64,000 bases of DNA from Alphaproteobacteria bacterium. Lineage in GTDB: Bacteria > Pseudomonadota > Alphaproteobacteria > MPNO01. The stretch covers positions 352,001 through 416,000 of the forward strand of contig OZ219866.1 in the NCBI GenBank assembly GCA_964291675.2, in the 5' to 3' direction. The position numbers and the translations under genes are program-made. Under the pieces are notes generated by a model. It was not told the DNA's origin, made no database searches, and was given only the letters and a program-made list of their open reading frames with translations. Below, piece after piece: positions 1-64,000 of this stretch (positions within the stretch are counted from its first letter, which is position 1; the number at the start of each line of letters is the position of its first letter).

Positions 1-1664
1 AGCAGGCGCAGCGAGACCTCGCGCTCGGCCGGGGCTTCCTCGGCCCGTTCGCCGAGCAGCGCGATCCGGTCCTGCAAGTTCTCCTCGCCGGGCGCGGCGA
101 TGAATTCGAGGATCGCGCCGCCGCCCTCGCGGTGGGCGGTGAGCAGCAGGCGCCGCCGCACGGGGTCCTGGTCTTCCTCGTCCCGGCGCAGCAGGGTCAG
201 CAGCGTCTCCTCGGCGGCGGCGTCGAGGCGATGCGTCATCGCCCCGTCCCAGCCGCTGCGCGCGGCGAACCCGGCGAGGAACTCCCTGATCCGCGGCAGC
301 TCGGAGATCTCGAAGCTCACCTGGATGCGGCCGCGGCGGGGCGCGGTGAGCTCCACGAAGAGCGTCATCAGGATGGCCACCAGCCCGCCCGCCGTCATGC
401 CGTTCTCCAGCAGCCCGCCGGCGAAGTCGGAGAAGAACTCGGGGTAAATCAGCCCGTTCTGGAAGCCGACCCCGGCCCAGAACGAGACGCCGACGATCAG
501 CCCCTTGCGGTAGTCGACCCCGTCCTGGATCACGATCTTCATGCCGAGCACGAACAGCATGGCGAGCAGCACCGTGACATAGGCGGCGGCGACCGGGCCC
601 GGTATCGCGAGCACCACGGCGAGCGCCTTGGGCAGGAAGGCGACGGCGACGAAAACGATGCCGAGGGCGATGCCGACGCGGCGCGAGGCGACGCCGGTGA
701 GCTCGGTGACCGAGACGCTCGTCGAATAGGTCGTGTTGGGCACCGTCGCGGCGAGGCCCGACAGCAGGTTGCCCACGCCGTCCGCCGCCACCGCGCCCTG
801 GACGGCGCGGAAGTCGACCGCCCGCTTCCGCCGCCAGGAGACGCCCTGGATCGCCACCGCGTCGCCCACCGTCTCGATGGCGCCGACCAGGGTGACGAAG
901 ACGAAGCCGGGAAGCAGCGCCCAGAACACCGTCCCGAAGCCGAGATCGAGCCCGGGCCAGGCGCCGCCGGGAAGGCCGATCCAGGCGGCTTCCGCGACCC
1001 GCCCCGTGTCGTAGAGCCCGTAGAACCCGGCGACGAAAGAGCCCGCGACCACCCCGATGACCGGCGCCCAGAGGCGCAGCGCCCCCCGCGCCTTGAGCGC
1101 GATGCCGACGATCGCGACCACGGTGGCGAGCGCGCTCAGCGGGCCGGCCAGCGCCGGGCCGCCGTCCGGCACGTGCTTCAGCATGTCGAAGATGATCGGC
1201 ATCACGGTGACCGGTATCAGCATGATCACCGTCCCGGCGACGCTCGGGGTGAGCACCCGGCGGAACAGGGAGAGCCGGGCGGCGAGCGCGAACTGGAACA
1301 GCGCGGAGACCGCGACCAGCGTCGCCAGCATGGCCGGGCCGCCCTTGGCGAGCGCCGCGACGCAGATCGCGATGAAGGCGCCCGACGTACCCATGGCGAG
1401 CACGTAGCCGGCGCCGACCCGGCCCAGCCTGACCGCCTGCAAGACCGTGGTCGCGCCGCTGATGGCGACCGCGGCGAACACCGCCCAGGTCAGGAAATCC
1501 TCGGCCCCGCCGGCGGCGCGCACCACGATCGCCGGCGTCAGCACGACGCCGCCCAGGGTGAGCACGGCGAGCTGCAGCCCGAGACCGAGGGCGAGCGCCG
1601 GCGGCGGTTTCTCGTCCGCCTCGTATCGGATGCCGGCGGTCCCGCCGCCGTCTTCGCTCGTCAT
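1..1664 (-). CDS. NCS2 (xanthine/uracil-type) permease fused to a C-terminal HATPase/anti-sigma-factor-like domain; 3' end beyond window
   Basis: Manual translation from ATG 1664: [20 protein letters not shown]..., [42 protein letters not shown] (NCS2 features), then a soluble tail [19 protein letters not shown]...[11 protein letters not shown]...EVSLRLL. Absent from ORF track because it runs off the edge. Confidence 0.8.
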
Positions 1665-1781
1665 GCCCCGGCCCCGGTCGGAGGAAGAGAATCGCGCAGA
1701 CTATGGCATATTGCGCCCGCCCGCGGGCAGGGCCCGCGGATTCGCAAGCACATCCGCTCGACCGGAACGAAGAGGCCTCTC

Positions 1782-2072
1782 ATGCCGATGAAGAACCCGC
1801 CCCATCCCGGGCTGTCGGTGCGCCACGACTGCCTGGAACCGCTCGGACTCAGCGTGACCGAAGCCGCGCGCGGGCTCGGTGTCAGCCGCAAGCAGCTCTC
1901 CGGCCTCGTCAATTGCCGGTCCGGCATCTCGCCGGAGATGGCGATCCGCCTCGACAAGGCCTTCGGCGGCGGGGCGGAGACCTGGTACCGGCTGCAGGCG
2001 GCCTGGGACCTCGCGCAGGCGATGAAGCAGGCGCACCGGATCGAGGTGGATCGTCTGACGACCGCCGGCTGA
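1782..2072 (+). CDS. higA: HigA-family antitoxin (XRE HTH), orphan
   Basis: [40 protein letters not shown]...[29 protein letters not shown]. Confidence 0.9.
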
Positions 2073-2082
2073 AGCGGGCTGG

Positions 2083-2568
2083 CTAGGAGCCGAGCGCAGG
2101 CGTCGCCACGGCCTGGCCGGGCCGGATGCCGAGCCGCGCCGCCGTCCCGGCGTTCAGCTCGAGCACCGCGCGCACCGTGCCGCGGGACGGGATGTTCTCC
2201 GTCGACAGCGGCACCGTGCGTTGGACGATCTGCGAGATCCGCCCGCTCGGCGCGATGAAGATCATGTCGAGCGGGATATAGGTGTTGCGCATCCACATCG
2301 AGACCGGCCGGGGCGGGTCGTAGACGAACAGCATCCCGGCATCGGCCGCCAGCCGGCGGCGGAACATCAGCCCTTGCGCATGCTCGCGGGGGGTCCGGGC
2401 GACCTCCACGGTGAAGCGGTGCAGCTTTCCCCCGGCCGCTATGGCGAGGCTCGTTCTGGCGAACTTGGCGAGCGCGCGCTGGGCGGCGGCCGGAGCGGCC
2501 ATGAGGCCGGCGAGACAGGCGGCTAGGCCGAGCGCCACCTGCCGGCGACACACCGGCGGCCCGTTCAC
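2083..2568 (-). CDS. DUF192 family exported protein
   Basis: FTVEVARTP...GLMFRR...GMLF...MWMRNTYIPLDMIF...VLELNAG; N-terminal signal-like segment; GTG start inferred. Confidence 0.88.
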   Translation of the reverse strand: MNGPPVCRRQVALGLAACLAGLMAAPAAAQRALAKFARTSLAIAAGGKLHRFTVEVARTPREHAQGLMFRRRLAADAGMLFVYDPPRPVSMWMRNTYIPLDMIFIAPSGRISQIVQRTVPLSTENIPSRGTVRAVLELNAGTAARLGIRPGQAVATPALGS

Positions 2569-2594
2569 GGCAAGGCGACGCCCCCAACCGGGCG

Positions 2595-3158
2595 CTAGAC
2601 GAACTGCTCGACGCTCCCCGGACCGGGCAGCCTGATCTCGACCGCCTGCATCCCCTTTGGCCCCTGCGCCGTCTTGACCATCACCTTCTGCCCGGTCACC
2701 AGCCCGGCCAGGTTGGCGCGGCGCAACGTCACCATGTGGATGAAGACGTCGAGCTGCGTGTCGTCCGGACACACGAAACCATAGCCCTTGTGCGGGTTGA
2801 ACCATTTGACGGTGGCCATTTCGAAGTCGCCATGCACCTCGGGATGGGCGGGCGAAACGGCGGGCGGGCCGCGCTCGAACCCCCCCTCGCCCTCGGGTAT
2901 CGCCGTCGAGAGGTCGACCGTGAGGATCGACTGGACCTGAAGCCCCTTGGCCGCCTGGACCGTCTCGCACTCCACGGTCGAACCCACCGGAAGCTTGTCC
3001 AGGCCGGCCTGACGCAGCACCGTCATGTGAAGAAAGACGTCGCCCGACGCATCCTCCGGCGTGACGAAGCCGTACCCCTTGACCGCGTTAAACCACTTAA
3101 CCGTACCCCGCATACGGGACGAGGCAACTTGTTCGCCCCCGTCGTGAGACTCCGACAC
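2595..3158 (-). CDS. Cold-shock protein with two CSD domains
   Basis: Two copies of VKWFNxxKGYGFV...DVFxH. Confidence 0.93.
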   Translation of the reverse strand: MSESHDGGEQVASSRMRGTVKWFNAVKGYGFVTPEDASGDVFLHMTVLRQAGLDKLPVGSTVECETVQAAKGLQVQSILTVDLSTAIPEGEGGFERGPPAVSPAHPEVHGDFEMATVKWFNPHKGYGFVCPDDTQLDVFIHMVTLRRANLAGLVTGQKVMVKTAQGPKGMQAVEIRLPGPGSVEQFV

Positions 3159-3195
3159 GACGAATTCTCCCTGAAAAAATTTTTGTTTTGGTTAC

Positions 3196-3222
3196 ATTGG
3201 TACCAATTTGGAGAGAATAGCA
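3196..3222 (-). promoter_or_regulatory. Putative extended -10 promoter (TGCTATTCT) and 12-bp palindrome ATTGGTACCAAT upstream of the cold-shock gene
   Basis: AT-rich island; TGnTATTCT on minus strand at 3214-3222; perfect palindrome 3196-3207. Confidence 0.4.
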
Positions 3223-3384
3223 TTATTGCTCCATGCGGTGCCAATACTTTCGTGGGGCGGTTTCCGGCAGGGGCGGCACTTTGGGCTGGTCAACCGGATG
3301 GCCGCGGATTAGGGTTCGCGGACGCGCGATCGGCCCGGGGACGCGGCGCCGAACGTCGACGGTCATGTCTGCGACAGGGCGGTA

Positions 3385-3861
3385 GTGGTTCACGCATTAT
3401 CTCTGGGTTGTGTGCTGTTCGGCACCTGGCTACTGCTTTCCGGCCATTACGATCCGCTGCTCATCGGGCTCGGGCTCGCCTCCTGCGCGACCGTGGTCTA
3501 CTTCACCCACCGGATGGACGTGATCGACCATGAGGGGCACCCGGTCCACCTGACCTGGCGCGGGGCGGTCTACTGGCCCTGGCTGATGGCCGAGATCGGC
3601 AAGGCCAATATCGACGTGGCCCGGCGCATCCTGACGCCCGGCCGGTCGATCAGCCCGACCCTGCTGCGCGTCCGCGCCAGCCAGTCGACCGATCTCGGCC
3701 GGGTGATCTTCGCCAACTCGATCACGCTCACCCCGGGCACCGTGTCGGTCGATGTCGGCGCGGGCGAAATCCTGGTCCACGCGCTCTCGCGCGACGGCGC
3801 CGAGGAGCTGGCGCGCGGCGAGATGGACCGCCGGGTGACCCGGATGTCGGGCGGCGGCTGA
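3385..3861 (+). CDS. mrpE: Na+/H+ antiporter subunit E
   Basis: EIGKANIDVARRIL...FANSITLTPGTVSV...LVHAL. Confidence 0.92.
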   Translation: MVHALSLGCVLFGTWLLLSGHYDPLLIGLGLASCATVVYFTHRMDVIDHEGHPVHLTWRGAVYWPWLMAEIGKANIDVARRILTPGRSISPTLLRVRASQSTDLGRVIFANSITLTPGTVSVDVGAGEILVHALSRDGAEELARGEMDRRVTRMSGGG

Positions 3862-4127
3862 TGTTCACCGCCGCCGCCATCGGGCTGGTCGCGGCCATGG
3901 CGCTGGCGCTCGCCCGCGCGCTGCTGGGGCCGACGCTGTACGACCGCATCCTCTCGGTCAACACGTTCGGCACCAAGACGGTGCTGATCCTCGCCGTCGT
4001 CGGCTTCCTGTTCGGCCGGCCCGAGTTCCTCGACATCGCGCTCGCCTACGCGCTGATCAACTTCATCGGCACCATCGCGGTGCTCAAGTTCTTCAAATAC
4101 GGCGACCTCGGCGGCACCGGCGGCTGA
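3861..4127 (+). CDS. mrpF: Na+/H+ antiporter subunit F
   Basis: GPTLYDRILSVN...DIALAYALINFIGTIA; TGATG overlap. Confidence 0.92.
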   Translation: MFTAAAIGLVAAMALALARALLGPTLYDRILSVNTFGTKTVLILAVVGFLFGRPEFLDIALAYALINFIGTIAVLKFFKYGDLGGTGG

Positions 4128-4459
4128 TGGCGCTGGTCCTCGACATCGCGAGCTGGGTCCTGCTGCTGGGCGGCGGCGCGCTGGTGGCGATCGGCGGGAT
4201 CGGCATCGTGCGCTTTCCCGACGTCTACACGCGGAGCCACGCGGCCGGCGTCACCGATACCGGCGGCGCCGGGCTGATCCTGATCGGGCTCATGCTGCAG
4301 GGCGGCGCGACCCTGGTGACCGTGAAGCTGATCATGATCCTGGTGTTCATCTTCTTCACCAGCCCCACGGCGACCTTCGCGCTGGTCCATGCCGCCTATG
4401 AGAGCGACGAGGAGCCGGAGCTCGACCACGACCTCCGGGACGGGGAGGCGGAGCTCTGA
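4127..4459 (+). CDS. mrpG: Na+/H+ antiporter subunit G
   Basis: GIVRFPDVYTRSHAAGVTDT...FTSPTAT. Confidence 0.92.
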   Translation: MALVLDIASWVLLLGGGALVAIGGIGIVRFPDVYTRSHAAGVTDTGGAGLILIGLMLQGGATLVTVKLIMILVFIFFTSPTATFALVHAAYESDEEPELDHDLRDGEAEL

Positions 4460-5016
4460 ACGAGGCCGTCAACATCGTCATCCTCCTGTTCATGGCGGTC
4501 GCGGTGATCGGCATCGTCAGGGCGCGCAACCTGTTCGTCGTGGTCATGCTGGCCGGGATCTACAGCCTGCTGGCGGCGACCATCTTCGTAATCCTCGATG
4601 CGGTCGACGTGGCCTTCACCGAGGCCGCGGTCGGCGCCGGCATCTCGACGGTGCTCTTCCTCGGCACGCTCGCGCTCACCACCAGCGAGGAGAAGAAGCC
4701 GGTCCACAACGCCTGGATCTCGCTCGCCGTGGTCGCGGTGACCGGCGCGGTGCTGATCTACGGCACGCTCGACATGCCGCGCTACGGCGATCCGGCGGCG
4801 CCCGCCAACCACCACGTGGTCCCCGAATATCTCGAAGCCGGGCCGGAGAAGACCGGCATTCCCAACGTGGTCACCGCGGTGCTGGCGAGCTACCGCGGCT
4901 ACGACACGCTGGGCGAGGTGACGGTGATCTTCACCGCGGGCATCGGCGTGGTGCTGCTGCTCGGGCGCTGGCGCGCGCATCGCCGCGAGACCGAGGCGGC
5001 GGAGGAGGAGGCATGA
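4456..5016 (+). CDS. Mrp subunit, DUF4040 / MrpA C-terminal-like
   Basis: LDAVDVAFTEAAVGAGISTVLFL; PNVVTAVLASYRGYDTLGE. Probable CTG start at 4456 after GGAGG; first ATG is 4492. Confidence 0.85.
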   Translation: MNEAVNIVILLFMAVAVIGIVRARNLFVVVMLAGIYSLLAATIFVILDAVDVAFTEAAVGAGISTVLFLGTLALTTSEEKKPVHNAWISLAVVAVTGAVLIYGTLDMPRYGDPAAPANHHVVPEYLEAGPEKTGIPNVVTAVLASYRGYDTLGEVTVIFTAGIGVVLLLGRWRAHRRETEAAEEEA

Positions 5017-5429
5017 GGGATTTGCTGATCCTCCGCGTCGTCACCAAGCTGCTGATGCCGTTCATCCTGATCTTCGCGCTCTATGTGCAGTTCCACGGCG
5101 ATTACGGGCCGGGCGGCGGTTTCCAGGCCGGCGTGATCTTCGGCGCCGGGTTCATCCTCTACGGGCTGGTCTTCGGCCTCGACGATTTGCGCGGCGTGCT
5201 GTCGTCCGGCGTGCTGCGCGCCGGGTTCGCCCTCGGCCTGCTGATCTTCGCCGGCGTCGGCGTCGCCGGGCTGATGCTGGGCGGCAACTATCTCGACTAC
5301 AACGTCCTCGCCCGCGACCCGGTGCACGGCCAGCATCTCGGCATCCTGCTGATCGAGTTCGGCGTCGGCCTCACCGTCGCCTCGGTGATGGTGTCCATCT
5401 TCTACTACTTCGCCGGGCGGGAACGCTGA
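5013..5429 (+). CDS. mrpB: Na+/H+ antiporter subunit B
   Basis: LYVQFHGDYGPGGGFQAG; ATGA overlap at 5013. Confidence 0.92.
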   Translation: MRDLLILRVVTKLLMPFILIFALYVQFHGDYGPGGGFQAGVIFGAGFILYGLVFGLDDLRGVLSSGVLRAGFALGLLIFAGVGVAGLMLGGNYLDYNVLARDPVHGQHLGILLIEFGVGLTVASVMVSIFYYFAGRER

Positions 5430-5430
5430 G

Positions 5431-5790
5431 TTGGTGGATTTCGTCGGCCTCTACAACTACTGGATCGTCGTCTTCCTGATGATGGCGGGGCTCTATCTCG
5501 TCATCGAGCACGGCAATTTGGTCAAGAAGATGGTGGGGCTCACCGTGTTCCAGGCCGCCGTCTTCGTGCTCTACATCACCCTCGGCAAGGTCCGGGACGG
5601 CACCGCGCCGATCGTCGCCGAGGGGATCGAGATCTACTCCAACCCGCTGCCGCATGTGCTGATCCTGACCGCGATCGTGGTCGGCGTGGCGACGCTCGCG
5701 CTCGGCCTCGCGCTGGTGGTGCGCATCCGCGAGGCCTACGGCACCATCGAGGAGGACGAGATCGGCGACCAGGACGGGCCGGCGATATGA
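5431..5790 (+). CDS. mrpC: Na+/H+ antiporter subunit C
   Basis: NLVKK...NPLPHVLILTAIVVG...YGTIEEDEI; start 5431 (TTG) or 5434 (GTG). Confidence 0.92.
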   Translation: MVDFVGLYNYWIVVFLMMAGLYLVIEHGNLVKKMVGLTVFQAAVFVLYITLGKVRDGTAPIVAEGIEIYSNPLPHVLILTAIVVGVATLALGLALVVRIREAYGTIEEDEIGDQDGPAI

Positions 5791-7262
5791 CGGCCCACCT
5801 GCCCGCCCTCCAGGTCGTGCTCACGCTGCTGGCGGCGCCCGCCTGCATCCTGGTGCGGGGGCGCGACCTCGCCTTCTTCCTCGCCCTGTCGACGACCTGG
5901 GCGGCCTTCGCGGTGTCCTGCCTGCTGCTGGACCAGGTGTTGGTAGAGGGCGTCATCAGCTACGAGCTCGGCGGCTGGGCCGCGCCGTTCGGCATCGAGT
6001 ACCGGGTCGACGCGCTCAACGCCTTCGTGCTGCTGATCGTCAGCGGAATCGGCGCGGTGGTCCTTCCCTTCACCCCGCGCAGCCTGCTGATCGAGATGGT
6101 GGGCGAGAAGGCCTATCTGTTCTACTGCGCCTTCCTGCTCTGCGTGACCGGGCTGCTCGGCGTCGCGATCACCGGCGATGCGTTCAACCTGTTCGTCTTC
6201 CTGGAGATCTCCTCGCTCGCCTCCTGCATCCTGATCAGCCTCGGGCCGCACCGCCGGGCGCTCACCGCCGCCTTCCAGTATTTGATCGTCGGCACCATCG
6301 GGGCGACCTTCATCGTCATCGGCATCGGGCTGATCTACGGCGCGACCGGCACGCTCAACATGAACGACATCGCCGAGCGCCTGCCGGAGACCGGCTACAA
6401 CCGGACGGTGATCGCCGCCTTCGCCTTCCTGATCGTCGGCGCGGCGATCAAGCTCGCCCTGTTCCCGCTGCATTTCTGGCTGCCCAAGGCCTACACCTAC
6501 GCGCCGTCCACGGTCAGCGCCTTCCTCGCCGCGACCGCGACCAAGGTGGGCGTCTATGTCCTGATCCGCTTCCTGTTCACCGTCTTCGGCGTAAAATTCT
6601 CTTTCGACATCCTGCCCACCGCGCTGCCGCTGATGGTGCTCGCGGTGCTCGCCATGTTCGTCGCCTCGACGATCGCGATCTTCCAGGACAGCGTGAAGCG
6701 CATGCTCGCCTATTCGAGCGTCGCCCAGATCGGCTACATGGTGCTGGGCTTGAGCCTGGTGACGGTGGACGGGCTCACCGCCTCGATAATCCACCTGTTC
6801 AACCACGCGCTGATGAAGGGCGCGCTGTTCCTCGCCATCGGCTGCATCGCCTACCGCCAGGCCTCGTTCCGGATCGAGGATTTCGCCGGCATGGGCAGGC
6901 GCATGCCGTGGACCATGGCGGCGTTCGCGGCCGGCGGGCTCAGCCTGATCGGGATCCCGCTGACCGCGGGCTTCATCTCCAAGTGGTACCTGATCCTCGC
7001 CGCGCTCGCCGCCGGCGAGCCGTTGATCGCCGCGCTGATCGTGATCTCCTCGCTGCTCGCGGTGGTCTATGTCTGGCGCGTGGTGGAGGCGGCCTATTTC
7101 CGCGCGCCCCCGCCCGATGCGCCCACCGGCGAGGCGCCGGCGGCGCTGCTCGTCCCGACCTGGCTGCTGATCGCGCTCAATTTCTATTTCGGCATCGAGA
7201 CCTCGCTCCCCGTCGGCGTCGCCGAACACGCCGCGCGGGCGCTGATGGGGGCGGGGCCGTGA
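5787..7262 (+). CDS. mrpD: Na+/H+ antiporter subunit D (copy 1)
   Basis: TGDAFNLFVFLEI; KLALFPLHFWLPKAYTYAP; KRMLAYSSVAQIGY. Confidence 0.92.
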   Translation: MTAHLPALQVVLTLLAAPACILVRGRDLAFFLALSTTWAAFAVSCLLLDQVLVEGVISYELGGWAAPFGIEYRVDALNAFVLLIVSGIGAVVLPFTPRSLLIEMVGEKAYLFYCAFLLCVTGLLGVAITGDAFNLFVFLEISSLASCILISLGPHRRALTAAFQYLIVGTIGATFIVIGIGLIYGATGTLNMNDIAERLPETGYNRTVIAAFAFLIVGAAIKLALFPLHFWLPKAYTYAPSTVSAFLAATATKVGVYVLIRFLFTVFGVKFSFDILPTALPLMVLAVLAMFVASTIAIFQDSVKRMLAYSSVAQIGYMVLGLSLVTVDGLTASIIHLFNHALMKGALFLAIGCIAYRQASFRIEDFAGMGRRMPWTMAAFAAGGLSLIGIPLTAGFISKWYLILAALAAGEPLIAALIVISSLLAVVYVWRVVEAAYFRAPPPDAPTGEAPAALLVPTWLLIALNFYFGIETSLPVGVAEHAARALMGAGP

Positions 7263-8779
7263 GCGTTCCCCTCGCCATGGCGGTGGCCCTGCTCGGCCCG
7301 CTCGCTGGCGCGGTGCTGATCGCGCTGTTCGGGCGGCGGCCGAACCTGCGCGACGGCGCGATGATCGCCGCCTCGGTCGTCACCTTCCTCGCGGTATACC
7401 GCATCCTTCCGGCGGTCGAGGCGGGCGGCAGGCCGGAGCTGTTCTTGTTCGACTTCGTGCCGGGGCTCGGCCTCCGCTTCGTGGTCGAGCCGCTCGGCAT
7501 GCTGTTTGCGCTGGTCGCCTCGTTCCTCTGGATCGTCACCGCGTTCTACGCCATCGGCTACATGCGGGGGCACCACGAGGAGAACCAGACCCGGTTCTAT
7601 GTCTGTTTCGCGATCGCCATCTCGGCGGCGCTCGGCGTCGCCATGTCGGGCAACATGCTGACGCTGTTCATCGCCTACGAGGTGCTGACGCTCTCCACCT
7701 ACCCGCTGGTCACCCACCACCAGTCGCCGGAATCGATGCGCGCCGGGCGTACCTATCTCGGCATCCTGCTGTCGACCTCGATCGGGCTCCAGCTTGTCGG
7801 CATCGTCTGGACCTACGGGGCGGCCGGCACGCTCGACTTCACGCCCGGCGGCATCCTCGCCGGCAAGGTCGAGGGCTGGGCGCTGATCCTGCTGCTGTTC
7901 CTCTACATGTACGGCATCGGCAAGGCGGCGCTGATGCCGATCCACCGCTGGCTGCCGGCGGCGATGGTGGCGCCGACGCCGGTCAGCGCGCTGCTGCACG
8001 CCGTCGCCGTGGTCAAGGCCGGCGTGTTCACCGTGCTCAAGGTCGCGATCTACATCTTCGGCGTCGACTATCTCAGCGAGACCGGGGCGAGCACCTGGCT
8101 GATGTATGTCGCGGGCGCCACCATCGTCATCGCCTCGCTGGTCGCGCTGACCAAGGACAACCTCAAGGCCCGGCTCGCCTACTCGACGGTGAGCCAGCTC
8201 AGCTACGTGGTGCTCGGCGCGGCGCTGGCGACGAGCTGGAGCGTGGTCGGCGGGGCGATGCATATCGCCATGCACGCCTTCGGCAAGATCACGCTGTTCT
8301 TCTGCGCCGGCGCGATCATGGTGGCGGCGCACAAGACCGAGATCAGCGACATGGGCGGGCTCGGGCGGCGCATGCCGTTCACCTTCGCCGCCTTCGCCAT
8401 CGGCGCGCTCAGCGTCACCGGGCTGCCGCCGCTCGGTGGCGCGTGGAGCAAGTGGTATCTCGGCCTCGGCGCGGCGGATGCCGAGCAGCTGATCTTCGTC
8501 GCCGTGCTGATGATCTCGTCGCTCTTGAACGTCGCCTATCTGATCCCGGTCGCCGCGCGCGGCTTCGTCTCGCTCAGGCGCGAGGGAGAGCCCGCTCCGC
8601 TCCCGGCGGGCGCCGCGGTCGCGCCGGGGCACGGCGAGCATGACGACGAAGGCGGCGGCATCAGGGAGGCGCCGATGTTCTGCGTCGTGCCGCTCTGCCT
8701 GACCGCGATCGGCTGCCTGGTGCTGTTCTTCGCGGCCGACGACATCGCCGCCTTCCTCGCCCCCATCGCCGAACGCTGA
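7259..8779 (+). CDS. mrpD: Na+/H+ antiporter subunit D/A-like (copy 2)
   Basis: GKAALMPIHRWLPAAMVAPTPVSALLHAVAVVKAG; LKARLAYSTVSQL; GTGA overlap. Confidence 0.9.
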   Translation: MSVPLAMAVALLGPLAGAVLIALFGRRPNLRDGAMIAASVVTFLAVYRILPAVEAGGRPELFLFDFVPGLGLRFVVEPLGMLFALVASFLWIVTAFYAIGYMRGHHEENQTRFYVCFAIAISAALGVAMSGNMLTLFIAYEVLTLSTYPLVTHHQSPESMRAGRTYLGILLSTSIGLQLVGIVWTYGAAGTLDFTPGGILAGKVEGWALILLLFLYMYGIGKAALMPIHRWLPAAMVAPTPVSALLHAVAVVKAGVFTVLKVAIYIFGVDYLSETGASTWLMYVAGATIVIASLVALTKDNLKARLAYSTVSQLSYVVLGAALATSWSVVGGAMHIAMHAFGKITLFFCAGAIMVAAHKTEISDMGGLGRRMPFTFAAFAIGALSVTGLPPLGGAWSKWYLGLGAADAEQLIFVAVLMISSLLNVAYLIPVAARGFVSLRREGEPAPLPAGAAVAPGHGEHDDEGGGIREAPMFCVVPLCLTAIGCLVLFFAADDIAAFLAPIAER

Positions 8780-8789
8780 GACCCGGGCG

Positions 8790-9056
8790 ATGGCCGAGAG
8801 CAGGAGACCCGAAGGCGAACGCGAATACTGGCTCGACCGCCCGGGCAGCGTGACCAAGGTGTTCTGGGCGGTGGTCGGCGTCTGTGCGGCGCTCGGGCTG
8901 CTCGACTTCTTCTACCACAAGCATGCCGAGCTCGGCTTCGACGGGTCGTTCGGGTTCCAGGGATGGTACGGCTTCGTCTGCTGCGTGTTCCTGGTGCTGG
9001 CCGCCAAGGAGCTCAGGAAGCTCCTGAAGCGGGACGAGGACTACTATGATCGTTAG
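8790..9056 (+). CDS. Small two-TM membrane protein within the mrp operon
   Basis: Two hydrophobic segments; C-terminal LLKRDEDYYDR; lies between mrpD copies. Confidence 0.75.
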   Translation: MAESRRPEGEREYWLDRPGSVTKVFWAVVGVCAALGLLDFFYHKHAELGFDGSFGFQGWYGFVCCVFLVLAAKELRKLLKRDEDYYDR

Positions 9057-9240
9057 CCTGCATTTCGCACCAGGGTCACGGCCTGCGTCGCGCCCGGGCG
9101 CGACCCTTCGGGCGGCGCTGTCCGGCCGACAGGGTGCGTCGAGGCGCTTGCCCGATGTCCCCGCATCGCGCTGCGCGCCTCTCCTGCCCTGTCGGCCGGA
9201 CAGCGCCGCGCAGGCCATGACCCTGGTGCGAAATGCAGGC
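9056..9240. mobile_element. MITE (185 bp) with 32-bp terminal inverted repeats and TA target duplication
   Basis: 9056-9087 GCCTGCATTTCGCACCAGGGTCACGGCCTGCG is the reverse complement of 9209-9240 with 1 mismatch; inner 22-bp IR 9113-9134/9187-9208; flanked by TA at 9054-55 and 9241-42. Confidence 0.88.
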
Positions 9241-10924
9241 TAACCTCCCGCCCGGCCTCCTGCTGATCGTGGCCGCGCTGGCGATCCCCATCCTGCCGGA
9301 CGTGGCGCGCCGCGCCTGGACGGTCGCGGTGCCGGCGGCGGGGCTCTGGGCGCTGATCGTGATCGAGCCCGGCAGCTATCTCGCCTTCACCTGGTTCGGC
9401 GCCGAGTTCGTGCCGGTCCGCGTCGACAAGCTCAGCCTGGTCTTCGGCTACATCTTCCACATCGCCGCGATCGTCGCCGCGATCTACGCGCTGCACGTGC
9501 GCGATACCGTCCAGCACATGGCGGGGATGGTCTATGCCGGGAGCGGCATCGGCGCGGTCTTCGCCGGCGACCTGGTGACGCTCTTCGTCTATTGGGAGGC
9601 GATGGCGATCGCCTCGGTGTTCCTGGTCTGGGCGCGCGGCGGCGAGACCGCCTACCGCTCCGGCATGCGCTATCTGATCGTCCAGATCGCCTCGGGCGTG
9701 CTGCTGCTGTCGGGCGCCATCCTGCAGGCCGAGCAGACCGGCTCGATCGCCTTCGACCGCATGGCGCTCGGCAACCTCGCGACCTGGCTGATCTTTCTCG
9801 CCTTCGGCATCAAATGCGCCTTCCCGTTCCTGCACAACTGGCTGCAGGACGCCTACCCCGAGGCGACGGTGACGGGGACGGTGTTCCTGAGCGCCTTCAC
9901 CACCAAGGCGGCCGTCTACGCGCTCGCCCGCGGCTTCCCGGGCACCGAGATGCTGATCTTCGTCGGCGCGGCGATGACCGCCTTCCCGATCTTTTATGCG
10001 GTGATCGAGAACGACCTGCGCCGGGTGCTGGCCTACAGCCTCAACAACCAGCTCGGCTTCATGGTGGTGGGCGTCGGTATCGGCACGCCGATGGCGCTCA
10101 ACGGCGCGGCGGGACACGCCTTCGCCCACATCCTCTACAAGGCGCTGCTCTTCATGTCGATGGGGGCGGTGCTCTACCGCGTCGGCACGATCAAGGGGTC
10201 CGAGCTCGGCGGTCTCTACAAGTCGATGCCGCTCACCACCGTGTTCTGCATCGTCGGCGCCGCCTCGATCTCCGCCTTCCCGCTGTTCTCGGGCTTCATC
10301 GCCAAGGCGCTGACGCTGTCGGCGGTCGCCTATGAGGGTTACGTGGTCGTCTGGCTGATCCTGATGTTCGCCTCGGCGGGCGTGTTCCACCACTCGGGCA
10401 TCAAGATCCCCTATTTCGCCTTCTTCGCGCACGATTCCGGCAAGCGCTGCAAGGAGGCCCCGCTCAACATGCTGGTCGCGATGGGGATCGCGGCGTTCCT
10501 CTGCATCGCGCTCGGGGTGTGGTCGCCGGCGCTGTATTCGATCCTGCCCTACGACGTCGACTACGAGCCCTACACGCCGACCCACGTGATCGGCCAGCTG
10601 CAGCTCCTGATGTTCTCGGCGCTCGCCTTTGCGGTGCTGATCCGCTACCGCATCTACCCGCCGGAGCTCAAATCGACCAATCTCGATTTCGACTGGGTCT
10701 ACCGCAGGGGCGTCCCGGCGCTGATCGCCGCCGTCTGGCCCGCCCTCTGGGCGGCCTGGCGGGGCCTGCTGGGGGCGCTCCAGGGCGGGCTCAGGCTCGG
10801 CATCGACGCGGTGATGCGCCTGACCGGACCCGAGGGCACGCTGGCGCGCACCTGGCCGCTCGGCTCGACCACGCTCTGGGTCGCGGTGCTGCTCGGCGGC
10901 TTCCTGCTGATCTACTATCTGTAG
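9233..10924 (+). CDS. mrpD: Na+/H+ antiporter subunit D (copy 3); start codon supplied by the MITE
   Basis: IKCAFPFLHNWLQDAYPEAT; ENDLRRVLAYSLNNQLGFM; HAFAHILYKALLFM. Confidence 0.9.
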   Translation: MQANLPPGLLLIVAALAIPILPDVARRAWTVAVPAAGLWALIVIEPGSYLAFTWFGAEFVPVRVDKLSLVFGYIFHIAAIVAAIYALHVRDTVQHMAGMVYAGSGIGAVFAGDLVTLFVYWEAMAIASVFLVWARGGETAYRSGMRYLIVQIASGVLLLSGAILQAEQTGSIAFDRMALGNLATWLIFLAFGIKCAFPFLHNWLQDAYPEATVTGTVFLSAFTTKAAVYALARGFPGTEMLIFVGAAMTAFPIFYAVIENDLRRVLAYSLNNQLGFMVVGVGIGTPMALNGAAGHAFAHILYKALLFMSMGAVLYRVGTIKGSELGGLYKSMPLTTVFCIVGAASISAFPLFSGFIAKALTLSAVAYEGYVVVWLILMFASAGVFHHSGIKIPYFAFFAHDSGKRCKEAPLNMLVAMGIAAFLCIALGVWSPALYSILPYDVDYEPYTPTHVIGQLQLLMFSALAFAVLIRYRIYPPELKSTNLDFDWVYRRGVPALIAAVWPALWAAWRGLLGALQGGLRLGIDAVMRLTGPEGTLARTWPLGSTTLWVAVLLGGFLLIYYL

Positions 10925-10980
10925 GGGCCGAGTGCCGTCACGCTGAGACGCCCGCCGACACCGGTGCGGTGACGGAGGGC

Positions 10981-11022
10981 TGTAAGGCAGTGCTTGACAT
11001 TTGGACCGCGGACCTACACCCT
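10981..11022 (+). promoter_or_regulatory. Putative higBA promoter with overlapping imperfect palindromic operator
   Basis: TTGACA 10994-10999, 17-bp spacer, CACCCT 11017-11022; imperfect palindrome TGTAAGGCAGTGCTTGACA 10981-10999. Confidence 0.5.
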
Positions 11023-11028
11023 GCCGCA

Positions 11029-11310
11029 GTGATCGCAAGCATTCGCCACAAGGGGCTACGGGAATACTGGACCGGTGGACGAGCGAGGGGTCTCAACGCG
11101 GCGTGGATACGGAGGTTGAGGCGTATTTTGTCGGCGCTCGAAGCGGCCGAAAGGCCCGAAGAAATGAACTATCCGGGGTCGTACTTCCACCCTCTGAAAG
11201 GCGACAGGGCAGGTCGCTACGCCGTTCGGCTGACCGCCAACTATCGCGTGACCTTCGGCTGGGACGAGGACGGGGCGGTGGACGTGGACATTGAGGACTA
11301 TCACCGATGA
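11029..11310 (+). CDS. higB: HigB-family toxin (RelE superfamily)
   Basis: VIASIRHKGLREYW...FHPLKGDRAGRYAVRLTANYRVTFGW...VDIEDYH. Confidence 0.9.
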   Translation: MIASIRHKGLREYWTGGRARGLNAAWIRRLRRILSALEAAERPEEMNYPGSYFHPLKGDRAGRYAVRLTANYRVTFGWDEDGAVDVDIEDYHR

Positions 11311-11606
11311 TCGACAGGCACCCCTCCATAGTGCCGGCCCATCCCGGGGAAATCCTGCGCGAGGACATCCTGCCGGCGATTTCGATGAGCAAGACGGCGG
11401 CGGCGGAAGCGCTCGGGATATCCCGGCAGACGCTTTACGACATTCTCAACGAGAAGCAGCCGGTCAGTGCCGGGATGGCGGTTCGCCTCGGCAAGCTGTT
11501 CGGCAATGGCGCCCGCTTCTGGATCGATCTGCAACGCAACCACGACCTGGCGGTTGCCGAGCGGAGCGTGGACGTGTCGCGGATACCGACCCTCGCCCGC
11601 GTTTGA
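11307..11606 (+). CDS. higA: HigA-family antitoxin
   Basis: HPGEILREDIL...AAEALGISRQTL...MAVRLGKLFGNGARFWIDLQ; ATGA overlap with toxin. Confidence 0.92.
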   Translation: MIDRHPSIVPAHPGEILREDILPAISMSKTAAAEALGISRQTLYDILNEKQPVSAGMAVRLGKLFGNGARFWIDLQRNHDLAVAERSVDVSRIPTLARV

Positions 11607-11661
11607 CTCGCCCGGCCCGGCGGCTACTTCTCCTCGGAGCGAGGGGTCCGGTTATTTCACC

Positions 11662-12876
11662 ATGACGGCATTCTGGCGCACGCCGCTATTCGTGCTCTGC
11701 GGCACCGTGGCGATCCTGCTGATCGCCAACGGCTCGCGGCAGAATTTCGGCCTTTTCCTGGAGCCGATCAGCACCGACCTCAACTGGGGCCGGGCCGAGT
11801 TCTCGCTCGCCATCGCGATCCAGAACATCGTCATGGGGCTCGCCGCGCCGTTCGTCGCTGCGGTCGCCGACCGGTGGGGGCCGATCAAGGTGATGGCGGC
11901 CTCGGGGGCGTTCTACGCCTTCGGGGTCTACATGATCTCGATCTCGGGCACGCCGGAGACGATGACGGTGAGCGCGGGGCTGCTGGTCGGCATCGGCGCA
12001 TCGGGGATCGGCTTCACCCTGCCGCTCGCCCTGGTCGGCCGGGTCGCCCCGGAGCAGGCGAGGAGCCTCTGGCTCGGCATCGTCACCGCCGGCGGCTCGG
12101 TCGGGCAGTTCGTCTTCGCACCGGTCAGCCAGGGGTTGATCTCGGGGCTCGGCTGGTCGGACGCCATCGTGGTGCTCGCCATCGTCATCGCCTTCACCGT
12201 GCCGCTCACCCTGGCGCTCCGCGCCGGGGCGGAGAAAGCGCTCTCCCAGCCGGCGCCGCAGAGCCTCGGCGCGGCGCTCGGCGAGGCCGGCGGGCATCGC
12301 GGCTACTGGCTGCTGGTGACGGGCTTCTTCGTCTGCGGCTTCCAGGTGCAGTTCATCGGCACCCATCTGCCGGGCTTCATCACCGATTCCGGCCAGTCGG
12401 CCTGGATCGCGGCATGGGCGCTCGCCCTGATCGGCGGGTTCAACCTGGTGGGCACGCTGACCGCGGGCTGGCTGGGCGGGCTGTACCGCAAGAAATACCT
12501 CCTGAGCCTGCTCTATCTGCTGCGCGCCCTGCTCTTCTTCGTCTTCATCCAGATTCCGGTCAGCGAGACCTCGGTGCTGGTCTTCGCCGCCATCATGGGC
12601 CTGCTCTGGCTGTCCACCGTGCCGCTGACCAGCGGCATCGTCGCCCAGATCTTCGGCCCGCGCTACATGGCGACGCTGTTCTCCATCGTCTTCCTGTCGC
12701 ACCAGCTCGGCAGCTTCTGCGGGGTGTGGCTGGGCGGCGTGTTCTACGACCGGACCGGCAGCTACGACGCCGCCTGGTGGCTCGCCATCGCGCTCGGCGT
12801 CGCCGCGGCGCTGATCCACTGGCCGATCGACGACAAGCCGGTCGAGCGGACGGCGGCCGAGCCGGCCGCATTGTAG
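11662..12876 (+). CDS. MFS transporter
   Basis: About 12 hydrophobic segments; YWLLVTGFFVCGFQ; LWLSTVPLTSGIVAQIFG; SHQLGSF. Confidence 0.9.
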   Translation: MTAFWRTPLFVLCGTVAILLIANGSRQNFGLFLEPISTDLNWGRAEFSLAIAIQNIVMGLAAPFVAAVADRWGPIKVMAASGAFYAFGVYMISISGTPETMTVSAGLLVGIGASGIGFTLPLALVGRVAPEQARSLWLGIVTAGGSVGQFVFAPVSQGLISGLGWSDAIVVLAIVIAFTVPLTLALRAGAEKALSQPAPQSLGAALGEAGGHRGYWLLVTGFFVCGFQVQFIGTHLPGFITDSGQSAWIAAWALALIGGFNLVGTLTAGWLGGLYRKKYLLSLLYLLRALLFFVFIQIPVSETSVLVFAAIMGLLWLSTVPLTSGIVAQIFGPRYMATLFSIVFLSHQLGSFCGVWLGGVFYDRTGSYDAAWWLAIALGVAAALIHWPIDDKPVERTAAEPAAL

Positions 12877-12909
12877 CGCGGCGCCGAATTTCGCGCTAAA
12901 GTAGCCGGC

Positions 12910-13113
12910 ATGAGCGAAGCCGTCGACTTCGCCACCCTCGGCGTGGGGATCGCGATCCTCGCCTTCCTGTGGAACCTGCACCGGGACTTCACGACCCTCC
13001 AGCGGGAATTCTCCAGCCTGCGCGAACGGATCGCCGGGCTGGAGGGCGCGGTCGAGCTGTTGACCAGGTTCCTGATCGACCGCGAGCGGGAGCGCCCGGC
13101 AACCGGACGATAG
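12910..13113 (+). CDS. Small membrane-anchored coiled-coil hypothetical protein
   Basis: N-terminal TM followed by heptad LQREFSSLRERIAGLEGAVELL; TAAAGT ends 7 nt before ATG. Confidence 0.6.
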   Translation: MSEAVDFATLGVGIAILAFLWNLHRDFTTLQREFSSLRERIAGLEGAVELLTRFLIDRERERPATGR

Positions 13114-13210
13114 CGCGCCCCCGGCGGGTCGCCCGGCCGGGACCTCGCTTGCCGGTCCCCGGGCAACCGGCTAGGTTGCGGCACGGCCGCAACAGGCGCT
13201 GGAGGCAGCC

Positions 13211-13783
13211 ATGGAGATGACCGGCGAGCGGCGGATCCCGGCCTCGCGACAGACGGTGTGGGACGCGCTCAACGACCCCGAGATCCTGAAGCAGTGCATC
13301 GCGGGCTGCGAGGAGCTGGAGAAGACCTCCGACACCGCGTTCTCGGCCAGGGTGACCTCCAAGGTGGGCCCGGTCACCGCGAAGTTCACCGGCAAGGTTG
13401 AGCTCTCCGACGTGGATGCGCCCAACGGCTACACCATCTCGGGCGAGGGCCAGGGCGGGGTCGCCGGCTTCGCCAAGGGCGGCGCCAAGGTGAGCCTCGC
13501 CGATGACGGCGACGGCACGCTGCTGACCTACGAGGCGACCGGAACCGTCGGCGGCAAGCTCGCCCAGATCGGCTCCCGGCTGATCGACTCCACCGCGCGC
13601 AAGATGGCCGACGACTTCTTCGACAAGTTCGCCGAGGCGGTCGGCGGGGCGGTGGAAGAGCCCGCCGAGGAGCCGCCGGAAGCGCCCGCGCCGGCGGCGA
13701 AATCCGAGGGGCTGAGCCCCGCGGTGTGGATCGGCGGGCTGGTCGCGATCGCCGTTATCGTGCTCGTCATCGTGCTGAGCTGA
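13211..13783 (+). CDS. coxG: CoxG (SRPBCC) with C-terminal membrane anchor
   Basis: [18 protein letters not shown]...[13 protein letters not shown]; C-terminal TM. Confidence 0.92.
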
Positions 13784-13797
13784 CGCCCCGCCGCGCC

Positions 13798-13826
13798 TTG
13801 ACCCGCCCGGGTTCGGGCGGGATACT
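13798..13826 (+). promoter_or_regulatory. Putative sigma70 promoter of coxSLM
   Basis: TTGACC-N17-GATACT, with an inverted repeat CCCGCCC/GGGCGGG across the spacer. Confidence 0.45.
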
Positions 13827-13937
13827 GCGGCGCGAAGAAATCGCGAGCGAAACCCTTCCCGCAACGGGTTCGTTCGGCTCGATTACCGCCTCGTTCAGCG
13901 CGCGGGGCGGCTCCGGTTGGCTCAAGGAGGGTCACAG

Positions 13938-14414
<477 letters not shown>

Positions 14415-14438
14415 CGACCTTGACCCGGGAGGCAAGAC

Positions 14439-16817
14439 ATGCCTGAGGGAGGAATCGGCGCTTCCGTCAAGCGCAAGGAAGACTTCCGCTTTCTGACCGG
14501 CCGCGGCAGCTACACCGACGACCAGGTGCGCGCCGGACAGCTCTACGCCCATATGCTGCGCTCGCCGCACGGCCACGCCGAGCTGGCGTCGGTCGACACG
14601 TCCGCGGCCGAGGCCGCGCCCGGCGTGGTCTGCGTGCTGACCGGCCCCGACGCGGATGCGGACGGGATCGGCGGCCTACCCTGCGGCTGGGGGATCACGT
14701 CGAAGGACGGCAGCCCCATGGTCGAGCCCAAATGGCCGGTCATAGGCCAGGGCAAGGTGCGCTATGTCGGCGAGGTCGTCGCCGCGGTGATCGCGGAGAG
14801 CGCCGAGCAGGCGGCGGATGCGGCCGAGCTCGTCGAAATCGACTACCGTCCGCTCGACGCGGCGGCGGTAACGGAGACCGCCCATCTGGACGGGGCGGCG
14901 CAGGTCCACGACGAGGCGCCCGACAATCTCTGCTTCGACTGGGATTTTCCCGGGCAGGAGGCGGCCGACGCCGTCGACGCCGCATTCGCCGCGGCGGCAC
15001 ACACCGCGAGGCTGGAGCTCGTCAACCAGCGCATCATCCCGCATTCGATGGAGCCGCGCGCGGCAGTCGCCGAGTACGACAAGGGCGAGGAGAAGCTCAC
15101 GCTCTACTGCACCGCCCAAGCGGCGCACGCGATGCGCCTGCTGCTCGGCGCCTTCGTGCTCAACCAGCCGGAGCACAAGTTCCGCGTCGTCGCGCCCGAT
15201 GTCGGCGGCGGGTTCGGCTCCAAGGTCGCGCCCTATGCCGAGTACGCGATCATCTGCTGGGCGTCGCGCAAGCTCGAACGGCCGGTGCGCTGGCTGGGCG
15301 AGCGGGCCGAGTGCTTCGTCACCGACGCGCACGGGCGCGATCACGTGACCGAGGTCGAGCTGGCGCTCGACGGCGACGGCAAGTTCACCGGTCTCAGGGT
15401 CAACACGATCGCCAATATGGGGGCGTATCTCTCCGCCTTCGCGCCGCTGATCCCGACCTTTCTCTACGCCACGCTGTTCGCCGGCCAGTACACCACGCCG
15501 GCGATCTGCTGCAACGTCAAGGCGGTGTTCACCAACACCTCGCCGGTCGATGCGCTGCGCGGCGCCGGCCGGCCCGAGGCCACCTATCTGCTGGAACGGG
15601 TGATCGACGAGGCGTCGCGGGTCACCGGCATCGACCCGGTGGAGATCCGCCGGCGCAACTTCATCGCAGACGACGCCTTCCCCTACCAGACGCCGGTCGC
15701 CCTGCTCTACGACTCGGGCGCCTACGAGCGCGCGCTCGACATCGCGCTCGAGAAATCCGACTGGAACGGGTTCGGGGCGCGCAAGAGTGCGTCGGAAGCC
15801 GACGGCAAGCTGCGCGGCATCGGCGTCGCCTCGCCGATCGAGGCGACCGGGGCGGCGCCGTCGGCGATCGCCGGACAGCTCGGCGCCCGCGCGGGGCTGT
15901 ACGAGTCGGCGCAGGTGCGGTTCAACGCCACCGGCACGGTGACCGTCTTCTCCGGCGGCCACAACCACGGCCAGGGGCACGAGACCACCTTCGCCCAGCT
16001 CGTCACCGACAAGCTCGGCGTGCCGCTGGAGAACGTCGAAGTCGTCGAGGGCGACACCGACCGGGCGGTGATGGGGATGGGAACCTATGGCTCGCGCTCG
16101 CTCTCGGTCGGCGGCAGCGCGATCGACCGGGCGATGGACAAGATCATCGACAAGGGCAAGAAGATCGCCTCCCATTTGCTCGAAGCCTCGGTCGACGACA
16201 TCGAGTTCGACAGCGGCACCTTCACGGTCTCGGGCACCGACCGGACGGTCGGCATCGGCGAGGTCGCCTTCGCGGCCTATGTGCCGCACAACTACCCGCT
16301 GGAGGAGCTGGAGCCCGGGCTCGACGAACAGGCGTTCTTCGATCCGGTCAACTTCAACTTCCCCTTCGCATCCTATGTCTGCGAGGTGGAGATCGACCCG
16401 GAGACCGGCTCGGTCTCGGTTGAGCGCTTCACCGCCGTCGACGACGTGGGCAACATCATCAACCCGATGATCGTCGAGGGGCAGGTGCATGGCGGGCTCG
16501 CCCACGGCATCGGCCAGGCGCTGATGGAGGGGGCGGTGTTCGACGAGGCGGGCCAGCCATTGACCGGCTCGCTGATGGACTACACCCTGCCCAGGGCCGA
16601 CACGGTGCCGAGCTTCGACCTCGACCACACCGTGACGCCGTGTCCGATGAACCCGCTCGGCGTCAAGGGCGTCGGCGAGATCGGCGCGATCGGCGCGCCG
16701 GCCGCGGTGGTCAACGCGATCGTCAACGCGCTTCTGCCGCTCGGTATCAACCACGTCGACATGCCGGTCACGTCGCAGAGCGTGTGGCAGGCCATTCGAT
16801 CGGCCAAGGCGTCCTAG
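14439..16817 (+). CDS. coxL: Mo-hydroxylase large subunit, form II CoxL-like
   Basis: DVGGGFGSK; [11 protein letters not shown]; [11 protein letters not shown]; GTYGSRS; EGQVHGG; KGVGE. Confidence 0.9.
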
Positions 16818-16829
16818 GAGGATTGGATC

Positions 16830-17627
16830 ATGTACGATTTCAACTACCGCAAGGCATCGTCGGTCGAGGACGCCGTGAGCGCGGTGACGGGCGCCGAGGA
16901 CGGCCGCTTCCTGGCGGGCGGGATGACCATCATCCCGACCATCAAGCAGCGCCTCGCCAAGCCCTCCGACCTGGTCGATCTCGCGGGGATCGGCGGCCTC
17001 GCCGGGATCTCGGTCTCGGGCGGCGCCGTCGAGATCGGCGGCATGGCGCGCCACGCCGAAGTCAACGCATCGGCCGCGGTGGCCGACGCCATCCCGGCGC
17101 TGGCCAGGCTCGCCGGCATGATCGGCGATCCCCAGGTGCGCAACCGGGGCACGATCGGCGGCTCGATCGCCAACAACGACCCGGCGGCGGACTATCCGGC
17201 GGCGGTGGTCGGGCTCGGCGCCACGGTGCACACAAACAGGCGCGCGATCGCTGGCGACGAATTCTTCACCGGCATGTTCGAGACCGCGCTGGAGGACGGC
17301 GAGCTGGTCACCAAAGTGAGCTTCCCGGTGCCCTCCAAGGCGGCCTATATGAAGTTCCCCAACCCGGCCTCGCGCTATGCCATCGTCGGCGTGTTCGTCG
17401 CCGCGACGGCGGGCGGGCCCAGGGTCGCGGTGACCGGCGCCGGACCCTGCGTGTTCCGCGTGGCGGAGATGGAGCGGGCGCTCGGCGGCAATTTCGCGCC
17501 CGAGGCGGTCGCCGACATCAAGATCGGCGACGGCGACCTCAACAGCGACATCCATGCGAGCGCCGAATACCGCGCCCATCTGGTCACGGTGATGGCCAAG
17601 CGCGCCGTCGCCCAGGCCAACGGCTGA
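16830..17627 (+). CDS. coxM: Mo-hydroxylase FAD subunit
   Basis: LAGGMT; IGDPQVRNRGTIGGSIANNDPAAD; YRAHL. Confidence 0.93.
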   Translation: MYDFNYRKASSVEDAVSAVTGAEDGRFLAGGMTIIPTIKQRLAKPSDLVDLAGIGGLAGISVSGGAVEIGGMARHAEVNASAAVADAIPALARLAGMIGDPQVRNRGTIGGSIANNDPAADYPAAVVGLGATVHTNRRAIAGDEFFTGMFETALEDGELVTKVSFPVPSKAAYMKFPNPASRYAIVGVFVAATAGGPRVAVTGAGPCVFRVAEMERALGGNFAPEAVADIKIGDGDLNSDIHASAEYRAHLVTVMAKRAVAQANG

Positions 17628-17667
17628 ACGCGGCCGCCGGGCGCGAACCGGCCCGCGAATCCTCGAA

Positions 17668-17699
17668 GGGGAGGTCGATGCCGGCCTCCCCGCATTTTT
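17668..17699 (+). terminator. Putative intrinsic terminator after coxM
   Basis: Stem GGGGAGGTCG/CGGCCTCCCC followed by GCATTTTT. Confidence 0.55.
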
Positions 17700-17769
17700 G
17701 CAACGTCGAATCGGAGAGTTGGCCGTGACGCCGTTCGGTTCAGCCCAGATGCGCGGCCCGGGCACGCCG

Positions 17770-18693
17770 ATGAAGCAGGCCCTGCCCGACAGCGTCGACG
17801 CGGCGATGGAGCTGCTCGCCGCCGGGCGCTATGTCGCCGACCGGTCGCTGGCGACGGCGCTGTTCCTCGCGCTCCGGCTGGAACGGCCGCTGTTTCTCGA
17901 AGGCGAGGCCGGGGTGGGCAAGACCGAGATCGGCAAGGTGCTGTCGGACGCGCTGGGGCGCCGGCTGATCCGCCTGCAATGCTACGAGGGCCTGGACGTT
18001 TCCTCGGCGGTCTATGAGTGGAACTACAGCCTCCAGATGATCGACATCCGCATCGCCGAGGCGACCGGCGAGACCGACCGCGAACGGATCGAGAAGGGCA
18101 TCTTCTCGGAGCGCTTCCTGATCAAGCGCCCCCTCCTGCAGGCGCTGGAGCCCGACGTCTCGGGCCTGCCGCCGGTGCTGCTGATCGACGAGCTCGACCG
18201 CACGGACGAGCCGTTCGAGGCCTTCCTGCTGGAGCTGCTGTCCGACTTCCAGGCGACCATCCCGGAGATCGGCACCGTCACGGCGCCCACGCCGCCGATC
18301 GTCGTCGTCACGTCGAACCGGACGCGCGAGATCCACGACGCGATCAAGCGGCGCTGCTTCTATTTCTGGGTCGACTACCCGGACGCCGCGCGCGAGCTCG
18401 AGATCCTCAAGGTCAAGGTGCCGGGCGCGGCGGAGGAGCTGTCGCGCCAGATCGTCGCCTTCGTCCAGGAGCTGCGCAACCGCGACCTGTTCAAGCTGCC
18501 GGGCGTCGCCGAGACCATCGACTGGACCAACGCGCTGATCCAGCTCGACAAGATCGATCTCGACCCCGACACCGTCAATTCGACGCTCGGCGTGCTGCTC
18601 AAATACCAGGACGACATCGAGAAGATGCGCGGCAGCGAAGCCGCCAGGATCCTCGACGAGGTCAAGAGCCAGCTCGCGCAAATCCAGCCATGA
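17770..18693 (+). CDS. coxD: MoxR AAA+ ATPase
   Basis: LEGEAGVGKTE; RLQCYEGLD; LLIDELDR; TSNRTREIHDAIKRRC. Confidence 0.92.
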   Translation: MKQALPDSVDAAMELLAAGRYVADRSLATALFLALRLERPLFLEGEAGVGKTEIGKVLSDALGRRLIRLQCYEGLDVSSAVYEWNYSLQMIDIRIAEATGETDRERIEKGIFSERFLIKRPLLQALEPDVSGLPPVLLIDELDRTDEPFEAFLLELLSDFQATIPEIGTVTAPTPPIVVVTSNRTREIHDAIKRRCFYFWVDYPDAARELEILKVKVPGAAEELSRQIVAFVQELRNRDLFKLPGVAETIDWTNALIQLDKIDLDPDTVNSTLGVLLKYQDDIEKMRGSEAARILDEVKSQLAQIQP

Positions 18694-19949
18694 GCCCGGA
18701 GGAGGCGGCACCCCGCCCCTTCGCGCTGCTGGATTCGCTGGAGGGCAGCCGGCTGGCCGCCAACGTGATGCATTTCGGCCGCATCCTGCGCGCGGCCGGG
18801 CTGCCGGTCGGCACCGGGAAGGTGCTCGATGCCGTCGGCGCCGTGCGCGAGGTCGGCGTCGCCAACCGCTCCGATTTCTACTGGGCGCTGCACGCGGTGT
18901 TCGTCAACCGGCGCGACCAGCACGACCTGTTCGACCAGGCGTTTCACATCTTCTGGCGCGATCCGAAGATCCTGGAGCGCATGATGGGCATCGTCATGCC
19001 GGAAGCCGAGGTGGCGGCGCCGCCGCCCGAGCCGCCGAGCCGCCGCCTGCTCGAAGCGCTCAGCCCGCAGAACGACGACCCGCAGGCGGACGAGGAGAAG
19101 GAACGGGACGAGGAGATCGAGCTCGACGCGGCGATGACCGCCTCGGCCAACGAGCTCCTGCAGGAGATGGATTTCGAGGACATGAGCGCCGACGAGATCG
19201 CCCGGGCGAAGGCGGCGATCGCCCGCATGCGCCTGCCGATCGCGGAGATCCCGACCCGCCGCTTCCGGCCCGATGCGCGCCAGATCCGGGTCGACATGCG
19301 GGCGACGCTGCGCGCCGCCTTGCGCTCGGGCTCGGGCACGATCCCGCTCAAATGGCGCAGGCGGGCGACGCGGCTGCCGCCGCTGGTGATCATCTGCGAC
19401 ATCTCGGGATCGATGAGCCGCTACACCCGCATGTTCCTCCACTTCATGCACACGCTCACCAACGACCGCGACCGGGTGCACACCTTCCTGTTCGGCACGC
19501 GGCTCACCAACGTCACGCGGCATCTGCGCCAGCGCGACATCGACGTCGCGCTCGGCCGCGTCGCCGAGTCGGTCGAGGACTGGTCGGGCGGCACGCGGAT
19601 CGGCGAGTCGCTCAAGGAGTTCAACCGCTTCTGGTCGCGCCGCGTGCTCGGCCAGGGCGCGGTGGTGCTGCTGATCAGCGACGGGCTCGACCGCGATGCC
19701 GGGCGCGGCCTGCATGGCGAGATCGAGCGGCTGCACAAATCCTGCCGCCGGCTGATCTGGCTCAACCCGCTGCTGCGCTTCGAGGGGTTCGAGCCGCGTT
19801 CGCAGGGCATAAGGTCGCTGCTTCCGTTTGTCGACGAGTTCCGGCCGGTGCACAATCTCCTTAGCCTCGAAGAACTGATCGGAGCGCTCGGCCGGCCCTC
19901 GGCCCGGCGCAGGGAAGGGATGGACAGATGGCTGCAGATGCTGGCGTGA
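18690..19949 (+). CDS. coxE: VWA-domain CoxE-like protein
   Basis: CDISGSM; FGTRLTNVT; DWSGGTRIG; ISDGLD; WLNPLL. Confidence 0.92.
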   Translation: MSPEEAAPRPFALLDSLEGSRLAANVMHFGRILRAAGLPVGTGKVLDAVGAVREVGVANRSDFYWALHAVFVNRRDQHDLFDQAFHIFWRDPKILERMMGIVMPEAEVAAPPPEPPSRRLLEALSPQNDDPQADEEKERDEEIELDAAMTASANELLQEMDFEDMSADEIARAKAAIARMRLPIAEIPTRRFRPDARQIRVDMRATLRAALRSGSGTIPLKWRRRATRLPPLVIICDISGSMSRYTRMFLHFMHTLTNDRDRVHTFLFGTRLTNVTRHLRQRDIDVALGRVAESVEDWSGGTRIGESLKEFNRFWSRRVLGQGAVVLLISDGLDRDAGRGLHGEIERLHKSCRRLIWLNPLLRFEGFEPRSQGIRSLLPFVDEFRPVHNLLSLEELIGALGRPSARRREGMDRWLQMLA

Positions 19950-20275
19950 GCGCGGTTTCGAAGGACGACGACGTGCTGGGCGAGGCCCGGAGCTGGCGGC
20001 GCCAGGGGCGCGACGTGGCGATCGCCACGGTGATCAGGACCTGGGGCTCCTCGCCGCGGCCGGTGGGCAGCCATCTCGCCATCGATTCCGGGCAGAACTT
20101 CGTGGGCTCGGTCTCGGGCGGCTGCATCGAGGGCGCGGTTATCCACGAAGCCCAGGAGGTCATCGAGACCGGCAAGCCGAAGATCCTCGAATACGGGGTC
20201 ACCAACGAGCTCGCCTGGGAGGTGGGGCTCGCCTGCGGCGGCCAGGTCCATGTCTATGTGGAGAAGCTCGACTAG
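19946..20275 (+). CDS. XdhC/CoxI family, N-terminal part
   Basis: ATVIRTWGSSPRPVGS...GSVSGGCIE...GLACGG. Confidence 0.9.
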   Translation: MSAVSKDDDVLGEARSWRRQGRDVAIATVIRTWGSSPRPVGSHLAIDSGQNFVGSVSGGCIEGAVIHEAQEVIETGKPKILEYGVTNELAWEVGLACGGQVHVYVEKLD

Positions 20276-20980
20276 ATGAAGACGGAGATTCTCGAACGCG
20301 TCCTCGCCGACCGCGAGGCCAAGCGGCAGTTCGCGCTGGTCACCGAGCTCGCGACCGGCGCGCAATCCATCGTCTATCTCGACGGCGCGGGGGAGGCCGG
20401 GGTCGAGCCGGGGCTGCGTCCGGCGGTCGAGGACGCGATCCGCGACGACCGGTCCGGCACCGTCCAGGGCGCGAGCGGGGATGCGTTCGTCGAGGTGTTC
20501 AACCCGCCGCTCCGCCTGCTCATCGTGGGCGCGGTCCATATCGCCCAGCCGCTCGCGCGGATGGCCTCGGTAGCGGGCTACGACGTGGCGGTGATCGACC
20601 CGCGCGGCTCGTTCGCGACCGACGACCGGTTTCCCGGGGTGACGCTGGTCAACGAATGGCCCGACGAGGCGATGCCGCCGCTCGACCCGGACCGGCGCAC
20701 CGCCGTCGTCACGCTCACCCACGACCCGAAGATCGACGATCCGGCGCTCGCCGCCGTGCTGCGCTCGGACGCCTTCTATATCGGCGCGCTGGGCAGCCGG
20801 AAGACCCACGCGGCCCGCGTCGAACGGCTCACCGAGGCCGGCTTCGACGCCGACGAGATCGGCCGCATCCACGGACCGGTGGGGCTGTCGCTCGGCGCCG
20901 TGTCGCCGGCCGAGATCGCGGTCTCGATCCTCGCCCAGGTGACCCAGGCGCTGCACGCCAGGGAGCGCGTCGCCGCGTGA
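20276..20980 (+). CDS. XdhC/CoxF family, Rossmann part
   Basis: IVGAVHIAQ; LTHDPKIDD; YIGALGSRKT; IHGPVGL...PAEIAVSILAQ. Confidence 0.9.
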   Translation: MKTEILERVLADREAKRQFALVTELATGAQSIVYLDGAGEAGVEPGLRPAVEDAIRDDRSGTVQGASGDAFVEVFNPPLRLLIVGAVHIAQPLARMASVAGYDVAVIDPRGSFATDDRFPGVTLVNEWPDEAMPPLDPDRRTAVVTLTHDPKIDDPALAAVLRSDAFYIGALGSRKTHAARVERLTEAGFDADEIGRIHGPVGLSLGAVSPAEIAVSILAQVTQALHARERVAA

Positions 20981-22581
20981 AGTTCGGCGCGACGCCACTC
21001 TCGCAGGCCGAAGGCGCGCTGCTCGCGCACGCGATGGCGCTGGCCGACCGCACCCTCAAGAAGGGGCACCGTCTCGCCGCCGCCGACATCGCGGCCATCG
21101 CCGGCGCAGGGTTCGACGAGGTCGTCACCGCCCGGCTGGAGCCCGGCGACGTGGGCGAGGACGAGGCGGCGGCGCGGCTCGCCGAGGCGTTTCGCGGAGA
21201 CGGGCTCACCCTGGATCCCCCCTTCACGGGCCGGACCAATCTGCGGGCGGCGGCGGCCGGGCTCGCCGTCGTCGATGTCGAACGCATCGAAGCGATCAAC
21301 GCGGTCGACGAGTCGATCACCATCGCGACCGTCGCCCCCTTCCAGATGGTCTCCCCGCGCGCCGTCGTGGCGGTGGTCAAGATCGTCCCCTTCGCGGTGG
21401 ACGAGGCGACGCTCGCGGCGGCAGCGGCGCTCGCCGACCGAACGGCGCCGCCGGTGCGGGTCGCGCCCTTCTCCCCCCGGCGGTTCGGGCTGATCCAGAC
21501 CGAGCTCGCGGGCACCAGGAAATCGCTTGTCGAGAAGACCATCGCGGTGACAAGCGGGCGGCTGGAAACGCTCGGCTGCCGCCTGGAACGGACGGAGCGG
21601 GTCGCGCATCGCGCGGACGCGGTGGCCGCGTGTCTGGAATCCTTCCGCGACGACGGGATCGATGTGGCGTTGATCCTCGGCGCATCCGCCATCGTCGACC
21701 GGCGCGACGCGGCGCCGTCGGCGCTGCTGCGCGCCGGCGGCACGATCCTTCGCCTCGGCATGCCGGTCGACCCCGGCCATCTGACCCTGCTCGGCCGGCT
21801 GGGAGGGATGCACGTGCTCGGCCTGCCGGGTTCGGCGCGCTCGCCCCGGACGCACGGCTTCGACCGGGTGTTGCAACGCATCGTCGCGGGACTCGGGGTG
21901 ACCGGCGCGGAAATCGCCCGCATGGGCGTGGGCGGGCTGCTCAAGGAGGCCGCGGGCCGGCCGGCACCGCGCGGGTCGCGGGAGGAGGCGGTCGCCGGCA
22001 TCGTGCTCGCGGCCGGCGCCTCGCGCCGCATGGGCGCGGAGAACAAGCTGCTGGCGGAGATCGAGGGGACGCCGATGGTGGCCCGGACCGTCGATGCGGT
22101 GCTCGCCTCGGGCGCCGATCCGGTGCTGGTGGTGACCGGGCACGAATCGGAGAAGATCCGCGCGACGCTCGCCGGGCGGAAAATCCGCTTCGTCCACAAC
22201 GCCGACTACGCGACCGGGCTCGCGGGCTCGCTCAAGGCGGCGCTCGCGGCCCTGCCGGACGAGGCCGAGGGCGCGCTGGTCTGTCTCGGCGACATGCCGC
22301 TGGTGACCGCCCGGCACCTCGCCCGGCTGGTCGAGGCCTTCCGGGACGAGGACCGGCCCGCCATCTGCGTTCCGACCCACAACGGCAAGCGCGGCAACCC
22401 GTCCCTCTGGCACCGCCGGTTCTTCGCCGAGATGGGCGAGGTCACGGGCGATTCCGGAGCGCGCGCACTGATCGGCGCGCATGCGGACGCGGTCGTCGAG
22501 GTCGAGATGCCGGACCCGGGCGTGCTGGTCGACATCGACACGCCCGAGGCGCTCGCGGCAGCCCGGGCGGGGGAAGGCTGA
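20977..22581 (+). CDS. Molybdopterin-binding / MCD cytidylyltransferase (MocA-like) fusion
   Basis: GMPVDPG in the N-terminal domain; IVLAAGASRRMG..NKLL, LGDMP, GNP, GDSGAR, DIDTP in the C-terminal domain. Confidence 0.87.
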   Translation: MKFGATPLSQAEGALLAHAMALADRTLKKGHRLAAADIAAIAGAGFDEVVTARLEPGDVGEDEAAARLAEAFRGDGLTLDPPFTGRTNLRAAAAGLAVVDVERIEAINAVDESITIATVAPFQMVSPRAVVAVVKIVPFAVDEATLAAAAALADRTAPPVRVAPFSPRRFGLIQTELAGTRKSLVEKTIAVTSGRLETLGCRLERTERVAHRADAVAACLESFRDDGIDVALILGASAIVDRRDAAPSALLRAGGTILRLGMPVDPGHLTLLGRLGGMHVLGLPGSARSPRTHGFDRVLQRIVAGLGVTGAEIARMGVGGLLKEAAGRPAPRGSREEAVAGIVLAAGASRRMGAENKLLAEIEGTPMVARTVDAVLASGADPVLVVTGHESEKIRATLAGRKIRFVHNADYATGLAGSLKAALAALPDEAEGALVCLGDMPLVTARHLARLVEAFRDEDRPAICVPTHNGKRGNPSLWHRRFFAEMGEVTGDSGARALIGAHADAVVEVEMPDPGVLVDIDTPEALAAARAGEG

Positions 22582-22587
22582 GCGCGG

Positions 22588-23025
22588 CTACTTGGTCGCT
22601 TCCTTGAGGTAGGCGATCAGGTTGTGGCGGTCCTTCTCCTTCTTCAGCCCCTTGAAGACCATGCGGGTCTTGGCCTTCTTCTTGCCGATGAAGGAGCCGA
22701 CGAAGGGCTTGGGGTTCTGCAGATAGGTGAACAGGGTCTTCTCGGTCCACACCAGACCCTTGGCGCCGGCCGCCTTCATGTCCTTGGAGTACTTGAACTT
22801 GGCGAGCGTCCCGGCGGTGCGGCCGAAGAGGCCGTTGAGGTTGGGACCGACCCCCTTCTTGCCCGCGACCGTCTTGTGGCAGGCCTTGCACTTGGCGAAG
22901 ACCCGCTTGCCCTTCTTGACGTCGCCGGCGGCGTGGGCCGGCTGGGCGGTCACCACCGCATCGGCGGCGAGCGCGCCGACAGCGAGAAACAGCCCGAGCA
23001 TGAGGCTGCGGAGTATCCTGATCAC
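22588..23025 (-). CDS. Cytochrome c2-type class I cytochrome c
   Basis: Signal peptide; CKACH; GPNLNGLFGR; TRM axial Met; LIAYLK. Confidence 0.92.
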   Translation of the reverse strand: MIRILRSLMLGLFLAVGALAADAVVTAQPAHAAGDVKKGKRVFAKCKACHKTVAGKKGVGPNLNGLFGRTAGTLAKFKYSKDMKAAGAKGLVWTEKTLFTYLQNPKPFVGSFIGKKKAKTRMVFKGLKKEKDRHNLIAYLKEATK

Positions 23026-23103
23026 GTCCTGTGGTCTCCGAACGACAAAAGCGGCATTTGAACTACCTGTTTAGCAGAGAATCGGGAGCGGACAAGTGCG
23101 ACT

Positions 23104-23895
23104 TCAGGCCGCTCCGGCCGCACTTTCCAGATAGGAAGCGGGCAGCTCGCGGAAATCGGTCATCAGCGAGCCGAACCCCTCGATCACGTCGTCATAGCCG
23201 TTGGCCCGCATGGCGTACCAGTAGGTCGCGGTGTTGATCGCCAGCACCGGCTTCTTGAGCCATGTCTCGGCCTCGCCGGCGAGTCTCGCCATGGCGAGGT
23301 TGGTGCCGCACTGCACCAGCGCCTCGACATCGTGGCCGTCGAGCTCGATCAGCGCCTCGCGCAGCTCGTCCTCGGTCACCTGGGCGATCTTCGCCGGGCT
23401 CTCGCATTTGAGGCCCTTGATGGCGGCCACCTCGAAGCCGCAATCCTCGAAGAACTTCTTCACGTTCTCGTCGCCGACCGGCCAGTACGGGGTGAGCACG
23501 CCGATCCGCCCGATGTCGCCGTAGCAGCGCAGCGCGGCCTGGCAGGCGTCCGAGCCCATGGCGACGCCGAGGCCGGAGAGCTTCTTGACCTGCTCCCTGA
23601 GCTCGATGCTCTTGGCGAGCCCGTCCCAGAAGGTCTCGGCCGACATGCCCATGACGATGTAGTCGGGGTTGCAGGTCATGACGCGCAGGATCGCGTTGTC
23701 GAACTCGCGGCGAATATTGTCCATCAGCCGGTTGAAGTCCTCGTCCGAATGCACCGGCTCGTCGGGAATCCAGATGCGCACATGGTGGTTGGTCACGCCG
23801 GGCGGGCGCATGTCGTCGAACTCGGGCTGGACCGAGGTGTTGGTCGACGGCGCGATGACGCCCCAGTTCGCCCGCCAGCCGATAGAATCGGTCAT
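23104..23895 (-). CDS. Maleate isomerase / arylmalonate decarboxylase (Asp/Glu racemase) family protein
   Basis: GVIAPSTNTSVQPE; MGMSAETFWDG; GVLTPY; QCGTNL; KPVLAIN. Confidence 0.85.
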   Translation of the reverse strand: MTDSIGWRANWGVIAPSTNTSVQPEFDDMRPPGVTNHHVRIWIPDEPVHSDEDFNRLMDNIRREFDNAILRVMTCNPDYIVMGMSAETFWDGLAKSIELREQVKKLSGLGVAMGSDACQAALRCYGDIGRIGVLTPYWPVGDENVKKFFEDCGFEVAAIKGLKCESPAKIAQVTEDELREALIELDGHDVEALVQCGTNLAMARLAGEAETWLKKPVLAINTATYWYAMRANGYDDVIEGFGSLMTDFRELPASYLESAAGAA

Positions 23896-24551
23896 TTCGC
23901 GGCCTCCACGGGCCCGGCCTGCGCCGGCGCCAGCGCGGCGAGCGCCGCCCGCACCTCGGCGAGCGGCATCACGTCGGCGTATTTCTGGTCCATGTCGAAC
24001 AAATTGGCCTCGTGCGGGCCCTGGGCGCGGTCGCCGGAGCACTCGGCGGGCACGATGGGGCGGAAGCCGTGGCCCATCGCGTCGACCACCGTCGCCCGGA
24101 CGCAGCCCGAGGTGGTGCAGCCGGTGACGATCGCGGTGTCGACGCCTCGCCTGGCGAGCCAGTTGGCGAGGTCGGTGGCGAAGAAGCCGGACGGGTAATG
24201 CTTGCCGATCACCCGCTCGCCGGGGCGCGGCTCGAGCTGGTCGACGATCGCGGTCGCGCGGGTGTTGGGGACGAGCTTGCTCAGCCCGGGCGACTTCATG
24301 TTGAAGATCCCGTCCTCGCTGCGGTCGGTGGCGTAAACGTGGCTGGTGAAGGCGATCGGCAGGTCGAGATGGCGCGCGAGCCCGAGCAGATCCTCGGTGT
24401 GGTCGATCGCCGACTGGATGCTGCCGCCGCCGAACATCTCGGGATCGTTGAACGCGTTGATGAAGTCGATCACGATCAGCGCCGGCTTCTGGCCGAACCC
24501 GATGCGATTGCCGAAGCCCTGCTTCTCGTAGATGTCGAGATCGTCCGCCAC
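23892..24551 (-). CDS. Isochorismatase-family amidase (maleamate / N-carbamoylsarcosine amidohydrolase-like)
   Basis: PALIVIDF; KHYPSGFF; TGCTTSGCVRATVVDA; NLFDMDQKYADV. Confidence 0.88.
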   Translation of the reverse strand: MADDLDIYEKQGFGNRIGFGQKPALIVIDFINAFNDPEMFGGGSIQSAIDHTEDLLGLARHLDLPIAFTSHVYATDRSEDGIFNMKSPGLSKLVPNTRATAIVDQLEPRPGERVIGKHYPSGFFATDLANWLARRGVDTAIVTGCTTSGCVRATVVDAMGHGFRPIVPAECSGDRAQGPHEANLFDMDQKYADVMPLAEVRAALAALAPAQAGPVEAAK

Positions 24552-24626
24552 GATGCCCTCCCTGCCAGCGCGAGGCGGTCAGAGCTTAGTCGCGGCCTTG
24601 GAGCCCGGCAACGGAAACGCGGCGAT

Positions 24627-25151
24627 TTATTCGCCGGTTCCGCTGTACCGGGTCATGGCCTTCTCGAACGCTTCGCTTGTCGCTTTCAGCTTGCCCATCA
24701 TGGCGAGATTTGCCGGGTCCAGGTCGCCAGCCAACTGGCCATCCCAGTCGCGGATCAACCGGAGGGCGGTTTCCAGATCGAAGGCGGGATCGCCGGGCGG
24801 GTCGATCAAGGCCCGGATACCCAGGTCGATGAGATCGCCCGTGTCGAGCTCTCCCTTGGCGACGGCGAGATCCTCGAACGGGACCCGAGGCCCGTCGCCG
24901 AGCGACAGCAAGACGGCATCCGCACCGCGGTCGTGCGTCACATGGAGCCGGACATCGTCGGACCGGGAGGCAACCGCTGCGATGGACACGATCTCGCCGC
25001 CGTGCTCCGCTGGCCCCTGCGCGACGATCCTGACGTTCCACTTCTTTCCCAGCCGCTTGGACAGGACGGAACGAAACGACTCGGCGGAGGACCAGTCGCC
25101 CGCGCGATTCCCTTCTTCTCCAGCCAAGGCACGTCCCCCGGTCCGCGTCAT
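24627..25151 (-). CDS. Hypothetical protein, candidate immunity protein
   Basis: 174 aa; ATG overlaps the upstream TGA (ATGA at 25148-25151); RLHVTHDRG motif; atypical codon usage. Confidence 0.55.
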   Translation of the reverse strand: MTRTGGRALAGEEGNRAGDWSSAESFRSVLSKRLGKKWNVRIVAQGPAEHGGEIVSIAAVASRSDDVRLHVTHDRGADAVLLSLGDGPRVPFEDLAVAKGELDTGDLIDLGIRALIDPPGDPAFDLETALRLIRDWDGQLAGDLDPANLAMMGKLKATSEAFEKAMTRYSGTGE

Positions 25152-25435
25152 GACGGCCAGACCTGTCCGGTCGGAAACGGTACGCCCTTCGACCGCAAGC
25201 AATACGCCTCCCGGAACAGCCAAGAGGGCGGACGCGCCGACCTCGGATCCGCCGCCCAGACGAACGCGTCGCGGGCGGCCGGCATGGCGTCCAGGAAATG
25301 CCGGTTGGCTTCCCACCGCGCCGCGTCGTCTTGCAACGCGTTCCGGGCGGGCGGGCCGATGTCGAAGCGGCGCCCCCCGAGCTCGTCCGACACCCGTATG
25401 TAGTCCGGAAAACTTCCGACCACGCTGACGCCCAT
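25148..25435 (-). CDS. Hypothetical protein resembling an Rhs/polymorphic toxin C-terminal domain
   Basis: VVGSFPDY...LGGRRFDI...RWEANRHFLD...SWLFREAYCLRSKG; AAGG upstream of ATG; possibly N-terminally frameshifted. Confidence 0.5.
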   Translation of the reverse strand: MGVSVVGSFPDYIRVSDELGGRRFDIGPPARNALQDDAARWEANRHFLDAMPAARDAFVWAADPRSARPPSWLFREAYCLRSKGVPFPTGQVWPS

Positions 25436-25519
25436 CGAGCCGCCTTTCCGCCCGGTGCCATCGCGATGACAGCTTGGCGGAGGCGCCGCATTTCTTCAAT
25501 CATGACGTGCATGCCGGGC

Positions 25520-26839
25520 TCAGGGCCGGATCGACCGCCCCACCGCCGGGTAGGCAACCCCGAGCGTCACCCCGCGCAGCGCCATGAAGGCGGCGAAGGC
25601 GAGCCACAGTCCGTGATTGCCCCAGAGCGGGATCAGAGCCGCGCAGAGCGCGAGATAGGCCGCCACCGAGACGACCATCATGTTGCGCATCTGCCGCCCG
25701 AGCGTGGCGCCGAGGAAGATGCCGTCGAGCTGGAAGGCGGCGACCGAGAGCGCCGGCATCGCCACCGCCCAGGGGAGGAATTCGCCGGCGGCATCGCGCA
25801 CGTCCTCGATGCCGGTCAGGAGCGCGACGATCCCCGCCCCCGCCGCGGCGTAGACCAGGACCAGGCCGCAAGCGGTCACCGCCGCCCAGAACGAGGATAC
25901 CCGGATCGCCGCGCGCAGCTCCGCCCGGTCGGCGGCACCCACCGCGCGCCCGACCATCGCCTGGGCCGCGTGGGCGAATCCGTCGAGCCCGTGCGCCATA
26001 AAAATCTGGAAGTTCATCAGCACCGCGTTGGCGGCGAGCAGCACGTCGCCCATCCTGGCGCCCTGGGCGGTGAACCAGGCGAAGGCGAAGACCAGGCAGA
26101 CGGTGCGGACGAAGATGTCGGCGTTGAGGCCGAGCGTCATCCGCATCCGCCGGCGCGACCGCACGCGGCCCCAGTCGAGCCGCCCGGCGATCTCTCGCAG
26201 CGCGCCGCGCATCAGCCAGAGCGCGAGGCCGAGCCCGGCGAACTCGGCGATCACGGTGGCGAGCGCCACCCCGAACACCCCCCATCCGAAGCCGACCACG
26301 AAGACCACGTCGAGGACGATGTTGAGGCCGTTCATCCAGAGCTGCACGTAGAGCGTCGCCCTTGTGTTCTGCAGGCCGAGAAACCAGCCCAGGATGACGT
26401 AGATGGAGAGTGCCGCGGGCGCGCCCCAGATCCGCGTTAGCACATAGATGCGGGCGGAGCTTTCGACATCGGCGCTCGCCTCGACCGCCTCGAACACGAT
26501 GAAGACGATCGGCCCCTGGGCGGCGACGGTGACCAGCGCGATGGCGCCGGCGATCGCCAGCCCGCGCGCGACCGCGGCCCGCACCTCGTCCGCATCGCCG
26601 GCACCGTGGGCCTGCGCCGTCAGCCCTCCGGTTCCCATGCGGAGAAAGCCGAACCCCCAGTAGATGAAGTTGAACACCATGCTGCCGAGCGCCACCGCCC
26701 CCAGATGGTGAGGCTCCGGCAGGTGCCCGACCACGGCGGTGTCGACGGCGCCCAGGAGCGGCACCGACAGGTTGGACAGGATGATCGGGACGGAGAGGCG
26801 CCAGACCGCGCGATGATGCTCCGCGGAGCCCGCGATCAT
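25520..26839 (-). CDS. MATE efflux transporter (DinF-like)
   Basis: PIILSNLSVPLLGAVDTAVVGHL; GFLRMGTGG; LDGIFLGAT. Confidence 0.92.
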   Translation of the reverse strand: MIAGSAEHHRAVWRLSVPIILSNLSVPLLGAVDTAVVGHLPEPHHLGAVALGSMVFNFIYWGFGFLRMGTGGLTAQAHGAGDADEVRAAVARGLAIAGAIALVTVAAQGPIVFIVFEAVEASADVESSARIYVLTRIWGAPAALSIYVILGWFLGLQNTRATLYVQLWMNGLNIVLDVVFVVGFGWGVFGVALATVIAEFAGLGLALWLMRGALREIAGRLDWGRVRSRRRMRMTLGLNADIFVRTVCLVFAFAWFTAQGARMGDVLLAANAVLMNFQIFMAHGLDGFAHAAQAMVGRAVGAADRAELRAAIRVSSFWAAVTACGLVLVYAAAGAGIVALLTGIEDVRDAAGEFLPWAVAMPALSVAAFQLDGIFLGATLGRQMRNMMVVSVAAYLALCAALIPLWGNHGLWLAFAAFMALRGVTLGVAYPAVGRSIRP

Positions 26840-28056
26840 CGCGCCGGCACCGCCCTCCGCCCTGCGGCAAGAGCGAGCACGGCGAGCCCGCTGACCGCGG
26901 CCAGCACCAGAATGGCGAGGTCAGGCCGGCCGAGATCCATCAGCCCGCCGACGGCGATCGGGCCGAGCGCGAAGCCGATGCTGAGCCCGGTCGAGGTGAA
27001 GCCGAAGGCGAGGCCCAGCGACCCGGCGGGGGCGCGGGCGCGGACGATGAGGTCGCGCGACGGGCTGGAGACGCCGAGCAGGAAGCCGCTCGCCGCGATC
27101 ACGGCGACCCCGGCGAGGAAACCGCCGTGCCCGAAGGCGAGCAGCGCGAGCGCCGCCGCCCCGCCGGCCACGGTCCACGCCGCGAGCCTGTCATGCGCCG
27201 AGATTCGGTCCGCGAGCACGCCGCCGAACAGGACCGCGCAAGCCATCGTGACCATGAACACCGTGAGCGAGAGATTGCCGCCGGCGAGATCGGCGCCGAA
27301 CAGCTCCATCATCGCGATGGCGAGGAACCCGGCGAGGCCGCCGATGGTCATGGAGGTGAACATGAAGAACAGGAAGATGCGGATCATCGGCCCGTCGGTC
27401 ATCGCCATCAGCCGGGCGCGGATGTCGAAGCGTTCCTTTTTCCTCTCTTCGCCCGCGGCCACGGCGCTGGGCTCGTCGTCGAACACCGTCCGGCGCCACT
27501 GGATCAGCGCCGCGACCGCGAGCCCGGCGATCCCGGCGCCGAGCAGCGCGCCGCGCCAGCCGAACGCGGCGTTGAGCCCGGCGATCGACATCGGCGCGAT
27601 GGCCCAGCCGACATAGCCGACGAAGCTGTGCAGGCTGACGGTGCGTCCGAGCCAGGCGCGGTCGACCCGGCGGGCCAGGATCGAGAGGTCGGCCGGATGG
27701 AAGACGCTGTTCCCGAGCCCGGCCACAGCGAACAGCGCGATCACCTGCCAATACGCCTCCGCCCCGCCGGCGAGCGCGAGGCTGCCGCCCAGCAGCACCA
27801 GGCCGATCACCAGCACCGGCCGCCCGCCATAGCGGTCGACCGCCAGCCCGACGGGGATTTGGGCGACGCTGGTGGCGATGGAGAAGACCGTCATCAGCGC
27901 GCCGAGCGCGACATAGCTCACGTCGAACGCCTCGCGCAGCGCCGGGAACAGCGGCGCCACCGCCACCGAGCTCAGATGGCTGTAGCAATGCCCCGCGCTG
28001 ATCAGCGAGACGACCGTGCGCTGCCCGGGCAGCGCGCGGGGGGCGGTCGCGCTCAC
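26836..28056 (-). CDS. MFS transporter (Fsr-like)
   Basis: GLAVDRYGGR; GLGNSVFHPAD; PSRDLIVRARAP. Confidence 0.88.
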   Translation of the reverse strand: MSATAPRALPGQRTVVSLISAGHCYSHLSSVAVAPLFPALREAFDVSYVALGALMTVFSIATSVAQIPVGLAVDRYGGRPVLVIGLVLLGGSLALAGGAEAYWQVIALFAVAGLGNSVFHPADLSILARRVDRAWLGRTVSLHSFVGYVGWAIAPMSIAGLNAAFGWRGALLGAGIAGLAVAALIQWRRTVFDDEPSAVAAGEERKKERFDIRARLMAMTDGPMIRIFLFFMFTSMTIGGLAGFLAIAMMELFGADLAGGNLSLTVFMVTMACAVLFGGVLADRISAHDRLAAWTVAGGAAALALLAFGHGGFLAGVAVIAASGFLLGVSSPSRDLIVRARAPAGSLGLAFGFTSTGLSIGFALGPIAVGGLMDLGRPDLAILVLAAVSGLAVLALAAGRRAVPAR

Positions 28057-28068
28057 GGCCTGAGGCGC

Positions 28069-28629
28069 CTAGTTAGCCTGTTCCGCGTCCTTGGCGACCT
28101 GCATGCGGACGATCTTGTCGGGGTTCTCGACCACGCCGCCGCGGCGCGCATCGCCGCGCTTGAGCTTGTCGACGAACTCCATGCCGTCCGTCACCTTGCC
28201 CCAGACGGTGTACTGGCCGTCGAGATGGGGCGCCGGGGCGAACATGATGAAGAACTGGCTGTCGGCGCTGTTGGGGTCGTTGCTGCGCGCCATCGAGGCG
28301 ATGCCCCGGACATGCGGCTCCCTGGAAAACTCGGCCGGCAGCTTGTTGCCGGACCCGCCGGTCCCGGTGCCCGTCGGGTCGCCGCCCTGCGCCATGAACC
28401 CGTCGATCACGCGGTGGAACACCACCCCGTCATAGAACCCGGAGCGGGCGAGCCGCTTGATCTGCTCGACATGCCTGGGTGCGAGGTCGGGGCGCATCTC
28501 GATGACCACGCGGCCATGCTCCAGGTCCATGTAAAGCGTGTTCTCGGGGTCGGCCGCGGCGGTTTCGCTGGTCATGAGCGCTGCTCCCAGGAGGAAGGTG
28601 AACGCACCCACCAGCCTGCTCCGTTTCAT
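28069..28629 (-). CDS. Cyclophilin-type peptidyl-prolyl isomerase, exported
   Basis: FYDGVVFHRVIDGFMAQGGDP; SMAR; SQFFI; LDGQYTVWGKV. Confidence 0.93.
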   Translation of the reverse strand: MKRSRLVGAFTFLLGAALMTSETAAADPENTLYMDLEHGRVVIEMRPDLAPRHVEQIKRLARSGFYDGVVFHRVIDGFMAQGGDPTGTGTGGSGNKLPAEFSREPHVRGIASMARSNDPNSADSQFFIMFAPAPHLDGQYTVWGKVTDGMEFVDKLKRGDARRGGVVENPDKIVRMQVAKDAEQAN

Positions 28630-28686
28630 GGCGCCTCTCGGTCTGGACAGTGGATGGGGAATCGGCCGCACCATAGACCAGCGGCG

Positions 28687-29682
28687 TCAAACGCGGAATA
28701 CCGACTGCACCTCTTCCGGGTAGAGATCCTCGGGCTCGAGCCTCCGGTGGCACAGCCCCTGGTCGTGGCAGAACCGCAGGAACGCCTCGATGGTCGGACG
28801 GTTGGGCTCGATCCCGTAGGGCCAGTAATCGCCGCCCGGGAAGATCTCGCCGCCGAGCTCGGGCACGGTGTCGTAGATCCACGGCACCGGGATCTGCGAA
28901 TGCGTCACGCTGGTGAGCCTGGCGACGCTCCGCTTCTTGGCCGCCTCGAAACCGTTCAGCAGGTTCATCGCGATCCACGGATGCCTGTCGTAGGTGTCGC
29001 GGCGGATCGCCACGGTGTGCATGATCGGGTAGATCCCGGTCCGCCGGAAATAGTCCTGCTCCTGCGTCCGGTAGTCGGGGATCAGGCGCACGATCCGCTC
29101 ATCCCCGTCGAGGAAGGCGCGCGGCGGGCGGGCGGAGACCAGCGCGTCGATATCGCCGGCGAGCAGCATCTCGGTGAGCGAGCGCCCGGGCACCTGGCGG
29201 TAGCTTATGCCTTCGGGGAGCTTGAGATGGGCGAGCTCGATGCGGCCCGGCTCGTTGACCCCGGCCTGCACCCATTCGACCTCGTCGAGCGCAATACCTG
29301 CATCCTCGGCGAGCCAGCCCCGGGCATAGACCGTCGCGGTCTGCGACCATTCGGGGATGCCGATCCGCTTGCCGGCGAGGTCGGCGACCGTCCCCACCCC
29401 GCCCCCGGCGGCGACATACCAGGCCGAATGCCGGAAAACCCGGGAGACGAAGACCGGAATGCCGGTGATCGGCGGGTCGGGCTGCGACACGATCGAGCAG
29501 TACTTGGCGAAGGAAAGCTCGGATACGTCCCACTCGAAGGCGCTCGCGAAGCGGTAGAAGATCTCCTCGACATCGAGGTTGAGCCAGGTGAGCTCGATGC
29601 CCTCGGCGTTGACCTTGCCCTGAAGCAGGTCGCGGGTGTGGTCGTACTCGTCCATCGCGAGCGTCAGGTGGATGTTCGCCAT
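28687..29682 (-). CDS. 4,5-dihydroxyphthalate decarboxylase-family protein
   Basis: YDHTRDL; DVSELS; PVFVSRVFRHS; GIPEWSQTA; TGIYPIMH; YWPYGIEPNR. Confidence 0.85.
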   Translation of the reverse strand: MANIHLTLAMDEYDHTRDLLQGKVNAEGIELTWLNLDVEEIFYRFASAFEWDVSELSFAKYCSIVSQPDPPITGIPVFVSRVFRHSAWYVAAGGGVGTVADLAGKRIGIPEWSQTATVYARGWLAEDAGIALDEVEWVQAGVNEPGRIELAHLKLPEGISYRQVPGRSLTEMLLAGDIDALVSARPPRAFLDGDERIVRLIPDYRTQEQDYFRRTGIYPIMHTVAIRRDTYDRHPWIAMNLLNGFEAAKKRSVARLTSVTHSQIPVPWIYDTVPELGGEIFPGGDYWPYGIEPNRPTIEAFLRFCHDQGLCHRRLEPEDLYPEEVQSVFRV

Positions 29683-29791
29683 TCGCTGCCTCCGCCAAGC
29701 GTGTCCGGCCGCGAGAGTGCCCTGTCGCCCGAGCGTGCGCAACGCTCCCCCGGCGGCTATGATGGCGCCCGCCGCAGACGGGGAGGATCGG

Positions 29792-30703
29792 GTGGCGAGG
29801 CGCGAGGACATCGACCCGCAGGCCGCGAAGGAAGAGATCTTCGCCTATTGCAAGCGCAAGGGCGCGCTCGCCGTCGGCGTCGCCGATCTGGAGGCGCTGG
29901 AGCGCATCGCACCGCCCGGCCACCGCCCGACCGACCTCATGCCGAGGGTGAAGTCGGTGATCGCGCTCGGCGTCGGCGGCCAGACCCAGGGGGCCTGGGC
30001 GCTGCCCGCCAAGGCGCTCGGCTATTTCGGCAGCACCGAGACGCGGGCCTACACCATCGCCTATGGCTGCGCCTTCTTCATCGAGAACCGCTTCGGCATC
30101 CGTTCGATCTACTGCCCGCCCGACATGGACACCGAGTCCGGGCCCAGGGTGCCGCTGCAAAGCCTCAAGCTGCACGCGGAGGTCGCCGGGATCGGCGCCC
30201 GCTCGTTCGCCGGCGACATCCTGCTGCACCCGGATTTCGGCTACATGTATTTCGCCTCGGTGTTCACCGAGCTCGAACTGCCGCCCGACGCGCCGATGGA
30301 GGAGAACCCCTGCCCTGCGCCGTCCTGCGTCAGCCTGTGGCGCAAGACCGGCCAGACCCCGTGCATGAAGTTCTGCCCCGTGCAGTGCCTGTCGGGCGAG
30401 ATCGACGCCGACGGCAACCAGGCGACGATGCGCTACGACATGGCGGCCTGCGCCGAGATGACCCAGCAATTCGAGGCGGTGCCGTCGATGATCGCCGATG
30501 CGGTCGAGGCCAGGGACGAGGTCGAGCGCGAGGACGCGCTGTTCGACGCCGACCAGAAGATCCTCTGGTACAAGATGTCGGTCGGCTCCGGCGGGCTGCT
30601 CGCCCAGTGCTTCGAATGCATGCGGGTCTGCCCGATCGCCACCCAGGCGCCGCAGGCCGACCCGATCCGGCGCTTCGAATACGCGGCCGACGACAGCGAC
30701 TGA
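29792..30703 (+). CDS. QueG / reductive-dehalogenase-like 4Fe-4S protein
   Basis: PGHRPTDLMPRVKSVI; SLKLHAEVAGIG; LLHPDFG; C-x4-C...C-x3-CP and CFECMRVCP; GGGAGG RBS before GTG. Confidence 0.75.
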   Translation: MARREDIDPQAAKEEIFAYCKRKGALAVGVADLEALERIAPPGHRPTDLMPRVKSVIALGVGGQTQGAWALPAKALGYFGSTETRAYTIAYGCAFFIENRFGIRSIYCPPDMDTESGPRVPLQSLKLHAEVAGIGARSFAGDILLHPDFGYMYFASVFTELELPPDAPMEENPCPAPSCVSLWRKTGQTPCMKFCPVQCLSGEIDADGNQATMRYDMAACAEMTQQFEAVPSMIADAVEARDEVEREDALFDADQKILWYKMSVGSGGLLAQCFECMRVCPIATQAPQADPIRRFEYAADDSD

Positions 30704-30751
30704 CGTCCCGGTTCCCAAGCTCCATGCCTTGCGCTGCCCTATCACTTCACC

Positions 30752-30838
30752 CGTCATGCCCGGACTTGTTCCGGGCATCTCTCTCCATGGGTTGCCTTGC
30801 GGGCGGCATGGATGGCCGGGACAAGTCCGGCCATGGCG
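30752..30838. repeat. Alphaproteobacterial REP-like palindromic element
   Basis: CGTCATGCCCGGACTTGTTCCGGGCATC ... GATGGCCGGGACAAGTCCGGCCATGGCG; arms are imperfect reverse complements and each forms a hairpin. Confidence 0.8.
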
Positions 30839-30888
30839 CGGTGGAGACAGGATACGAAAGCACAAGAAACTCTGAAACGGGACACTAG

Positions 30889-32277
30889 ATGACGCGCGGC
30901 CTCAACCGGGTCCAGATGGGTCTGACCGAGGAGATGATCGAGGCCTATGGCGAGACCATCTGGGACCTCAGCCACAACATCCAGGTCCGCATCGGCGATC
31001 CGGTGCGCATGCTCGAGTGGGATCAGATCGAGGCGCAGCGCGGCGGCGCCGGGCTCGCCGACGTCCAGATAGCCGAGCGCATCGGGCTCACCCGCGAACA
31101 GGTCACCCACATCCGCCTGCTGCTGGAGCACCGCAAGTTCCAGCGCCATCACTACCACCGGCTCTACGAGCTCGGCGGCGGACGGCGCTACCGGGCGGAG
31201 CGCTTCGTCCCGGTGGAACGGCGCGCGAGCCTCGGCGAACGGGCGATGGCGCTGCGCGCCGCCCTGAAATTCGACGCGGGCGAGGCCGAGCGCCACATCC
31301 GGACCGGACACTGGGGCGCGGCGACGCCCGCCAGCCGGCTGCGCGCGCTCGCCGCGGCGGACGGCCACGGCCTGGCGATCGACGGCGCGGACGGCGCGCT
31401 GGACTGGCGGGAAGCACTCGAACGGTCCCTGTCGCTCGCCGGCGGGCTGGCCGGGCGCGGCATCGGCCGCGGCGACGTGGTCGCGACGGTCGACCTCAGG
31501 CCGTCCTCGCTGCTGCCCGCCTATGCCGCGGCGTCGCTCTCCAGCGCCGTGCTGTGCCCGCTGCCGGACGCCCTGCCGCCGGAAACGCTGGAGACATGCC
31601 TGGAGCGGATCTCGGCGCGCCTGCTGATCGCCCGCGACGGCGCGGCGATCGAGGATTTGTGCGGCACGGTGCCGAAGGACTGGGACGGGGATGCGGTGGC
31701 GAGCGACCCGCTGGCGATCCTGTTCGCCGGGCTCGACGAGGGGACGCCGCGCGCCGCGGTCCACAACGCGCACACACTGCTGGCGGGCAACGACTGGGCG
31801 AGCGCGCGTTTCGCCCTGTCGCCGGCGGATCGCATCGCCGTCGCCGCGCCCGACCCGGCTTGCGCCGTCACCGCCGTCAACCTGGCGCTCGCCTCGGGGG
31901 CGGCGCTGTGCGAGGCGGGCGCGACGATCGCCGTCGGCGGCGCGCTGCCGGGCGCGCGGCTGACGCTCGCGGCGGATACGGGCTGCCGGGTCTGGATCGC
32001 GCCGGAGACCCAGCTCGCCCTCGCCGCCGCGCCGGATGCGTCCGAGGCGCCGATGCCGGCGCCCGGCGTGTCGCTGCGCCTGGTCGACCGGGACGGCAAC
32101 ATCCTTGCGGGCGAAGCAGAGGGCGCGCTGGAGCTCCGCGGCCCGAGTCTCGCGCCCTCCTATCTCGATGACGAGGAAGCGAACCGGAACCGCTTCACCG
32201 GCGACCGCTGGTGGCGCACCGGCCTGCGCGCGAGAATGGACGCCAGCGGAACGGTCGCGCTGCTGGGCAGGCATTGA
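30889..32277 (+). CDS. HTH-like domain fused to a degenerate, truncated AMP-binding (acyl-CoA ligase) domain
   Basis: GLADVQIAERIGLTREQVTHIR; GIGRGDVVA; EGALELRGPSLAPSYLDDEEAN; WWRTG; P-loop and C-subdomain missing. Confidence 0.72.
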   Translation: MTRGLNRVQMGLTEEMIEAYGETIWDLSHNIQVRIGDPVRMLEWDQIEAQRGGAGLADVQIAERIGLTREQVTHIRLLLEHRKFQRHHYHRLYELGGGRRYRAERFVPVERRASLGERAMALRAALKFDAGEAERHIRTGHWGAATPASRLRALAAADGHGLAIDGADGALDWREALERSLSLAGGLAGRGIGRGDVVATVDLRPSSLLPAYAAASLSSAVLCPLPDALPPETLETCLERISARLLIARDGAAIEDLCGTVPKDWDGDAVASDPLAILFAGLDEGTPRAAVHNAHTLLAGNDWASARFALSPADRIAVAAPDPACAVTAVNLALASGAALCEAGATIAVGGALPGARLTLAADTGCRVWIAPETQLALAAAPDASEAPMPAPGVSLRLVDRDGNILAGEAEGALELRGPSLAPSYLDDEEANRNRFTGDRWWRTGLRARMDASGTVALLGRH

Positions 32278-32296
32278 GCGAGGCAGGGAGACCGGC

Positions 32297-32986
32297 ATGA
32301 GCTACGCCATACCCTTCGCCGGCCCTCCGACGGTCGGCATCGCGGGCGGCGATCTCCGCTTCCCTGTGCGCCGGATCTACACCATCGGGCGCAACTACGC
32401 CGCCCATGCCGCGGAAACCGGGCTGGGCGGGGCCGGCGGCTCGAAGCCGGGCGTTTCGCTCAAGCCCGCGGATTCGGTGATCCCCGACGGCAGCGCCCTG
32501 CCCTACCCGCCGGGGACCGCGCAGCTGGAGCCGGAGGTCGAGATGGTCGCCGCCATCGGCAAGGGCGGCGCCGACATCCCGCGCGCAGCCGCGCTCGACC
32601 ACGTCTTCGGCTACGCCGTCGGCTTCGACATGATCCGGCGCGACATCATGCATGCCTGCATCGCCGACCAGCATTCCTGGGATCTCTGCAAGAGCTTCGA
32701 CGGCGCATCGCCGATCGGCGACCTCGCCCCCGCCGGGGACATCGGCCATCCCGCGAGCGGCGCGATCGCGCTCGCCATCAACGGGGCGGAGCGCCAGCGG
32801 GGCGATCTGTCGGAGCTGATCTGGCCGGTCGCGGAGATCGTCGCGCGGCTGTCGGCGCTGAGCCGGCTGGAGCCGGGCGACCTGATCTTCACCGGCACCC
32901 CCAAGGGGCCGGGCAAGGTCGAGCGCGGCGACCGGCTGGAGGGCGTCATCGAGGGGATCGGCAGCCTCGCCATCGACATCGCGTGA
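32297..32986 (+). CDS. Fumarylacetoacetate hydrolase family protein
   Basis: RRIYTIGRNYAAHA; EVEM; FDMIRRD; KSFD; GDLIFTGTP. Confidence 0.9.
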   Translation: MSYAIPFAGPPTVGIAGGDLRFPVRRIYTIGRNYAAHAAETGLGGAGGSKPGVSLKPADSVIPDGSALPYPPGTAQLEPEVEMVAAIGKGGADIPRAAALDHVFGYAVGFDMIRRDIMHACIADQHSWDLCKSFDGASPIGDLAPAGDIGHPASGAIALAINGAERQRGDLSELIWPVAEIVARLSALSRLEPGDLIFTGTPKGPGKVERGDRLEGVIEGIGSLAIDIA

Positions 32987-33004
32987 TCGCGGCGCGCCGA
33001 CCCT

Positions 33005-33511
33005 TCAGGATATCGGATCGGTCAACCCCGCCGGCAGGCGGGTCCGCGCGGTCAGATGCGCGCGGGCGAGCTGGTCGGGCTTCAGGCTGAGCACGGAGGA
33101 GAGATCGGCACCGTCGAGATTGGCATCGTCGAGCACGGCGTGGAGGAGATCGGCCCCCGCGAGATCGGCGTCCAAGAGCTCGGCGCCGGAGAGATCGGCC
33201 CGCACCAGCTCCGCCCCGGCGAGCCGCGCGCCGCGCAAGCTCGCACCCGTCAGCACGGCATCGTGCAGGAAGGCGCCGCCGAGATCGGCCCCGGCCAGAT
33301 CGGCGCTCCGGAGCTCGGCGCGCCTGAGCTCGGCCCGGCGCAGGCTCGCCCCGGCGAACAGCGCCCCGTGCAGGGTGTAGCCGTGCAGATTCGCGCCGTC
33401 GAGATCGAGCCCGCTGAAATCGCCCCGCTCGCCGCCCTTGCCGGCGCTCAGCACCCAGCTCAGATGGCGCTCGAAGCGCTTGCGGAACGCCTCCGCGTCG
33501 ATCGTCTCCAC
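33005..33511 (-). CDS. Pentapeptide repeat protein
   Basis: Tandem A(D/E/S/N)Lxx repeats; GTG start inferred. Confidence 0.87.
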   Translation of the reverse strand: METIDAEAFRKRFERHLSWVLSAGKGGERGDFSGLDLDGANLHGYTLHGALFAGASLRRAELRRAELRSADLAGADLGGAFLHDAVLTGASLRGARLAGAELVRADLSGAELLDADLAGADLLHAVLDDANLDGADLSSVLSLKPDQLARAHLTARTRLPAGLTDPIS

Positions 33512-33664
33512 CGCCGTTCCCCGTGACCCTTCGACACCGCGCCGGCACGGTGTTGAAACAGCTCGCGAATTGCAAGCCCGCAAGGGGTGGCGATCGAACG
33601 CGCAGGACGGCACAATTGCGTCCTCCCCCGCGTAACTTGGCTGGGCAACAAGGGCGAGACCGAC

Positions 33665-34558
33665 ATGCAGAGCGTTGAGACGAAGCACAATCTTAGGTTG
33701 TCTCGGAGGACGGTCTCGCTGTTCTGCGCTGTGCTGGTGTCCGGAACCGGTCTGTTCCTGTCACCCGACCGGACGCAGGCGGCTCGCCCGGGAGGTCCAC
33801 CGACGTGTACGGTCGACAACATCACGGGCCCCTGTCGCTTCATCCGCACGATCAAGACTATCAAGGCGGACCACGACAAATACGTGTCGAACCGTTCGAT
33901 TCTATGGATCGAAAAGGCCTACCTGTCGCGCGAGGAGGCGATGCACCTGCACGAGAGGATCGACAAGGGCATCGGCGATGTCGAGAACGCGCTTGGATTG
34001 AAATTCGCGGCCGAAGTCTACGGCCAGGAAAAGATCGAGTTCTTCGTCCACGGGGCGCGCAGACCTTCGCACACGATTACCGCCTATTGGCCGCGGCGCT
34101 TCCTGCACCCGGTCATCTTCCTCACCTACGCCAAGGGGCGAAGAACGCCCTACCTGCACGAGATCGTCCATATCGTCGCCTGGGACTGGCACGCGCTGTG
34201 GCTCAAGGAAGGGCTGGCGGTGGTCTTGAACGACCGGTTGGGCGGCTATCGCGCTTTCCCGAATTTCGGCCGGTCGCTGGACAACCTGGCGCGGGAATTC
34301 GACGGGGGCGGCTCGTTCCCCGCGACGGCGGCGATGGACCTGATCGGCCAGAACGGCGTACCGGAGTTCGACAACCGGAAGGTACGGCGGATCTTCTATA
34401 TCTTCGCAGGCTCGTTCGTGGCCTATCTGGAACGCAAGATCGGGCTGCCGGTGCTGATGAAAATCTATTCGGCGGAAGACACCGCGGCCGCCATTCTCCG
34501 GCTGACGGGAAAACCGGTGGGGCAGTGGAAAGCCGAATGGCGTCGAGAGTTCTACTAG
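33665..34558 (+). CDS. Exported gluzincin-type zinc metallopeptidase
   Basis: Signal-like N terminus; YLHEIVH...WLKEGLA; AGSFVAYL. Confidence 0.7.
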   Translation: MQSVETKHNLRLSRRTVSLFCAVLVSGTGLFLSPDRTQAARPGGPPTCTVDNITGPCRFIRTIKTIKADHDKYVSNRSILWIEKAYLSREEAMHLHERIDKGIGDVENALGLKFAAEVYGQEKIEFFVHGARRPSHTITAYWPRRFLHPVIFLTYAKGRRTPYLHEIVHIVAWDWHALWLKEGLAVVLNDRLGGYRAFPNFGRSLDNLAREFDGGGSFPATAAMDLIGQNGVPEFDNRKVRRIFYIFAGSFVAYLERKIGLPVLMKIYSAEDTAAAILRLTGKPVGQWKAEWRREFY

Positions 34559-34692
34559 CGGCGGCGGGTGAAGGCGGCCACCCGGCTCCGGCGACCCGGG
34601 CCTCTTCGTTTGATCGCAGCCACAACCGGCCCTATCATGGAGAGGAGTGCATGGCCAGGTGTCGGCACCGGCGTTTCGGACGGGATTTCGGA

Positions 34693-34998
34693 GTGAACAG
34701 AGCGCCGTTTCTTGCCGCGGGGTTTGTCGCGCTGGCGGCGCTGCTCGGCGCCTGCAGCGTGGCCGAGTCGCTCAATCCCGCGGGCTGGTTTCCGTCCTCC
34801 GACGACGACGGCAAGGGCGCCGAGCAATCGCCGGCGGAAGAACCCGCGCCCGCGCCCGACTGGGACGAGCTGCGCGAGAAGATGGCCGACGGCCTGATCG
34901 CGGACCGCGAGAACGCCCGCCATACCGGCGAGCCGATCCCGCGCCAGAGCGATCAGCTCGCCCCGCCGCCGGGAGCGTCGACCGAGGGCGCGCGCTAG
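34693..34998 (+). CDS. Small lipoprotein
   Basis: Lipobox LGAC; GLIADRENARHT; GTG start inferred. Confidence 0.65.
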   Translation: MNRAPFLAAGFVALAALLGACSVAESLNPAGWFPSSDDDGKGAEQSPAEEPAPAPDWDELREKMADGLIADRENARHTGEPIPRQSDQLAPPPGASTEGAR

Positions 34999-35191
34999 AA
35001 AGGGGCCGGCGGTTCGCAAGGGACCGCGGCAAATCGTCCCGGAACGGCGTCTCGCCCACCCGGTCCCGCAATTCGGCGGGTCGGCGGCGCAGCGCCGGGT
35101 TGTCAGCGCCCGTCAAACGATGCAGTTTCGCCGCCGATGAGGGTTCGGCCCCGCCGCCGGATCTCGCCAGAGTCGGAAAGCCGATCGAGCC

Positions 35192-36427
35192 ATGAGCGCA
35201 GTGCCGGAGAGCGAGCAGCAATTCTACCGGATCAAGCGGTTGCCGCCCTATGTGTTCGCCGAGGTGAACGCGATGAAGGCGGCGGCGCGCGCGGCCGGCG
35301 AGGACATCATCGATTTCGGCATGGGCAACCCCGACGCCCCCTCCCCGCCGCATGTCGTCGCCAAGCTGGTCGAGGCGGTGCAGGACCCGAAGACCCACCG
35401 CTATTCCAACTCGCGCGGCATCCGCGGGCTCAGGCGGGCCATCGCGGCCTATTACGAACGCCGCTTCGGGGTGACCCTCGACCCGGAGCGCGAGGCCATC
35501 GCCACGCTCGGCTCCAAGGAGGGCTTCGCCAACCTGGCGATGGCGATCACCAGCCCGGGCGACGTGGTCATCGTCCCCAACCCGTCCTACCCGATCCACG
35601 CCTACGGGTTCATCATCGCCGGCGGCGCGCTGCGCCATGTCCCGGTCGGCCCCGGCATCGACTTCCTGGCCGAGATCGAACGCGCGGCGCGCTACAGCGT
35701 GCCGGCGCCGCTTGCCGTGATCCTCAACTTCCCGGCCAACCCGACCGCGCATGTCGTGGATCTCGGGTTCTACGAGGAGGTGGTCGATTTCTGCCGGTCG
35801 CGCGGCATCTACGTGATCTCCGACCTCGCCTATGCCGAGATCTATTTCGACGACAACCCGCCGCCGTCGATCCTCCAGGTGCCCGGCGCGATCGACATCG
35901 CGGTCGAGTTCACCTCGCTCAGCAAGACCTACTCGATGCCGGGCTGGCGCATCGGCTTCGCGGTCGGCAACCGCCGGCTGATCGAGGCGCTGGCGCGGGT
36001 GAAATCCTATCTCGACTACGGCGCCTTCACCCCGGTCCAGGTCGCCGCGGTGGCCGCGCTCAACGGCCCGCAGGACTGCATCGACGAGACCCGCGCGCTC
36101 TATCGCCGGCGCCGCGACGTGCTGGTCGAGAGCTTCGGCGCCGCCGGGTGGGAGATACCGCCGCCGGACGCGACCATGTTCGCCTGGGCGCCGATCCCGC
36201 CGCGGTTCTCCAATATCGGCTCGCTCGAATTCTCCAAGCTGCTGCTCGACCGGGCCAAGGTCGCGGTCTCGCCCGGCGTCGGGTTCGGCGAGTACGGCGA
36301 GGGCCATGTGCGGATCGCGCTGGTCGAGAACCGCCACCGCATCCGCCAGGCGGCGCGCAACGTCCGCCGCTTCCTCTCCGACACCGACCGCCTGGTCGCC
36401 ATGCCGAAACGGGCGGCGCAGGCCTGA
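35192..36427 (+). CDS. alaC: PLP class I aminotransferase (AlaC-like, often annotated LL-DAP aminotransferase)
   Basis: RLPPYVF; DFGMGNPD; SDLAY; SLSKTYSMPGWRIGF; KSYLDYGAFTP. Confidence 0.87.
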   Translation: MSAVPESEQQFYRIKRLPPYVFAEVNAMKAAARAAGEDIIDFGMGNPDAPSPPHVVAKLVEAVQDPKTHRYSNSRGIRGLRRAIAAYYERRFGVTLDPEREAIATLGSKEGFANLAMAITSPGDVVIVPNPSYPIHAYGFIIAGGALRHVPVGPGIDFLAEIERAARYSVPAPLAVILNFPANPTAHVVDLGFYEEVVDFCRSRGIYVISDLAYAEIYFDDNPPPSILQVPGAIDIAVEFTSLSKTYSMPGWRIGFAVGNRRLIEALARVKSYLDYGAFTPVQVAAVAALNGPQDCIDETRALYRRRRDVLVESFGAAGWEIPPPDATMFAWAPIPPRFSNIGSLEFSKLLLDRAKVAVSPGVGFGEYGEGHVRIALVENRHRIRQAARNVRRFLSDTDRLVAMPKRAAQA

Positions 36428-37722
36428 TGGCACCGCTCGCGGTCGCGCTGGCGGGGCTCGGCACGGTCGGCGCGGGCGTCTTCGCGCTGCTCAGGGACCG
36501 GGCGGAGACTCTGGCCGGCCGCGCCGGGCGGCCGATCCGGGTGGTCGCCGTCTCGGCGCGCGACCGCAGCCGCGACCGCGGCATCGATCTCGACGGCGTC
36601 GCCTGGTTCGACGACGCGGCGGCGATGGCGCGCGAGGCGGAGGCGGACGTCCTCGTCGAGCTGATCGGCGGCGCCGACGGCATCGCGAGGGCGGCCTGCG
36701 AGGCGGCGCTCGATGCCGGCCGCGACGTGGTGACCGCCAACAAGGCGCTGCTCGCCAAGCACGGCACCGGCATCGCGCGGCGCGCCGAAGCGTCGGGCCG
36801 GACGCTGGGCTACGAGGCGGCGGTCGCCGGCGGCATTCCGATCGTCAAGGCGCTGCGCGAGGGGCTGGCGGCCAACCGCATCGCCGCCATCTACGGCATC
36901 CTCAACGGGACCTGCAACTACATCCTCACCGAGATGCGCACGACCGGCAGGCCGTTCGAGGACGTGCTGGCCGATGCGCAGGCGCTCGGCTACGCCGAGG
37001 CCGATCCGCATTTCGACATCGACGGCATCGACGCGGCGCACAAGCTCTCCATCCTCACCGCGCTCGCCTTCGGCACCGAGATCGATTTCGACGGCGTCCA
37101 TGTCGAGGGCATCCGGCATGTCTCGGCCGACGATATCGTGTTCGCCGACGAGCTCGGCTACCGCATCAAGCTGCTCGGCATCGCCCGGCGCACCGGGCAC
37201 GGCATCGAGCAGCGGGTGCATGCCTGCATGATCCCGCAAACCGCGCCGCTCGCCCGCGTCGAAGGCGTGTTCAACGCCGTCGTCGCCGAGGGCGACAGCG
37301 TCGGACCGACGGTCTATGAGGGGCGCGGCGCCGGGGCTGGCCCGACCGCATCGGCGGTGGTCGCAGACCTGGTCGACCTCGCCCGCGGCCTCCGCCTGCC
37401 GGTCTTCGCCGCGCCGGCGGCGAACCTGCTGCCGGCGGAGACCGCGGCGATGGACCGCCATGTCGGCCCCTATTACCTGCGTCTCATGGTGGTCGACCGG
37501 CCGGGGGTCATCGCCGACGTCGCCGCGGCGCTCCGCGACGAGCAGATCTCGATGGAATCGATGATCCAGCGCGGCCGCGCGCCGGGCGAGCCGGTGCCGG
37601 TGGTGCTGACCACCCACGAGACGGCGGAGGCGGCGATGTCGCGCGCCCTCGCCCGGATCGAGCGGCTCGGCAGCGTGGTCGAGCCGCCGCGCATGATTCG
37701 CATCGAATCGCTGGTAAGCTGA
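36427..37722 (+). CDS. hom: Homoserine dehydrogenase with ACT domain
   Basis: AGLGTVG; VVTANKA; YEAAVAGGIP; GILNGTCNYIL; GYAEADP; DRPGVIA. Confidence 0.95.
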   Translation: MAPLAVALAGLGTVGAGVFALLRDRAETLAGRAGRPIRVVAVSARDRSRDRGIDLDGVAWFDDAAAMAREAEADVLVELIGGADGIARAACEAALDAGRDVVTANKALLAKHGTGIARRAEASGRTLGYEAAVAGGIPIVKALREGLAANRIAAIYGILNGTCNYILTEMRTTGRPFEDVLADAQALGYAEADPHFDIDGIDAAHKLSILTALAFGTEIDFDGVHVEGIRHVSADDIVFADELGYRIKLLGIARRTGHGIEQRVHACMIPQTAPLARVEGVFNAVVAEGDSVGPTVYEGRGAGAGPTASAVVADLVDLARGLRLPVFAAPAANLLPAETAAMDRHVGPYYLRLMVVDRPGVIADVAAALRDEQISMESMIQRGRAPGEPVPVVLTTHETAEAAMSRALARIERLGSVVEPPRMIRIESLVS

Positions 37723-37742
37723 CCGCCGAAGGGAGCGAGATC

Positions 37743-38723
37743 ATGACCGAGCCCGCCTCGACAATGGACCGCAACCTTGCGCTCGAGGTGGTCAGGGTCA
37801 CCGAGGCGGCGGCGCTCGCGGCATCGCGGCTGATGGGCCGCGGCGACGAGCGCGCGGCCGACCAGGTCGCGGTGGATGCGATGCGGGGCGCGCTCAACAG
37901 CCTCGCCATCGAGGGCACCGTGGTGATCGGCGAAGGCGAGCGAGACGAGGCCCCGATGCTCTATATCGGCGAGAAGGTGGGCGCCGGCGGCGGACCCAAG
38001 ATCGACATCGCGCTCGACCCGCTGGAAGGCACGACGATCACCGCCAAGGGGCTGACCAACGCGCTCGCCGTGGTGGCGATGGCCGAGGAGGACGGGTTTC
38101 TCAACGCGCCCGACGTCTATATGGACAAGATCGCCGTCGGCGGCGGGCTGCCCGAGGGCGTGGTCGATCTCGACGAGAGCCCGGGCGACAATCTCGAGAG
38201 CCTCGCCGGGGCCAAGGGGGTGGATGTCTCCGACCTGGTCGCCTGCATCCTCGACCGCCCGCGTCACGAAGAGCTGATCGCACGGGTGCGCGAGGCGGGC
38301 GCCCGCATCATGCTGATCACCGACGGCGACGTGTCGGGGGTGATCGCGACCTCGCAGAAGGAGAGCGGCGTCGACATCTATCTCGGCTCGGGCGGCGCGC
38401 CGGAGGGGGTGTTGGCCGCCGCGGCGCTGCGCTGCATCGGCGGGCAGATGCAGGGCCGGCTGATCTTCCGCAACGACGAGGAGCGGCGCCGGGCGGCGAA
38501 TTGCGGGATCGCCGATCTCGACCGCAAGTACGGGCTGCTGGAGCTCGCCGACGGGGACGTGATGTTCGCCGCCACCGGGGTGACCAACGGCACCATGCTG
38601 CGCGGTGTGCGGCGCGAGGCCGGGCGCGCCTTCACCCATTCCATGGTCATGCGCTCGAAGACCGGGACGGTGCGGCTGATCGAGGCCCATCACAACCTGG
38701 AGCGCAAGGCCAGCCTCGGCTAG
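37743..38723 (+). CDS. glpX: Class II fructose-1,6-bisphosphatase
   Basis: RVTEAAA; IGEGERDEAPML; DPLEGT; GGAPEGV. Confidence 0.95.
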   Translation: MTEPASTMDRNLALEVVRVTEAAALAASRLMGRGDERAADQVAVDAMRGALNSLAIEGTVVIGEGERDEAPMLYIGEKVGAGGGPKIDIALDPLEGTTITAKGLTNALAVVAMAEEDGFLNAPDVYMDKIAVGGGLPEGVVDLDESPGDNLESLAGAKGVDVSDLVACILDRPRHEELIARVREAGARIMLITDGDVSGVIATSQKESGVDIYLGSGGAPEGVLAAAALRCIGGQMQGRLIFRNDEERRRAANCGIADLDRKYGLLELADGDVMFAATGVTNGTMLRGVRREAGRAFTHSMVMRSKTGTVRLIEAHHNLERKASLG

Positions 38724-38728
38724 CCGTC

Positions 38729-40534
38729 ATGGCGATCGAGGCGTCCGCCGCCGACAGCGCCTTTCTCGACGTCGACCGCTCGGTCACCGGCAAGCGCTGG
38801 TACGCGCGGACGGCCGACGATCGCCGGGCGCTGGCCATCGCCGAGGCCAACGGGCTGCCGGAAATCGTCGCCCGCGTGCTCGCCGGGCGGGGGATCGAAT
38901 CCGACCGGGTCGACGAGTTCCTCAACCCGACGCTGCGCAGCGCGCTCCCCGACCCGTCCACGCTGCGCGACATGGATTGTGCCTGCGAACGGGTCGTGCG
39001 CGCGATCGTCGACGGCGAACGCGTGGGCGTGTTCGCCGATTACGACGTCGACGGCGCGACCTCGGCGGCGCTGCTCTCGCGCTTCTTCGCCTCCATCGGC
39101 CAGCGTCTTTCGGTCTACGTCCCCGACCGGATGAAGGAGGGCTACGGCCCGAACGCCGGCGGGCTTCGCGCGCTCCGGGCAGGCGGCGTCTCGCTGGTGA
39201 TCGCGGTGGATTGCGGGACCACGGCGCACCAGCCGCTGGCCGAGGCCGCCGCGCTCGGGCTCGACGTCATCGTCCTCGACCACCATGTCGCGGAGGCGGC
39301 GCTGCCCGAGGCGGTCGCGGTGGTCAACCCCAACCGGCTCGACGAGGACAACGATTGCCGCCAGCTCGCCGCCGTCGGCGTCGCCTTCCTGTTCGCGGTC
39401 GCGGTCAACCGCGCGCTGCGCGAAGCCCGCTGGTACGGCGAAGGCCATCCCGAACCGAACCTGATGGCCTGGCTCGATCTCGTCGCGCTGGGAACCGTCT
39501 GCGACGTGGTGCCGCTGACCGGCGTCAACCGGGCGCTGGTGGCCCAGGGGCTGAAGATCATGGCGCGGCGCGGCAACCCGGGAATCGCCGCGCTCGCCGA
39601 CATCGCCGGGATCGACGAACGCCCCACCGCCTATCATGCCGGGTTCATGCTCGGCCCCCGGGTCAATGCCGGCGGGCGGGTCGGCGAGTCGGGGCTCGGG
39701 GCGCGGCTGCTGTCGATCGACGATCCGGCGGCCACGGCGGATATCGCCGCGAGACTCGAGGGCTACAACCGGGAGCGGCGCGAGATCGAGGCAGAGGTTC
39801 TCGAACGCGCGACCGACCTCGCCGACGCCCAGGACGCGGCGGCCGATACCGCCCAGGAACCGGTGGTCCTGGTCGCGGAAGAGGGCTGGCATCCGGGCGT
39901 CATCGGTATCGTCGCCGCGCGGCTGCGCGAGCGTTTCAACCGGCCCGCCTGCGTGCTCGCCGTGGAGGGCGGGATCGCCAAGGGCTCCGGCCGTTCGATC
40001 CCGGGCGCGGCGCTCGGCTCGGCGGTGATCGCGGCCCGCCAGGCGGGACTGCTGATCGCCGGCGGCGGGCATGCGATGGCGGCCGGCTTCACCGTGGCGA
40101 CGGACCGGATCGCCGAGCTCAAGGCGTTCCTCGACGATCATGTCGCGCGACAGCTCGGCCACCGGATTCCGGCGGTCGGGCTGGCGATCGACGGCGCCTT
40201 GACCCCGACCGGCGCCACCGCAAGGATCGTCGAAGCGCTCGAAGCCGTGGGACCGTTCGGCACCGGCAATCCGCGGCCGCGCTTCGCCCTCCCGCGGGTC
40301 ACCGTGGCCCGCGCCGACGTGGTCGGCACCGATCACGTCCGCTGTTTCCTCGTCGGCACCGAAGGCGGAGCCCGGCTCAAGGGTATCGCCTTCCGTTGCG
40401 CCGGTAGCGCGCTCGGCGATGCCTTGCTCGCGACCGGCGGCGCGCCGCTGCATTTGGCGGGGCATCTCAGGGCGGATCGGTGGCAGGGCCGGGACGCGGT
40501 CGAATTGGCGATCGAGGACGCGGCGAGGCTGTGA
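38729..40534 (+). CDS. recJ: Single-stranded DNA exonuclease RecJ
   Basis: DYDVDG; DCG; LDHH; NPNR; GPRVNAGGR; GGGHAMAAG; PFGTGNP. Confidence 0.95.
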   Translation: MAIEASAADSAFLDVDRSVTGKRWYARTADDRRALAIAEANGLPEIVARVLAGRGIESDRVDEFLNPTLRSALPDPSTLRDMDCACERVVRAIVDGERVGVFADYDVDGATSAALLSRFFASIGQRLSVYVPDRMKEGYGPNAGGLRALRAGGVSLVIAVDCGTTAHQPLAEAAALGLDVIVLDHHVAEAALPEAVAVVNPNRLDEDNDCRQLAAVGVAFLFAVAVNRALREARWYGEGHPEPNLMAWLDLVALGTVCDVVPLTGVNRALVAQGLKIMARRGNPGIAALADIAGIDERPTAYHAGFMLGPRVNAGGRVGESGLGARLLSIDDPAATADIAARLEGYNRERREIEAEVLERATDLADAQDAAADTAQEPVVLVAEEGWHPGVIGIVAARLRERFNRPACVLAVEGGIAKGSGRSIPGAALGSAVIAARQAGLLIAGGGHAMAAGFTVATDRIAELKAFLDDHVARQLGHRIPAVGLAIDGALTPTGATARIVEALEAVGPFGTGNPRPRFALPRVTVARADVVGTDHVRCFLVGTEGGARLKGIAFRCAGSALGDALLATGGAPLHLAGHLRADRWQGRDAVELAIEDAARL

Positions 40535-40571
40535 TGCGAAAGCCGGAAAGCCGCCGCGCGGGCGGACGGGG

Positions 40572-41246
40572 ATGACGAAGGGGCGGAGCTTGCCTGCGGC
40601 GGGGACACAACCCTATCGGCGCCGGAACGGTCTGGTCCGGCTCTTGCGCTGGCTGCGCTACCGTTTCGTCGTTCCGATCAAGCGCAGCCGGCACCCGCCG
40701 CAATACACCGCCCGCGGCGTGGCGGTCGGGCTGTTCTGGGCGATGACGCCCACCGTCGGCATCCAGATGATGTTCGTGCTCGCCAACTGGATCGCGTTCC
40801 GCCGCTTCGGGCCGCGCTGGGACTTCAACGTGATCCACGCGATGGCCTGGACCTGGGTGACCAATTTCGCCACCGTCCTGCCGGCCTATTACCTGTTCTA
40901 CGTGACCGGGCAGGTGCTGCTCGGGCGCTGGGACGACCTCACCGGCTATGCGGGTTTCCTTCGGCTCTGGGATGCTAGCACCGCCGGCGGGGCGACCACC
41001 GACTACCTGCCGGGCGCGGCCTCGTCACCGGATGTGTTTTACGACGTCATCGTCGCCGGCTGGGGGCTTGCGATGCTGGTGGGCTGCCCTCCCTATGCCG
41101 TCGCCGCGGCCTGGATCGGCTACGTCTGGTCGCTCAAGCTGGCGGTCGCCCAGCGCCGGTTGATCGCGCGCCGGCGCTACGGCCACGATCCGCGGGACCC
41201 CATGCAGACCGGCAGGCCCCGACCGGAACCGCCGGGCGAGAGGTAG
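40572..41246 (+). CDS. DUF2062 family membrane protein
   Basis: PQYTARGVAVGLFWAMTPTVGIQ; WVTN; located after recJ. Confidence 0.75.
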   Translation: MTKGRSLPAAGTQPYRRRNGLVRLLRWLRYRFVVPIKRSRHPPQYTARGVAVGLFWAMTPTVGIQMMFVLANWIAFRRFGPRWDFNVIHAMAWTWVTNFATVLPAYYLFYVTGQVLLGRWDDLTGYAGFLRLWDASTAGGATTDYLPGAASSPDVFYDVIVAGWGLAMLVGCPPYAVAAAWIGYVWSLKLAVAQRRLIARRRYGHDPRDPMQTGRPRPEPPGER

Positions 41247-41287
41247 CGGTTGATTTCCACCGACTCCGCGGCTACCAATCGCGCCAC

Positions 41288-41363
41288 GACCCCATCGTCT
41301 AGAGGCCTAGGACATCAGCCTTTCACGCTGAAGACACGGGTTCGACTCCCGTTGGGGTCGCCA
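41288..41363 (+). tRNA. tRNA-Glu (TTC)
   Basis: Acceptor GACCCCA/TGGGGTC; anticodon arm TCAGC-CTTTCAC-GCTGA; GGTTCGACTCC; encoded CCA. Confidence 0.96.
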
Positions 41364-41385
41364 TACCTCCCCCCGGTTGCAAGAC

Positions 41386-42957
41386 ATGACGCAGACTAGC
41401 CCCGCTGCCGGGTCCGAATTCTGGACCGACGACACGCTGACCAGCCTGCTGGAACGCTGCGTGCGGGACCGCGGCGATGCGCCGGCGATCCTCACCGCCG
41501 GGGAGGTCGTCGACTGGCGCGGCGTCGCCGAGCGGGTCGATGCGCTGGCCGGCGGGCTCGCCGCGCTCGGCATCGGCCGCGGCGATGCGGTCGCGGTCCA
41601 GCTCCCCAACCTTCCGGCTTTCCTCTACGTGCTGCTCGCCGCATCCCGCCTCGGCGCGGTGACCAGCACCATCCACATGCCATACGGCCCGCGCGAGGCC
41701 GCGGACATCATTCGCCATGCCCGCGCCCGGCTCGTGTTCGCCGCGGCGGCGGCGGGCGAAAGGCGACCGGCCGCCGACATCGCCGCGCTCGGGCCGGACC
41801 TCCCCTCGCTCGCCCATGTCGTCGCCGTGGGCGGCCCGGCGGCCGCCGGCACGCTCGCCCTCGACGACGTGCCGCGCCCCGGCGCCGCGCTGCCGCCGCC
41901 GCCCGCAGCGGACGACGCCTATGTCATGCTGTTCACCTCCGGCACGTCGTCGAGCCCGAAGGCGGTGCTCACCGACTATCGCCGGTTCCTCGCCAACGCC
42001 CGGCTCAATTGCAGCGAAAAGCAGATGGGTCCGGGCTCGATCATGCTGTCGGCAGCGCCCTACAGCCACCTGTTCGGGCTGTATTCGTTCCACCTCACGC
42101 TCTATGGCGGCGGCGCGACGGCGCTGCTGCCGGCGTTCACGCCCCCCGGCCTGGTCGAGGCGGTACAGGCTTTCCGGCCGACCCACATCTTCGCCGCGCC
42201 TGCGCATATCGCCTCCTGCCTCGGCGCCGGGCTGCTCGGAGGCGACACGCTCGCCCCGGTCCGCTACTGCGTGGTCTCGGGCGCCAAGGCCGCGCCGGAG
42301 TTCTACCGCCGGGCGCAGGCGGCGCTGGGGAGCGGCCGCATCGCGCAGCTCTGGGGGATGACCGAGTGCCAGTGCGGCATGTTCACCCGGCCCTGGGAGG
42401 ATGCCGAGCGGGCGGCATGGGGCTGCGGACGGCCGAGCCCGGGAAACCGAGCCAGGGTGTGCGATGCGGACGACGAGCCGCTGCCGGCGGGCGAGGAGGG
42501 CGCGTTGCAGATCCGCGGCGCCTCGGTGTTCGACGGCTATCACGGCAATGACGAGGCCAACGCGGCCGCGTTCACCGCCGATGGCTGGTACCGCACCGGC
42601 GACCGGGCGGTGATCGACGCGACCGGCGCGGTGTCGATCACCGGGCGCGAGAAGGATTTGATCAACCGGGGCGGCGTGAAGATCAACCCGGCCGATGTCG
42701 AGGAGGCGATCGACCGCCACCCGGATATCGTCCAGTCGGCGATCGTCCCCATGCCGGACCCGGTGCTGGGCGAGCGGGCGTGCTGCTTCGCCATCCCCCG
42801 CGACGGCGCGGCGCCCGAGCTCGGCGATCTCGCGGCCTGGCTCGAAAGCCACGGGATCGCCAGGCTGAAATGGCCGGAGCGGCTGATCCTGGTCGACGAC
42901 ATGCCGCTGACCCCGACCCGGAAGGTGATCAAGGGACGCCTCCGGATCCCCGATTGA
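41386..42957 (+). CDS. Acyl-CoA synthetase (cyclohexanecarboxylate-CoA ligase-like)
   Basis: FTSGTSSSPK; WGMTE; WYRTGD; GREKDLINRGG; PDPVLGERAC; KWPE; TPTRK. Confidence 0.9.
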   Translation: MTQTSPAAGSEFWTDDTLTSLLERCVRDRGDAPAILTAGEVVDWRGVAERVDALAGGLAALGIGRGDAVAVQLPNLPAFLYVLLAASRLGAVTSTIHMPYGPREAADIIRHARARLVFAAAAAGERRPAADIAALGPDLPSLAHVVAVGGPAAAGTLALDDVPRPGAALPPPPAADDAYVMLFTSGTSSSPKAVLTDYRRFLANARLNCSEKQMGPGSIMLSAAPYSHLFGLYSFHLTLYGGGATALLPAFTPPGLVEAVQAFRPTHIFAAPAHIASCLGAGLLGGDTLAPVRYCVVSGAKAAPEFYRRAQAALGSGRIAQLWGMTECQCGMFTRPWEDAERAAWGCGRPSPGNRARVCDADDEPLPAGEEGALQIRGASVFDGYHGNDEANAAAFTADGWYRTGDRAVIDATGAVSITGREKDLINRGGVKINPADVEEAIDRHPDIVQSAIVPMPDPVLGERACCFAIPRDGAAPELGDLAAWLESHGIARLKWPERLILVDDMPLTPTRKVIKGRLRIPD

Positions 42958-42972
42958 AGACTGGAGCGCGCG

Positions 42973-43770
42973 ATGGAACCTTACCGGACGATCGGCGTGG
43001 AGACCGATGCGCGCGGGATCGCGACGATCGCGCTCGACCGCCCCGAACGGCGCAACGCGATCGACCTCGCGATGATGGACGAGCTGCTCGCCGCGTTCGA
43101 CCGACTGGGCGCGGACGACGGGGTGCGCGCCATCGTGCTCCGCGGCAACGGCAAGGTGTTCTCGGCCGGCGGCGATCTCAACTGGATGCGCGACACCAGG
43201 GGCGCGAGCGAGGACGAGGTGGCGCGCGACTCGGCGCGGCTGCAACGGGTCTACGCGGCTGCCGCCGCCTGCCCCAGGATGCTCGTCGGCCGGCTGCACG
43301 GCGCGGCGATGGCGGGCGCGCTCGGCCTGGTCGCGTGCTGCGACGTCGCCATCGCAGAAGCCGACACCAGGTTCTGCCTGTCCGAGGTGAGGCTGGGCCT
43401 CGCCCCCGGCATCATCGCTGGGTTCCTGCTGCCGAGGATCGGCGCCGGCTGGTTCCGCTACCTCGCGACGGGCGCGGTGGTGTTCGGGACCGAAACGGCC
43501 GCGCGCGCGGGCCTGGTTCACGAGGTGGCGGCGGACGAAGCCGATCTCGACGCAAGGGTGGAGGCGCATTGCCGCCTCGCGCTCGCCGCCGCGCCGGAGG
43601 CGATCGCCGCCACCAAGGCGCTTCTCGCCGACCTCGGCCACGCGCCGGACCCGAGGCTGTTCGAGGCCGGGCTCGGCTGGAACGTCAGGACCCGCATGTC
43701 GGACGCGGCCCAGGAGGGGATCGGCGCCTTCCTCGAACGCCGCAAGGCGCGCTGGGCGGTCGACGCCTAG
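42973..43770 (+). CDS. Enoyl-CoA hydratase/isomerase (methylglutaconyl-CoA hydratase-like)
   Basis: RPERRNA; FSAGGDLNWM; LSEVRLGL; EGIGAFLERR. Confidence 0.88.
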   Translation: MEPYRTIGVETDARGIATIALDRPERRNAIDLAMMDELLAAFDRLGADDGVRAIVLRGNGKVFSAGGDLNWMRDTRGASEDEVARDSARLQRVYAAAAACPRMLVGRLHGAAMAGALGLVACCDVAIAEADTRFCLSEVRLGLAPGIIAGFLLPRIGAGWFRYLATGAVVFGTETAARAGLVHEVAADEADLDARVEAHCRLALAAAPEAIAATKALLADLGHAPDPRLFEAGLGWNVRTRMSDAAQEGIGAFLERRKARWAVDA

Positions 43771-43809
43771 CACCGGCGATGCCACGATAGCGGCGTCGGG
43801 GAGGAGCGC

Positions 43810-44820
43810 ATGTTCGTAAAGCAGGCTTGGTATGTCGCGGCCACCGCCGCCGAAATCGGCCGCACCCCGCTCGCGCGCCAGGTTTGCGGCGAGCCCATCG
43901 TGTTCTTCCGCGGCGAGGACGGGACCGCGCACGCTCTTGCCGACCGCTGCATCCATCGCCGCCTGCCGCTCTCCCGGGGGCGGCTGGCGGGCGACCGGCT
44001 GGTCTGCGGCTATCACGGCTTCGCCTACGACCCGGAGGGGCGATGCGTCGCCGTGCCGGGGCAGGACCGGGTGCCGCGCCGCGCCGCGGTGCGCGCCTAC
44101 CCGCTGGTGGAGCGATACGGCTGGATCTGGGTCTGGATGGGGGCGCCGGACGCCGCCGATCCGTCGCTCTTGCCGGCGATGCCCGGGCTCGACGAGGACG
44201 GCTGGGTGCCGTTCCGCGACCGCCTCAATGTCCGGGCGCATTACCAGCTCCTGGTCGACAACCTGATCGACCTGTCGCACGAGACCTATGTGCATACCTC
44301 CAGCATCGGCAACGACGCCGTCGCCGAGACGCCGATCGAGTCGCGCCGGCAGGGAAACGAGGTTTTCGTCGACCGCATCATGCGCGACATCCCGCCGCCG
44401 CCCTTCTTCGCCCGGGCGGCCGGGAGCGACGCGAGTATCGACCGCTACCAGCTGGTCCATTTCCAGCCGCCCTGCTACGTGCATGTCGAGGTGCGGGCGG
44501 TGCCGCCCGGGAACGACGACCCCAATGCCGGGGTGCGGTTCTTCGTGCTGGACTGCCTGACGCCCGAGACCGAGCGCACGACCAACTATTTCTGGGCGGT
44601 GTCGCGCAACTTCCGGCTGACCGACGGCGAATTCGGCGAATGGTGGCATCGGGTGGTCTGCGGCATCTTCGAGGAGGACCGCGCGATCCTCGAAGCGCAG
44701 CAGGTCTCGATCGAGGCGGACAGCAGCGGGGTACGCACGGTCGACGTGGCGATCGACGGCGGCACCATCCTCGCCCGCCAGGTGGTCGACGGGCTTCTCG
44801 CCGCGGAGAACGCCGCTTGA
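43810..44820 (+). CDS. Rieske non-heme iron oxygenase alpha subunit (VanA-like)
   Basis: DRCIHR...CGYHG; DNLIDLSHETYVH; LTPET; EEDRAILEAQQ. Confidence 0.92.
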   Translation: MFVKQAWYVAATAAEIGRTPLARQVCGEPIVFFRGEDGTAHALADRCIHRRLPLSRGRLAGDRLVCGYHGFAYDPEGRCVAVPGQDRVPRRAAVRAYPLVERYGWIWVWMGAPDAADPSLLPAMPGLDEDGWVPFRDRLNVRAHYQLLVDNLIDLSHETYVHTSSIGNDAVAETPIESRRQGNEVFVDRIMRDIPPPPFFARAAGSDASIDRYQLVHFQPPCYVHVEVRAVPPGNDDPNAGVRFFVLDCLTPETERTTNYFWAVSRNFRLTDGEFGEWWHRVVCGIFEEDRAILEAQQVSIEADSSGVRTVDVAIDGGTILARQVVDGLLAAENAA

Positions 44821-44830
44821 CGGGCGCAAG

Positions 44831-45280
44831 CTAAGCGAACAGCGCCGCCGCCTCGTCTTCCAGCATCGGGCCGGTGACCGCCATCTCGCGTACGCCGCGC
44901 CCGGCGACCTCGTAGCAGCGCAGGTTCATCATCGGCGGCCCGCCCGCGCCGCGGATCTCGACCAGCCGCGGATGGGAGAGCCCGAAGACGATGCGCTCCA
45001 GCCCGGACCAGTAGGCGGCGACGGCGCACATCGCGCAGGGCTCGCAGCTCGTATAGAGGGTGTAGCCGCCGAGCGCCGGGCCGAGCTCGCGGCTCGCTTC
45101 GCGGATCAGGTTGATCTCGGCATGGCCGGTCACGTCGCCGGTGGTGATCATGTCGTTCTCGGCTTCGAGGACGATCCCGCCCGCGGCATCGACCAGCACC
45201 GAGCCGAAAGGCGGGTTGCCGTTCGCCGCCGCGCGCCGCGCCGCCGCGAAAGCGCGTCTCAGCAGTTCCTCTTCGCCCAT
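44831..45280 (-). CDS. Nucleoside/nucleobase deaminase (CDA fold)
   Basis: PFGSVLV; HAE; SCEPCAMC. Confidence 0.9.
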   Translation of the reverse strand: MGEEELLRRAFAAARRAAANGNPPFGSVLVDAAGGIVLEAENDMITTGDVTGHAEINLIREASRELGPALGGYTLYTSCEPCAMCAVAAYWSGLERIVFGLSHPRLVEIRGAGGPPMMNLRCYEVAGRGVREMAVTGPMLEDEAAALFA

Positions 45281-45366
45281 CGCCTGTCTCCTGCCTGTTG
45301 CGCCCGCGGACCGCGCGGCAGCAAACTGTCCCGCCGCCGCCATCGTCAGCCCCGGGAGAGCCGCGG

Positions 45367-46425
45367 ATGAAATTCGGCCTGTTCTATCTGCCGACCTACC
45401 TGCCGCAGATCCGCGACGCCCATACCCATTACCACAACATGGTGGAGCAGGTCGTCTACGCCGACCGGATCGGCATCGACTACGCCTGGATGGTCGAGCA
45501 CCACTTCGTCCGCCACGGCGGGCTGCTGCCGGCGAACTACGCCTTCCTCTCCTTCCTCGCGGGGCGGACCGAGCGAATCCGCCTCGGCACCGGGGCGACG
45601 ATCCTGCCGCTGAACGACCCGGTGCGGGTGGCCGAGCAGGCCGCCGCGCTCGACCAGCTCTCCAAAGGGAGGTTCGATTTCGGCGTCGGGCGCGGCTTCA
45701 TCCGCGACGAGTTCGACGCCTTCGGCATCCCGATGAGGGAGAGCCGGGAGCGGGTCGAGCAGGGGGTCGCCCTGATCAAGGAGGCATGGTCGGCGCCGAC
45801 GCTCGAATTCGACGGCGGGTTCCGGCCCGCGATGACCGGGCTGCCGATCCTGCCGCCGGTCTACCAGAAGCCGCACCCGCCGATCTGGGTCGCCTGCCTG
45901 TTGTCGCCCGAGAGCTTCGAATGGACGGCGAGGGAGGGCCACAACCTGCTCTACGTCGCCTATCACGTCGACCACGAGATCGCGGTCGAGCGCATCGGCT
46001 GGTACCGGGACGCGCTCGAGGAGGCCGGGCGGAAGGTCGAGGATCACGAGATCTGCTGCGTCTATCACGCGTATTTCCTGGCCGAGGGGGACGATTCCAG
46101 GCTGGAGGCGACGGTGCACGGGCCGATGAGCGAATACGCCGCGGCCGGGCTCGAAGCCACCCGCAACCCCGCCGACCCCGTCGCCTACAAGGGCTACGAG
46201 CAGCGCGACGCCGGCCAGCGCCGGTTCACCTTCGAGTCCTACTTCCCGGGGCGCGTGCTGATGGGCGGGCCGGAACAGGCGATCGAGCGCATCCGGGCGC
46301 TGGCCGATATCGGCATCACCCAGATCGGCATGCTGGTCGATTTCGGCTCGCTGCCCCAGGCCGAGATCATGCGCTCGCTGGAGATCTTCGGAAAGGAGGT
46401 CCTGCCCCATGTGAGGGATCTGTAG
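45367..46425 (+). CDS. Luciferase-like (LLM) flavin monooxygenase
   Basis: WMVEHHF; DPVRVAEQAAALDQLSKGR; PVYQKPHPPIW. Confidence 0.92.
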   Translation: MKFGLFYLPTYLPQIRDAHTHYHNMVEQVVYADRIGIDYAWMVEHHFVRHGGLLPANYAFLSFLAGRTERIRLGTGATILPLNDPVRVAEQAAALDQLSKGRFDFGVGRGFIRDEFDAFGIPMRESRERVEQGVALIKEAWSAPTLEFDGGFRPAMTGLPILPPVYQKPHPPIWVACLLSPESFEWTAREGHNLLYVAYHVDHEIAVERIGWYRDALEEAGRKVEDHEICCVYHAYFLAEGDDSRLEATVHGPMSEYAAAGLEATRNPADPVAYKGYEQRDAGQRRFTFESYFPGRVLMGGPEQAIERIRALADIGITQIGMLVDFGSLPQAEIMRSLEIFGKEVLPHVRDL

Positions 46426-46447
46426 GGGCTTCGCCCGACTCCGCCGT

Positions 46448-46894
46448 CTAAGCGAGCCCCTTCTTCGCCAGCTCCTGCTTCGCCGAGGCGGTCTTTTCGA
46501 GCCCGTCGAGCCCCATGCCGCGCAGGATCGGCTCGGCCTTGGTGAACTGGATGTCGTCGTAGGGCACGACCTCGACGCGGTTGCCCCAGGGGTCGCGGAA
46601 ATTGAGCCGGTTGCCGATCATCTCCGCGCCGAGCTCTTCGAGCGCCGCGCGGACCGTGCTGCGGTCGTCCACCACCAGCCCGAAATGGCGCTTCGCGTCG
46701 GGCGAGCCGCCGCTGTTCAGGGTCAGCTGGATGAACTGGTCGCCCATGTCGATGAAGGCGTTGGTCTCGCCGCGCCCGCGCAGCTCGAACTCGAACACGG
46801 CGCCGTAGAAATCGAGCGCCGCGTCGAGATCGTCGACCTCGAGCACGACATGGTTGATGCCCATCACGCGGGCCTTCTTGCGGGTTTCCGCCAT
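46448..46894 (-). CDS. VOC/glyoxalase family protein
   Basis: GINHVVLEV; HFGLVV; DPWGNRVEV. Confidence 0.88.
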   Translation of the reverse strand: MAETRKKARVMGINHVVLEVDDLDAALDFYGAVFEFELRGRGETNAFIDMGDQFIQLTLNSGGSPDAKRHFGLVVDDRSTVRAALEELGAEMIGNRLNFRDPWGNRVEVVPYDDIQFTKAEPILRGMGLDGLEKTASAKQELAKKGLA

Positions 46895-46908
46895 TTCTCC
46901 CTCCCTCG

Positions 46909-47670
46909 CTATCGCGGCGGCAGGCGGACCGCGCCGTCGAGCCGGATGGTCTCGCCGTTGAGCAGCGGGTTCTCCACGATGTGCTGGACGAGATGCGCGT
47001 ATTCCTCCGGCAGGCCGAGACGCGCCGGGAACTGGGTGATCGAGAGCAGCCCCTCGCGCACCGCATCGGGCACGTTGTCGAACATCGGCGTCTGCAGGAT
47101 GCCGGGCGCGATGGTCACGACGCGCACGCCCATGCGGGCGAATTCGCGCGCCGCGGGCAGCGTCAGCGAGGCGATGGCGCCCTTGGAGGCCGCATAGGCG
47201 GCCTGGCCGATCTGCCCGTCATAGGCGGCGACCGAGGCGGTGTTGACGACCACGCCGCGCTCGCCGGCCTCGTTCGGATCGAGGCCCGACATGGCGGCGA
47301 CGGCGAGCCGCATCGCGTTGAAGCTGCCGAACAGGTTGATGTCGACCACGCGGGTAAAATCTTCCAGCGGCATCGGTCCGCCGCGCCCGACGATGCGCCC
47401 GGCAGCCCCGATTCCGGCGCAGTTGACCAGCACCCGGGGGGTCCCGAGCGCGTCCGAGATTTCGGCGAGCGCCGCCTGCATCGCGTCCGCGCTGGTGACA
47501 TCGCAGCCCACCCCGGCGCCGCCGATCTCCGCGCCCACGGCTTTCGCGCCGTCGCCGTTGAGATCGACGATGCCGACCCTTGCCCCGAGCTCGGCCAGAC
47601 GCCTGGCGCTCGCCGCGCCGAGGCCGGATGCGCCGCCGGTGACCAGCGCCGAAATGCCCGCGATATCCAT
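46909..47670 (-). CDS. SDR, type II 3-hydroxyacyl-CoA dehydrogenase-like
   Basis: TGGASGLG; NTASVAAYDGQIGQAAYAASK; LNGETIRLDGA. Confidence 0.92.
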   Translation of the reverse strand: MDIAGISALVTGGASGLGAASARRLAELGARVGIVDLNGDGAKAVGAEIGGAGVGCDVTSADAMQAALAEISDALGTPRVLVNCAGIGAAGRIVGRGGPMPLEDFTRVVDINLFGSFNAMRLAVAAMSGLDPNEAGERGVVVNTASVAAYDGQIGQAAYAASKGAIASLTLPAAREFARMGVRVVTIAPGILQTPMFDNVPDAVREGLLSITQFPARLGLPEEYAHLVQHIVENPLLNGETIRLDGAVRLPPR

Positions 47671-47758
47671 CCCCGTCCCCCTCTCCGGTACCGCCGTCAG
47701 TTTACACCGCCGGCCCCGGCCCCTATAGCTGGCGCGAAACAAGCGGGTCAATTCCGAC

Positions 47759-48541
47759 GTGACGACGTTCGAGAGCGAGGCGCTGCGGTTCGAGCAGCGG
47801 GGGCCGGTCGCGATCCTCACCATCGACCGGGCGGAGAAGGGAAACGCGGTCGACACCCGGCTGATCCAGGACATCAACCGCTTCTTCCAGGCGGTGCCGG
47901 AGGAGGCGCGGGCGGTCGTGCTGTGCGGCGCGGGCCGGCATTTCTGCGCCGGGCTCGACCTCGCCGAGCACAAGGAGCGCGATCCCGTCGAATCCTTCGA
48001 GGCCTCGCGCTACTGGCACCGCACGCTCGACATGGTGGAGTTCGGCGGGGTCCCCGTGGTCGCCGCCATGCAGGGCGCGGTGATGGGGGGCGGGCTGGAG
48101 ATCGCCGCCGCCACCCATGTCCGGGTCGCCGAGCCGAGCGCGATCTACCAGCTCCCCGAGGGCCAGCGCGGCATCTTCGTGGGCGGCGGGGCGACGGTGC
48201 GGGTCACGCGCATCATCGGCGCCGGGCGCACCACCGAGATGATGCTGACCGGACGCCGCGTCTCCGCCGAGGAAGGCCAGGCGCTCGGCCTGTCGCACTA
48301 CCTGGTGGGCGAGGGCGAGGCGCTGGACAAGGCGATCGCCCTGGCCGGGACGATCGCCGGCAACGCGCCGATGGTCAACACGATGGCGGTCGGCGCGATC
48401 GGCCGCATCGCCGACATGTCGCGGCAGGAGGGACTGTTCACCGAATCGGTCGCCTCCGCGCTGACCCAGACCAGCACCGATGCGCGCGCCGGAATCGAGG
48501 CGTTCCTCGAAAGGCGCAAGGCCAAGTTTGGCGGAGACTAG
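47759..48541 (+). CDS. Crotonase / enoyl-CoA hydratase
   Basis: HFCAGLDL; GGGLE; LPEGQRGIFVGGG; EMMLTGR. Confidence 0.9.
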   Translation: MTTFESEALRFEQRGPVAILTIDRAEKGNAVDTRLIQDINRFFQAVPEEARAVVLCGAGRHFCAGLDLAEHKERDPVESFEASRYWHRTLDMVEFGGVPVVAAMQGAVMGGGLEIAAATHVRVAEPSAIYQLPEGQRGIFVGGGATVRVTRIIGAGRTTEMMLTGRRVSAEEGQALGLSHYLVGEGEALDKAIALAGTIAGNAPMVNTMAVGAIGRIADMSRQEGLFTESVASALTQTSTDARAGIEAFLERRKAKFGGD

Positions 48542-49467
48542 GAGGAATCGGCCTCCCGCGCGCCCGGTCGCGCCTTCTCGATCCGGACCGCGAGCACGGC
48601 GCCGATCACCAGCGCGGCGCCGGCGAGCTGGAGCGGGGTCAGCACCTGGCCCAGGATAAGGAACCCGGCGGCGATGGCGAACACGGGCTCCAGGTTCATC
48701 AGCAGCGAGGCGCGGATCGAACCGATCAGCGCGATCGCCCCGAAGAAGCCGAGCATCGACACGGCGTAGAACAGCGGCAGCGCGATCAGCCCGGCCCAGC
48801 CCTTTGCGGTCTGGGGGAGCGCGATGTCGCCGGCGACCAGGCAGATCGCGAGATAGATCAGCCCCGCCGAGATCTGCAGATGGAAGGTGAACAGGCGGGG
48901 GTCCTGGGTGCGCATCGCCCCGCCGCTCGCGACCACGAGGATCGACCATGAGATCGCCGCCCCGATGGCGAGCAGCGACCCCCACAGATTGGACCCTTGG
49001 CCGGTCGCGTCGAAGACCAGGATCAAGCCGGCGAAGGCGACGACGAGCCCGACCGCGATCGCCGGCGTGATCCGGTCCTGGCGGAAGGCGATGGCGAGCA
49101 GGGCGACCAGGATCGGGTAGATGTAGAAGATGGCGAAGGTGAGCCCGACCGCGATATGGGCGATCGAGGTGTAGAGGCAATAGGCCTGGATCGCGGCAAG
49201 CCCGCCGAGGGCGAGCGAGATCAGCCGCTCGCGGCGCGGCAGCGCGAAGCCGACGCCGGTGAAATGGAGCAGCGGCACGAAGACCAGCATCGCCCCGGCA
49301 TAGCGCGCGCTGATCGCCGCCAGCGGCCCGCCGCCGCCCTCGTAGGAGAACACCGCCGCCACCGTGGAGGCGGTGAAGGTGAGCGTCGCCCCGACCGCGA
49401 GCGCGATCCCGGCGAGCCCGCGCCGCCGGGCCGGGTCGTCGAGGAGCCCGGCCAAGACCGGAAGCAC
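48538..49467 (-). CDS. DMT/EamA family transporter
   Basis: About 10 TM segments; FYIYP; ASLLMNLEPV; LGQVLTPLQLAG; start uncertain. Confidence 0.85.
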   Translation of the reverse strand: MLPVLAGLLDDPARRRGLAGIALAVGATLTFTASTVAAVFSYEGGGGPLAAISARYAGAMLVFVPLLHFTGVGFALPRRERLISLALGGLAAIQAYCLYTSIAHIAVGLTFAIFYIYPILVALLAIAFRQDRITPAIAVGLVVAFAGLILVFDATGQGSNLWGSLLAIGAAISWSILVVASGGAMRTQDPRLFTFHLQISAGLIYLAICLVAGDIALPQTAKGWAGLIALPLFYAVSMLGFFGAIALIGSIRASLLMNLEPVFAIAAGFLILGQVLTPLQLAGAALVIGAVLAVRIEKARPGAREADSS

Positions 49468-49489
49468 GCGACCCGCCCTCGGCGGCTCG

Positions 49490-50494
49490 TCAGTTGAGCT
49501 TCAGGAGCTTCTTCGCGTTGTCGAGATAGAGCGCGCTGCGCTCGGCGTCGGTCACCTCGATCCCGTCGAGGATACGGATGGTCTCGCGGATATACATCGG
49601 CCCGCCCTCGGGATCGAACGGGCAGTCGGAGGCGAACAGGCACTTGTCGATGCCGAAGAAGGCAAGCCCGCAATCGGTCGCCGCGTCCGAGCCGAAGGTG
49701 GCGGTGTCGGCGTAGAACATCTTGAAGTAGTCGACCGGGCGCTTCTTCATCGAGGCCAGCAGCGCCTCGTAGTCCTCGTCCGCCGTGCGCGTGCCGAGCT
49801 GGTCCCAGCCCGGCCCGACGCGGCCCTCGAAATAGGGGATCATCGCGCCCAGATGGTGCGAGATGATCTTGATGCCGGGCAGCTTGTCGAAGATCCCGGA
49901 AAACACGATCCGGGCCATCGCCGCCGAGGTCTCGTAGGGCCAGCCGAAGGTCCACCAGATCTCGTACTTGGACTTGTCCTCGGTCAGGTAGTCGGGGTGG
50001 TTGGCGGCGCGCGCGGGATGCAGCCAGATCGGCAAATCGTGCCCCGCCATCTTCTCGAACACCGGGTAGAACTCGGGCTCGTCGAGCGGCCGGTTGTTGA
50101 CGTGGCTGAAGATCTGCACGCCGCAGGCGCCGAGCTCGCCGATGGCGCGGTCGATCTCGTCCACCGTCGCGTCCATGTTGTTCATCGGCAGCGAGGCGAT
50201 GAAGCTCGGGAAGCGGTCCGGGTAGCGCCGGCAGAGCGCCGCCATGCCGTCATTGGCGAGCCGGGCGAGCTCGGGCGTCCGCTCGGGGCCGGCGATGAAC
50301 TCGATCGGCGGCATCGAGTTGGACAGGATCTGCTGGTACTCGCCGAAGGAGTCCATCATCCGCAGCCTTGCGTCCACATCGTAGAGCACCGGGATGTTGA
50401 GCCAGCGCTTGATCGGCCCCTTGTTGGGGATGACCTCCTGCATGCGCTCGAAATACTTGACCGGAAAGATGTGGTTGTAGATGTCGAGCTTCAT
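49490..50494 (-). CDS. Amidohydrolase_2 family (ACMSD-like decarboxylase/hydrolase)
   Basis: DIYNH; NDGMA; IWLHP; FGWPYET; HHLG; FASDCPF. Confidence 0.88.
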   Translation of the reverse strand: MKLDIYNHIFPVKYFERMQEVIPNKGPIKRWLNIPVLYDVDARLRMMDSFGEYQQILSNSMPPIEFIAGPERTPELARLANDGMAALCRRYPDRFPSFIASLPMNNMDATVDEIDRAIGELGACGVQIFSHVNNRPLDEPEFYPVFEKMAGHDLPIWLHPARAANHPDYLTEDKSKYEIWWTFGWPYETSAAMARIVFSGIFDKLPGIKIISHHLGAMIPYFEGRVGPGWDQLGTRTADEDYEALLASMKKRPVDYFKMFYADTATFGSDAATDCGLAFFGIDKCLFASDCPFDPEGGPMYIRETIRILDGIEVTDAERSALYLDNAKKLLKLN

Positions 50495-50698
50495 GGCGAA
50501 CCCCCCGCTCTCCGCCGCGCCGCCAGCGCGGCGCGCAACCCGCCGGCATTATGGCCGCCGCCCCGGAAGCTGCCAAGCAGAGGCCCCGAAGAGTCGCGCG
50601 ACTTGACAGTTGCACCGCCCCCACCCAGCATGAACGGACCGGTTCGCCTCCCGAGACCGGCCAGGCGGGCCGCCGGACGAATCGAAGGGAGGAATGAG

Positions 50699-51688
50699 AT
50701 GTTGAAGAAGCGTTTGCTGCTCGGGGGACTCTCCGTTCTGGCGGCAGCCGCGGTCTCGCTGCCCGCGCTCGCCCAGGCCCTCAAGGAAGTAACCACCACG
50801 GTCCCGAGGAACAGCGTCTTCATCCTCAGCGCCTATGGCGGCAAGGATGCGGGGATCTACGAGAAACACGGGATCGACTTGAAGCTCGATCCGCGGCCGT
50901 TCCGCGGCCACGTCGCGGGCCTCCCCGCCAAGGAATGCATGGTCACCTACTACCCCGGCACGGCGGCGATCGCCCGCATCAACAAGGGGCTCGACTGGGT
51001 GGTCATCGGCGGCGGGCTGACGGTGATGCAGGAGGTCATGGTCCGCAACGAGGCCCCGTTCAAGGCGGTCCCCGACCTGCGCGGCAAGAAGTTCTCCAGC
51101 TGGTCGACCGGCGCGGGCGCCTTCAAGGCGACCCGGGCGGCGCTGATCGACGCCTACGGCATCGACGTGCTCAAGGACACCGATTTCGTGCAGGCCGCCG
51201 CGCCGGCGCTGTTCAAATTCCTGGAGAACGGCAAGGTCGATTCGATGTTCAACATCTCCTCGTTGACCGTCGCGGCCCTGGCGCAGCCGGACAAGTACCG
51301 CTCGATCTTCTCGGCCAACGCCTATTGGAAGGAGAAGACGGGGTACCCGGTGGTCTGGTCGGCTCCGATCGTCGCCTGGCGCAGCTGGGTCGAGGAGGAC
51401 CCGGACCGCGCCAAGCGCTTCGTCGCGGCCTCGCACGAGGCCTGGGAGTGGCTGCGCAAGCCTGAAAACCTCGCCGCGGCGGTGAAGAAGCACGGCAAGC
51501 TCGCCGCGGTGAAGAACCAGGCCCAGGCCGACGTGTACAAGCGCCTGCTGTCCGAGAAGCGGGTGTTCCTGACCGACTGGAACCAGAAGGTGATCGACAC
51601 GCAATGGGCGTTCCTCGAAATGGCCCAGAAGCGCGGCGTGATCGACAAGGTTCCGGACAAGGCGAAGCACGGGCTGATCCTCGAATAG
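50699..51688 (+). CDS. ABC substrate-binding protein (NMT1/SsuA-like)
   Basis: Signal peptide; GIYEKHGIDL; DLRGKK; GKVD; GGGAGG RBS. Confidence 0.82.
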   Translation: MLKKRLLLGGLSVLAAAAVSLPALAQALKEVTTTVPRNSVFILSAYGGKDAGIYEKHGIDLKLDPRPFRGHVAGLPAKECMVTYYPGTAAIARINKGLDWVVIGGGLTVMQEVMVRNEAPFKAVPDLRGKKFSSWSTGAGAFKATRAALIDAYGIDVLKDTDFVQAAAPALFKFLENGKVDSMFNISSLTVAALAQPDKYRSIFSANAYWKEKTGYPVVWSAPIVAWRSWVEEDPDRAKRFVAASHEAWEWLRKPENLAAAVKKHGKLAAVKNQAQADVYKRLLSEKRVFLTDWNQKVIDTQWAFLEMAQKRGVIDKVPDKAKHGLILE

Positions 51689-51708
51689 GGACGCCCTGAC
51701 GCGAACGA

Positions 51709-51732
51709 CGCCGGGCCGGAAACGGCCCGGCG
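51709..51732. terminator. Hairpin between convergent genes (probable terminator)
   Basis: CGCCGGGCCG-GAAA-CGGCCCGGCG, perfect 10-bp stem. Confidence 0.6.
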
Positions 51733-51744
51733 CTTCGCGACGCT

Positions 51745-52458
51745 TCAGCCCCGGAACAGGGGCCCGAGCGACTCGGGCGCGGCGTCGTTGCCGACGGCGC
51801 GCAGCGCCGACCAGAGGATGGTCTGGTTGGAGCTCAGCACCGGGCGGCCGGTCGTCGTCGCGAGCGCGCCGAGCGAGGCGAAGGTGGGGAGGTCGGTGGC
51901 GAGCAGCACCACCGCATCCGAGTCGCCGAGGTCGAGCCGTTCCACCAGCCCGCGCAGACGACTGGCATCGACCCTCGGGACATCGGCCATCTGGCGGATG
52001 TCGAGGGTCGCGTCGTCGGTGACCTGGAACCCGCGATCGGCGAAGAACGGCGGCGCGAGTGCGTGGATCGCCGCCGGATAGGGCGTCCCCAGGGCGAAAC
52101 GGCAGACCCCGAGATGCGCCAGCGCATCGCGCAGCGCCGTCCAGGCCGAGATGCACCGGCAGCCGGTGCGCGCGGCGATCTCCCCGGTGCGCGCCTCGTT
52201 CCAGCCGGGCTCCATGATGAAACTCGTCACCATGTCGGCGTAGACGATGACGTCGACCCCGGTCGCCGCGAGCTCGTCGACCGCGCGGTCGACGTTTTCC
52301 TCCATCGCGTGCACCGCTGCCGGCGTCAGCTCCCCCTTGGCGAGGATTCTCGTGGCGTAGAGCGCGACGCCTGCGGGCAGGACCGACCACAGCTCCGGCT
52401 CCAGCACCCCGTTATTGGCCGGCACGACGAGGCCGATCCGTCCCGCTTCTCCGAACAT
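51745..52458 (-). CDS. Asp/Glu racemase / maleate isomerase family protein lacking the canonical cysteines
   Basis: RIGLVVPANNGVLEPE; VYADMVTS; LGTPY; LLATDLP; PVLSSNQ. Confidence 0.8.
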   Translation of the reverse strand: MFGEAGRIGLVVPANNGVLEPELWSVLPAGVALYATRILAKGELTPAAVHAMEENVDRAVDELAATGVDVIVYADMVTSFIMEPGWNEARTGEIAARTGCRCISAWTALRDALAHLGVCRFALGTPYPAAIHALAPPFFADRGFQVTDDATLDIRQMADVPRVDASRLRGLVERLDLGDSDAVVLLATDLPTFASLGALATTTGRPVLSSNQTILWSALRAVGNDAAPESLGPLFRG

Positions 52459-52461
52459 CGT

Positions 52462-53820
52462 TCAGCTCCAGTCCACCGCGCCGCGGCGCAGCCACCGCCC
52501 CGCCGGCGCGCCGCCGACATGGCGGCCGTCCTCCGCGATCACCCGGCCGCGCAGCACGGTGAGCACCGGCCAGCCGCGCAGCGTCGTCCCCTCGAAGGGG
52601 GAGCGTGCCGCCCGGGAGCGGATGGCGCCGCCATCGACGGTCCGCGCGAGCGCCGGGTCGAGCAGGACCAGGTCGCCGTCCGCCCCGATTGCGAGCCGGC
52701 CCTTGCGGTCGGCGATGCCGAACAGCCGGGCGGGGATCGCGCACAGCGCCGCCGCGACCCGCGTCCACGGGATCTCCCCCGCGGCGGCGAGATCGGCCAC
52801 CGCGGGCACGATGGTGTCGAGCCCGGGCGTGCCGCCGGGCACCGCCCAGGGCGACGGCCGGTCCTTCTCTTCGACGGCGTGCGGCGCGTGGTCGGAGCCC
52901 ACGAAATCGGCCGCGCCCGAGGCCAGAGCCGCGCGCGCGGCCGCACAATCGTCCGGGCTTCGCAGCGGCGGCACCATCAGCGCGAACGGCCCGTGCCGGC
53001 CGACCGCGCCGTCATCGAGGCGGAGGTGATGGGGGGTAACCTCGACGGCGACGGCGAGGCCGGGATCGTCGCGGCGGGCGGCCTCGATCATGGCGAAGCC
53101 TCGTGCGGTGCACACCTGCCGGGCGACGATCCGGGCACCGGTCGCGCGCGCGACCTCGATCAGCCGGGCGAGCCCCGTCGCCTCGCCGATTGGGTCTCGC
53201 GCCTCCGCAAAGGCGGCGAAATCGGTGCGCCCCGAGAGCCGCTCCAGCGCGGCGGCGACCATGGACCGGTCGCCGGTATAGACGCCGATCACACCGCCGC
53301 AGGAGGCGACCGCCTCCGCCGCCCGGACGAGGCCGTCGCCGTCGAGCAGCATCGTTTCCGGGGCGTCGGACAGCAGCGCCTCGAAGGAGCTCACGCCCAG
53401 ATCCCAGAGGGCGGGAAGGTCGGCGATGTTGTCCGGCGTGACCCCGGCCTGGACGGTGAAGTCGACCAGGCTCGCCCCCTCCCCCGCTTTGCGCATCGCG
53501 GCGATTCCCTCCGCCCCATCGGCCGGCGGATCGGTGTTCGGCATGCACATCACCGTCGTCACCCCGCCGCAGGCGGCGGCGAGCGTTCCGGTCGCGAAGG
53601 TCTCCTTGTGCGGATAGCCGGGGTCGCGCATGTGCACATGGGCGTCGATGAAGCCGGGGAACAGGAGCCGTCCACCCGCGTCGATGACGGTGTCCGCCAC
53701 CGGCCGGTCATCCGCCTCGACCAGGGCCGCGATGCGCCCGTCATCGCCGACGACGATGCCGCCCGGCCGTTCCCAGGCCTCGGTCACCAGATGCGCGTCG
53801 TGTATCGCGAGCAGTGCCAT
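52462..53820 (-). CDS. Cyclic amidohydrolase (dihydroorotase/allantoinase family)
   Basis: PGFIDAHVHMRDPG; GGVTTVMCMPNT; EVTPHHL; PPLR; GSDHAPH; SPFEG. Confidence 0.87.
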   Translation of the reverse strand: MALLAIHDAHLVTEAWERPGGIVVGDDGRIAALVEADDRPVADTVIDAGGRLLFPGFIDAHVHMRDPGYPHKETFATGTLAAACGGVTTVMCMPNTDPPADGAEGIAAMRKAGEGASLVDFTVQAGVTPDNIADLPALWDLGVSSFEALLSDAPETMLLDGDGLVRAAEAVASCGGVIGVYTGDRSMVAAALERLSGRTDFAAFAEARDPIGEATGLARLIEVARATGARIVARQVCTARGFAMIEAARRDDPGLAVAVEVTPHHLRLDDGAVGRHGPFALMVPPLRSPDDCAAARAALASGAADFVGSDHAPHAVEEKDRPSPWAVPGGTPGLDTIVPAVADLAAAGEIPWTRVAAALCAIPARLFGIADRKGRLAIGADGDLVLLDPALARTVDGGAIRSRAARSPFEGTTLRGWPVLTVLRGRVIAEDGRHVGGAPAGRWLRRGAVDWS

Positions 53821-53905
53821 CTCTCTCCCCGGCAAACTATGCCACAGCGGGCGCGCGTTGACCCGGGATCGCGCGGGCGATATCGGTGGCGGGGGAGGTT
53901 CGCCG

Positions 53906-54910
53906 GTGCAGCTCCGAATCCTGACCGAGACCGACGTCCGGTCGCTGATCGACATGGATGCGGCGATCCCGATCCAGGAGGAGGCCTTCGCCCGGCTCGC
54001 CGCCGGCGAGAGCGTCGAGGGGTTGCGCAGCTTCGTGGTCTCGGAGAGCCCGCCCGGGGTCGCCATCTTCAACCCGTGCTTTCTTCGCAACGGCGGCGGC
54101 TACGGGGTCAAGGTGGTCTCCGACTTCTTCGGCAACACCGCGCGCGGGGCGGCGCGGATGTCGGCCCTCGTCACCCTGTTCGACGGCCAGACCGGCCATC
54201 CGCGGACGGTGATGGAGGGCGGCTACCTGACCGATCTCAGGACCGGGGCGGGGACCGGCGCCGCCGCGCGCCGCCTCGCCCGGCCCGATTCCCGCGTCGT
54301 CGCCGTGGTCGGCGCCGGCAGGGTCGCGCGCAACCAGCTCCTTGCGCTGGCGCGGACATTCGACATCGAACGCGTGCTCATCGCCGGGCGCAGTGAGTCC
54401 CGCGCCCGCGCCTTCGCCGAGGAGGTGCGGGGCGAGCACGGCCTGCCCGACGACGCGATCCTGGCGCGCTCGGCGGCCGAGGCGGTGCGCGCGGCCGACA
54501 TCGTGGTCGCGGCGACGACCTCGTCCGAACCCGTGATATTCGGCCGCGATCTCCGCCCCGGCGCCTTCGTCGCCGCGGCGGGCGCCAACGTCGCGACTGC
54601 CCGGGAGGTCGACACCGAGACCGTGCGCCGCGCCGCCAGGCTCGCGATCGACAGCCCGGCCGACAGCCTGGCCAATGCCGGCGACCTCGCGATCCCGATC
54701 GCCGAGGGCGCGATCCGCGAGCAGGACGTGGCCGGGATCGCCGACATCATCGCCGGCACAAGGCCGGGACGGCAGACGGCGGACGAGATCGCCTATTACA
54801 AGTCGATCGGGCTGCCGATCCAGGACCTGATCACCGCCCAGCATATCGAGCGCCGCGCCATCGCCGCCGGCGCCGGGACGGTAATCGAGATGGGCGGCGA
54901 CCATGACTGA
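53906..54910 (+). CDS. Ornithine cyclodeaminase / mu-crystallin family protein
   Basis: GVKVVS; LTDLRTGA; VGAGRVA; ADIVVAAT; YKSIG..IQD. Confidence 0.88.
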   Translation: MQLRILTETDVRSLIDMDAAIPIQEEAFARLAAGESVEGLRSFVVSESPPGVAIFNPCFLRNGGGYGVKVVSDFFGNTARGAARMSALVTLFDGQTGHPRTVMEGGYLTDLRTGAGTGAAARRLARPDSRVVAVVGAGRVARNQLLALARTFDIERVLIAGRSESRARAFAEEVRGEHGLPDDAILARSAAEAVRAADIVVAATTSSEPVIFGRDLRPGAFVAAAGANVATAREVDTETVRRAARLAIDSPADSLANAGDLAIPIAEGAIREQDVAGIADIIAGTRPGRQTADEIAYYKSIGLPIQDLITAQHIERRAIAAGAGTVIEMGGDHD

Positions 54911-54931
54911 CCCGAGTATCGAGCCGGGCGC

Positions 54932-56167
54932 ATGACACCCGCTTCCCTTGCCTGCATCAGATGCGGCGAGACCCACCCGCTCGATGCCTTCGCGCGCGCC
55001 TGCCGCGCCTGCGCCGAGGCGGGCGTGACCGCGAATCTCGGCGTGGTCTACGGCGACGCGGCGCCGCCCAGCCGGGACGCCATCCCGGCCGGGCCCGCCA
55101 CGCTCTGGCGCTTCGCGGACGCGCTGCCGCTCGCCGCGGAAGACGCGGTGAGCCTGGGAGAGGGGATGACCCCCCTGGTCCCGGTCGCCGCGCCGAATTG
55201 CAGTTCGCTCTGGGTCAAGGACGAGACCCGCAACCCGAGCTGGTCGTTCAAGGACCGGCTGGCGAGCGTCGCGGTCTCCTGGGCGAAGAAGATCGGTGCC
55301 GGGGTCGTCGCCACCTCGTCGTCGGGCAATGCCGGGGCGGCGGCGGCTTCCTATGCCGCGCGCGCGGGCCTCCCCTGCGTGGTGCTCACCTTCCGGGGCG
55401 CCGCCGGGCCGATGGTCGGGCAGATCCGCGCGGCGGGTGCCATGGTCCTCGAATGCGCGGAGAAGGAAGACCGCTGGCGCATCCTGTCCCAGGCGGTGAA
55501 AGAGTTCGGCTGGTTCCCGACCTCGCCCTTCTTCGGACCGGCGGCGGGCAGCAACCCGATCGGCATCGAGGGTTACAAGACGCTGGCCTACGAGATCGCC
55601 GAAGGGCTCGGCTGGCGGGCGCCGGACTGGTGCGTGCTGCCGGTGTGCTACGGCGATGCGCTGTTCGGGCTGTGGAAGGGGTTCGACGAGATGCGGCGCT
55701 GGGGCTGGACCGAGGCAATGCCGCGGCTGGTCGCCGCCGAGGTGTCGGGCTCGCTCGCCGCCGGGCTGACGGGCGAGGAGCCGATGCCGCCGGCGGCGGG
55801 GCGCGACGGGGACTCGATCGCGGTTTCGATCGACATTGCGCGCAGCACCGCGCAGGCTCTGCTCGCGCTGCGCCGGACCGACGGCATCGCGGTCGCGCTC
55901 GACGACGCGGAGATCGCCGCCGCGCAATCCGCGCTCGCGCGGCGCGAGGGGCTGTTCGTGGAGGCCTCCTCGGCCGCCGCCTTCGCGGCTATCGAACGAC
56001 TGGGCGGCGCCGGCGCGTTCCGCGGCAGCGACAGCGTGGTCGCAATCGCCACCGCGTCCGGGCTGAAGGATATCGGTTCCTCCGCCGCCGACGCGCTGCC
56101 CGCGGCGGGTACGGATCTCGACGGCCTTCGCCGCGCGCTCAAGCAAGGCTACGGTTTCGATGTCTGA
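54932..56167 (+). CDS. Threonine synthase-like PLP enzyme (fold type II)
   Basis: CxxC...CxxC N terminus; LGEGMTPL; NPSWSFKDR; SSSGNAG; EGYKT. Confidence 0.87.
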   Translation: MTPASLACIRCGETHPLDAFARACRACAEAGVTANLGVVYGDAAPPSRDAIPAGPATLWRFADALPLAAEDAVSLGEGMTPLVPVAAPNCSSLWVKDETRNPSWSFKDRLASVAVSWAKKIGAGVVATSSSGNAGAAAASYAARAGLPCVVLTFRGAAGPMVGQIRAAGAMVLECAEKEDRWRILSQAVKEFGWFPTSPFFGPAAGSNPIGIEGYKTLAYEIAEGLGWRAPDWCVLPVCYGDALFGLWKGFDEMRRWGWTEAMPRLVAAEVSGSLAAGLTGEEPMPPAAGRDGDSIAVSIDIARSTAQALLALRRTDGIAVALDDAEIAAAQSALARREGLFVEASSAAAFAAIERLGGAGAFRGSDSVVAIATASGLKDIGSSAADALPAAGTDLDGLRRALKQGYGFDV

Positions 56168-57092
56168 GCTCGGCGTCTCGCTGGACTGCTTCTCGCCGGC
56201 GCGCGAGATCGCCGCGCAGGCCCGCGCGGCGGAGGCCGGCGGGGCGAAGACGCTGTGGATCGCGACCCATCTGTTCCTGCGCGATCCCGTCGCGCTCGCC
56301 GGCGCCGCGCTGGCCGCGACGGAGCGGCTCGAGGTCGCGCTGATGGCGCTGAGCCCGTTCTCGATCCACCCGGTCTACGCGGCGATGACGGCGGCGACGC
56401 TCGACGAGCTCTATCCCGGGCGGGTGGTGCTCTCGCTCGGGGTCGGCGCGCCGGGCGATCTGGATGCCGCCGGGATCGTCGCCGAACGTCCGCTCGCGCG
56501 GCTCGCCGAGGCGATCGGGATCTGCCGCCGGCTCTACGCCGGGGAGACCCTCGACCACGCGGGCGAGGTCTACCGGATGGGCGGGCGCGGGCTGATCAAC
56601 GCGCCGCGCGACATCCCGATCGTGCTCGCCGCGTCCGGCCCGCGCATGCTGGGCCTCGCCGGGCGGGCGGCGGACGGCGTGCTGTTGTCGACCGCGGTCT
56701 CGGTCCCGTTCCTGCGCCAGTGCATCGCGCGGCTCGGCGAGAGCCAGGCGGCGCGCTACGGCCAGGTCTATACAAGGATCGGCGAGGCCCCGGCGGAGCT
56801 CAGGCGGGCGCTCGGCTTCGTGCTGCGCGGCGCCCATCACCGGGCCAATCTCGATGCCGCGGGCGTCGCGCTCGACCAGGACGCGCTGCGTACCGCCTAT
56901 GCCGCCGGGGACTGGGCGGCGGTGGAGCGGACGATCGGCACCGACGTGCTCGCCGCCCACGCCGCCTGCGGCACGGAGGAGACCGTGCGCGCGCGCATCC
57001 GCGAATACCGTGATGCCGGGCTCGACCAGGTCATCGTCGCCGGAATCACCGAGCCCGCGGAGATCGCCCGCGTGCTGCGCGCCATCGGCTGA
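56160..57092 (+). CDS. LLM oxidoreductase (Mer / F420-dependent-like)
   Basis: WIATHLFLRDP; HPVYAAMTAATLDEL; LAASGPRMLGLAGRAADGV. Confidence 0.82.
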   Translation: MSELGVSLDCFSPAREIAAQARAAEAGGAKTLWIATHLFLRDPVALAGAALAATERLEVALMALSPFSIHPVYAAMTAATLDELYPGRVVLSLGVGAPGDLDAAGIVAERPLARLAEAIGICRRLYAGETLDHAGEVYRMGGRGLINAPRDIPIVLAASGPRMLGLAGRAADGVLLSTAVSVPFLRQCIARLGESQAARYGQVYTRIGEAPAELRRALGFVLRGAHHRANLDAAGVALDQDALRTAYAAGDWAAVERTIGTDVLAAHAACGTEETVRARIREYRDAGLDQVIVAGITEPAEIARVLRAIG

Positions 57093-57100
57093 AGCCGAGG

Positions 57101-57211
57101 GTCCTTCGATACGCCCGCCTGCGGCGGGCTACTCAGGATGAGGTGAGGTTGGCGTGCCTCAAAAAAACTCTCCTCATCCCGAGTAGGCGCGCCAGCGCCG
57201 TATCGAGGGAC
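57101..57211. repeat. Alphaproteobacterial palindromic intergenic repeat
   Basis: GTCCTTCGATACG...CTACTCAGGATGAGG pairs with CCTCATCCCGAGTAG...CGTATCGAGGGAC; internal hairpins. Confidence 0.8.
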
Positions 57212-57273
57212 GCCGCGCCGCTTCGACTTCGCGGGGCGATGCTCTAGTCTTCCGGCGCTTTGGGGGTGACGAC

Positions 57274-57930
57274 ATGACGACCGAAAACCTGGTTCTCTGG
57301 GGCGCCGGCACGATGCGGACGCACCGCACGCTGTGGCTCGCCGAAGAGCTCGGCCTGGACTACGAGCACTGCCCGATCGGCCCGCGCACCGGCGAGACCA
57401 AGACCGACGAGTTCCTCGCCATCAACCCGCGCCACAAGATCCCGGCCATGGTCCACGGCGACATCTGCCTGACCGAGAGCGCCGCGATCATGAGCTACAT
57501 GAGCGAGACGTTCCCGGCACCGGATCGCGTCTTCGTGCCAAAGGATGCGCTCGGGCGGGCGCGGCTGCTGGAGTGGTGTTTCTTCACCATGAGCGAGCTC
57601 GACGCCAACGCGATCTACAGCATCCGGCGGCATGGCGACCTGGTCCAGGAATACGGCGCATCGCCGATCGCCGTGCGCGCGGCGATCGAGTATTTCGACC
57701 ACCAGCTCGAACGGATGAAGGAGCGGATCGTCGCGTCCGGCCGGTTCCTGATGGGGGAGAAGATCAGCATCGCCGACATCCTGTTCATGTCCTGCCTCGA
57801 CGCCGCCGAGCGCTACGAGCTCGCCCTGCCGGACTGGTTGCGCGACTACCGCATCCGCATGCGGTCGCGCCCGGCCTATGCGGAGACCTACCCGCGCAAC
57901 TATGGCGGCCGCGCCGCGCCGGAGGTCTGA
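57274..57930 (+). CDS. Glutathione S-transferase
   Basis: FLAINPRHKIP; LTESAAI; SIADI. Confidence 0.9.
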   Translation: MTTENLVLWGAGTMRTHRTLWLAEELGLDYEHCPIGPRTGETKTDEFLAINPRHKIPAMVHGDICLTESAAIMSYMSETFPAPDRVFVPKDALGRARLLEWCFFTMSELDANAIYSIRRHGDLVQEYGASPIAVRAAIEYFDHQLERMKERIVASGRFLMGEKISIADILFMSCLDAAERYELALPDWLRDYRIRMRSRPAYAETYPRNYGGRAAPEV

Positions 57931-57933
57931 GCC

Positions 57934-59136
57934 ATGCCCGGACCGCTCGACGGGGTTCGCGTCCTCGACCTGACGACCATGGTCTCGGGCCCGGTGGCGA
58001 CGATGATGCTCGCCGACCAGGGCGCCGACGTGATCAAGATCGAATCGCCCGCCGGCGACATCATGCGGCAATACGGCCTCGTCCACCGCGGCATGTCGGC
58101 CTCGTTCCTGTCCTGCAACCGCTCGAAGCGCTCGCTCTGCGTCGACCTCAAGACCGAGGAGGGGCTCGCCATCCTGCGCCGGCTGGCGGCGACCGCGGAC
58201 GTGCTGGTGCAGAACTTCCGCCCCGGCGCGATCGAGCGCATGGGGCTCGGCGAGGACGCGGTCCGCGCGCTCAGGCCGGACATCGTCTTCGTCTCGATCA
58301 GCGGCTTCGGCGAGACCGGGCCCTACGCGCATCAGCGGGTCTACGATCCGATCATCCAGGCGCTCTGCGGCCTCTGCGACATCCAGGCCGACAACGAGAC
58401 CGGGCGCCCGCACATGGTGCGGACCATCGTCCCGGACAAGACGACATCGGTGACCGCGGCGCAGGCGATAACCGCCGCCCTGTTCGCCCGCGAGCGGACC
58501 GGCAAGGGCCAGCACATCCGGCTCGCCATGCTGGACACCATGGTCGCCTATCTGTGGCCGGAGGCGAGCTCGCCGCTCACCTTCCTGGAGAACGAGCAGG
58601 ACCCGGCGCAGCAACTGGCCGCGCCCGACCTGATATTCGGGACGACGGACGGCTACATCACCGCCGGCGCGGTGTCGGATTCCGAATGGGCCGGGATGTG
58701 CCGCGCCTTCGCCCGCGAGGACCTGATCGACGACCCGCGCTTCAACACCGCCGCCGCCCGCGTCCGCAACCGGGCCGAGCGCCGCACAATCATGAGCCGG
58801 GAGATCGCCAGGTGGCCGACGGCGGAAATCCTCGCCCGGCTCGACCGCGAGACCGTCCCCGCCGCCCCGGTGCTCGGGCGCTCGGCGGTGATCGAGGACG
58901 CCCAGGTGATCGAGAACCGGATCCTGGAGATCCGCGACGACCCCGAGCTCGGCCCGGTGCGCCAGCCCCGCCCGGCCGCCCGGTTCACGGAAACGCCCGC
59001 GGAAATCCGCTCGATGGCGCCCAGGCTCGGCGCCGACAACGCGGCGATCCTCGCGGAGCTCGGCTACAGCGAGGCGGAGGTGTCACGCCTCGACGAGACC
59101 GGCGTCCTGCACCGCCCGGAGACGGAGGCGGGCTGA
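57934..59136 (+). CDS. Class III CoA-transferase (CaiB/BaiF)
   Basis: LDGVRVLDL; LADQGADVIKIE; NRSKRS; NFRPG; YDPIIQ; GKGQHI. Confidence 0.92.
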   Translation: MPGPLDGVRVLDLTTMVSGPVATMMLADQGADVIKIESPAGDIMRQYGLVHRGMSASFLSCNRSKRSLCVDLKTEEGLAILRRLAATADVLVQNFRPGAIERMGLGEDAVRALRPDIVFVSISGFGETGPYAHQRVYDPIIQALCGLCDIQADNETGRPHMVRTIVPDKTTSVTAAQAITAALFARERTGKGQHIRLAMLDTMVAYLWPEASSPLTFLENEQDPAQQLAAPDLIFGTTDGYITAGAVSDSEWAGMCRAFAREDLIDDPRFNTAAARVRNRAERRTIMSREIARWPTAEILARLDRETVPAAPVLGRSAVIEDAQVIENRILEIRDDPELGPVRQPRPAARFTETPAEIRSMAPRLGADNAAILAELGYSEAEVSRLDETGVLHRPETEAG

Positions 59137-59184
59137 CGCCGCGCCGTCGCCCGCACCTGGATACGCGGCGTTGCCAGGCTGGGC

Positions 59185-59693
59185 TCACTTGTGGTCGTGG
59201 CGCTCCATGCCGGGGCCGCGCGCGGTGATCGGACGGACCGCCACCGGAACGGTGACCTTGCCGGCGTTTTGGAAGGTGAGGGTGAGAGGGAAGGTGCCAC
59301 CCTGCTCCGGCGGGCCGGCCAGCCCCATCAGCATCACGTGGTCGCCGCGGGCTTCAGCTCGGCGGCCTGGCCGGCGGGCACCGGGACCGAATCGATCCGG
59401 CGCATGCGCATCGCCCCGTCGCGCATCTCGTGGCTGTGCAGCTCGACACGCTCGGCGACGGGGGAGGACGCGCCGATGAGCCGGTCGGCCTCGGCGCCGG
59501 CATTGACGATCCCGAGATAGGCGGCCCCCGCCCGCGCCCCGCGCCCGATCCGTGCCCACGGCGCTTCTATCGTGAGGGATCCGAGCTTGTGCGCGGCCGG
59601 GCCGTCGTTCTGGGCGCGCGTTGCCGAGGCCGAAACCAGGGCGACCAGTCCCACGGCGGATACCACGGCCAGGGTCCGCAACAGTCTCGACAT
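59185..59693 (-). pseudogene. PCu(A)C copper chaperone, frameshifted near 59348
   Basis: ELHSHEMRDGAMRM...ELKP in one frame and GDHVMLMGL...LTLTF in another; adding one base restores ELKPGGDHVML. Confidence 0.8.
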
Positions 59694-59725
59694 GGTATGT
59701 CCCCGCGTTCGAGCTGCCCTCAGTC

Positions 59726-62079
59726 TCAGCCGCCCGCCGCCTCGATCAGCGCCCTGAGCCTGGGCGGGGTCATGGGGTAGTCGGCGAGCTTGATGCCGAA
59801 GGGCGAGAGCGCGTCTTCGACCGCGGCGACGATGGCGGCGGCGGCTCGACCGCGGCGACGATGGCGGCGGCGGCGGGGACGGTGCCGCATTCGCCGACCC
59901 CCTTGACCCCCAGCGGGTTGATCGGCGAGGGGGTCTCCTCGTAGCGCAGGTCGAGCCGGGTGAGCTCGGCCGCCGTCGGCATCACGTAGTCGGCGAGCGT
60001 GGTGGTGAGCGGCTGGCCGGCGGAGTCGTAGCCCATCCACTCATAGAGCGCGTTGCCGATGCCGTGCACCACCCCGCCGGTCACCTGGCCGTCGACCAGC
60101 ATCGGGTTCACGATCCGCCCGCAATCGCTGACCACGACGTAGTTGAGGAACTCGACCGCCCCGGTCTCGACGTCGACCTCGACCTCGACGGCATGGACTC
60201 CGTTGGAATAGGCGAGCCCGGACGGCTTGAAGTTGACATTGGCCTCGAGCCCGGCCTCGATGCCCTCGGGCAGCGAGTAGCCGGGGACGCCGGAGGCCGC
60301 CTCGGCGACCTCGCTCATCGGCACGGCGAGATCGGGGGCGCCGGCGACGCGGACGATGCCGTCGACGATCTCGAGGTCCTCGGGCGCCGCCTCCAGCATG
60401 TGCCCGGCGAGCCTGAGCACCCTGTCGCGCACGTCCGTGGCGGCGATATGCACCGACGAGCCGGCGGTCACGGTCTGGCGGCTCGCGAACCCGCCGAGCC
60501 CGAGCGCGACGGTGCCGGTGTCGCCGCAGACGACGTCGATCCCGGCGGGCGCCACGCCGAGCGCCTCGCCGGCGATCTGGGCCAGAATGGTCTTCAGCCC
60601 CTGGCCGATGGCGAGCGCGCCGGTAAACACCCGCACCCGGCCCGAGCGGTCGATGCGCACGATGCCGGATTCGAACGGGCCGCGACCGGTCCCCTTGAGC
60701 CCGTTGGCGATGCCGAGGCCGAGATAGCGCCCCTCCGCGCGGGCGGCGCGCTGGCGCCCGGCGAAGCCCGCCCGGTCGACCGCGTCCAGCGCCATCGCCT
60801 GGCATTTGGGAAAGTCGCCGCTATCCGCCTTGACCGGCGTCCCGGCGCGGGTCTTGAGCGGCATCTCGTAGGGCATCGCCTCGGGCGGGATCAGGTTGCG
60901 CCGGCGGATCTCGCCGCGGTCCATGCCGAGCCCGTCGGCGGCGCGGTCGAGCATGCGCTCGACGATGTAGTTGCCCTCCGGATAGCCCGCCCCGCGCACC
61001 GGCATCGAGGGGACGGCGTTGGTCTCGACCACCTTCACCGCCAGCTCGTAGCTGGGGACGATATAGGCGCCGGGGACCGAGGTGGAGGCGTTGTAGGCGA
61101 GGTTGATGCCCTGCGGCGTGTAGGCGCCCTGGTCCTGCAGCATGGTGCCGCGGATGCCGAGCAACGCGCCGTCGGCAGCCACCGCGATCTCCATCTCCCA
61201 GTACTGCTCGCGCTCCTGGATCGACCCGGTGAAGTGCTCGCGCCGGTCCTCGATCCACTTGACCGGACGGCCGAGCAGCCGCGCGGCCAGCGCGACCACG
61301 AGCTCCTCGTTGTACAGCAGGTACTTGCAGCCGAACCCGCCGCCGACATCGGGGGCGACGACGCGGATGCGGCTCTCGTCCGCGCCGAGCATCCTGACCA
61401 GCCCGGCGCGCGCCTCGTGCGACATCTGGGTCGACATCCAGATCGTGGTGCGGTCCTCGACCGGGTCGTGGCGGGCCAGCGCCCCCCTGCCCTCGATCGA
61501 ATGCGCCGCGCCGCGGTGCTGGACGAAGCTCTCCTTCGCAACATGGGCGGCGCGGGCGAAGGCGGCGTCGCAATCGCCGTAGGACTGGCCGAACTCGAGC
61601 AGCACGTTGCTCTCCTGCCCGTTGCGGACCAGCGGCGCGTCCTCGCGCGCGGCTTCGCGGCAGCCCGCCACCGACGGCAAAGGCTGGTAATCGACCTCGA
61701 CCAGCGCGGCGGCGTCCTCGGCGAGATAGCGGCTGTCGGCGATGACGACGGCCACCGCCTCGCCGACATGGCTCACCTCGTCGGAAGCCAGCACGTAGGG
61801 GGCGACGTCGTCGGCAAGCTGGTCGGTCTTGAAGCCGAGCGGCATCCGCCGCTGGGTCAGATGCGGGCGGATCTCGTCCCAGCCATAGACCGCCTGCACG
61901 CCGTCCGCGCGCGCGGCGGCGGCGCCGTCGATGCCCGCGATCCGGGCGTGCGGATGCGGGCTGCGGACGAAGGCCGCGTGCAGCGTGCCCGGGATATGGA
62001 TGTCGTCGACGAACTGCCCGCGCCCGCGCAGCAGCGCCGGATCCTCGATCCGGCGGACCCGCTCTCCGATCGCGCGCAA
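59726..62079 (-). pseudogene. Xanthine dehydrogenase-family Mo subunit with C-terminal frameshift
   Basis: DVGGGFGCK; PVRGAGY; GQG; GGFASR; KGVGE; native tail EDALSPFG...YPMTPPRL moved out of frame by a 29-bp duplication. Confidence 0.8.
59817..59874. repeat. Perfect 29-bp tandem duplication
   Basis: TCGACCGCGGCGACGATGGCGGCGGCGGC x2 (59817-59845, 59846-59874). Confidence 0.95.
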
Positions 62080-62083
62080 CGGC

Positions 62084-62617
62084 TCAGGCGCTTTTCAGAT
62101 GGGCGTCGCGGCGCTGGAACAGCTCTTCGTCGGCATAGCCCATGGTCTCCGGCCTGCCGCGCCCCAGCATGACCTGGAAATAGACCGGCTCCAGGCTGTC
62201 GTTGACGTATCCGTGCACCACGCCGGGCGGGCAGGCGGCGCATTCCCACGGGCCGAGCCGCTTCTCGATGCGCTCGCCGGTGTTCTCGTCGTCGAAGAAG
62301 ACGGTGAGATGGCCCTGGAGCACGAAGAAGATCTCTTCCACCTCGTGGGTGTGGGCGGCGTTCCCCTGGCCCGGCTCGACATACATGATCGACAGCGTGA
62401 AGCCGCGCGCCGGGATGGCCTCGGTGTCGTGGTGCTTGCCCGACCCGCCGGGGCCGATGAAGCGGTGCTGGGCGCGCTTGTAGCCCTCGATCCGGGCGTC
62501 CTCGAAGGCGGCCCAGTCGGGGGTGATGTCCCGGAAGGCGCGGGTGTAGCGTTCGGCGATCTCGTTCAACGGAACGCCCACCAGCTCGGGCGGGCGGTCG
62601 TGCCGGGCAATCGTCAT
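62084..62617 (-). CDS. Cupin domain protein
   Basis: PGQGNAAHTHEVEEIFFVLQG...CPPGVVHG. Confidence 0.88.
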   Translation of the reverse strand: MTIARHDRPPELVGVPLNEIAERYTRAFRDITPDWAAFEDARIEGYKRAQHRFIGPGGSGKHHDTEAIPARGFTLSIMYVEPGQGNAAHTHEVEEIFFVLQGHLTVFFDDENTGERIEKRLGPWECAACPPGVVHGYVNDSLEPVYFQVMLGRGRPETMGYADEELFQRRDAHLKSA

Positions 62618-62745
62618 CGGAAGCTCCTCGCAGTCTCGGCGGATGATGGCACCGGGGACGGCGGCGGACAATGCCCGGGCGAGGTTGTACCGGCCGCGGC
62701 CGGTTGATACCGTCATGCCGGGACGGAAACAAAGGAGGCGATATC

Positions 62746-63849
62746 GTGAAGGACGAGAAGATTCGCAAGACCCCGACCCGGCGGTCGTTCCTTGCCAGCA
62801 CCACCGGTCTCGGGCTGATCCTGGCGGCCGGCACGGCGCCCGCGTTCATCCGCGAGGCCGGCGCGTCCAAGATGCGCAAGGTCACGTTCATGCTGCCCTG
62901 GCTGTTCGTGGGCGGCCATTCGTTCGAGTTCGCCGCCCAGAAGATCTACTGGAAGAAGCGCGGCCTCGATGTCGCGATCTCCCGCGGCTACGGCTCGGGC
63001 GCGGCTTGCAAGACGATCTCCGCCGGCAAGGCGATGTTCGGCGAGGCGAGCTACGGCGTGATGGTCAACGGGGTCTCCAAGGGCCTCGACGTCGTGGCCA
63101 TCGGCGCCAAGCTGCAGCGGAGCCCGATCGCGATCTCGTGCCGCAAGGACTCGGGCATCAAGTCCGCCAAGGATCTCGAAGGCATGCGCGTCGTCCAGGC
63201 CGCGGCGTCGGGCGACACGGTGATGTTCCCGGGATTCGCGCGGGCCGCAGGGGTCGACAAGTCCAAGGTCAAGCAGATCATCGTGCATCCGAGCAAGCTG
63301 ATCTCGACGGTGGTCAACAAGCAGGCCGAGTGCACAGGCAGCTACTACGTGTCCAACGCGGCGACGCTGGAGATGAACACCCCGTCGGTCCATTTCCTCT
63401 ATGCCGATTTCGGCCTTCAGACCCTGGATCTCGGGCTGATCACCCGCTCCGACATGATCAAGAACGACCCGGACCTGGTGCAGGCGATGGTCGACGGCGC
63501 GATGGAGGGTCTCAAGCTCCAGATTCTCGACGCCGGCAAGGCGCTCGACACCATGATCGAGGCCAAGCCCGAGCTGAAGACCCGCGACCGCAACCTGTTG
63601 CTGACCCAGGCCGGCAACACCAACGCGCTCTGCCTCGGCCCGGCGGTGAAGGATCACGGGCTCGGCTACATGCTTGCCGACGACCGGAAGCGCACCCGCG
63701 ACGTGGTCATCAAGTACATGGAAGCCAAGAACGTCCCGCCGGTCGAAAAGCTGTTCACCAACAAGTTCGCAGGCAACATCAAGATGTCGGCGAGCGAGTA
63801 CGAGACGGCGGTCAAGATCAACGCCAAGTTCGATCCGGGCAAGGCCTGA
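62746..63849 (+). CDS. Tat-exported ABC substrate-binding protein (NMT1/THI5-like)
   Basis: TRRSFL twin-arginine motif; RGYGSG; IKSAKDLEG; AAGGAGG RBS before GTG. Confidence 0.85.
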   Translation: MKDEKIRKTPTRRSFLASTTGLGLILAAGTAPAFIREAGASKMRKVTFMLPWLFVGGHSFEFAAQKIYWKKRGLDVAISRGYGSGAACKTISAGKAMFGEASYGVMVNGVSKGLDVVAIGAKLQRSPIAISCRKDSGIKSAKDLEGMRVVQAAASGDTVMFPGFARAAGVDKSKVKQIIVHPSKLISTVVNKQAECTGSYYVSNAATLEMNTPSVHFLYADFGLQTLDLGLITRSDMIKNDPDLVQAMVDGAMEGLKLQILDAGKALDTMIEAKPELKTRDRNLLLTQAGNTNALCLGPAVKDHGLGYMLADDRKRTRDVVIKYMEAKNVPPVEKLFTNKFAGNIKMSASEYETAVKINAKFDPGKA

Positions 63850-63938
63850 CGGGCGCCCGACCGGCACCTCGACGGATCGGCAGTAGCAACCAGACCGGCC
63901 CCGGCCCGCCTTGACAGGCGGGCCGGGTTAGGGGGCCC

Positions 63939-64000
63939 ATGGCCGAGCATTCAGTCCACGTGCAGATCACCGCGCTGCGCAAGATCTACCAGACCCGCCG
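63939..64000 (+). CDS. Probable ABC ATP-binding protein (5' fragment)
   Basis: MAEHSVHVQITALRKIYQTR directly after the SBP gene; truncated by the window. Confidence 0.5.
   Translation, partial: MAEHSVHVQITALRKIYQTR

Follow-up and report, generated by a model that had tools for sequence, protein, structure and literature searches.

The closest described relatives of the protein considered here are the ANL acyl-CoA synthetases (for instance malonyl-CoA ligase MatB, 3nyq and 4fut), with which it shares a homologous N-terminal subdomain fold, as it does with an ordinary ligase encoded at 41377..42957 of the same window (by which we mean the whole stretch of 64,000 nucleotides analyzed, positions 352,001 to 416,000 of the alphaproteobacterial contig OZ219866.1). 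Unlike these synthetases, the 462-aa protein lacks the A3, A5, A7, A8, and A10 patterns as well as the C-subdomain, and it has an internal deletion; conversely, ordinary ANL ligases, the window's own included, lack the N-terminal domain of about 115 aa that it carries (hereafter the N-domain). Full-length relatives of the 462-aa protein possess all canonical ANL motifs (the PF00501 plus PF13193 class). The protein encoded directly upstream is best compared with a second group of described systems, the epoxyqueuosine reductase QueG, which acts on tRNA, and the reductive dehalogenases RdhA. It resembles them in overall layout, in being Cys-rich, and in a CxxCxxxCP motif, but differs from QueG in its own cysteine spacing (C185-x4-C190 ... 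C202-x3-C206) and in a score of 23 bits where 200 would be required. To our knowledge, neither QueG nor RdhA has a dedicated ligase-borne docking subunit. For the N-domain, sigma-70 region 4/anti-sigma entries (3hug, 1rp3, 8jzt, and 6dxo) are among the best fold matches of residues 13 to 85, and in these entries the HTH touches a protein partner, as we propose for the N-domain; nevertheless, the match is limited (Z 5 to 6.5), the N-domain belongs to no such sequence family, and the predicted N-domain interface is dominated by two segments, loop 28-40 and LGGGRR, that are foreign to a standard HTH. Finally, BirA is an adenylate-forming enzyme of another enzyme class with an N-terminal HTH-like domain and a defined operator. 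The shared combination of adenylate-forming body and HTH-like domain invites an analogy, but no operator was found upstream of the Fe-S gene and the N-domain tracks a protein partner.

The gene lies at 30889..32277 on the forward strand, and its 462-codon frame is free of interruptions, as the preliminary description of this DNA had stated. The sole Pfam match of the product was PF00501 (AMP-binding), in two stretches, at E 2.3e-16 and 60 bits, the cut-off being 29.9, and PDB sequence matches of the ligase body reached E values of about 1e-10. An AlphaFold model of the whole protein had a mean pLDDT of 87 and was matched by Foldseek to adenylation-domain cores (E 2e-21, TM 0.56 to 0.66). Conservation across 68 homologues was at least 90% at M1 and at some 35 positions within residues 1 to 115; because of this conservation, the confident model, and the Foldseek match, the frame is not a chance ORF. 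Its product is built from the N-domain (residues 1 to 115; 30889..31233, +), a linker together with the helices that open the ligase fold (residues 116 to 160; 31234..31368, +), at which the alignment to the window's ordinary ligase starts and where dN/dS ranged from 0.07 to 0.75, and a reduced, apparently dead ANL N-subdomain truncated at the hinge (residues 161 to 462; 31369..32274, +). RNA-library contigs did not cover most of 31300-32300, a gap from which nothing can be concluded. A promoter and terminator scan of 29500-32400 returned 0 of each.

The remnant was compared with the window's intact ligase, whose frame begins with TTG at 41377 and has an ATG three codons in, at 41386. Relative to this reference, residues 161 to 462 lack an internal stretch of about 45 alignment columns; their pLDDT was mostly above 90. 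The motif losses listed in the preliminary description were borne out by the alignment. The A3 P-loop, FTSGTSSSPK in the intact ligase, has become FAGLDEGTPR (residues 279 to 288; 31723..31752, +); A5, LWGMTE in the intact ligase, reads VWIAPE (WIAPET, residues 369 to 374; 31993..32010, +); and A7, YRTGD in the intact ligase, reads WRTGL (RTGL, residues 443 to 446; 32215..32226, +), the A7 Asp being the ribose-binding residue. The protein terminates with LLGRH* at the A8 hinge (32260..32277, +), where the intact ligase has ITGREKD, and is therefore without a C-subdomain and the A10 lysine; PF13193, the C-subdomain family, had no match in it. It failed all five motif patterns applied (A3, A5, A7, A8, and A10), with A3 tested as [ST][ST]G[ST][ST]xxPK and the hinge as GRxKD. 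Judged by these motifs, the ligase body is a pseudoenzyme, as had been claimed. One could still suppose that the remnant catalyzes adenylation or some other reaction with the missing parts supplied in trans, since E373 and several positions of the fold are invariant, dN/dS of the remnant is about 0.3, and an ordinary, canonical ligase gene flanks the gene pair in loci L165 to L167. The failure of every pattern and the missing stretch of the fold argue against such an activity, however, and no C-subdomain-only gene was seen adjoining the gene pair in the window; we regard this explanation as very improbable.

Selection on the gene was assessed in the clade to which it belongs. Over 12 pairs, dN/dS was 0.06 to 0.30 for the N-domain and 0.19 to 0.41 for the ligase remnant, indicating that the gene is maintained by purifying selection. 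The N-domain is the best-conserved part, with 86 to 94% identity within the clade versus 66 to 89% for the ligase body. The preliminary description had suggested per-domain dN/dS as a check and had pointed out that intact motifs in close homologues would mark this copy as simply decaying; instead, relatives of 71 to 92% identity are motif-dead as well, and intact ones are found only at a distance (29 to 46%). Some observations would suit a decaying, functionless pseudogene remnant, namely the loss of the catalytic motifs, two family members that resemble recent breaks (L011, 365 aa, and L047, 345 aa, the latter on a very short branch beside the full-length L046 in the homologue tree), and a repeat insertion, described below, that uncouples the gene from its upstream neighbor. 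Yet the frame is open and of similar length in 17 genomes spanning 35 to 92% identity, dN/dS is well under 1 in both parts, the model is confident, and many diverse clusters show this architecture again. Of all the explanations considered, decay has the least to commend it and can scarcely be credited.

The architecture, which the preliminary description did not recognize, turned out to be one branch of a larger family. Of 76 complete rows, 55 were full-length ligases bearing the same N-domain. All five motif patterns were passed by 53 of these, whereas L017 (Lys to Arg) and L046 (TISAPK) deviated slightly in A3. The remaining 21 rows were shorter (<610 aa); 19 passed no pattern, and L039 and L052 passed one each. 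The P-loop, A7 Asp, and C-subdomain were absent from 25 of 35 diverse cluster representatives. In the homologue tree, an alphaproteobacterial clade of 17 rows was recovered with a support of 99, as was a gammaproteobacterial trio nested among full-length forms (support 99), and the C-subdomain/catalytic part has been lost at least twice independently. The most reduced form is an N-domain-only ORF of about 105 aa with its own stop codon, which starts about 10 nt past the Fe-S gene in L162 and L163 (two genomes of one genus). The stand-alone form rests solely on these two loci; further short candidates from a search of representative proteins (P0103, P0123, P0125, P0134, P0121, P0130, P0151, and others) mostly carried seemingly out-of-frame tails and were left uncounted. 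An apparent fusion of the N-domain to a GNAT domain (P0137, the GNAT part being a Pfam match) was also rejected. When metagenomes were scanned with it, no locus had such a fusion: 79 of 80 loci matched the GNAT half alone, which belongs to MarR-GNAT proteins, and the sole N-domain match (L082) was a full-length ligase of the ordinary kind, preceded by the Fe-S gene. P0137 is probably a chimeric assembly.

Linkage to the Fe-S gene was strict. In 80 of 80 loci it immediately preceded the N-domain gene in the same orientation, with an identity of 67 to 97%, and the distance from its stop to the start of the N-domain gene was between -4 and +10 nt in 71 of the 79 loci where an Fe-S ORF was called. 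A class sample of 401 genomes yielded 21 Fe-S matches in 15 genomes. All 19 strong ones (E 1e-126 or better) had an N-domain gene immediately downstream, 17 having been paired by coordinates and 2 by separate inspection, and the two weak ones (about 35% identity, L164) had none. For two of the 19, the downstream gene encodes the N-domain by itself. The N-domain scan of these genomes employed a whole-ligase profile, with 3 candidates per genome scored; because the profile spans the whole ligase it matched 374 of the 401 genomes, and only rows starting at profile positions 1 to 10 were used.

The partner gene in the window (29759..30703, +) encodes a Cys-rich, acidic, QueG/RdhA-like protein of 314 aa. 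Nine cysteines are invariant (C185, C190, C202, C206, C210, C231, C284, C287, and C291), and more than 100 columns are invariant among 68 sequences. A search for the Fe-S family gave 699 hits. Its resemblance to QueG is marginal by sequence: TIGR00276 gave 23.4 bits against a cut-off of 200 (20.2 bits at the same locus in a genome-wide search), the QueG structure 5d08 was matched weakly (E 0.08 to 0.19), and ESM Atlas returned only generic "4Fe-4S" or hypothetical clusters. An hhalign comparison with the QueG-like paralogue encoded in the same genome gave a probability of 86% (E 4.8e-6, 210 columns). The two proteins of the pair have complementary charge, with pI values of 9.4 for the N-domain and 4.6 for the Fe-S protein in the window and family medians of 9.9 and 5.4.

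The N-domain is single-copy in the window's genome. Both features that the preliminary description had seen at the N terminus were located, the HTH-like string GLADVQIAERIGLTREQVTHIR at residues 55 to 76 (31051..31116, +) and the basic/His-rich segment HRKFQRHHYHR at residues 81 to 91, the latter within a basic, Arg/His-rich stretch that extends from residue 81 to 105. Models place helices at 58-65 and 69-83. Two further segments stand out in conservation. In the loop SHNIQVRIGDPVR (residues 28 to 40; 30970..31008, +), S28, N30, Q32, R34, D37, P38, and R40 are invariant in the 68-row alignment and G36 is nearly so; in the LGGGRRY motif (residues 95 to 101; 31171..31191, +), L95, G96, G97, G98, and R100 are invariant family-wide, and pLDDT of this motif was low when the N-domain was folded alone. 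The claim of an HTH fold held in part. With VIA-align, the core (residues 13 to 85) matched HTH domains over 44 to 53 residues, and nearly all of the top 50 rows were HTH domains, among them those of sigma-70 region 4, DeoR/SorC, and LuxR proteins; however, the Z scores of 5 to 6.5 lie below the tool's confidence bar of 8. No Pfam or NCBIfam family, HTH families included, matched residues 1 to about 140 at E ≤0.1, a Foldseek search of the PDB with the N-domain model returned nothing at E ≤0.001, and ESM Atlas had no usable match for residues 1 to 125.

Complex prediction for the N-domain and the Fe-S protein gave an ipSAE of 0.88 (0.89, 0.88, and 0.88 in individual runs), compared with 0.37 for the best control, with 144 to 156 contacts, at least 84% contact agreement between runs, and a partner pLDDT of at least 76. 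The pass mark applied is attained by 116 of 157 solved complexes and by 2 of 215 mismatched pairs, counts that hold only roughly here because the alignments were custom-built. Since the only solved relatives of the Fe-S family that sequence searches turned up were marginal QueG hits, a pass derived from a memorized complex seems unlikely. The contacts of lowest error join N-domain residues 30 to 36 to Fe-S residues 222 to 228, and the predicted interface also holds N-domain residues 55-60, 73, 77, 80-81, and 83-86, the LGGGRRY motif, and much of the basic segment. Conserved positions were modestly enriched in the predicted interface on the Fe-S side (37/150, p 0.019); on the N-domain side they were not significantly enriched (15/35, with an interface of 43/114; Fisher p 0.29). 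An insert of the Fe-S protein at the docking surface was considered as a mark of partnered forms and dismissed, as a comparable segment occurs in the partnerless L164a and L170. From the prediction, we infer that the two proteins bind physically, the N-domain being most likely the part that contacts the Fe-S protein.

Overall, we favor the reading that the 462-aa protein serves the Fe-S enzyme of the gene just before its own as a non-catalytic subunit or adaptor, a reading to which we assign a probability of about 0.6. The N-domain would be an HTH-like fold serving as a protein-docking module: it is predicted to wrap the cluster-binding part of the QueG/RdhA-like protein, with loop 30-36 adding a strand beside Fe-S residues 222 to 228. 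In the ancestral form, which is also the commonest, the Fe-S enzyme would have an active acyl-CoA ligase tethered to it by this domain, and the activated acid would presumably be passed from the tethered ligase to the reductase. Both the purpose of the tether and the chemistry of the Fe-S enzyme are proposals. The neighbors of full-length forms (LIV-type ABC transporter, TctC, enoyl-CoA hydratase, and SDR genes) belong to organic-acid catabolism or uptake. In the lineage of the window, the ligase has lost its ATP-binding motifs and its entire C-subdomain, so that the 462-aa protein should be unable to adenylate, and selection still keeps the docking domain and the compact ligase remnant, presumably as a scaffold or perhaps a substrate-binding lid. 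A bolder version, which we advance tentatively and at less than even odds, holds that the pair constitutes an undescribed two-subunit Fe-S oxidoreductase, possibly cobalamin-dependent, with an HTH-fold docking clamp as its obligate small subunit. The ancestral clamp would have carried a whole ligase, physically coupling activation of an organic acid to its reduction, and the ligase would have been repeatedly fossilized or discarded, the clamp being retained since the Fe-S enzyme could not work or fold without it.

The preliminary description had instead proposed a new one-component regulator, with the HTH of the N-domain as the DNA-binding part and the dead ligase body as the sensor of a carboxylate or acyl-CoA; the full-length relatives would then combine enzyme and repressor in one protein, as BirA does. 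The best structural matches of the N-domain are indeed DNA-binding HTH domains, and together with its basic pI this counts against a purely docking role; the remnant is, moreover, well folded and under purifying selection, so ligand binding is still conceivable. Several results run the other way. The N-domain is the hallmark of a mostly intact ligase subfamily that always sits behind a QueG-like Fe-S gene, it also occurs alone past that gene, and a subunit would explain better than a regulator why its start tightly abuts the stop of an enzyme gene and why ORFs of the N-domain alone exist. Matches to HTH families in Pfam or NCBIfam are lacking, as are Foldseek matches at the threshold used, and Z stays under 8. 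Loop 28-40 and LGGGRR lie outside the HTH and, like helix residues 73 to 86, within the predicted protein interface. An operator search from -250 to +20 of the Fe-S start in 66 non-redundant loci found no shared k-mer or palindrome above shuffle levels, despite a nearly invariant putative recognition helix; it yielded GC-rich k-mers near shuffle levels and a few 10-mers common to 7 loci, which may derive from a neighboring gene. Taken together, we consider a regulator unlikely.

The spacer that had been put forward as one of two binding targets to test for that regulator (30704..30888, no strand assigned) is a dispersed palindromic, REP/MITE-like repeat insertion of 185 nt rather than an operator. 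The genome of the window contains 74 matches to it, it folds into a hairpin of -91.8 kcal/mol (z -5.06), and in L001 and L011 the two genes meet directly as TAG|ATG where the window carries the insertion. In contigs from four runs, three of them RNA-library runs, 30698 is followed directly by 30884, with exactly 185 nt left out. Because the repeat separates the two genes, translational coupling has been lost in this strain, which counts against the subunit reading.

A role for the N-domain both in docking the Fe-S protein and in binding tRNA or another RNA, which would make the pair an RNA-modifying system, was also weighed. It would accord with the weak QueG likeness of the partner, the Arg/His-rich stretch of residues 81 to 105, and the HTH-like fold. 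That likeness is marginal, however; the organic-acid genes around full-length forms include no RNA-modification genes, and much of the basic segment is taken up by the predicted protein interface. We rate this dual role as doubtful, slightly more so than the regulator.

Returning to the subunit or adaptor reading, the Fe-S gene and the N-domain gene form a widespread two-gene module that appears to be undescribed; a full-text literature search gave nothing relevant to the pair among titles and the opening parts of abstracts. What had looked like a lone oddity is a member of a widespread unannotated gene pair, uniting an extremely conserved Fe-S enzyme with a dedicated docking domain absent from Pfam and NCBIfam. 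The family offers a natural series from enzyme to pseudoenzyme subunit, comprising active ligase, dead ligase, and docking domain alone, and its intact ligases provide a route to the substrate of the Fe-S enzyme through screening for the acid that they activate. Applied to the truncated forms, the annotation "class I adenylate-forming enzyme family protein" misleads. Carriers of the pair are Alpha-, Beta-, and Gammaproteobacteria, for the most part uncultured.

The open reading frame at 30889..32277 (+) runs unbroken through 462 codons, as the preliminary description had stated, in a host genome of about 70% G+C. AMP-binding (PF00501) is the sole Pfam family matched by its product (60 bits, in two separate stretches); residues 1 to ~140 match no family in Pfam or NCBIfam. 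Motifs were read from an alignment of the 462-aa protein with the ordinary acyl-CoA ligase of the window (41377..42957) and homologues, and each change described earlier proved to be real. The P-loop (residues 279-288) reads FAGLDEGTPR in place of FTSGTSSSPK, A5 (369-374) WIAPET in place of WGMTE, and A7 (443-446) RTGL in place of RTGD, while the protein stops at the hinge with LLGRH and lacks the C-subdomain. With the motifs lost and this subdomain missing, the proposal of a pseudoenzyme holds. An AlphaFold model of the 462-aa protein, built with 68 homologues, had a mean pLDDT of 87, with most values from residue 120 on exceeding 90, and matched adenylation-domain cores in Foldseek (E 2e-21). 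Based on this confident model and structural match, the ligase body is a well-folded, reduced ANL N-subdomain. The gene is not decaying. In the per-domain comparison that had been suggested (Nei-Gojobori, 12 pairs inside the window's clade), dN/dS was well below 1 for both the N-domain (residues 1-115; 0.06-0.30) and the ligase remnant (161-462; 0.19-0.41).

A word-index search recovered 96 relatives of the 462-aa protein, and every length group aligned over the whole query including the N-domain: 462-478 aa (71-92% identity; some of them Defluviicoccus entries labelled "class I adenylate-forming enzyme family protein"), 423-495 aa (44-53%), 538-566 aa (32-38%), and 650-672 aa (31-37%; PF00501 and PF13193 present). 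By these alignments, the N-domain is not limited to the dead form of the ligase. Scanning of genome contigs yielded 80 loci, giving 81 rows with the window, 76 of them complete. Rows of at least 610 aa made up 55 of the 76, and 53 of these passed all five ANL motif patterns (A3, A5, A7, A8, and A10), the two exceptions being minor A3 variants. The other 21 rows were shorter than 610 aa; 19 passed no motif pattern, and two (L039 and L052) passed one apiece. An all-against-all search indicated that dead forms are common in the wider family, as 25 of 35 cluster representatives had no P-loop, A7 Asp, or C-subdomain, and many of the 35 ended at the hinge. In a maximum-likelihood tree of the 76 rows, with the five incomplete rows left out, the window fell in a 17-member alphaproteobacterial clade consisting solely of truncated forms (support 99), and a hinge-truncated gammaproteobacterial trio was nested amid full-length forms (support 99). 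By these separate placements, the C-subdomain was lost at least two times in lineages that afterwards persisted. L047 (345 aa) sat on a very short branch beside the full-length L046; it and L011 (365 aa) are much shorter than their close relatives and probably reflect either recent breaks or errors in assembly.

Immediately upstream of the target, 29759..30703 (+) encodes an acidic, Cys-rich protein of 314 aa with more than 100 invariant columns, nine cysteines among them, across 68 sequences. In 80/80 loci, this Fe-S gene comes immediately before the ligase-like gene in the same orientation, with 67-97% identity compared to only 29-46% for the ligase-like gene outside the close clade, and in 71 of 79 loci a gap of −4 to +10 nt separates the two. 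Evidence for a QueG-like family assignment is weak but consistent: TIGR00276, the QueG model, gave 23 bits where the cut-off is 200, QueG structures matched at E 0.08-0.19, hhalign with the genome's own QueG-like paralogue gave a probability of 86%, and some family members carry the name QueG at JGI. In the window's own genome, nothing exceeded the curated cut-off for QueG; six further sub-threshold matches, three within ~8 kb on contig 1, include G000:C2:993810, C1:577311-584704, and C2:1403621 (L169-L171). A full-text literature search, judged from its listings, returned nothing on the pairing of the Fe-S and N-domain genes.

In a reciprocal sample of 401 genomes of the class, 21 Fe-S matches were found in 15 genomes, and 19/19 strong matches had an N-domain gene directly downstream; none of the conclusions depends on genomes of this sample that were flagged as unpublished. 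The two weak matches had none; these are tandem paralogues of ~35% identity at L164 (G369:C16), one with an internal TAA. Only two genomes, both of one genus, carry an N-domain-only ORF (~105 aa, ending in a stop codon; L162, G381:C15, and L163, G261:C28) that starts ~10 nt after an Fe-S gene ~71% identical to that of L031. Both genomes hold a second pair (L166 and L167) whose dead body is 479-530 aa long; an ordinary ligase gene adjoins it. L165 resembles these; across L165-L167, divergent Fe-S genes (53-55% identity) are followed by the N-domain and a dead body of 479-547 aa. The adjoining ligase has no N-domain and could supply activity in trans. It is the N-domain, not the ligase, that constantly accompanies the Fe-S gene. 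The N-domain, present in one copy in the window's genome, is also the best-conserved part of the family in alignments, with invariant positions including S28, N30, Q32, R34, D37, P38, R40, G55, D58, R76, E80, L95, G96, G97, G98, and R100. One database protein fusing it to a GNAT acetyltransferase (P0137) is probably a chimeric contig, as no locus reproduced it; its halves stem from two different common families, both with FDPER at the junction.

The preliminary description had read the protein as a candidate new one-component regulator with a helix-turn-helix (HTH) N-domain. Folded alone, the N-domain gave a pLDDT of 76, and a wide structural aligner matched residues 13-85 almost exclusively to HTH domains (DeoR/SorC N-termini, sigma-70 region 4, LuxR/NarL, and small terminase; 44-53 residues aligned, rmsd ~2-3 Å). 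However, Z scores of 5-6.5 fell below the aligner's own bar of 8 and Foldseek returned no match, so that assignment of an HTH-like fold is plausible yet insecure. Ahead of the operon, between −250 and +20 relative to the Fe-S start, 66 non-redundant loci had no k-mer or palindrome in common, which counts against DNA binding, and since the N-domain also tracks the Fe-S gene, a regulator is the less likely explanation. The charge pattern (pI 9.4 for the N-domain versus 4.6 for the Fe-S protein) fits DNA binding and Fe-S docking alike.

A complex of the Fe-S protein with N-domain residues 1-147 was predicted alongside controls and passed, with ipSAE 0.88 versus 0.37 for the best control, 144-156 contacts, at least 84% of contacts shared between runs, and partner pLDDT of at least 76. 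Of the solved complexes, 116 of 157 cleared the pass mark, as did 2 of 215 mismatched pairs; these counts are only rough here as our own alignments were used. Binding is predicted to be tightest between N-domain residues 30-36 and Fe-S residues 222-228; the interface also includes N-domain residues 55-60 and 73-86 and the LGGGRR motif, and on the Fe-S side adjoins cysteine motifs (204-209, 284-290). Conserved positions were not significantly enriched on the N-domain side (p 0.29) and gave p 0.019 on the Fe-S side, where the docking segment is also found in forms without an N-domain partner. Overall, we favor, with a probability of roughly 0.6, a non-catalytic subunit or adaptor whose N-domain docks it onto a QueG/RdhA-like Fe-S enzyme. 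Its ancestor would have been a ligase tethered to that enzyme.

The 185 nt between the two genes (30704-30888) are an insertion exactly at the stop/start junction, which reads TAG/ATG in two other loci (L001 and L011). The spacer is a palindromic REP/MITE-like repeat matched at 74 places in the window's own genome, and its hairpin is very stable (z −5.06). Relatives without it exist, as contigs from three RNA-library runs (two studies) and one further run join 30698 directly to 30884. One RNA-library contig of 949 nt connects the Fe-S gene to the first part of the target gene; evidence for co-transcription is weak, because such libraries may contain DNA and a contig does not demonstrate a single transcript.

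Neighbors of full-length pairs are variable and include a LIV-type ABC transporter, TctC, enoyl-CoA hydratase, SDR, RidA, and AraC/TetR regulators, a set typical of organic-acid uptake and catabolism, which fits a putative role of the full-length ligase in activating an acid for a later redox step. The window's own neighbors (PhtD-like, cyclophilin, FAA hydrolase, and MFS) recur in near relatives only. A divergently transcribed gene at 28687-29682 (−), with weak NMT1/SsuA-like matches and most likely starting at an internal Met (MANIHL...), keeps synteny with the pair in 21 of 80 loci, some with full-length ligases. Downstream of the FAA-hydrolase gene, 33005-33688 (−) looks by eye in translation like a pentapeptide-repeat protein; its conservation extends to 14 of 80 loci, each from a near relative.
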